A stretch of 64,000 bases of DNA from the human T2T-CHM13v2.0 reference genome, Homo sapiens. The position numbers were made by a program, and so were the translations under genes. The stretch lies in assembly GCF_009914755.1 (NCBI RefSeq), contig NC_060937.1; one strand, written 5' to 3'. Position 1 is the first letter of the stretch, and each line of letters starts with the position of its first letter. The notes under the pieces are model-generated. The model was given only the letters and a program-made list of their open reading frames with translations, made no database searches and had not been told where the DNA came from. This document shows, piece by piece, positions 1-64,000 of this stretch.

Positions 1-295
1 GTGGCAGAACCAGGCAGTGCATACAGACAGCCCTCCTCAGTAAAGAAAACGAGAAGTCGGGGGCAGGAAGAATCTAGTTATCATTTAATGTTTTTAATCA
101 AGGTATAATTCTGATCATATTCATCCTGGAATTAGGAGAGAAGCAGTATTCTGCCTTTGCTGTAATCAACTCAGTCTCATTGGTTCACTCTCTGCCTCTA
201 TTACCAAGATCAATTTTAAAATGGCCTGTATCTACTCTGATCAAAACGATGTGTTCTTGGTTCTAAAAGTAAGATAAGAAAGGAACAAACATCCT

Positions 296-600
296 GGCCA
301 GACATGGTGGCTCACGCCTGTAATCCAAGCACTTTGGGAGGCCGAGGTGGGAAGATTACCTGAGGTCAGGAATTCGAGACCAGCCTGGCCAACATGGTGA
401 AACCCCGTCTCTACTAAAAATACAAAAATTAGCTGGGCATGGTGGCAGAAGCCTATAATCCGAGCTATTCAGGAGGCTAAGGCAGGAGAATCCCTTGAAC
501 CCAGGAGGCAGAGGCTGCAGACAGCCAAGATCACGCCACTTTACTCCAGCCTGGGCAACAAGAACAAAACTCCGTTTCGAAAAAGAAGGAAAAAAAAAAA
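296..600 (+). mobile_element. AluS element
   Basis: Dimeric Alu with A-tail; TSD aaggaacaaacatcct/aaggaataaacatcct. Confidence 0.95.
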
Positions 601-1270
601 AGGAATAAACATCCTGAGAGAAAAATTAAAAGGTTGTCTGGGAAGGAAAGAGCTGGGAGCAGGCCTGCAGTCTAGTTCCCCCTTTCCCCAGGGAATACCC
701 AAGAAAGAAAGAGATGACCCAGCCAAATCTCCTTGTTAACATGCTGATGACAGACCTCTAGGCAAGCACATACACGGTGTTTACTAGGAAGAGTCCTTAG
801 CTACTGGATACTTTACAGAAGTTGCTTATTGGAAATAAGCTTGGAATTTATATATTTAAGAGGCATAATCCCCTTGAAAATGTCACAAGTTATGTTGATT
901 ATCAGAGAAAATCATGTACATGTTTTATGACTGAAATAGCTCCCTCTGTTAAGTGCTGGTCTGTGTGCATCACTCAGAAACCAACTCCGTGAGATCCAGG
1001 CCAAGGTGTGTCCTAGTGCAGCACAGAGGGACTCTCCGTGCTTCCTTCCCCTGTGTCTTATAATCAGCTGTATCCTTGAAATCCTTAGTAAAGTGTGTTA
1101 TACTGGGTGAGAGCTCTCATTCTTGTGCATGTGATTTGACAATCTGAGCCTTTTATTATCTCATTATATAAAAATGAATAAAAATAAGTTGACCTTAAGA
1201 GCTTCTGGCTGTGAAACAAAGTGCCAGTAAAGGGGAAAAGCCATGATACAAGATGACTGCTCACATCTGA

Positions 1271-2326
<1,056 letters not shown>

Positions 2327-3142
2327 CACATTTATTTTAAATTGGCCACTTTTAAAGAGCCTATCTCTAAATATACCTATGCATAAACTCGCAAAATAAT
2401 CCAGTTTCAAATGTTTTTTAAAACAAGGTGAAGTCAAGGCTAGAAGCAAAAACATCATAGGCTCTCCTTACACTCTTACCTTAGCAGTTCCACAGCACAT
2501 ACCGTCATCAGTATGATACCAGGTATAAAACATTATCACATATATTATCTCATATAATCCTCAAACTATGTGGGAGAAAGATTTTCTCATACCACTTGCA
2601 GGCAAGCAGTAAGTCAGTGTGAGGGTCACAGCTGCCACTGAGTGTAACAGTGCCTGGGGGGCAGTACAATGGGGTAGTACTGTGTAGGATTAGGACTTAA
2701 CCTGAAGTCTCTTGAATCCAATGTTACATTAAGTCACAGGCTCTTAGAGACAAGATACCTTGCAGGCTAATCCTCTTATTATAAAAATGATCTGACCTCT
2801 GTGATGACTGGCCCAAGTCACTAAGGTAGCAGCAGTCAGGACTAGAACGCACACCTCCTGATGTTATGTCCCACACACCTCTTTTTATAGAGTATAGAAA
2901 GTACAACTTTCAAGTGACAAATGTGAGCTAAGAATGACTATATGAGACATAACAAATGCTAGATATTTAACTAAATGTTAACTGGCCTCCTAAATCATAA
3001 AACATCTTTTTAAAAATACATGACTTAAATCTCTTTAAAAAGGTGTCTCAGAAGGTCTGACTTGATCCCACTTTTTCTCAGTAACTTTCTGTCACATACA
3101 GTCATTGACAATGACTTCAGAGGTATACTAAATTGAAGTGAT

Positions 3143-3385
3143 GTGATCTCGGCTCACTACAACCTCCGCCTCCCGAGTTCAAGCGATTCTCCGGCCTCAG
3201 CCTCCTGAGTAGCTGGGATTACAGGCGTCTGCCACCACGTGGGCCCAGCTAATTTTTATATTTTTAGTAGAGACGGGGTTTTGCCACGTTGGCCAGGCTG
3301 GTCCCAAACTCCTGACCTCAGGTGATCTGCCCACCTCAGCCTCCCAAAGTGCTAGGATTACAGGCGTGAGCCACCGCACCCAGCC
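3143..3385 (-). mobile_element. AluS lacking its 3' end and tail
   Basis: Alu body begins at gatctcggctcac. The flank sequence cagaggtatacta is present on both sides. Confidence 0.9.
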
Positions 3386-3970
3386 AGAGGTATACTACAA
3401 TTTATGAACATTCTTTTTGACACCAAAGCTCCCCGGAGTAGAAGTGAGATATTAGGAGTCTATTGGTTAGGGTTCTTATTGGATTAATAATTTATTAGTT
3501 TATGGCTTTCTTATCATGTTTCCTTTCATTTTCCTTGTTCTCTCCTCTCCTTCAATCTTTCTTCCCACCCAACTTCCAAACAATGTCGAGGGTACTCCTA
3601 AAGCGGAAAATACACAAAAGCATGGCCTTTCACAACATCTTTCCAAATGCAGGAAAGTGTTACTATACATAAATGGTGTCCCTTTATCCTACTGATAATA
3701 TAAAATACAAGTTGTTTGAATAGAATAAGAGGCTTTGGTCATTACATTGCTTGTCATTTTGAGTTTTCAGATTTTATTCTTTGTTCTCTAAAAATACCAA
3801 CTGGTGGAGACACCTTCCCACCAAAAGCAGAGAAAAACATCTGAAGAAGTGGACATAAACATGCCAAAAAGTACAAATGATAGACTGTTCATTAAACAAA
3901 GCATTATTAATCATTAAAAACTGCCTGTTAGTGCATACAATAAAATTTGTTCCTAATTATTGATTCTTAC

Positions 3971-4082
3971 CCTGATATGGCGCCATATCTTTTGACCAAA
4001 GAGTCTCTGTTCCGTATTGAGTTTCATCATATAAAAATTTAACTTCTGTCGCCCCAGCATCTTCTGCATTCTGAATTAATTC
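3971..4082 (-). CDS. SACS: SACS exon 6 (112 nt) [37 protein letters not shown](G), GHKL/Hsp90-like N-box
   Basis: Acceptor ttggttag|GAATTA, donor CAGG|gtaaga. Contains the ELIQNAEDA motif. The gene continues beyond the left edge of the window. Confidence 0.97.
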
Positions 4083-6373
4083 CTAACCAAAAAATATACC
4101 AAAAAATAGTAATTAATAACACAGTAATCTACTGCTCATCTTTGTATTTATCTATAATATTTAAGAAGTTAATATACTTAAATAAAGGAAACCCACTATT
4201 TGCAACATTACCTTTAAGATCTGGTGAGGCTACTACTGAAAGTAATTGTTACATAGATGTGACAGTATGGTTGAAAAGTCCTTCTCCAATTATTTGCACT
4301 TAAATTTTGTCTTTTAATTTGCTATCACTTAGCAAATTAATCCTGGGCCCTATTTATAACTGTCTCATATTTACAATCTACCCAAAGCTTTTGTTCAAAG
4401 GAAATTATTCTATTTCCAAAAGCTGCACATATCGTCCTGTGTGGCAGGTAACTTAAGCTTGAGTGATTGCCAAAAATAGACCTTTTTTATCCTTTGCTTA
4501 CTAAACTTACCTTTCCACAGAAAAACAATAAAACCAAATAGTAGCAATCTATATATACCCTTCAATTGGCTGCTTTCTTGAGAGCCTGAGATATAAAAAT
4601 GTCTTTGTCCTGCACTAAACTGAAAGCTTCCAGATGGTCAGGACTGACTCATTCCTTTCATCAAGAAGAAAGCACTACCATTTGTTTGGTGAATGGTGGG
4701 TGAGTGGAAGGGTGACCAGCTCCCCGTAATGTAGAAAGGAAAGGGCAAACTGCAAGATTTGCCTCAACAAAATTTCCAATCCTAACAACCCCAATCACTT
4801 CTGCACACCTACTAAAATCACGCTGGGCTCCGTTCAGTTTGAAGGGAGCTCCAGAATCTGAATCAAGAATCAGCTCCTAGATCCAACCCCATGATCATCA
4901 AAAGAGCTTTTTTACTTCCCCAGAGCCTTGGGATCACTAAATTGGAGGTACAGATGGGCAAAAATTGAAGAGCACTTTAACTGATACTACAACAATGTCA
5001 ACAGTGATGCCTACATCAGAGTAGAGAGGTGGTACGATGACTACATGAAACAAAATAACTACAAGGAGACTGAGGGAGCAGAAGTGAAAAGTCAGTTCTG
5101 AGATTGTGCTCAGTTCACCCAGTGCATCCCAAAGGGCTGGAGTGTGGTACCCACCAGCTGTTCCACCCCAAACATGAACAGCTAAGTCGTGCCTCCTGCA
5201 GCCTCATTATCAGCTAGTGATTCTTCCTTGTTACGTAACTATTTCTCATGGGATTTTAATTTTTTAGGCCTCATTCAATCCCAGAGAATCCCTAAAAATT
5301 AACAATCTTATTTACATTAGGATATTATAATAATATGAAGGATGGAAATAAGAATTAAATAGGTAGTGAAACACAATGTTAACTTACAAAATGATAGCAC
5401 TTTAGATGTTCGACCTTGTTTTCATTCAGGTATCTATTTATTATTTATGTGTACTTTAGGGAGCAGAGAGGCAGAAAACTAAAGATAAAATCTAAGTCCC
5501 AGGTTCCACTCATTCTCAAGTTGAATAAAAAATAGGATAGGAAGCTTTTCCCCTAAATTGCAATCCTGAGAGATTGTTTGTAAACTAACTCTGGGAAACA
5601 GCAACAATACATTTTGTATTTGGTCTTGGGCAAGCCACTAAGATCTCTGGACCTGTTTCAGCAAACACAAATACCATAGAAGGTGGTGGTGTAGGTCTTG
5701 GTGATTTCTAAGACTCCTATTAAATCTAAAACAGTCTAATTCTACCACAACATCCAAGGAACAAAGATTACATTGAACTGGCTACAATACAAATATATCT
5801 ATAAGCAAAGCAGAAGGCGCGTAGCCCTCAGCTGTTTGCCATAGACCTTTCTCATTTCTCAGCAAGGATCCCACTCGCTCACTTCTGAACAGATGACAAC
5901 CTACTCCTGTTACCACTATACCTTTATTTTAAATGTATTCTATTCACTTCTTTCTACCCCAAAACCACCTCGTAGCAATACTCTTTCCATCCTCACTTTC
6001 CTAATAAGTCAATACAAAAACTGTTTTTGAATTCGCTTTCTGTGAACCACTGGTGCCTATGCTGAAAGATGGACTGCTCCAACAGCCCAGTCTCACCATG
6101 ATCACTAAAGACACAACAGTCCTCAGTGAGTGCCTACCTGAGCATGACTCTCTTAAATTAAAGAGACCTAGTCCTGATTCCCTCACAGTTTACAATCTAA
6201 ACTAGAAAATATAACCAGGGCCAAGATACTGAAGGTAATAAACACTAAACAAGCTAATGGGAAGGAAAATGCATAACAACTGGTCTACTTTGACAATTAA
6301 GGAAGTTTCTTATTAAACACAAAATCTAATTTTTGCAGTATCTCCCATTATTGCTTTCTTTGATGATTATTGG

Positions 6374-6695
<322 letters not shown>

Positions 6696-6854
6696 GTTTT
6701 TTAAAGAGTATAATCAAACTAAAAAAACATATTACAAAAAGAAATAAGTAAATAAAATAATTATCCTATTAAATAAACCCTCCCAAAATAGCAAACCTCT
6801 AAAATCAGGAGTCCAATGGGCATGCATTCAAGCCTCTAATCGTAGAATGTATTT

Positions 6855-6907
6855 GGCTGGCCGGTTGGCTGGCTGGCTGGTTGGTTGGTTGGTTGGTTGG
6901 TTGGTTG
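6855..6907. repeat. Compound (CTGG)n(TTGG)n microsatellite
   Basis: Seen directly in the sequence. Confidence 0.9.
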
Positions 6908-7202
6908 ACGTGTAAAGCCCTGCACAATGATCTACAGAGAACATTCCCGGAGCGACACTGCTGATTACAGCACCCAGTAGCTTAGCGCATTTCTTTGCCC
7001 CAGAAAACCTCACATATTTATATCAATTCCATTCTCAAATGGAGCTATACACTGCTATACACTGCAGCCACAGAGGTATAATACAGCTATTTGAATCTAG
7101 ACAACATTTTAAAAATTTAAACACTAATAGGACTTTCAAGTAAATTTACTTCATCTCATTTTTATCAAAGTAAATAACACATGAACACGACATGTGCCCC
7201 AC

Positions 7203-7288
7203 CTTAAGAATCTGTCCTCCTTCTGGATATCTTCTCAAAATGTCCTTGAGAAAATCAACAAGTGGTGGCGTTGTCTGACCAAATCGAC
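7203..7288 (-). CDS. SACS: SACS exon 5 (86 nt) (G)[28 protein letters not shown], start of SRR1 (Hsp90-like)
   Basis: Acceptor attttag|GTCGA, donor AAG|gtgggg. Contains the FGQ...L..IL..YP sacsin-repeat motif. Confidence 0.97.
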
Positions 7289-7437
7289 CTAAAATACGGA
7301 GCACATTTTAAGTGAGTTAGAAAAAAAATCCCATGAATTGTCACCAATGTGTGACTTGAATCTGAGACATCATATAACTATACAAGTTATGGTTGCATAT
7401 ATCTCACTGCAGCACCCTGGTACAGAAATCTACCTGA

Positions 7438-7799
<362 letters not shown>

Positions 7800-8298
7800 T
7801 CAAGATTTTTAACTGAACTACAAATAAAGTCTCAAAAAATGTTCAAAAATATAATAACTATTAATTCAAAAACAAGAAGCATGGTGCAGTGGGGAGGAGT
7901 GTTGATATTTTCCAAAGCAAATAAAATAAATGATGTTATTTTGTGGCTGCTTTGCCATTAAATAACAAGCCAGAGACAGAGGTGCCTATTATCACATTCT
8001 TAATATTCTCAAATTCAACCAGTGTTCTGATTGTTCTGAAATTCAGCAGTCACTGTCTCAATGGCTGTCCACTTCAAGTACCTTCAAGCCTTGCCTAAAC
8101 TAGATATTCTTAGACCAACTGACCAGGTCACCTTCAGACAAGTGACAGGGCTGTAGGAAGAACAAGAAAATGGGAAGTAATGCCTCAGATACACAGCATT
8201 TCAAAAATCTGTTTATCAGTATAAAGAAACCTCTGCTTAAAAAAGCAAAATTGTCACTATAAATTTATTTGCGTCATTTTGGTACAACCACATACTGA

Positions 8299-8957
<659 letters not shown>

Positions 8958-9069
8958 CCCCACTCATTCTTATAACTAGCTCCATCCACGCTTGTCTTCC
9001 TCTGGCCCTGATGTCCCCTCACTCTATCCCAATGGGATATGATTTCATTTCATTTTTAAAACATAATCT

Positions 9070-9470
9070 TTAAAACAGCTTTATTGAGTACAACTCAAAT
9101 ACAAAGCACTGCAGATATTTATTTTGCAACTTGATGCATTTGGAGATAAGTACGTACCATGAAACCATCAAACTATCATTGTCAGTGCCATAAACTTATC
9201 CATCATCTCCAAAAGTTTCCTCCCATCTCTTCTGTTGTGCTTTATTAAACTTTTATGGTAAGAGTAATTAATATCAGATCTACCCTACCCACTTAGTAAG
9301 TTTTTAAGAATACAACACAGTATTGTTATTCATGGGCCCTGTACTGTATAGAAGATCTCCAGATCTTCTTTATTCATATAGCAAACTTTGTACCTTTGGC
9401 CAATGACACCCCATTTCTCCCTGCCCCCACCCTCTGGCAACCACCATTCTACTCCCTGCTTCTTTGTTAA
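9070..9470 (-). mobile_element. Old L1M (L1MA/MB-like) 3' end fragment
   Basis: aacagctttattgag...cccctgcccccaccctctggcaaccaccattctactc resembles antisense L1M 3' UTRs. Confidence 0.65.
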
Positions 9471-9481
9471 AACTCAATCTC

Positions 9482-9821
9482 GGCTGGGAGCGGTGGCTCA
9501 CGCCTGTAATCCGAACACTTTGGGAGGCCAAAGACGGTGGATCACTTGAGGTCAGGAGTTCAAGACCAGCCTGGCCAACATGGTAAAACCCTGTCTATAC
9601 TAAAAATGTAAAAATTAGCTGGGCGTGATGGCAGGCACCTGTTTTCCCAGCTACTTGGGAGGCTGAGGCACGAGAATCACTTGAACAGAGGCTGAGACAC
9701 GAGAATCACTTGAACCCAGGAGGCAGAGGTTGTGGTGAGCTGAGATTGTGCCACTGCACTCCAGCCTGGGCGATAGGGCGAGACTCAGTTTCAAAAACCA
9801 ACCAAACAAACAAACAAAAAA
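9482..9821 (+). mobile_element. AluS with an internal ~29-bp tandem duplication
   Basis: gaggctgag(g/a)cacgagaatcacttgaac occurs twice; TSD aaaactcaatct. Confidence 0.93.
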
Positions 9822-9878
9822 ACTCAATCTTTGTGCAACCCAACATGGTATATACTTCTGGTAAAGTCAATATTATAC

Positions 9879-9966
9879 CTCCCCCTTTTAAGCCTTTTGA
9901 TTGAAGGTTTACAAAAAGATGACAATTTTTGGAAGTCAGATCTCCAATCTTGATCCAGTCAGATAA
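9879..9966 (-). CDS. SACS: SACS exon 4 (88 nt) [29 protein letters not shown](G)
   Basis: Acceptor ttttttcag|TTATCT, donor GGAG|gtataa. Translation matches sacsin and the phases fit. Confidence 0.97.
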
Positions 9967-12069
9967 CTGAAAAAAAGCAAAAGAAAATGTATGAAAAGCA
10001 ATACAGTCTCTAATACTGTAAATTCAAGACATTATCTCAAATTTTTTCACTTAAGTAATGCTTGTTAAGTCTTCTTATCATGAAGGAAGTTGTCTGGAGA
10101 AGTGAATATTCCACGGAACACAGATTTAGTCAAAAACTTTATTTAAAAATTTAAGGGACTAAAAGATTTTTCGTTAATTACAAATAGATAAAAATACATA
10201 TATTTCTCCATTAACATAATTTAAATTTTTAAATGATGAATCGGGATCATTAACATAAACAAAATCATTCTTCTGATCAACATTTCCAAAGTGTATTGCT
10301 CATAACAGAGCTCCATGAGACCTCAACACATATTAGAGGACCAAAAAAAATTGTTTTTAAATTAGTTTAGATGAATAATAATATGATTGCATAAAATAAG
10401 CTGGCTCTAAGTTGCTACCTACACAATGTTTCTTAAGTTTAAAAACAACTGAATGTAAACAGCATATTGTTTAGGTTACGTATTCAGGCTACACACACAA
10501 ACATATATGCACATATATACAAACATAACACATATCCATACATACGTAAGTATACACACAAATGCACACATTTATAGAACTATTAAAACTACCAAAAAGG
10601 CAAGAGAATAATCAGCACAAAGGGGTAAGGAAAGAGGGACAGGAATACAGGCTGGGGAGAAGATGCACAGAGGTAAGTACTAACACTGTTCTTGTTCTCT
10701 GGTTGAATGACATCATCATAAATGATCATTCTATTGTTAAACAATTATTAAAAGAAAGCCCCAGCCTGGGCAACACAGTGAGATCTGTCTCTATTTGAAA
10801 AAAATTTTTTTTTAAATTTGTGTACAGTTTAGTTAATTCATTTTTAATTGGTGTATAATAGTCATTAATATGTCACAGAATTTGAGTTGTTTCTAAATTT
10901 TTGTCGTGAAGAATGGTCCTCCTGCCGAAGTACCTGTGCAAAGAGTGAACTAGTTTTTATAGGCTTGCTTTAAGGTTTAGTGGGAATACGTGCATGAAAG
11001 TATTTATAATCTGGGACCTGTAATAGCATACTCAGTTTTGTGTTCTAGAGATGGAGACTAGCATGAAAATGATGTACAGAAAGTAAGGAGACCAGGACAA
11101 ATCCCTCATGCATAGAACAGTATCTGTAACACAGCGGCTCAATAAATGATAAGCATATTCTCAACACATTTTACCAAAACACAGAAGGAGCAATGTGCCC
11201 AGCATCAGTTACTATCTCCAGCCTGACCTCTCTCCCTTGAGTTTCAGTTCCAGATTTGCAGCTGCCTACTGAACATCACTATCTAGCAGAGACTTTAGAA
11301 TTGGTTAGAATTAGCTTTATCCCATTCATACTAGAAATAGGAAATCAGTCCCCAATACATGAATTAATTTGGCAACTGTTACATATACACAGGCAGGACA
11401 GGAAGTAGGACCTAAGGCACCCACCTCTCCGTTTCCTAGTTTCCTAGATGCTATGCTGCCTTATGTCTCACCAACAGCTGAACTATATATAAAAGCAAAC
11501 TGGTCATCATACTTCCCCCTCTGTATGTGCTTATCTCTGATGATTACGTCTTTATTTTCTTGGTCTGACTCAAAGCTTGCCAACGTCCTTGGCAAGACCT
11601 TCCAACTTATTCTACACCCATCCCCCACATCCACATCCATTTGGTACCAAATTGTGGCAATTTTGACTTTTGCAAAGTCTCTTGTATATCCTTTCCTTTG
11701 GTTTCACCTTTACAGCTACAGTCCAGAACCTCATTACCTCATACCAGGACGAAAGGGTCCTACTTAGACCCCTGTCTACCCACACCCCCAATCCCAAACA
11801 GTCAACACACCCTGCCACTTTCACCATCCCATATCCATGCTTTGCAGGGACACCCTGCAAAAGCACTTCTAAATGGCAGGGCTAGCCACAACGGAGGCTT
11901 TCAGTGTGACCACATCTAGGGGACAAGATGATCAAGTAGAACCAGAGGAGGAACCAAAGAAGTGGGTATAGACCCAGGAGAGGAAGGTTAAGAGATGTCG
12001 GCAGGCATAGAGAAAGGAGTAAGAATGACAAACTGCTCCTTCACAAGTCTGCCTAAAGTCCTCAATCAG

Positions 12070-12930
<861 letters not shown>

Positions 12931-13779
12931 CTTCAATCAAGTCAATGTCTGCATGCCAACGAACACCTTGGGGAACTGATCAGAAGGACTGATGAATCCC
13001 CCGAGGAGCATGAAAACAGGTAATAAATGTGTGTCAAGGAGGGCAAAGGACTAGAAAACTGACTCAAGTACACAGAAGGTCAGGATTACACTGAAGCAGG
13101 AAAAATCACAGATACCAACTACTTCACCAATAATATTTGTATCGAGTAGTAAGGAAATTCAACACCTGAAATGTCATCCTATACGCTCAAGTATTCCTTG
13201 TATTATCTGTTCAACTCTTTGTGACTCTTTTAAATGCTGGAAATGATGTTATCACATGAAGATGTTTATTAGAAAAAAAGAAATGTTTTAAAAGAGTTAA
13301 CTGTCAGTAAAATGTCTTCAACTGAACTCTCCCTTTAAGAAAGCTATAGAATTTTAACCAATCTTAAAGAATACATAACAATATTCTTGTTTTCCAAAAT
13401 TTTCTGACCTATCAAGTCAACCTATCACTTGAACTTTAAAAGTTTTAGTATGTTTACTCCCCAAGATAACAGGTTCTATATTAAATTATGTCTAAAGATT
13501 CTTTCAGTGCCAAATTTCTGTATCAAAAATGGAGAAAAAACTTCCAATATATCAAAGGTGAAGATATTTACCAACATTCTACTTAAACTTATTACATAAA
13601 TAGAAATAAATGAGTAATGATTAAATCACTTCATTGATGATGTCTAAAAAAAAAACTTCTGACTCCAATGTCCACCAAAAAAAATCTCTGAATTTCAGAA
13701 AGTGAAGATTCAGATGAAATGATGGGTGGGGTTCGGGGTGGGGGATGCAAACGGAAAAGGCAAGTGATGAAAAGCCACA

Positions 13780-14620
13780 ACTCAGGACAAGCACAGGCGG
13801 CCACGCTGCCGGAGTCATTCGCGCCGCCCGCGGAAACCTGCGTCGCCCACCCCGGGCCCTCGACGCCCGCCGTTCCTCCGCGTGGCGGAGCCCAGCTCAG
13901 CGCCCCCGGCCACCGCCTACCTCGCGGCCGCCGCGCCACAGCCGCTGCTCCGACACCGGGAAGCCAGTCTCCGCGAAGATACGTTCCTTCACATCGCGCA
14001 CGGTCCAGGACGCCAGCGCCGCGACGGTCCTGCAGCCCACGCAGCCGGGGAGCACGGTCACCGGGACCCACCTGTGGAAAGCAGAGGGACGCTCAGTCGG
14101 GCTGCGGCTGCCACCCGCCCGCCCAGCGCCCGCGCGGCCTCCACCCGCGTTACCTCTCCCACATCGCGGCGCGGCAGGCGCCCCTAGCGCCCGCCCCTGA
14201 CGCCGGCGCCCGATCACGGCCGGCCCTACCGCGTCCACAGGCCCCGCGCGGGCCGGGAGGGCGGGATCCGCATGGCGCAGTCCCGTACGCAGCAGCCCGC
14301 GCCGAGGAGGAAACGCTAGAGGAAGCCGCGGCGGCCGAGGAGCAGGCGGGGGCGGGGACTGCGCGCTCCCGGCCCACTCCCGGCCCTGCAGGCGCCGCCC
14401 GCGGGGACACGCCCACCCGCCGGGACCGTTAGCTGGGGATCCGCCCCGCCCCTCCCGCCAGGCCCCGCCCCCAGGGAACGCCCATCCAGGCCCCGCCCAG
14501 TCAAGTTCTGTCTTGCCCAATCCGGACAGTTAGCGAAGGAGCCGCCCCGCCCCACTCGCCCACCAGGCTCCGCCTGCCAGGCCCCGCCCCGCCTGCAGAG
14601 GCGCCTCTGCCAGAAGGCAA
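13780..14620. promoter_or_regulatory. CpG island around SACS exon 3; probable internal SACS promoter
   Basis: Very high GC and CpG density. A cluster of Sp1-type GC boxes (CCCCGCCC; caggccccgccc repeated near 14459, 14488 and 14578) lies upstream of exon 3 on the minus strand. Confidence 0.85.
13921..14071 (-). CDS. SACS: SACS exon 3 (151 nt), ubiquitin-like domain [50 protein letters not shown]
   Basis: The peptide is visible inside ORF 13897..14520(-). Acceptor tttccacag|G, donor GAG|gtaggc. Confidence 0.97.
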
Positions 14621-15571
14621 ACCCAATAAGGGTATACAGAGCGTACAGCTAGAGGACAGGTGCGTTGTCCCTTTTAGAGCTCAACAGTGCATTGAAATGC
14701 AGAACTAGGCATTTCTAGGGCCTGTGTCTCCTTGAACTCTAATGACTTTCATTCCATGGAAGCATCTCCAGTAAGATCTATAGTGGCCTCCGAGAAGGGA
14801 ACGTGCTGGTTACAGAACACAAGTGTCTTCCACGGTTTCGTTCTGTGCTCGGTTTTTGAGGCACAGAAGTAGGATCAGTGGCTCAGTTTGCTGGAGGAAA
14901 GAGAGCCAGCAGCAAAGTAAGATCAGAATGCACATAAATATATCCTATGACACGTTAAAAATATTTGTAACTTATTTTGGCAATATTATATTGTTGGTAG
15001 CCTGAATGTCTTCCCATCACAACCGCAAGCTCCTTGAAAGCAGGAACATGAGTCTTAAGAGTTGATGAAATCGCCCCACGATAAGTAAAGTTGCCATGTA
15101 ATTTGAAAGTGTGTGGGGCTTAGAGGCTTGGGGGAACCTCAGGCTGTTCCTTTGGCTTATTTCTCTTAGGTATATATGATACACATTGCAAAAAAAAAAA
15201 GTGACATCTATTAAGGCAATTCAAAGGCTACATCATGAACAAGTAAACTTGTGTGCTCCTTATTTTAAATACCTTGAATGGAACAGAATTAAATTTTAGA
15301 GTTGCCCCAAAAAATAGATAATAAATTGCCATTTCTCCCTTCCCCCCAAAAAAAATTATTACTCAGAACTCATCATCAGTAGTAAATACAGAGAATGTTC
15401 TACAGCTGTTCCATCTCTCTTACCACAGTTAAAAAGGGAATGATAGAAGTCATGCATGCCTCTTCCTACTTGGGAGAGGTAAGTAAGTATGCTCCATCAA
15501 TTGGAGGAGAATATGGTGATTCAGTATAAAGACAAGGCCAGAAAGCCCTAAGGGCCAAATATGTACTTCTT

Positions 15572-16105
15572 GGCTGGGTGCAGTGACTCACATCTGTAAT
15601 CCCAGCGCTTTGGGAGGCCAAGACGGGTGGATTACTTGAGGTCAGGAGTTCGAGACCAGCCTGGCCAACATGGTGAAACCCTGTCTCTACTAAAAATACA
15701 AAAATAAGCTGGGTGTGGTGGCACACACCTGGTTTTCTTGTTGGAAAAACTATAAACTCATCATAGAATTTGATGGAGTAGTGAATCATCCTACAATATG
15801 GGTGACCCTTGCAGACATTCTGCTAAGTGAAAGAAGCCAGTCACTGAAGACCACATGTTGTATGATTCCATTTATATGACACGTCCAGAATTGGCAAACC
15901 CATAGACAGAAAGTAGATTAGTGGGGCTGTGGGGGGAGGGAACGAGGAGGCAGTGCTAATGGGTGTGGGGTTTCTTTGGGGATGGTGGAAATGTTCTGGA
16001 ATTAGTAGTGCAATGTGCACAATTTTTTGAACATCCTTAAAACCAGGTGAATTGTACACTTTAAAATGGCAAATTTTATGGTATGTGAGTTATACCTGAA
16101 AAAAA
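15572..16105 (+). mobile_element. Alu left arm (15572-15731) followed by an L1MB-like 3' fragment
   Basis: Alu left monomer, then ctaagtgaaagaagccagtcac...aattgtacactttaaaatgg typical of L1MB 3' ends. Confidence 0.75.
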
Positions 16106-17278
16106 TTCACAATGTAGCTGATGTGAATGCAAAGGCTTTTCCTGGACCACCTCTGGGAACAAAACCATTTGAATGAAAACACGGAATGAAAAACCTCGGT
16201 TTTTCCGTGGAGCCTGGTGGTTGGTTTGTTCATTTTACTCTCTTCCTACAATGTACTCAGTCCACTACCAGAGTGGTCAGAACAGACAACTTTGCTCCCA
16301 AATAGATACATCAGCAGGATAAAATAAAATCTTCTTATCCTGTCCATGCCCTCCATCCAGTGCCCTCCACTTGACTTTCCTACCCACCACATTTCCTGCC
16401 AGGCTCCAGCACATCACATTCGCTCTCGGAGCTCTCCTGTGTGGCCTGTGCATATGTGTTCCTTCCTTCCCCGGTACCCACTCCTCCTTCAGATTCAACC
16501 TCAGCCCCAGCATCTGTGGTGGGAGTGACAGATACTTCAAGAGGCATTAGTGCTGCGAGACTCCCGTCCAACGCCTGGCCCACTCCTCCTGGCCTTGTCT
16601 CCTTCTGAGCCAGGAGTGAACCCAGCACAGGGCTCCTGGATTCCAGCTCCAACATCCCTGCCTGGCACAGAGTAGTCCCAAGAGTAGATCCTCCGTGGGA
16701 TATCCCAGTGGTCCAGATGGAATTTATTGGACAGGCCAGATTCAATTACCATGTGCCAGAAAAATGACAAAACTTTTCTTCTCTTTGTGCTCAGGTAGAC
16801 ACAATTGCTTCGCTTTTATTTTTAGCGACATTAAACATGCTTTGGGAAATGAGGTCATGTTTCTGAGTTAGCATTCCTGCCTTTTCTCCTTCCAAAGAGG
16901 GCATTACAAATTCCCTAGAGTGCTGTACAAAATAGGAGAAAACAGGATTGTACAGATTTTACATGGTGCTTTTGAGTCTACTGGTCATTTTAATGAGAGT
17001 TTGTTGTTTGGTTGCCAGAAATCCTGGGTTATTCAAAGACAGCTTTGCCAAAGAAAATTAACCAGTGAGGGCTGGAAATACAGTCACGCTTACATAAGTC
17101 AGTGAGTAATGCGAGAGGACTTAGCATTAGAAAGGAAAAACGTGACTCAGGCCCCCGGATAGTGGAGGGACACATCTTGAGCTGCACCCACCATTTCAAG
17201 GAATATTAAAACCACATGAGGTTTTTCAGTTCCTCTTACGTCGATCACCACCTTTGATTAAACATCCTCTCTTGCAAA

Positions 17279-17542
17279 TTTTTTTTTTCTTTTTTGAGAC
17301 AGAGTCTCGCTCTGTCGCCCAGGCCTCTGCATCCTGGGTTCAAGCAATTCTTGTGTCCCAGCCTCCCGAGAAGCTGGGATTACAGGTGAGCACTACCATG
17401 CTTGGCTAATTTTTGTATTTTTAGTAGAGACAGGGTTTCGCCATGTTGGCCAGGCTGGTCTTGAACTCCTGACCACAGGTGTTTCCGCCCACCTCAGCCT
17501 CCCAAAGTGCTAGAATTACAGGGGTGAGCCACCACGCCTGGC
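17279..17542 (-). mobile_element. AluS with an internal deletion
   Basis: gcccaggc is joined directly to ctctgc; TSD ctcttgcaa. Confidence 0.9.
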
Positions 17543-18919
17543 TCTTGCAACATTTTATAGAAAATATGGAAAGAGAGTGAGCTGGCTATAGCAGCATGTA
17601 GATTAAACTGAATGCATGCTAATAATTAGTGTATTTTAACAGAAGCTCAGCTCTAGATACAATAGTAGGAAACTTATCATATAAACTTGTGAAACACTCC
17701 ATCATAAAACTGAATACACTGAAAAAAGGAAATAATATAAAAAGGGAATAGAGTAAAAAATGCCAAAATACACTCTGATGCACTTGTTCCTTTTTTCTGT
17801 CTTCCAACTCTTGCTACTCTTCCAGTCAGTTAATATCCCTTCTGCTTTTCCTTTATTTTTCTGAGTTGTTCCTGATGTTCTGCCCCTCTCCCTCCTCTAC
17901 CAGGCTCCCTGGTAGTGAATCGAGGGTGTGACCCCAGCTCTCGCGCCTGCTGCTGGGAAAGCGTGGACAGGTCACAGCTCTAAACTCTCTTTCTCACCTG
18001 TACAGCTGGACATGGTGCCACCTTCCTCCCAGGCTTATTGTGAGGTGGCAGGAGGCACTGACCTGGGAGGTGTTCCTCTCCTGTTCATTCACGTCATAAA
18101 ATGTGAAGCACCTACTCAGTGCCAGGCACTGGTGTCCCGACAAAGAAGCCTGGTGCCTGTGCTCGGGGACTGCTCACCTCATGGCACAGCAGCCAGGCAG
18201 GAATTACATGAGGGTGGGCTCCTCACGCTCCCCTCACTCTGGGCCTCTTACTCTTCCTCTCCCTCTCCTTCTGCACTGGCATCTGAACACTCAAGGCCAG
18301 TGCTGGAAAATACAGGGAGCAGGCAAAGGGATTCTTGAGCGCCTCAAATCTCTTCACCTCAACCTCACCTCCCTCTCCTATGTGCCCTACTCTTTTCTCC
18401 ACCCTGTCCCCAATTCTGTGGTGTTGAGTAAACGTTAACTGTGCACACTGCTTGTGGGACAGACCCTCTGTGGGGTGCTGGGAAATTGAAGATAATGGGA
18501 ATAACAGCAACACCTCTGCTTGTAAGGAGATTGAAGAATAGGATGATACACAAACATAAATATAATTTCAACATAAAAGTGAGAGTTCTAAAGTCAAGGA
18601 AACCTATCTAAGACATTAGTTGCTGCCAACTGCCCAGATATTGTCTTCTATGAACAGGGCTTCCCTGGGCTACCACCATGGCTTTATGCCCCAGGCAGGA
18701 CAGACACTGCCTTCCTGCTTGGTCTTATACCTGGAATGAAATCTCTTTTTTTCTTTTCTTCCCTCATTGTTTTTATCCCCAAGCACATTCCAGAGCTCAG
18801 CTCCCAGCCTGATCTACCTGTCACATGACATCGTTGATTCTTCCCATTTGGGCCACACTATTTCCTCAACATCCTTCCTGCTCTTGAGGAAGGTCTCACC
18901 CCACAGTGGCCCTGGGATT

Positions 18920-18924
<5 letters not shown>

Positions 18925-18976
<52 letters not shown>

Positions 18977-18993
18977 AAGAGAGGGAGAGTGTG
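18925..18993. repeat. Compound (TG)n(GA)n microsatellite
   Basis: Seen directly in the sequence. Confidence 0.95.
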
Positions 18994-19359
18994 TTTACAA
19001 AGAGAACTGACTTCCCCCACCTCTTTAGAAAGGATGATGCTGACTGGGCAGCTGTCAGCAGCACTTACCATTCTCACCGGCCTTGGTAGCGCCCTCTGAG
19101 CACTGCTTGCTTCTTTGCACAGGAAGGAAACCAAAGGGCTTTCTTCACAACCAATACCTAATACCTCTTCCAAGTTTATCTGTATTTTAACAAAGGATTT
19201 TAATTTCTGTATGGGGCGCTGGGTTCCTATTTTGGAAAAGTCAGTCCTGCAACTGTCTCTGAAATAATAGCCACAAAATCATTCATTTTAAGCTCCAATT
19301 GGGAGGGTGAGAAACTCGAAACCAAGCCTAATAATAATAACAACAATAATAATAATAAA

Positions 19360-19560
19360 GCTGTCACTAGTTGAGCACTTAGTAGGCATCAAACACTTCT
19401 TCATCTTAAATGCTTTGCAAACACTATCTTATTTAATCTTCACTAAAATCCTATGAGGCATTATTGTTTCTACTTTACACATGATGAAAGACAGAGTCAG
19501 GAACGTTGTAATTGCCCAAGACCACACACAGGGCCATGACCTAACTGTGCTCTGAACAAG
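19360..19560 (-). mobile_element. MIR-like fragment
   Basis: ttgagcactta...atcttatttaatcttcac...cctatgagg...ttgcccaagaccacaca resembles the MIR core. Confidence 0.6.
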
Positions 19561-20133
19561 CTGAAAGCCTTTAATCACTGTACATATCCCCATATGCAGC
19601 AGTTATTGACGTAACAGAGAGATTTACCCTGAAGAAAAGATGACCCGAGGGGACATGCTATACTCTTCAAATAGGAGAGTGGCTTTCATCCGTAAAAGTT
19701 TCTGTGGCGCCAGAGATGGACAAATTTGGGGTTCATTATTTAAAAAATTCAATAGTTGGAACAGTACTCATTTTAACTCATTTATCACCAAATAGGTGTA
19801 GAACCCGTCACATCCACACTAGTACAGTCAATTCCCAGATAAACCTGAAAATGAGACATTATCATCCACCATCATAAATCACGACGCAGGACCCAAAGAT
19901 GGTTTGTAATTTGTCTAAAGTTCTTTGCAAATGCAAGTGTCAGGATTGGAACCCAGGGCTCCACTTGATTTTCCCTAAGCTGTGCTGCCTGCAGCTTTGG
20001 AGTAAAGGGACTGAAATCAACCCTTTGCTTGAGATTCTAAAGATCATGCGCAGTGCTCATCAGGGCCCAGTGTCCTGAGGTCTCTCTTCAGGCCTGTCAC
20101 TGTCTTGTGCTCTCCAGCGCATGGCAATATCAC

Positions 20134-20159
20134 AGTCTGGCTGGACATGGGCAGCACGA

Positions 20160-20215
<56 letters not shown>

Positions 20216-20280
20216 CAAACACTCTGGCTGGACGTGGGCAGCATGAAGCACGCGCACACACACACACAGGCAAACACTCC
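20134..20280. repeat. Two-copy tandem duplication, each copy carrying a (CA)n tract
   Basis: tctggctggac(a/g)tgggcagca(c/t)gaagc-(CA)n-aggcaaacactc occurs twice. Confidence 0.9.
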
Positions 20281-20770
20281 TACTAGCCTGCACAGGATCA
20301 ATACACAAGCATGAATTATAGAATAGAGATATATACCTTCAGCAAAAAGGGTGTGATCTTACACTTTCTACTTCTTTTCAGTTACTGACAGTCACTTGAG
20401 TTCTGCCCTTTATTTTGTTTTGAGGTGCTGTCTCAGATAGAATCCCTAGACGTTGATTTGATTAAACTAACATCCTCTGGTCAGAAGTAATTGAGAAACA
20501 TGAGTTTATTTATAAAAAACAAATGGGAACTATTTGTTTTTATCATATTGTATTTTTACTATTTCTTGCTTACATTCATTAAAGGTTTTTTAAAATAAAA
20601 ACAAGTTTTTAAATCCCATTTCTAAATATTTGGAGTTAGGGTGATATTGTCAATGAACAGTTCAATGGGTTATCATTACTTTATTGCTGTGCAGAGCCTT
20701 TGCCACAGTAACTTGGAAAAATGAATCATAGAAACTCCATCCACAAAATTACAGATTTTTGCATTTGTGA

Positions 20771-21832
<1,062 letters not shown>

Positions 21833-23616
21833 ATAGAAAACATATTTTTAAATTCATTGGTAATTAAAACTGTGATGTGTATGTTTGGGTTTTAAGCCTT
21901 TGTCACTTTTTCAGTTTTCTGAATATTTTCCAATTTTGGTTTAAATAATCTGAAAATATTATAGCTACAAAATTAATATTGCAAGTAATAAACGGTGGTC
22001 ATTCTCAGAAAACCCTCCACTGACACATCCAATCAGCCACCATGTCGAAGTGTTTGACCACGATAAATATCGTTTGGCTTCATTGCCACCTCCTGTTGGT
22101 ATTGGCACAGCTCTCTCCTGTCCCTTACTCAGGCCACCACTCAGGGCCCCAGCTGTTCTCACTGCCCCACATCCTTTCTCCTCCAATCAACCCTTCATAT
22201 TACCATCAAGTTATTGTATAATCGAGTGTGACTAAATCCCTCCCCAGCATCAAGATATTTTTAGTAGTTCAAGTTACCTGCATCGTAATGTCCAAATGTT
22301 TCCCAGCCTTGTCTCCATCCCTCCTTCCTGAACAGCCCCAGAGCTCTGCAGGCCTGTTCATGCCTTTGTACTGCTTTTTTTGCACCTTTCTCAGCCCATT
22401 CTGTTTCCTCCTGCAGCATCTGGCTCCTCCCTCCATGTTCAATTTTGATGGCCCACCCTTGATAGCCCCATTCAAATGTCACTTCAAAATTGTCTCTCTC
22501 CCCCCAACACTGTTTAAGGAAAAACGGCAATAAGTCCAGGACAAACGACGCTTATGTCTCCTTTCTTACTCTCTCTGAATACTTTGTATATCCACCCATC
22601 CCAGCTCTTTCCATATTACACAAACCACATATTTACTTGCTAAGTCCCCCTCTGGAGACATTCAAGAGCAGAAAACATGCCTCCATATCCCTTGTTCACA
22701 CCATCACCCTCTCCCCAACCCCAGTGCCTGGCACAGAACCCAGCAAATGTGTGCACAAATCAGGATGGAGATCAGTAAGAAGGGTCATCGCAAGGTCTTT
22801 CTGGGGAGGGTTGGTTAAAAAGCTAGAACTTCAGCCTTAAATCATGTAATGGAAGAATACTGATCTCATACTTAAGTGGTTAAGTGCATGAATGGGGTAT
22901 TAGAAACACTCCTTCACATTTCAGGAGGTAGCAATAAAAGACATCAGAGATGGGAAGACTCAAATAACATTACTGATTTTCCACCCATCAATCAGTGCTC
23001 AGGCAGAAGAGCAGAAGGCTTTCTCTAGCCAAGCCCGTGCAAGGTGACTTCCGCCTTCGTAGACATCTTCAGCATTTAACTTCCACTCATCAGTGACTGC
23101 ACAGGAATGAAATGCATTTACTCATCAACTATGGAAAGTCCCTCTTGATCATGGCCTCTTGTATGTCACTCTGTGTTCCACATCATTCACTGCCAAATAA
23201 GCGAATGTAGTGATGTTCACATGTGTGGCTTGTCATGACCACTCACTATAACCACTTACCATCTCTGTACAAATTTAAATTAGGGGAAGAAAAGGAAGTC
23301 CTTCTTAACTTTTCTGTTTTGTGTTCATTTCTTTAATAATTCTCTTATTGGACAGATATTAATAAACTAGTTATTAGAGAAAGTTGTGAGTTGATTTATC
23401 CTTTCACAGCAAACTCCAAAACAATTTTTCAAAGCCTAAGGAAGAGATGCACCCATTCACTTTATATTAGTTTGGGAGATGTAATGGTGAAAAAAACAGG
23501 GCCCAAGGGGAGTTGGGATTCAGACTGTGGAGGACCAGAGAATGAAGGAATCATTGGCATTCATGCAGGATCTAAAACTTTTTCATTTTTTGGGCCAAAA
23601 TTTCATTTTTTTGGCA

Positions 23617-26402
<2,786 letters not shown>

Positions 26403-26684
26403 TCACCCTGACCGTTTCTTTTTGGTCCTCATAGACGGCTGGTTTTTAAACCATTTATCTGGGAAGTTGCCATTCACCTGTGTAGGGTGGTGGTTTGAGT
26501 TCAGGTGATGCAGCTTCTGTGATATCAGGAGTTTACCCAATGGACAGCATGGTGCAGAGAATTCAGTTCCTTAGCAGGAACTTGCAACTTAATCTGTCCC
26601 TTAAACTTTTTTATTACAACATGATCTATGGATCCAGAGAATATGGCGGTGAGGTACTATTAAGTAATAATGTGTGTAATCATC

Positions 26685-27720
<1,036 letters not shown>

Positions 27721-29197
27721 ATATAGTATTTCAGGGTGATAAAATACCAAAGAATCAGAAACCAAAAGAAAGTATCATTTGCAAATACCAAATTTTAATC
27801 CATGTATTCAAAAAATACATAACATGAGTTTTCTATGGACAAGGCATGGAGCTGAATGTCTTACATTCTTTATATATTTATTAATAAGATTTTAAATGGA
27901 AACTTGTATGTGTCAATTACCAAAGACACACCCATCTGTTAATTACTCCTTAGTACCCTCTACCATTTAGCTAAAACATATATGTGTGTGTGTATATATA
28001 TGTGTGTATGTGTGTGTGTGTATATAGCCTGTGTATATATATAGCCTGTGTCTTTAAGTTACAGGAAGGCTTTAAATAGTTACTGTGCTCCTGAAATGAT
28101 GTGAAAGGTTACAGCTTTATTAAGTTGCCCAATACTTATTAATGCAATTTTAGAGTTGGTTTTATAACTAGGAACTGAATGTCTACTAATCAGCATGACT
28201 ACAAAATAAAATTCAGAATTGTAAAAAAATATATATATATTAGTAACATGTGGATATAAAGATGATTTATTTCTGCCCACTGACCAGGGTCACTGGAAAA
28301 GGCAAACACTTAGAAAGTCGTCTTTACATCCACGTTACTAATTTTACTTAATATGGTATCTGCAAAGTACATGTGCTCTACTTGCCAAACTTCAACCTCC
28401 GAATTTAGAAAGATCTTATTCTGTGTCTCAGCTGAAAGTCTGAGCTAAGCTTTCTCTAATTTAAAAAAAGGACGGAATACGTGTACAAGGGATACGTAGT
28501 ACATGATTCTCTTTGAAGGACACATTTGCTTCCATCCTCTATGCAGATAAAAGAACAAATTACAATGTCTAAAATCTGTTCTTTTTGTATTCTGCATTTA
28601 GCCATCATTTTCTTCTACTGTGAGAAGGATCGATTCTACTCTTTCTGCTTTTTGCTTCTTTTTGCAGGGAGTTGGGGGATGGACAAGGGAGCATTTTAAT
28701 TTTACATCAAAATGTCAAGTTATTTGGCTGCATCTACATATGCCAGAAGTCACAATAATATGCGACCACTTTTATACAGCTTTTCTGATATTTATATTTC
28801 CTACAATTATGGAGTTTTATATTTTCTACAAATTTTCAAGGGATTTGGTTTTTTTTCTATTCACTCTACAAGGGTTTAAAAGTTATTCTTTCTACAGGGT
28901 ATAGAATTTATTATTTCTATAGAACCTATTTTACTTGGTCTAGGAGCTTCTGTAGGCTTCAAACTGTGTTTGGCTCTGAAAAGAATTAGTGCTTTATTTC
29001 TGCAGTATTTTTCTTCTTACTACTGTTCTAAATCACAACATACTAGAAGTAAGAATAACTTATAGTAAAGGTTCACACATAGATCATTTTTCCTGATTAA
29101 TTAAAAAAAAATCTTCAGTCTGTTTGACTCCAAGTTACCATTTCTACATGGGATTCCACCCCTAAGAGATTTAACAAATGAGATCATTTAAAATCCT

Positions 29198-29515
29198 GGC
29201 TGGGCACAATGGCTCACACTTGTAATCCCAGCACTTCGGGAAGCTGAGGTAGGCACATTGCTTGAGTTCAGGAGTCCTAGACCAGCCTGGGCAAGATGGC
29301 AAAACCTCGTCTCTACAAAAAATATAAAAATTAGCTGGGGGACTAATTTTATATTTAGTGTGTGGGGGCACACACCTATAGTCTCAGCTACTCAGAAAGC
29401 TGAGCTGGGAGGTCAAGGCTGCAGTAAGCCATGATCATACCACCACACTCCAGCCTGGGTGACAGAGTGAGACCTTGTCTCAGAAAAATAAATAAGAAGT
29501 AAATAAGTAAATAAA
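29198..29515 (+). mobile_element. AluJ-like element
   Basis: gaggtcaaggctgcagtaagccatgatc; TSD taaaatcct. Confidence 0.9.
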
Positions 29516-32399
29516 ATCCTAATGTGTTATACTGGGTAATACATTTGTTTTATGTTATTCTCATGAAGAAGCTATCAGTTTGTTTTTCAGTGAAGGCAGC
29601 CATCCCTCGTCGTGTCTAAAGAGCACTGATTCCAGTGCCCGCAGATGTTAAGTAGCGAGCGTGTTCATGTGTTGTCATGCCCCTCATTCAGGTGTTTACA
29701 CTGAGCTCGCTCTGGTGCTGCACACAGGAGTCCCTCCTTCTCCAGCCCAAACCTGCCCTGGGCCACTCTGGGCTTCTCCAGGTGACCACCATGCTGTCTG
29801 AGAAACACTACCACACGCCTGCACCCCTCAGTGCAGACGCCACCACAGGCCGTGCCTGGGGACCAGTGCAACACAGGGTCTCTGGGAATTGCTTTAAAAT
29901 ACCAACACAAGGAAAAAGGTCAATATAAACTCATGTGGCGGAATTTCAATCATTGTGGAATCTGCACACTGAGTTTGTGAATGCTCCCAGTGATATTTTT
30001 CTATACCTCTGTACATGCCTGAAATTTTTCATGATAAAATTCTTAAAAAGAGGTCAAGAGGCACGGAAGTCAGGCAAAGGATTACTGTCAATTCTGGGTG
30101 AAGGAGGTGAACATCCAAGCATCTTTCCACAGACTCCAAATGTCTTCCCTTTGCCCCTGAGGCTCTGCCCACCCAGCTCTCCGGCTCAGGTTGGCCTCTT
30201 TGGGCAACAGGGCTGTGGTCACTTTGGTTGCAGGTGGAGTTGGCCCATAAGGAGCCCCCGCAGGAGCTGGGAGTAAGGAAGAGAGTACGGTCAGGGAATT
30301 CATGCCTCCTGCAGCGTCACCAGGGCCTGGTTATGTCCTTCAGCCCAAGGTCACTGTCCTTCTCAGGGAGCTTGCTCTACATCGGGACTCTGCCCTTCAA
30401 GGTTCAAGTAATTGCTCCTCCCCTAGTCCCTCGGGTCTAGAGGGTCATGATGCCACAGCTACTACTTTCCCCAAGTTCCAGGATGGCTTCTCATGGTTCC
30501 GTTTCCCCCTTTGCATATAAACCCATGATTGATCCTAATTGGACTGTGGGGTGCCTGACCGGTAGAATACTCCACACAGTATGATCGCCTATTCCATCCA
30601 GGAGGGAGAAAGGGAATCAAACTGACTGACAGGTACAGCATGCCAGATTGGCAGGAAAGTACTGCAAAGTGTGGGTTCCCTCCTTTCCTCCCTGAGTTCC
30701 TTCATGTGCACATGGAACATGGATCCCTTACCCTTCAGAAGCTGACAGAGCCAACAATGAGTCACCTTTTGCAGACCAGATGCAGACTGCAAATACTCCA
30801 AGGAAGGGCTCGGAATCACGCATGCAGACTGACTTTCCTGTCTCCCAGGATGCAGTAAAATGGAGCCCGGAGCTGGGAGCTGAGGGAAACCAAGTCCACC
30901 GGGTCCCCCCAACTTGACAAGGACCTCAGACGGTCAGGAGGCATCCTGTTGCCTTTTGATGACTCTTTTCCTAAAGATACTGTGTGGTACTCATCAGGAC
31001 TGTAACCGGGCCCTCTCTTTCCATCTTGCATTTCCTATGTAATGGCCAAAGACACTTGGTAAGCCTCTCCCCAAAACAGACTATGGCATACTTGGACATA
31101 TGGAGGGATGACAGTGGCAAAAAGAAAATCCCTGAAATCAACAAAGTGGGATTAGACAGCCAGGTTTGCAACTAACTGCTTATTAGGCTGAGACAGTGGT
31201 GGACAGCACCTTTCCTAGAACGCCTGTGAAATGACAGGCACTTTGGGGTGTGAGAGTCATTCACACACTTAGAAAATACAATGCCTCCAATGACTAGGCT
31301 TTGTGTTGTTTCTGGAGAAGGGAGTCATAACAACAATGGTTGCCTTTTCTCGAGCACTCATTCTGTGTCAGATACTATGTGAAGTGTTCTACATGCAAAA
31401 TCCCTAACATTATTTCCTCATGATATGAAAAAAGTAACTGATTCAAGGCCACACGACTAGCAAATGGCAAAGCTGAGTCAAACCAAGGATGTCTGGCTTA
31501 AAAGTTTATGCTCTTTCCATTACACAATTTGTTTTCTCCTAAAGGAGGCGGAAGGATATTTGTTGAGAGTTTTGTTTCATTCGGATGCAGAGGTATCTAA
31601 GAAAAAGAGGAGGGAGAAGCCATAGAAGGGACAAGACAGGCCCTTCTCTCCCCTCTCCTGGCCACATGTGAAGGACGGGTTTTGAGCCTCTGAAAACATA
31701 AGATGAAGCCACAGTGTTCATGAAATACTGGGCAGGACTGAGTTTATGCATAGTCACCTCCCTCCCAGAAAACACAATAAGCACAGACATCGGGAGAGGC
31801 CATTCACCAACCCTCACCACCCCACCCACAAGTTGCAGTCACCTTGGGCTCACAGGGTAGTTGGGTGCAGGGCAGTAACGTCTTTCAGAGGGCACCAGCT
31901 GCAAAGCCACGGCAGGGCCCCTGGACCAACAGGCTCAAATGGAAAGAACATGAACAAACTTGTTCCTAAGCCCATGTGAGACGTCACCTCTCCAAGGACA
32001 CCCAGAAATAGCTGGGGAAGAATTTAAGCAGATGAGAGAAGCATGGAGGTTAAGGTCTTGTCAAGCAAGTTTGGAGTTTGGAGCCATGGAGATATGTGTG
32101 TAAATATTCACTGACTTTATTTATCCTCATGAACTCCTGAAACCTAGGACAGGTGGAATATGGCTAATCCACTTGTTCCTTCTTTGGGCCCTGGCTCTGT
32201 TTCTGGGTTACTGGCACTAGGTCATGGCCCCAAGCCCACGTCCTCCCCTGTCCCTCATCACCCGTGTTCACTGCTCATTTCCTTGGCCCTCTACTGCCCA
32301 CCTGCTCGTCCCTGGCTGTGCTTGTCTTCAGCTACGTGGACCCCACTGTTCTGCCTGCTCTCCTGAACACTGGACTCTGCTCTACCACCTGAATTTTTA

Positions 32400-33010
<611 letters not shown>

Positions 33011-33347
33011 CCTCTTTTCCACTATACCTCGTCCTGGGGCCCTGTCTTTGGCCTACCTATTCAGTTGTAGCAAGAATGCTGCTAAGTCAGTTTAGCAAGA
33101 CTCCCCTACCTTTAATATCTGATCAACCTGGCCTGCCATCAGCAAGAATCCTCTACCCTTGATGTCTCCCCTTGGGAATTTCCATGCACTGAACCCTCTG
33201 CTCCTTGACTAGAAATCCCCAGCTCTCTTTGCCATATTGGGAGTTGAGCCCAATCTCACCCCCATTGTGTAGCAATAGCCCTAAAAAGTCTTCCTCACCA
33301 TTTAAACAAATGTCAGAATAATTTGTTCTTTAACACTTACAGTGTCA

Positions 33348-33437
<90 letters not shown>

Positions 33438-33440
33438 TCA

Positions 33441-33704
<264 letters not shown>

Positions 33705-33874
33705 TTATCATTGGATCCTTGGACCTCTCATACCCAGACACACACCTTTGAAGCCTTTTCTTCAGTTCTGACTGATTTATTAGGGATCCGTTCATGAGTC
33801 CAACTCCTAAGCCAGTGCTCCAGGTAAAGACAGACTTTGATTCTTAAGATTGAGTATACTGTAGAAGCTGGTTT

Positions 33875-34020
33875 AGAGGAGTCCTAGGCTTCTCTGTTCA
33901 TTCGACAGGGAGGCTGGGTCAGAGTCCTGGGCTTCCCTGTTTATTAAATATGGAGGCTGGGTCAGAGTCCTGGGCTTCCCTGTTTATTAAATATAGAGGC
34001 TGGGTCAGAGTCCTAGGCTT
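33875..34020. repeat. 43-bp minisatellite (~3 copies) in the ERV leader
   Basis: aggctgggtcagagtcct starts at 33911, 33954 and 33997. Confidence 0.85.
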
Positions 34021-34838
34021 CATTGCTTGCAAAGTACCATTAGTTAAGAGTATGGGAGCTTCTCAGTCACTGAAACCCCCCTTCTCAAGCCCTTGATGGC
34101 TGTATGCTCCACCACTAGGGCCACTAGGGCATGCACTCACTCTGTCCACTTCCTTCCTTATGGCATAATTTTACTAAGGATAATTTGGAACTTTGATGGC
34201 TTCCCCAAACGGGCACCTTTAAGACCTCCCCCCTTCCTATCCCCTCTGCTCCTCTTTCCTCCTTTCACCACCTTTGATCTTCCCTTCAGTTCCTTTGAAT
34301 CCTTTAATATGTTGTCTTTGAAACCCCTACTTCTCCACCATCCACCTGTCCACTTCTGCCAGAACTTTCCCTTCCCACTCAAGCCTCCCACCTCCCTACA
34401 ATCACCGGAATCTTAGGCCTCCTACCCACATCAGGAGCTCTCAAAGGACCCCCAAAAGCAATCAGATATATGAGCAAATGAAAATCTTACAAGTCTCCTC
34501 CATAAATATTGGTGGAAAGCATTAGCCCTCGTAGTGAGCAGGTAACCTTACCTTATTCTATCTGTCAGAAACACTTAGGAAGCAGGGCAAAGATGAGAGC
34601 CAAGTATTTTATACAAACCTGTGAAATTTATTTTACTCTTTTTACCTGACATGTAGCTACAATATTCGAATGAAAGCTACAAGGTCTCTATTTGCATCTG
34701 TATGTAACTTTATATACGTATGCATGTATGTTATGTGTGTATGGTATTTTTCTACCTCTGCATGGGATTGCCAAGTTAACTTATAAAATCCCTTTAAGGA
34801 TTTCTATTCACATTGGCTTAGAGATAAATCAGAACTTA

Positions 34839-35160
<322 letters not shown>

Positions 35161-36712
35161 TCAATATCCTAAAACTCCCAGAAATCCAGATACCAACCCA
35201 AATGTTTTTCAAGCTCATATGATTTGAGTAAATTTTTAATAACTAAGACTATTTTGGAATTATTGGTTTAATAAAAATGAATTATCAGCATTAAATATAA
35301 GCATTATTCTTGGATTTACGGTCAATTAAGGTAAAATTATAACCACTAGATGTTTAAGATTAATTTTTAAATTATAAATTTAACCTAAGAACAAATGTGT
35401 AAGTAAAGATGCAGTAAAAATGAATTGCTTGACATACATTACTTCATATATATCAAACAAGCAGTAAAACAAATAGAAATCCACATATTTAAATCTTTTC
35501 ACTGTTTTTCTTTAATTTTGTGATACATGCCTAACATGTGTATGCTAACTGAAAATAGTTAACAGTTAAGTTAACTTAAATAGTTAAGATGATGGCTAGC
35601 TTTGTATAATGTTATAATATGTCTGCTAAAAACAGTTTCTAAAATCTTTTTGGCAACTGGCAGCCTTAGAGTTATACTAAGTAATAGACATTCATTAGCA
35701 ATTTCTAAGCAATCTCAAGTACTGAAACATTAATTACTAAGCCTAAGTTTAAGATTACATAATTTTGGCTTCTTATTATTATATGGTCTAGGGGGCCTAT
35801 GTATTTAGGCTTGTTAATAAATATGAAAAATTATACTATAAGACAGCATAATCCTATAATAATTGTGAGATGGTAGATTCATAAAACTTGCTAGCCTTCT
35901 ACAGAATGCTGGTACACAACAGACAATTCACAGTTGTCTACTTCCTAGTTCTCTCTGTTAAAAAAAGGTTGGTAATGGTTAAAAATTATAATCCATATTT
36001 GTAAAGGAAACTATTACAATTAATAAGGGTGAGGTGAAACAACTTTGTTTGCAAACTCTGTTTTCATTAAGGGAAAAGAGAGTAATTTTGTTCTAAAGTA
36101 AAATGACTGGTTGTTCCAGAATGAGAAAGAAACAAATATAGGACAAAACTTGAATAACTATAAAAAGTTGTAAAAGGTTTGTGAGAAATATTGCAAAAGG
36201 AATCTTATCTCATGTGGCCAAAGCTCACTAAGATTGGATTAATTTATTTATAAGGTTTCTTTTTTAATGCATTTTAGTCTCTGTTAAAATGACAAAGTTT
36301 TCTTGGATTATTGATCTGCTCTTAGTAACATATTTTAAAAAGGTTTTCTTTATCTTTTGAGTAATCCACCTAGGAAACAAAGATTTTATGTCTTCTCAGA
36401 ATAATTTCCTGTCCTAACCTTTACCATGTCCTTGGCAATTTAAAAGGACCAAGTCCTCTCACATTTAAGAGCTAAGGTTTTTTACAATTATGTTACCACC
36501 TCTATTTACTTTTGAATACTATTACTGTCATATCAAAGAAAAGAGTCAAACTCTGTAAAATATTTGAAGAGATTTATTATGGGCCAAATATGAGTGACCA
36601 TGGCCCATACACATCACTCAGGAGATTCTGAGAACATATGCCCAGGGTGGTTGAGGTACAGCTTGGTTTTATATATTTTAGAGAGGCATGAGACATCAGT
36701 TAAATACATTTA

Positions 36713-37009
<297 letters not shown>

Positions 37010-37041
37010 TTAAATTAAATTAAATTTTAAAAATACATTTA

Positions 37042-37339
<298 letters not shown>

Positions 37340-37697
37340 TCAAAAAAAAAAAAAAAAAGAAATACACTCGTTTGGTTCAGAAAGGTGGAACAACTCAAAG
37401 CAGGGGCTTCCAGGCTATAGGTAAATTTAAACATTGTCTGGTTGACAATTGGTTGAGCTTATCAAATATTATTATTTGAGGACAATTGAGATCTGGGATC
37501 AACGGAAAGGAATGTTTAGGTTAAGGTAAAGGATTGTGGAGACAAAGTTTTATTGTGCAGAGGAAGCTCTTAGATAACAGACTTCAGAGAGAGCAGGTTG
37601 TAAATTGTTTTTTATTGGACTTAAAAGGATGCCTGGTTGAGACCACCCTGGCCAACATGGTGAAACCCCATCTCTACTAAAATACAAAAAAAAATTA

Positions 37698-37868
<171 letters not shown>

Positions 37869-38034
37869 TTATTGATAGAGCAGGAGCATCGCCATCTTGG
37901 ACAAGCCCCTCATTCTAAAGTTCACCTTAATAAAAAAACACCTAAATCTAAACGGCATCAGCCTGATGGCTAAGGTCAGCATGACCATAAACCACAAATA
38001 ACATCTCCAACCAGAAACATCCCAAACTCCTCCC

Positions 38035-38584
38035 TGTCAGATACAGTAAGTTCCTTTTCAAAGGTTTAATTTCTGACCTCCTTTGTTCTTTGTTCTCGAG
38101 ATCAACTTCCTTGTCCCTTCTCCTAAGCTACTTGCTCTGTAACAACTTCTGCCGGTCCCAATCTGTAACTCACATCTCTTCCTTGTTTGGGAAGAGTCCT
38201 CTTTTACTTCTGGCTACCCATTCTGTAAACTGCCCCTCCCGCCGAAACTACCCTTCCCGCCTTTGCCGTGCCCTGACATGCCCAAACATGTCTTGTACTG
38301 TAATGGACAGCCTCTCCCTTCCCACCTAATTAGCCATATTCAATTTTAAACAGTAGCCAATTGGGTCAGTTTAGATAGTACACTCCTACTCCAGCCTATG
38401 GGGATAGGACACAGAAGCAGGGACTAACCACGTTAGGGATGAAACCCCCTTCCCTCCTTTGTTTGGTGTGTTCTCCCAGTGGCCAGAAGTGTGAGTGGCA
38501 CCCTTCTGCAGAAGTAAATTTGTCTTGCTGAGAAATCCTTTGAGTGCTCGTTTTCCTTGTGACTCTGAGCTCTTGTTTCTAACA
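38035..38584 (+). mobile_element. LTR10-like (HERV-I) solo LTR
   Basis: TG...CA ends (tgtcagatacagtaagttcc...ttctaaca), TSD tccc, AGTAAA polyA-like signal. Confidence 0.75.
38274..38293. promoter_or_regulatory. Putative p53 response element TGACATGCCC-AAACATGTCT
   Basis: 19/20 match to two RRRCWWGYYY half-sites with no spacer; lies inside the LTR10-like element. Confidence 0.7.
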
Positions 38585-39176
38585 TCCCCCATCACAGACA
38601 TGCTAGCCCCTAGATAAGCCCCCTCCAGCCAGGAAGATGCCAGCCTTGAGATAACCTCCCCTCCTACCAGAGAGCTTCCAACCCTGCCATAAACTTCTCC
38701 GCACACATAAACATTCCAAGCTTGTGATAAGCCCCCTCACCCTAAAACCAATATATACTCTTAACCTATAAGAGAAAGTGCTCCTGACTGCTATCGGCCA
38801 GGGGTGCCTCTCAGGTTTTAACTAAAGAAAACCTGTCTTTGACTGCCAAGCCACATTTTGTGTTTCTTTCCTCTTTCTTTAACTCTTACAATTATCTCCT
38901 GGATCTGGGAAGGAAGGAAGGAAGGAAAACAAACAAGGGAAGGGGATTCTCTATAGAATGTGGATTTTTCCCACAAGAGATTTAGCAGGGCAATTTCAAG
39001 GTATGGCAAGGAAATATATTTTGAGGTTAAATCTTTTTCCCTTGTCTCATAATGTTATGCCAGAGTGAGACTGAATTGTAAGTCACAATATATAGGGTCA
39101 AATATAACCCATCTGATTAGAATTTATGGTTTATATGGCATGACTCCCTAGACCCCTTAGATAGGAATTTGGGTAA

Positions 39177-39526
<350 letters not shown>

Positions 39527-39975
39527 AGTCACTTTGGTTAAATAGGTAGCTAAGCATTGTTTCACACCAACCTAACATCCTATTTAGTCAAATGTTCAAA
39601 CCTCTTGATATTTTTGACAATTTTGCCTTCCCCAAATCAAATCCTAAACAAAACCTTGATCTACAATTGACCTTGAGTTTTCCCATAAGGCCCTTGGAAA
39701 ATCCTCCCAAATTTGTTCTTTCACCTTGTAAATAGAGTGGTGTTAAAAATTATTAAGTTTATTCGATTTGTTGAACTGAATAAAAAGCGTATCAAATAAA
39801 AAAAGATACCTAACCTTTGCTAGGTTACATTCAAATGGGTAAATATTATTAATATAAATATTTTAGAAATTATAAGAAGTTCCTAGAAAATGTGTCAATA
39901 CCTGCATTGTCCATGACATGTCCTGGTGTAATATTTTTAGTCATAATTCTAGTTACCGTTTTAAAATGTTACACA

Positions 39976-40436
39976 TATAAGAGGAAAAGATCTTGGGCCC
40001 CCAAAATCGCTCAGGAAAACTCAAGCTGGGAACTGCTTAGGGCCAACCTGCCTCCCATTCTATTCAAAGTCACTCCTCTGCTCTCTGAGATAGATGCATA
40101 TCTGATTTGCCTCCTTTGGAAAGACTAATCAGAAACTCAAAGGAATGCAACCACTTGTGTATCACCTATCTGTGACCTGGAAGCTCCCTCCCCACTTCCA
40201 GTCTTCATGCCTTTGCTTCAAGTTGTCCCACCTTTCCAGACCAAACCACTGTATTTCTTACATATATTGATGGATGTCTCATGTCTCCCTTAATGTAGAA
40301 AACCAACCTCTGCCGTGACCACCTTGGGCACATGTCATCAGGACTTCCTGAGGCTATGTCATGGACGGATCCTCAACCTTGGCAAAATAAACTTTCTAAA
40401 TTAACTGAGACCTGTCTCAAATTTTGGAGGTTCACA
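39976..40436 (+). mobile_element. MER4A-like solo LTR
   Basis: gatcttgggcccccaaaatc...aaaataaactttctaaattaactgagacctgtctc...ggttcaca. Confidence 0.8.
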
Positions 40437-40768
40437 CATGCCACAGAAATAACAAAATTTCCTTGTCAAATAAACTTTCATTAGCTCTTTAACCGTCTTA
40501 AGGCTTTTGCACCACTTTTGTTTTACTTTCTACTGTGATGCTTTTCCAGAAGCATCTGCAATCACAGGCCGAAGTGCTTGTCCTCACCAAAAAGGGACTG
40601 TCTCAGAGATCCATGGAAAGAACTAAGCCAGGTAATCTGGGAACAGACTCCTGATGGCATTCCTTATTAACTTTGAGGCCACACTACTAGACTAAGAGTT
40701 TCCAGAGGCCAGGCACAGTGGCTCACGCCTCTAATCCAGCACTTTGGGAGGCCAAGTCAGGCAGATCA

Positions 40769-41047
<279 letters not shown>

Positions 41048-41702
41048 CTAACCTTAGATCAAGCAGAACAACAATTAATTACACGGGACTGAATGAACTA
41101 ATAAATGATGACAATGGTTTTTGTTTGGAATATTGCTGTTGGATTTAAGAAATTCCTTTTCTGTTAAGCTATCTATAACAGTTAAACTACCTATAATTCA
41201 CAATCTATACCATGCAATTTAGTGATTATGCCTTTGTAAACAGAAATAAAGCATTTACCTTTGCCTTCCCACCTAATCCCTCCAGAATTCAGAAACTCAT
41301 CTTCATAGTTATATATTTATTTGCATAAGTTCAATAGGAATCTGTTCCCCTTGTAACAAGGCATAATTGGAAACTTTGGTCATATGACAAAGGCTTTGAC
41401 TGGAATGTCATATTTGAGAATGATATGCACAGAATCAGATATGAGCAGACAGTTTTAAGGAATGAAGGTTGACTTTATGGAGAGAATGCTTACAAAGCCC
41501 TCTCGGGAAATCTGCCTGGTACCTTGCTTATGGAGTTCCCAGCCTTCCAGAAGAGTAAAGAAGGTCATTTTCTGGCAGGCCCAGGAACCTTAGGACCCAG
41601 AAAAGAGGAATTCACCCAAATATATAGGTATTGCAGATAAAGTCTGAGAGCAAGTTCTTAGCATGGCTTCCTAACCTGCAGATGCTTTCAAAAGTTTAAT
41701 CA

Positions 41703-43055
<1,353 letters not shown>

Positions 43056-45344
43056 GGATGCAAGGCTGGTTCAACATACGCAAATCAATAAACGTAATCC
43101 ATCACATAAAAAGAACCAATGACAAAAACCACGTGATTATCTCAATAGATGCAGAAAAGGCCTTTGATAAAATTCAACACTCCTTCATGCTAAACACTCT
43201 CAATAAACTAGGTATTCATGGAATGTATCTCAAAATAATAACAGCTATTTACGACACACCCACAGCCAATATCATACTGAATGGGCAAAAGCTGGAAGCA
43301 TTCCCTTTGAAAACCGGCACAAGACAAGGATGCTCTCTCTCACCACTCCTATTCAAAATAGTATTGGAAGTTCTGGCCAGGGCAATCAGGCAAGAGAAAG
43401 AAATAAAGGGTATTCAAATAGGAAGATAGGAAGTCAAACTGTCACTATTTGCAGATGACATGATTGCATATTTAGAAAACCCCATCATCTCAGCCCAAAA
43501 TCTCCTTAAGCTGAGAAGCAACTTCAGCAGTCTCAGGACACAAAATCAACATGAAAAAATCGCAAGCATTTCTATACACCAATAATAGCCAAATCATGAG
43601 CGAACTTTCATTCACAATCGCTACAAAAAGAATAAAATACCTAAGAATACACCTTACACGGGATGTGAAGGACCTTTTCAAGGAGGACTACAAACCACTG
43701 CTCAAGGAAATATGAGAGGACACAAACAAATGAAAAAACATTCCACGCTCATGGATAGGAAGAATCAATATCGTGAAAATGGCCATACTGCCCAAAGTAA
43801 TTTATAGATTCAATGCTGTCTCCATCAAGCTACCATTGATTTTCTTCAAATAATTAGAAAAAACTACTTTAAATTTCATATGGAACCAAAAAAGAGCCCG
43901 TATAAGCCAAGATAATCTTAAGCAAAAATAACAAAGCTGGAGGCATCACATTACCAGACTTCAAACTATACTACAAGTCTACAGTAGCCAAAACAGCATG
44001 GTACTGGTACCAAAACAGATATATAAACCAGTGGAACAGAAAAGAGTCCTCAGAAATAATGCCACACATCTACAACCATCTGAACTTTGACAAATCTGAC
44101 AAAAACAAGCAATGGGGAAAAGATTCCCTACTTAATAAATGGTATTGGGAAAACTGGCTAGCCATTTGCAGAAAACTGAAACTGGACTCCTTACACCTTA
44201 TACAAACATTAACTCAAGATGGATTAAAGACTTAAATGTAAGCCCTAAAACCATAAAAATCCTAGAATACCTAGGCAATACCATTCAGGACATAGGCATG
44301 GGCAAAGACTTCATGACTGAAACACCAAAAGCAATGGCAATCGAAGCCAAAATTGACAAATGGGGTCTAATTAAACTAAAGAACTTCTGCACAGCAAAAG
44401 AAACTATCATCAGAGTGAACAGAATGGGAGAAAATTTTTGCAATCTATCCATCTGACAAAGGGCTAATATCCAGAATCTACAAGGAACTTAAACAAATCT
44501 ACAAGGAAAAAAAAAACCCCATTAAAAAGTGGACAAAGGATATGAACAGACACTTCTCAAAAGAAGATATTTATGTGGCCAACAAACATTTGAAAAAAAG
44601 CTCATCACTAGCCATTAGAGAAATGCAAATCAAAACCAAAATGAGATACTGTCTCATGCCAGTTAGAATGGTGATCATTAAAAAGTCAGGAAACAACAGA
44701 TGCTGGAGAGGATGTGGAGAAATAGGAAAGCTTTTACACTGTTGGTGGGAGTGTAAATTAGTTCAACCATTGTGGAAGACAGTGTGGCGATTCCTCACTG
44801 TCCAGAAATACCATTTGACCCAGCAATCCCGTTACTGGGTATATACCCAAAGGATTATAAATCATTCTACTCTAAAGACACATGCACACGTATGTTTATT
44901 GCAGCTCTGTTCACAATAGCAAAGATTGGAACCAATCCAAATGCCCATCATTGATAGACTGGATAAAGGAAATATGGCACATACACACAATGGAATACTA
45001 TGCAGCCATAAAAAGGATGAGTTCCTGTCCTTTGCAGGGACATGGATGAAGCTGGAAACCATCATTCTCAGCAAACTAACACAGGAACAGAAAACCAAAC
45101 ACCACATGTTCTCACTCGTAAGTGGGAGTTGAACGATGAAAACACATGGACACGGTGGGGGGAAACACCACACACCAGGGCCTGTCGGGGGGTGGGGATT
45201 AGGGGAGGGATAGCATTGGGAGAAATACCTAATGTAGATGACAGATTGATGGGTGCAGCAAACCACCATGGTACATGTATACTTATGTAACAAACCCACA
45301 CGTTCTGCACATGTATCCCAAAACTTAAAGTATAATAAAAAAAA
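43056..45344 (+). mobile_element. L1PA (about L1PA7-like) RT region, 3' UTR and polyA; disrupted ORF2
   Basis: [17 protein letters not shown]...[12 protein letters not shown]...GTRQGC.LSPLLF and LFADDM, with multiple stops and frameshifts; L1PA 3' UTR. Confidence 0.93.
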
Positions 45345-45952
45345 GTTCTAATATTAAGTATTATTTCTCCTAATATCAACTAAATAACTGCCAATTCCAC
45401 ATAAAACACTTCTCTTACCATGAATTCGTATCATGAATTTTAGTATTTTCAAATCACAATAAATTTACAAAAAGGGAGAATTTTATTATAGGTAAATTGT
45501 ATCCTATTAAACCTGACTTTAAAAAATTAATGGGCAAAAAAACCCCTCACGTCATCAATTATTATTTTTTGCATTTATGTAAATAATCAGGCCAAATCTA
45601 ATGAAACCAGACATTTTGTCAATGAAAACAATCTTACTTTGGTTATCTTGAATCAAAAAGGGGACATCATTGTAGAGAGATATTTTATGCTTCAATCTAC
45701 AGCACACCCTTGTAGGTTATCAGTTTCTAGATGTGTTCACTGTCTTTGAGCTATTTTTCACCTCTTTGCAAATTAAAGTCAGCCATTTGGCACAGTGTAT
45801 CTTCCACACTCTGCTCCAGGAAATAACCATGACCGTGACACTGATGTCTATGCCATCACCAAGGACATTCAAACTGAAAGCCAGGACAGCCACTAGAGGG
45901 CCACTGCCATCCTCATTCTGCCACCCGAAGATACTGTAAGCCCAACATCTAG

Positions 45953-46306
<354 letters not shown>

Positions 46307-47491
46307 TGTTTTTCTTTTTGTTTTTCATAAATGTCTGACTTATTGAAGCATCCAGCAAATATCCTCTATCACCAAGTCTCAACAGATGGTTCAGCTGGTC
46401 CTTAATGAACAAAAAAGACAACCAACAAGAAATGGACTTAGATGGTTCAGACAGAAGAATGTCTGTTCTTTCATGAACAACAGGGGGAACTAAAATAGAC
46501 TTTCTCTTTAACCAAACATTAGACAGGCTCCCCCACGCCCTCTTTTTGACACGGCATTGTCTTCGGGTCCTGCCTTTGACCTGCCTAGCCCAGCTGGTGC
46601 ATGCATCCCGCCAAGTCAGTTCAGACAGAATCCCCTGACTCCGGCTATCTGATCACCTCCACATCCCATCGGATTCCTCAACCCCACCTTGATAGCCGAT
46701 CATTGTTTCAAGTCAGTTCAGCAAGAGTCCCTGACTTTTGACATTCCCCCTTAGTAATTTTCCATGCAGTGACCCCTCACACTGCACATTGGCTGTGAAT
46801 CCTCAGCTGTCTGTGCTGTATTAGGAGTTGAGTCCCTATCCCTCTCCCCTGTTGCAATCGTCTTGATGCCTATCAAAGTAGTCCTGAGTAAAGTCTTCTT
46901 TACTATTTTAATAGGTGTCAGAATATGATTTTGAGCAAGTCATGTGACTTCAGTTGTCACATTCATCAAATGAAGCCCCCGCCCCCCAACATAAGAGAGG
47001 ATTCCTAGACATTTCCACTCGTCTGAATTAAGCCCAAGTATGCCCTGCTCTTACGCACACTGTAACTAGAGCTGTTTCCTCAGGACCCTTGGGGCAGTTT
47101 CCCCAAATCTGGCCCACCTCTGGAATCTGCCTTTTGCACTAACATATTCTGAGGCTCCAACATCTTCCTGAAAGCAATGGAGAAGGAGCCAGTCCCAAAG
47201 CAGCTTTCAACAAATGAGATTCGTTATGTTGCAACGTTTAGCTTGAAACTTCAGATGAATATATTTAATACTATATCTGCTTTCATTTCATTGTGTACAT
47301 CACGTTCTACATGCCTTATTAGATAGATAATTTAACTGCTTTTCCCACAATATTTCCATAAAGCCAGGGCCTGAGAAGGCCCTGTGTGTTAATGCTGTGA
47401 CTCTGAGCATGCCCCCACCACCCTCACACACAACTATGGACACCAGAGCTCCAGAAGCCTAGAGTGGATCCTCTTTAACAATTTTCTTTTT

Positions 47492-48449
<958 letters not shown>

Positions 48450-50038
48450 GTTTTATATAAACCAGCCTGGTTTGATAAAAGTGTATTTTTTTAAAAAAGA
48501 CTGATGTTTTGACTCTCAAAACATCTACTCTGTGTGTTCATAAATGTGGCTATATCTAGTCACTAACATTTTAGCTTTAAGTAATTTGGTACGTAAAGCC
48601 TATATAATGTAAATCTCTGCAAAAATACACGCAAAGTTAATTCATATTTTTTCTAGCTATGAATGGAATTTATTGCATTTTGAATACAAAGACAGCATAA
48701 CCTGCTGGTTTTAGATGCATCAAATCAATCCTAATTATTAAACATTTATAGTTAGTGTCAGCGTCAATGATTCTACATAGTCACTGCTCTTTAAAATGGA
48801 TGTATAGACGAAATTACCAATACAAAGAAGTCAGCTGGAAAGTTAAAGGAAAATGGGTTCACCTTTGATTTGAAAAAAAGTCTGGTTCCAAAACTAGGAG
48901 GGAATGCATTAATATGGAAGCATTTTAGAAGGTTTAAAAAAATGTACAGAAATACTGCAAGATAACATGTATGATGATAGGTAAGTAGACTTCTCTCATG
49001 TTTAAATAATTTAGCATCAGTAATGGTGTGGAAATTAATCTCACATGACTTCTCATAATACTAGAAATATGGAAAACAATGAAATATTTCAATCATTTAA
49101 TAAAAATCAAACCCATAAAGTCGTCTCAATACTCTTGTCCATTCACACACTTAAATAACAACCAGTCACAAAATGAATCCTGAAACTAAGAGGCAACACT
49201 ACTGAAAAAGTATCACTTAGTTCCACTGTCTAATGGGTAACAATTTTCAAAAGGTAAAGAGCAATACAGTGAGTTCTTTTCAATGTTTTGCTTTGGAAAG
49301 CCAAATATCAAGACGTTTTATTTGTTGATATCTTTAGGTTACAAGATGTGAAGAATTCCCTGATCTCTATGGCACTAAAATTTCAATTATTGAATGTAAT
49401 ATCGAAATACAGCATTCAGAATTAATGAAAGAGTATTTTGTTATGCTTAAGAAAAAAAGAAGCACATACAGAAATTTAAGGAATAATTATATAAATATAC
49501 ATACTTTTTTTTTGCACAAATCCTCAAGCTTGTAAAATAAGCATATATTCTTATAAGATAGCAACTAAATTTGAGAAAAAGAGCAAGCATTATATTTTGT
49601 CATAATTTATAAAGGGAAAAGTGGAGTTCTCTTTCTCTCTCCCCTCTCCCTCTCTCCTCAGGTTATTCAATACAATTCTAAGTATTTCACAGTTGTTTAT
49701 TTTATATTTTCCAAACAATCATATGGCAGTGAGAGGCACTCATAGATACATTTTATGAAGGAGAAAATGGGCTACATCTAGTTAGCTCTCCATTGCAATA
49801 GCCTCACCAGTATAAACAAAATGCAAAACTATCTGGGCAAAGTCAAAGAAATTATTTTTAACCCTTGGCTTGAAAAATTACATATACAATTTCAGTTAGA
49901 ACTGAGATATGGATGGTTAGTTCACTTTTACCTCTCGAGTGCTTTCATTTGTTTTTGCCTATGTTTCATTTGGGAAAATCCAACAAGTCTTAAAATCCCA
50001 ATGCAAATTATTGTCATTTAAAACATTAACTCATTTAC

Positions 50039-50058
50039 CTGTTCTCCTTGGTCTCCAT
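50039..50058 (-). CDS. SACS: SACS (sacsin) first coding segment, 3' end of exon 2: ATG GAG ACC AAG GAG AAC AG (METKENR, phase 2)
   Basis: Reverse complement reads gtgatcATGGAGACCAAGGAGAACAG|gtaaat. It matches the known sacsin N-terminus and joins exon 3 in frame (AG+G = Arg). Confidence 0.95.
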
Positions 50059-50559
50059 GATCACTTCTCCTGGGATATTTGTTTGTGAAAACCATGAAAG
50101 TACGCTTCTTTCTTCTGTTTAAGTCTTCCCTCTGTGCTTCCTTTAAATGTGTACTCCAAGTTCAGCTCTTCCTGCCAGGTGGAAAAAAAGCCTGTTTTTC
50201 CCTTCAGTGTCCATTCATCATCTGATGTCAGGAAACATTGTCGTGTGTTGCATTTGTATTCCTTAAAGTATGACTCCCCAGTCTGATAATGGTTGCCTGC
50301 TGATCCAGCGACCCATGGAAGTTCTCAGGATAAAACAGTGTGGATTCGCTAAAGGTTTTTGGCTTTCCCCCAGAGCAAAATCAATTTATTTTCATCTGAG
50401 AATTTTCTGTATTTCTTTTTGAAGGTTCTTGGGGAAAACGTCGCAGAAATTCTTGGATTTTGTTTCTCACCCTCATCTCAGCAGATGTAAAATATTCTTT
50501 GGTAGGAGCCTTTCTTCTGGCTCTGGTGACATGGGCATCTTGGCCTCACTTCTGTGATC
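50059..50559 (-). other. SACS: SACS exon 2 5' UTR portion (501 nt)
   Basis: Acceptor tttttcttccag|GATCAC at 50560-50561 after a pyrimidine tract. The 501 nt to the ATG agrees with the remembered c.-501 exon start. Confidence 0.8.
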
Positions 50560-50796
50560 CTGGAAGAAAAATCAAGGAAGGGTAAAGAAAGGGTTAAGGA
50601 AAAGCACTTGAAGTCAATGCACTGAAAATGCAATTCCTCATTGAAGAGGGCCATGGTACTCAGCTCCAGTGACTTTCTAATTATACTCTGCTAGTGGCAC
50701 TACAGCTCTGCCAAAGAGCATGGCATTCGTTTCTGGCCTCACAAGACAGGCAACCAACAAACGCACATGTGCAGCTACAGAAATTAAAAGTACATC

Positions 50797-57620
<6,824 letters not shown>

Positions 57621-57679
57621 CCAGAATATCATTTTTTGATCTAGCATTGCATTTGTGACTATCAAGGTGCCCATGGGTT

Positions 57680-58134
57680 TGTCTCCATGGGCGCCGCCCT
57701 CTTCCTAGGAGAGTAGGTGGGGAGTTTCTGTGCCCCCTCCCCCACCACGGGAAACTTGCCCTCTTGCACACGTGGTGCGGAAGGCGCCATTTTGGCCCAG
57801 TTGGTGCTGAGTAAGATGTTCTCGCTTCTCTGCTCAGGGCATGAAGATCTGGGGCAGGTGCAGGACTTGGGGCCCCAGAGAGTGCCACAATCGACTGCCC
57901 GTGGGAGTGGGCTGGTGCCTGGGAGCAAGAGCGCGGCCGTCCGGCGCCTGTGTGAGCCGACAGGGCAGCTCCGCCAGGGAACCAGGGGCCCGTCCCTCTG
58001 GGGTCATGGGCGGACAGGCACGGGAGCTGAGAGAGGGGACCGGGCCTAGGCCACAGGCCCTCCAAGGAAGCCACAGAGCCAGCTAGTGGCACCCAGGGAC
58101 TGCGGGAAGCTTCGGCAAGGTAAGCTCTGGCAGG
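57680..58134 (+). ncRNA. Promoter/first exon of an antisense transcript (probably lncRNA SACS-AS1)
   Basis: Local CpG enrichment; CACGTG (57769), CGGAAG (57778) and YY1 CGCCATTTT (57785) motifs; plus-strand donors AAG|GTAAGC (58120) and AGG|GTAAGC (58135). The lncRNA identity is from memory of the locus and was not verified. Confidence 0.5.
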
Positions 58135-58689
58135 GTAAGCTCGGGACCAACATGGGTTTTAGTGTCTTTTCCTAGTGGTGGGGAATTTCTACAAGGTGGG
58201 TAGGACGTGTTAAGGGTGGCCTTAGCAATTTGTAGGCCTAGAGGCCGTCTAGGAGAGGCCTGCAGTTCAGAGTCTCAACAGGGCTTGATGGGGCCTGCCA
58301 TTTCATTTCGCAATGTGGTTCCTAATGTTTCTTGGGAAACCGGGCGTGTTATGTCTCCATGTCACCCTTTACTTCTTGGATTTCTTGGTGTGCGTGGTTG
58401 CCTTTTTCTCTTTTCTTATATTGCAATTTCGGGTCCCACATTTTCTTCCATTCGAATCTGTGCGTCTTCTATGCAAAGCCTGTGGTGGGTCTTGCTCTCG
58501 GACTAGTTGAGCAGCATTGCACTCGTGTTGGTTGTGGGAGTTTCATCGTTTCTGTGTGTGTTCAGCATTCTGTTGCGAGTTCCTTATCTTCAGAATGATT
58601 GAGAAATGTAGTTTTCAGTTTTAAAGAATATATATTCTTTGGGGAGGTGATTTTATTGCATTTGGCCAGAGAATATGTGACCATTCGGT

Positions 58690-60855
58690 CACTGAGGACT
58701 GGTGTGTACCCCTAGGGACGCAGTATCCACCTGGAGACTGGGTGTCCCCATGGAACCTGATGTCACTCTGGGCCTAGCTGCCCACATGGGTCCTTGGTGT
58801 CCACCTGGAGCCTGATGTTCCCCAGGGACCTAGGTATCCATTTGGGTCCTGATGTTCATCTGGGACCTGGTGTTCACCTAGGGCCCGATAGTCACCTGGG
58901 GACTGGGTATGTACCTGGGGCCTCATGTCCACCTGTGGTGTGGGTATCCACGTTGGGCCTGTGTGTCAATCTGGTGCCCCATGTCCACCTATGGATTAGA
59001 TACCCAACTGGGGCCTGCTCTTCATCTTGGACTTGGTGTTTACCTGGAACCTGATGTCCAGATGGGGCATAGATTATCTATGTGGGGACTGGTGTCTAGA
59101 TGGGGTCTGACAGTCAACTGGGGCCTGGCCTGGTATTTTCCTGAGGTGTGACTGTGAACCTGGGGACTAAAGTCTACCTAGAATCCAGTGTCTACCTTGG
59201 GCCTAATGTCCACCGGTGGCCCAATGTAAATCTGGGCACTAAAGTCTACCTAGAATCCAGTGTCTACCTTGGGCCTAATGTCCACCTGTGGCCCAATGTA
59301 AATCTGGGGACTAAAGTCTACCTAGAATCCAGTGTGTACCTTGGGCCTAATGTCCACCTGTGGCCCAATGTAAATCTGGGGCCTGGTATTTAGCTAGGGC
59401 CTGGGTATTCACCCAGGGCTTGATTTCAGCTGGGCCCTGAAGTTCTCCTAGTGCCTAGTGTCCACCTGAGGCCTTGGTGTCAGTCGGGAACTGGATGTCC
59501 ACCTGGGGCTTGAGTGTTTCCCGGTGCCTGAGGACTTCCTGGGCCTGGATGTTCACATGGGACCTAGATTGAACCTGAGGCCTGATGTTCATCAGGAGCC
59601 CAGGTATCCAGCTGGGGAGTGGTGTCCACCCAAGACATTTGGAGTCAAGTGTCCACTTGAGGCCTCATGTCCACCTGGGGCCGGATTGTCCATCAGGGAC
59701 CTGTTTTTGACCAGGGACCTGGGTATTTACCTGGGGCCTCAGTGCCCACTTGGGGCCTGACATCCACTTGGGTGTTGGTGTCCACCAGGAGCCTAATGTC
59801 CACCAGAGTCCTGGGTATCCTCCTGGCACCTGGTGTCTGCCTGGGGCCTGGTGTCCACCTAAAGTGTGGGTATCCACCTAGGACCTGGTGTGCACCTAGG
59901 GCCTTTGTCCACCTTGGGCCTGTTGTTCCTCTGGGGCCTTGTGTCCGCCTGGGCCCTGGGTGTGAGCGTGGTACCTGATATCCACCTGTGGCTTCCATAG
60001 CCACCTGAGGCCTGGTGGTCATTTGAAACCTGGTGTTCTCCAGGGGCCTGATGTCAACCTGAGGTGTAGATATCCACCTGGGTCCTGGATGTCCAGCTGG
60101 GGCCAGATGTCCAGCTCTGGTCTAGGTATACCCCTGGGGCTTGATATTCACCAGGGGTTTAGGCATTTACTTGGCACCTAGTTTCCCTGTGGAGTGTGCC
60201 GTCCCATGAGGATTGACATTCAGCTGGGGACTGGGTATCTACCAGGGACCTGGGTATCCACCTCAAGCCTATTGTACTCCTGGAACCTGAGTATTTACCT
60301 GGGGTCTGATATGCACCCAGGCCTGTTGCCTACATAGTGTCTTATGTTCCCCTTGAGCCTGAACGTCCGTCTGAGTCCTCGGTATCCTCTGTGGGATGGC
60401 TGTCCACCTGTGACATTGTGTCCTGCTGTGGCACGGATGTGAGCCTGGTGCCTGATATACATCTTAAGTCCAGTGTCCACCTGGGGCCTGATGTTGACCT
60501 GGGGACTGATGTCCACATGGGAACTGGGCATCCACCTGCGGCCTGATGTCCACTGGGAACTGGATGTTGCCCTGGGGTCAGGGTATCTGCCTGGAGCGTG
60601 GTGTTCACCAGGGGCCTAGGCATCCACCTGGGGCCTGTAGTCTACCTGGGGCTTCCTGTCCACTGTGGCCCTGGTATTTACCTGGGGCCTGGACATCCAC
60701 TTGAGGCCTGAAGTTTAAGTGGGGCCTGGTGTTCAACGGGGGCCCATGTGTCAACTTGGGAACAGACATGCACCGAGATGCCTGATATCCATCTGGGGCC
60801 TGGTTTCCACCTGGGGCCTAGTATTTACCTACGGCCTGGGCGTCCACCTATGGTG
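58690..60855. repeat. Degenerate GC-rich 18/19-bp tandem repeat, consensus ~CCACCTGGGGCCTG(A/G)TGT
   Basis: On the order of 100 diverged units over ~2.2 kb; the motif tccacctggggcctg recurs throughout. Confidence 0.9.
59154..59381. repeat. 72-bp VNTR (~3 near-identical copies; 4 x 18-bp)
   Basis: ctaaagtctacctagaatcc starts at 59167, 59239 and 59311. Confidence 0.95.
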
Positions 60856-61480
60856 TATTATCTAAGTATCTAAGTAACAACGTTTGAGAGGTTATTAGGC
60901 CTATATATGAACATGCTACTAACTAGAAAAAAGTTATGTGCAAAGGAGCTTTGTGATGTACCTTATTATATTGTTGAATGGAACGTAACTTTTCATTAAA
61001 CAAGTTCCTAACACATTTTATAGAATCTAACAAATGAGATTTCAGAGGCCTATATATAAACATGAAAATTCAGCCCAATAACTAAAAACAAGCCATGTGA
61101 GAAGAAGCTTTGTGATGTGCTTTATTATATCACTGAATGTAACCTGTGTTTTTATTAAAGAAGTTCCAAACACACATTTTATCGTTTTATACAACCTAAG
61201 GAATGACATTTCAGAGGCTGTTAGGCCCACATGTGAATATACAAATATTCATCCTTAATAACTAAAAACAATCTGTGCATGAAGAAGCTTTGTTATGTGG
61301 TATTTCAGATCACTGAATGAATGGAACCTGTGTTTTTATTAAACAAGTTCCAAACACACGTTTTATAAAACCTAAGGAATGACATTCCAGAGGCTATTAG
61401 GTCTTATGTGAATATTTGAATATCCATCTCTAATAACTAAAACAGTCTGTGTGCAAAGATGCTTTGTGATGTGGTGTTTC

Positions 61481-61597
61481 TTTTTTTTTTTTTGAGACGG
61501 AGTCTCACTCTGTCGCCCAGGCTGGAGTGCAGTGGCACGATCTCGGCTCACTGCAAGCTCTGCCTCCTGGGTTCACGCCATTCTCCTGCCTCAGCCT
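61481..61597 (-). mobile_element. 5'-truncated AluY inside the satellite
   Basis: Right-arm 3' part only; TSD tggtgtttc. Confidence 0.9.
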
Positions 61598-62987
61598 TTG
61601 GTGTTTCATATAACTGAAAGAAACCTGTGTTTCTGTTAAACACATACTAGAAACATGTTTTGTAGAATCTAACCAATGACATTTCAGACATTGTTAGGCC
61701 TATATATGAACATATGAATATCCAGACCTATTAACTGGAAAAAAGCTATGTGCGAAGAACATTTGTGATGTGCTTTATTATATCACTGAATGAAATGTGA
61801 GTTTCCATTAAACAAGTTGTAAAAACACGTTTTGTAGAACCTATTTAATGAGATTTCAGAGGCAATCAGGCCTATATATAAACATATGAAAATCCAGCCT
61901 TAATAACTAAAAACAAGCTATGTGAGCAGAAGCTTTGTGATTTGCTGTTTTATATCAATGAATGGAACCTGTGTTTTTATTAAACAACTTCCAAGCAGAC
62001 GTTCTTTAGAACCCAGGGAATGACATTTCAGAGGCTATTAGGTCTATATATGAATATACGAATATCCATCCCTAATAACTAGAAACAATCTGTGAAGAAG
62101 CTTTGTGATGTGCTGTCTCACATCACTGAATGGAACCTGTGTTTTTATTAAACTAGTTCCAAACACACATTTTTTAGAACCTAAGGAATGACATTCCATA
62201 GGCTATTAGGCCTATGTATGAATATACAACTATCTATCACTAATAACAAAAAACAATCTATGTGCGAAGAAGCTTTAGGATGCACTGTTTTATATCACTG
62301 AATGGAACAAGCATTTCTGTTAAACAAGTTCCAAAAGGACGTATTGTAGAATCTAAGTAATGACATTGCAGAGATTATTAGGCCTCTATATGAACCTACT
62401 AATATCCAGCCCTAATAACTAGAAACAGCTATGTGCAAAGAACATTTGTGATGTGCTTTATTATATCGCTGAATGGGACGTGAGTTTTCATTAAACAAGT
62501 TCCAAACACACATTTTGTGGAATCTAATTAATGAGATTTCAGAAGCTATTAGGCCTATATATAAACTATTAGGCCTATATATAAAAATACGGAGCCTTAA
62601 TAACTAAAAGCAAGCTATGTGTGAAGAAGCTTTGAGCTTTGGGATGTACTATTTCATATGAATGAGAAGAACCAGTGTTTTTGTTAAACAAGTTACAAGC
62701 ACTCATTTTTTAGAACCTAAGCAATGACATTTCAGAGGATATTATCCTATATATGAATATACGAGTATCCATCCCTAATAACTAAAAACAGCTTTGTGAT
62801 GTGCTGTTTTATATCACTGAATGGAACCTGTGTTTTTATGAAACAAGTTTCAAACATGTTTTGTAGAATCTACAAAAATGACATTTCAGAGGTTATTGGG
62901 TTTATATATGAATATACACATATCCACTACTAATAACTAGAAACAAGCTATGTGTGAAGAAGCTTTCTGATGTGCTTTATTATATCA

Positions 62988-63357
<370 letters not shown>

Positions 63358-63827
63358 GGAATGAGATTTCAGAGACTATTGTACCTACATAGATTTTCAG
63401 CCCTAATAATGAAAAACAAGCTATGTGAGGAGAAACTTTCTGATGTGCTGTTTTATATAAATGAATGGAACCTGTGTTTCCATGAAGCAAGTTCCAAACA
63501 CATGTTTTGTAGAATCTCAGATATGACATTTCAGGGGCTATCAGGCCTATATATCAACATATGAACGTCCAGTACTAATAACGAAAACCAAGCTATGTAC
63601 AAAGAAGCTTTGTGATGTGCTGTTTTAAATCACTGAATGGAACCTGAGTTTCCATTAAACAAGTCCAAACACAGGTTTTGTAGAATCTAAACAATTACAT
63701 TTCTGAGGTTATTAGGCCTATATATGAACATGTGACTATCCAGCTCAGTTAATTATCATGAAGATATGGGTGAAGGAGCTTTGGGATGTGCTTTATTATA
63801 TCACTGAATGGAACCTGTTGTTTCATT

Positions 63828-64000
63828 GTATCCATCGGGGGCCTGGGCGTGAGCCTGGTGCTTGGTGTACACCTCAAGTCGAGTGTCTACCTGGGGCCTG
63901 ATGTCCATCTGGACACTGGTGTCCACTTGGGGCCTGACGTCCACCTCGAGCTGGATGGTCCTCTGGGGTCAGGGTGTCCACCTGGGGCCTCCTGTTCACC
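63828..64000. repeat. Second block of the 18-bp GC-rich repeat (runs off the window)
   Basis: tccacctggggcct units resume immediately after a truncated alphoid monomer. Confidence 0.9.

What the first reader, a model, noticed from the sequence alone, without database searches (positions are those of the whole stretch)
60950..62640. Four-monomer higher-order repeat (ABCD-ABCD-A, ~685 bp) in the relic array
Seen: monomers cycle through four types. A has tttattata, ttt(t/c)cattaaa and aatgagattt (60953, 61765, 62448). B has aacc..gg-aatgac, catcc and aacaatct (61112, 61937). C has t(t/c)tca(g/c)atcac and cattcca (61292, 62105). D has tttctgttaaa, aga(c/g)att and gaacattt (61466, 62277). The period is 683 bp (61765 to 62448) and 685 bp (60953 to 61765 after removing the 127-bp Alu+TSD). 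Known: HORs are typical of active centromere cores, while old layers are mostly monomeric or dimeric. Inference: a decayed HOR in such a diverged family would point to early HOR formation, or simply to one local 4-mer duplication.
Basis: seen in the sequence. Interest (0 to 1): 0.7.

Follow-up and report, generated by a model that had tools for sequence, protein, structure and literature searches.

The report
Old centromere-type repeat, locally quadrupled unit
A 3-kb patch of very old centromere-type repeat DNA in an intron of the human SACS gene, already catalogued in print, repeats in blocks of four units almost three times, likely through old local copying rather than as a leftover centromere core, so it is mostly ordinary.

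Summary
The four-monomer period is real: units are 685 and 683 bp; identity at lag 4 is 84-85% against 76-79% at other lags (permutation p about 0.001, stable to monomer phase). It runs from 60865 to about 62960, roughly 2.9 units. But only three types resolve (A, B=C, D): B and C are as alike as the copies (quartet sites 3:2:2). The order is ABBD-ABBD-AB?-A-x-x. The array itself is published: alpha-satellite cluster sat_360-366 in SACS (PMC7719264), with no higher-order repeat claimed. The A/B/D types are private to this locus: none of 493 monomers from eight related arrays and two short pieces carries the A or D signature and one nears B; none of 29 pieces from 15 short inserts carries any of the three. 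Similar local periods occur in 2 of 8 related arrays. No CENP-B or pJalpha box. Best reading: two or three old tandem re-copyings of a 684-bp piece of an ancient, mostly monomeric alpha family, then neutral decay. A relic of a real pre-ape higher-order repeat is not excluded (about 15%).

The parts
60865..63826 (+). Diverged alpha-satellite array: 14 full monomers plus a partial one at each end, 33% GC, interrupted by two Alus; equals published cluster sat_360-366
   Evidence: identity with the published cluster from spacing arithmetic
60865..60948 (+). Partial first monomer M0, D-like second half
   Evidence: 81% to the second halves of M4 and M8, 67-78% to the other six compared
60949..61760 (+). 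Unit 1: A (60949) B (61108) B'/C (61288) D (61462); 685 bp without the Alu
61481..61607 (-). 5'-truncated Alu (AluYjk in PMC7719264) plus one copy of its 9-bp target site; present in D1, absent from D2
61761..62443 (+). Unit 2: A (61761) B (61933) B'/C (62101) D (62273); 683 bp; 84.0% to unit 1
62444..62962 (+). Partial unit 3: A (62444, with a perfect 20-bp duplication at 62546-62585), B-like M10 (62637, D-like first half), near-consensus M11 (62792); 85.5% to unit 2
62963..63435 (+). Fourth A-type monomer M12, out of the four-step register
   Evidence: 6 of 7 A sites; A group 97/95
63062..63372 (+). Full-length Alu (AluSp in PMC7719264) plus one target-site copy (15 of 17 bases match), inserted in M12
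63436..63826 (+). Untyped monomers M13, M14 and partial M15; no period
58700..60860 (.). GC-rich satellite with an 18-19-bp unit, left flank (family name not tested)
63830..64000 (.). Same 18-bp satellite, right flank, running on to about L009:370; 63824-64244 repeats 60414-60847 at 70%
57679..57955 (+). GC-rich head of the composite block, holding the SACS-AS1 start (57789); second copy 6.7 kb downstream just beyond the window (L009:388-669, 77%)
   Evidence: hub annotation

Best explanation
This is a stranded 3-kb piece of a very old alpha-satellite family in which a 684-bp block of four monomers (A-B-B-D) is present in almost three tandem copies, likely made by two or three old local re-copying events and likely without function today. 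Shown: the period, its extent, three types, two Alu insertions, no CENP-B or pJalpha box, and no A/B/D types in the related loci examined. Inferred: the source family was mostly monomeric; one monomer was duplicated (B to BB); soon after, the four-monomer block was copied about twice by unequal exchange between monomers four apart or by rolling-circle copying of a small circle; deletions and patchy conversion blurred the ends (A-like start of M2, D-like start of M10, a D missing before M12); Alus inserted later; all copies then decayed. The block, with its GC-rich flanking satellite, sits in SACS intron 1; PMC7719264 dates its arrival there to the ape ancestor.
For: Lag-4 excess. Unit-to-unit distances are similar (K2P 0.18, 0.16, 0.21) and lower than shifted controls (0.23-0.29; three controls that self-aligned at 100% were set aside), as for copies made close in time. 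Type stems are short (about 0.03) and tips long (0.06-0.18), so the types are lightly diverged monomers caught by a copy event, not deep classes. Types are private: of 493 monomers from 8 arrays and 2 short pieces, none reaches 70% of the A or D sites and 1 reaches 6 of 8 B sites; 29 pieces from 15 short inserts match 15/156 A, 61/170 B (two of the 8 B sites are the family's common base) and 17/127 D sites; 71 monomers of the nearest array reach at most 2/7 A, 4/6 derived B, 3/6 D. The closest insert (L022) is 89% identical to the array's majority sequence and untyped. Local periods of equal strength occur elsewhere: 5 of 288 contiguous nine-monomer windows, in 2 of 8 arrays, have an excess of 6 points or more; this array scores 6.0-6.3 in the same alignment. 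No whole-unit paralog above about 82% in genome searches. Low-copy HORs in old layers are described as small-scale amplifications (PMC4496801 passages).
Against: The excess is in the top 2% of background windows, so it is not everyday noise. Nearly three units plus a fourth A need several events. The nearest array (C3:128.38-128.40 Mb) has its own Y-1-2 three-step pattern over about half its length, hinting that multimers were common in this family. Genome searches score only about 40 candidate regions per call, and only the human genome was available, so a lost or non-human parent array cannot be excluded. The copying mechanism and all dates are inferred.
Confidence: 0.7

Rival explanations
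1. The block is the last fragment of a once long four-monomer higher-order repeat array of a pre-ape centromere, excised and inserted here.
For: Copy-to-copy divergence of 14.5-18% fits the over-10% divergence of divergent HORs (PMC9549924); near-equal distances among the three units; a three-step pattern in the sister array on C3; HORs and tetramers are reported in New World monkeys (PMC4431391 abstract; marmoset preprint passages).
Against: Under three units; the period fails in the last four monomers; no A/B/D monomer in any other locus examined, including short inserts that should sample an abundant array; 14 window monomers form one group, although with weak support (64/91).
Confidence: 0.15
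2. The array is an irregular mix of a few monomer classes (as R1/R2 in SF5), and the four-step order is partly chance.
For: B and C do not separate; D-D is only 79%; the order breaks at M12; the C3 array alternates classes irregularly (2Y/122Y12Y2Y12Y222Y12Y...).
Against: Shuffling the order of the same monomers rarely gives the lag-4 value (p 0.0006-0.003); the classes are found nowhere else; unit lengths agree within 2 bp.
Confidence: 0.1
3. One single tandem duplication of four monomers.
For: The clearest signal is unit 1 against unit 2 (84.0%).
Against: One event gives two copies of each type; there are four A monomers (97/95) and five B/C monomers (87/87), and unit 3 is as close to unit 2 (85.5%) as unit 1 is.
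Confidence: 0.03
4. No real period; hand-picked motifs in a star-like monomeric array.
Against: Permutation tests, phase scan, and signatures trained on M1-M9 that pick out M10 and M12.
Confidence: 0.02

Closest known systems
Euchromatic alpha-repeat cluster sat_360-366 in SACS (Feliciello et al. 2020, PMC7719264)
   Same: The same DNA: seven RepeatMasker ALR/Alpha pieces next to an AluYjk and an AluSp; anchoring sat_361's end on window 61471 puts all seven in 61046-63771 and the second Alu in the sat_364/365 gap (my arithmetic).
   Different: The paper gives no monomer type, reports only unsupported partial grouping in its tree, and says nothing of a four-monomer period or the flanking composite in the sections read (12, 13, 14, 16, term searches, supplement part 2; figures not seen).
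Low-copy HORs and re-amplified pieces in old layers (SF4, SF5, SF6; PMC4496801, PMC9549924)
   Same: A segment of non-HOR alpha satellite copied in tandem, giving a multimer with no centromere role.
   Different: Those are homogeneous or hundreds of copies long and pericentromeric; this has under three copies at about 84% in a gene intron, and seems to come from an older family.
Divergent HORs (dHORs; PMC9549924 sections 2.4.6 and 2.8)
   Same: Multimer period with intra-array divergence over 10%.
   Different: dHORs are SF1-3, 01/02 or SF5 remnants at the edges of large arrays; this is isolated, lacks both protein-binding boxes and has no parent array.
SF13-18 most ancient alpha satellite (Altemose et al. 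preprint 10.1101/2021.07.12.452052; classes listed in PMC11062924)
   Same: Small pieces of very old alpha satellite far from the centromere; 172-bp-type monomers without pJalpha or CENP-B sites.
   Different: Class assignment could not be run and Table S5, which lists the loci, was not visible; membership is a lead only.
New World monkey HORs and tetramers (PMC4431391; marmoset preprint 10.64898/2026.03.25.713844)
   Same: Multimers longer than dimers outside the great apes.

Membership tests
Alpha satellite | Head-to-tail AT-rich monomers of about 171-172 bp | tested here: met
   TRF period 171-172; undamaged monomers 168-174 bp; 33% GC
Alpha satellite | Homology to alpha satellite and annotation as ALR/Alpha | tested here: met
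   64-70% matches to long 171-bp arrays on C23, C16, C17, C7, C19; published ALR/Alpha coordinates fit the array
Homogeneous (live or inactive) HOR array | Many copies about 98% identical | tested here: not met
   About 2.9 units at 82-85.5%
Homogeneous (live or inactive) HOR array | CENP-B or pJalpha sites | tested here: not met
   0 matches on either strand at up to 4 mismatches (motifs)
Higher-order repeat in the structural sense | Identity at lag n above other lags | tested here: met
   84-85% against 76-79%, p about 0.001
Higher-order repeat in the structural sense | Each position of the unit is its own monomer type | tested here: inconclusive
   A 97/95, D 85/85, B and C unresolved (3:2:2 sites; AU p 0.38 and 0.33)
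Divergent HOR (dHOR) | Intra-array divergence over 10% | tested here: met
   14.5-18%
Divergent HOR (dHOR) | Remnant at the edge of, or related to, a larger HOR array | tested here: not met
   Flanked by another satellite and intron DNA; no locus with the same types; searches are lower bounds
Divergent HOR (dHOR) | Monomers of SF1-3, 01/02 or SF5 | not testable with these tools
   No HumAS-HMMER or PERCON; PMC7719264 Table 1 lists no monomer type for sat_360-366
SF13-18 ancient alpha satellite | Small piece far from the centromere | tested here: met
   3 kb at chr13:22.63 Mb in SACS intron 1 (hub annotation); centromere position recalled, not from a call
SF13-18 ancient alpha satellite | Monomer class Ia, La, Fa, Ea, Qa, Pa or Ta by family profile | not testable with these tools
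   Class names; profiles and Table S5 not available
SATR1/SATR2 (or SST1, gamma) for the flanking 18-bp satellite | Match to the Dfam/Repbase consensus | not testable with these tools
   No repeat library; the name SATR is recalled; papers read give no unit sequence

The most novel reading that the evidence does not exclude
The oldest alpha-satellite family left in the human genome, the one spreading in the simian ancestor, already built multimers longer than dimers: an A-B-B-D tetramer here and a Y-1-2 trimer on 3q are relics of real arrays, against the view that pre-ape centromeres had nothing longer than dimers and that no family older than SF6 occurs in HORs.
Probability: 0.15. Interest if true: 0.55.

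Novelty: new member of a known kind. Interest (0 to 1): 0.2.

Why it matters
As a local re-copying it matters little: one more low-copy multimer in dead alpha satellite, at a locus already catalogued. It is a small, clean example of how a higher-order unit can start from lightly diverged monomers, in a family that looks older than those where HORs were listed (PMC9549924: none older than SF6). If a long parent array turned up in another primate, it would move the origin of multimeric alpha satellite in the human line back before the apes; New World monkey HORs already soften that surprise.

Tried and rejected
Grouping by neighbourhood (M1-M4 as a clade) is rejected, AU p 1e-5. Continuation beyond the window: no monomer in the next 10 kb (L009). 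Shared types with paralogs: none. CENP-B and pJalpha boxes: none. A second copy of the satellite-alpha junction: no hit spans it (150 of 212 matches listed). The composite head on C22:20.03 Mb has the spacer and 18-bp satellite but no alpha monomers in the 8.5 kb fetched. Dating by comparing the AluSp with 32 other Alus (median 82%) gave no useful age. Literature on ancestral chromosome 13 centromeres (PMC1794570 passages) and SATR composites did not bear on this locus. A supplement search of PMC11168930 for SF13/17/18 found nothing in 4 files, 1 file unreadable. L010 and L025 gave no monomers; hits under 120 profile columns were dropped before the 493 count, under 140 before the 58-row tree, under 90 before the 71 count (of 78).

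Full report
Observation. The stretch 60865-63826 is a tandem array of 171-172-bp AT-rich monomers: 14 full monomers (M1-M14) and two partial ones. Two Alus interrupt it: a 127-bp fragment with a 9-bp target site in M4, and a full copy with a 17-bp target site (15 matches) in M12. In M1-M9, mean identity at lag 4 is 83.7-84.9% against 76-79% at lags 1, 2, 3 and 5. Shuffling the order gives p=0.0006-0.0014, or 0.002-0.003 allowing any lag from 2 to 5. The result holds at all 15 monomer phases tried. A sliding comparison shows the lag-4 excess from 60865 to about 62960, roughly 2.9 units, with dips at the first half of D and of M10, and none afterwards.

Types. Three types resolve, not four. A (M1, M5, M9, M12) has support 97/95; D (M4, M8) has 85/85 at only 79% identity; B and C fall together with M10 at 87/87. 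B-C identities of 84-87% equal B-B and C-C of 86%. Informative sites split 3 for B|C, 2 for neighbours and 2 for the cross pairing, against 10-12 to 0-2 for the contrasts among A, B/C and D. Separate B and C clades are not rejected (AU p 0.38, 0.33) but not shown. Signatures trained on M1-M9 pick out M10 as B (6 of 8) and M12 as A (6 of 7). The order is ABBD-ABBD-AB?-A-x-x.

What the array is. It is published. PMC7719264 (passages, sections 12, 13, 14 and 16, supplement part 2 of 2; figures not seen) lists seven ALR/Alpha pieces, sat_360-366, in a SACS intron beside an AluYjk and an AluSp. It gives them no monomer type and dates the insertion to the ape ancestor, 20-30 million years ago. Anchoring sat_361's end at window 61471 places all seven inside the array and the second Alu in the right gap (my arithmetic). 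None of the paper's four mentions of higher-order structure concerns SACS. Searches for SACS with alpha satellite returned only this paper and a conference volume that I did not open; six other searches listed nothing on this period. Table S5 of the Altemose preprint, which lists the SF13-18 loci, could not be seen and may cover the locus.

Relatives. Genome searches (about 40 candidate regions scored each, so lower bounds) found no whole-unit paralog. The best outside matches are short inserts at 76-82% and an array at C3:128.38-128.40 Mb at 70-76%. By chromosome, rough position and length, 16 of the 19 inserts that PMC7719264 dates to the simian ancestor (45-60 million years) appear among the hits; this match is by eye across assemblies, not a lift-over. 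The closest insert is 89% identical to the array's majority sequence, as close as the array's own monomers at 80-90%. So the family is likely that old and was likely mostly monomeric. There is no CENP-B or pJalpha box at up to four mismatches, as stated for the ancient pre-A families (PMC9549924 supplement part 1).

Are the types shared? No. Among 493 monomers from eight arrays and two inserts, none reaches 70% of the A or D sites and one reaches 6 of 8 B sites. Among 29 pieces from 15 inserts the match rates are 15/156, 61/170 and 17/127; two B sites are the family's common base. Among 71 monomers of the C3 array the maxima are 2/7, 4/6 and 3/6. In a 58-row tree the A and B groups hold window monomers only; the 14 window monomers form one group at weak support (64/91, bootstrap not fully settled) beside one insert and the C3 Y type.

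How unusual is the period? In 288 contiguous nine-monomer windows from the eight arrays, 9 had a best-lag excess of 5 points or more and 5 had 6 or more, in 2 of the 8 arrays; this array scores 6.0-6.3 in that alignment. It is in the upper tail but not alone. The C3 array has a Y-1-2 three-step pattern in one half and is monomeric in the other. That fits local multimer growth, and is also the best point for the bolder reading.

Mechanism. Shown: period, types, Alus, privacy of types among the loci examined. Inferred: type stems of about 0.03 and tips of 0.06-0.18 changes per site mean the block was copied when its monomers had diverged only a little from the family norm. B and C are as far apart as the unit copies, so the B duplication came shortly before the block copies. 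Unit distances of 0.18, 0.16 and 0.21 fit copies made close in time, by repeated unequal exchange or rolling-circle copying; the data do not choose between these. The Alu fragment in D1 but not D2 came later. One duplication is not enough for four A copies. Age is loose: a recalled neutral rate gives about 40-60 million years, while the roughly 10% excess divergence proposed for freshly dead arrays (PMC9549924 section 2.8) would bring it to about 20-30. No function is indicated.

Context. The array lies inside a composite: a 280-bp GC-rich head at 57679-57955 that holds the SACS-AS1 start, a spacer, an 18-bp-unit satellite, the alpha array, more 18-bp satellite, and a second head 6.7 kb on at 77% identity. 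The head, spacer and satellite recur on C22 at 20.03 Mb at 75%, and the 18-bp satellite also lies beside the C3 array. This suggests a satellite-rich block moved as one piece.

Comparison. But low-copy HORs in old layers are described as small-scale amplifications (PMC4496801 passages), HORs occur in owl monkey and marmoset (PMC4431391 abstract), and the marmoset assembly shows some tetramers and an X-chromosome HOR (preprint passages). This array has a higher-order period in the structural sense, but fails the tests for a homogeneous HOR and for a divergent HOR tied to a parent array.

Verdict. Observation partly confirmed. A known ectopic alpha-satellite cluster with an apparently unreported, locally made four-monomer period. 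Local re-copying 0.70, relic HOR 0.15, irregular classes 0.10, others 0.05. Interest 0.2.

Noticed in passing
L024 and L039 (G000:C3:128382001-128397000, minus strand): The nearest related array has a three-step Y-1-2 monomer pattern in one half (2Y/122Y12Y2Y12Y222Y12Y/2/Y1/Y1/2Y12Y12) and is monomeric in the other; Y differs from the rest by about 33% and groups with the SACS monomers. An 18-bp satellite lies about 10 kb away at 128.406 Mb. Possibly the two-class family SF18; untested.
   Followed up: partly
window 57679-57955 and L009:388-669: A 280-bp GC-rich direct repeat (77%) brackets the whole 7-kb satellite block; the annotated SACS-AS1 start (57789) lies in the left copy, so the antisense RNA likely starts from a repeat-borne promoter.
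   Followed up: partly
L025 (G000:C22:20032737-20033766, minus strand); also C5:178.34, C5:176.59, C22:25.155, C4:123.28 Mb: The head and spacer (whole on C22:20.03 Mb, in part at the others) recur, on C22 between stretches of the same 18-bp satellite: a dispersed composite repeat family.
   Followed up: partly
window 59153-59381: A young 72-bp unit (four 18-bp units) in 3.2 copies at 96% inside the old GC-rich satellite: a much more recent local multimer.
   Followed up: no
window 60414-60847 and 63824-64244: The 430 bp of GC-rich satellite before the alpha array is repeated after it at 70% identity, as if the alpha array sat between two copies of one larger unit.
   Followed up: no
L021 (G000:C19:30241001-30251000): A diverged alpha array carries a recent segment of about 4.63 kb in at least three near-identical tandem copies: a young large multimer in an old layer.
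   Followed up: no
L023 and L026 (G000:C6:57.217 and 61.451 Mb): The same short ancient alpha insert lies on both sides of the chromosome 6 centromere region at about 98% identity, in line with the duplication described in the Altemose preprint passage.
   Followed up: no
L033 and L034 (G000:C23:19.684 Mb and C10:73.811 Mb): Two short inserts on different chromosomes share many private changes (98/91; with L031 100/99), suggesting a distinct ancient sub-family.
   Followed up: no
window 33879-34021: 43-bp minisatellite, 3.3 copies, 91%.
   Followed up: no
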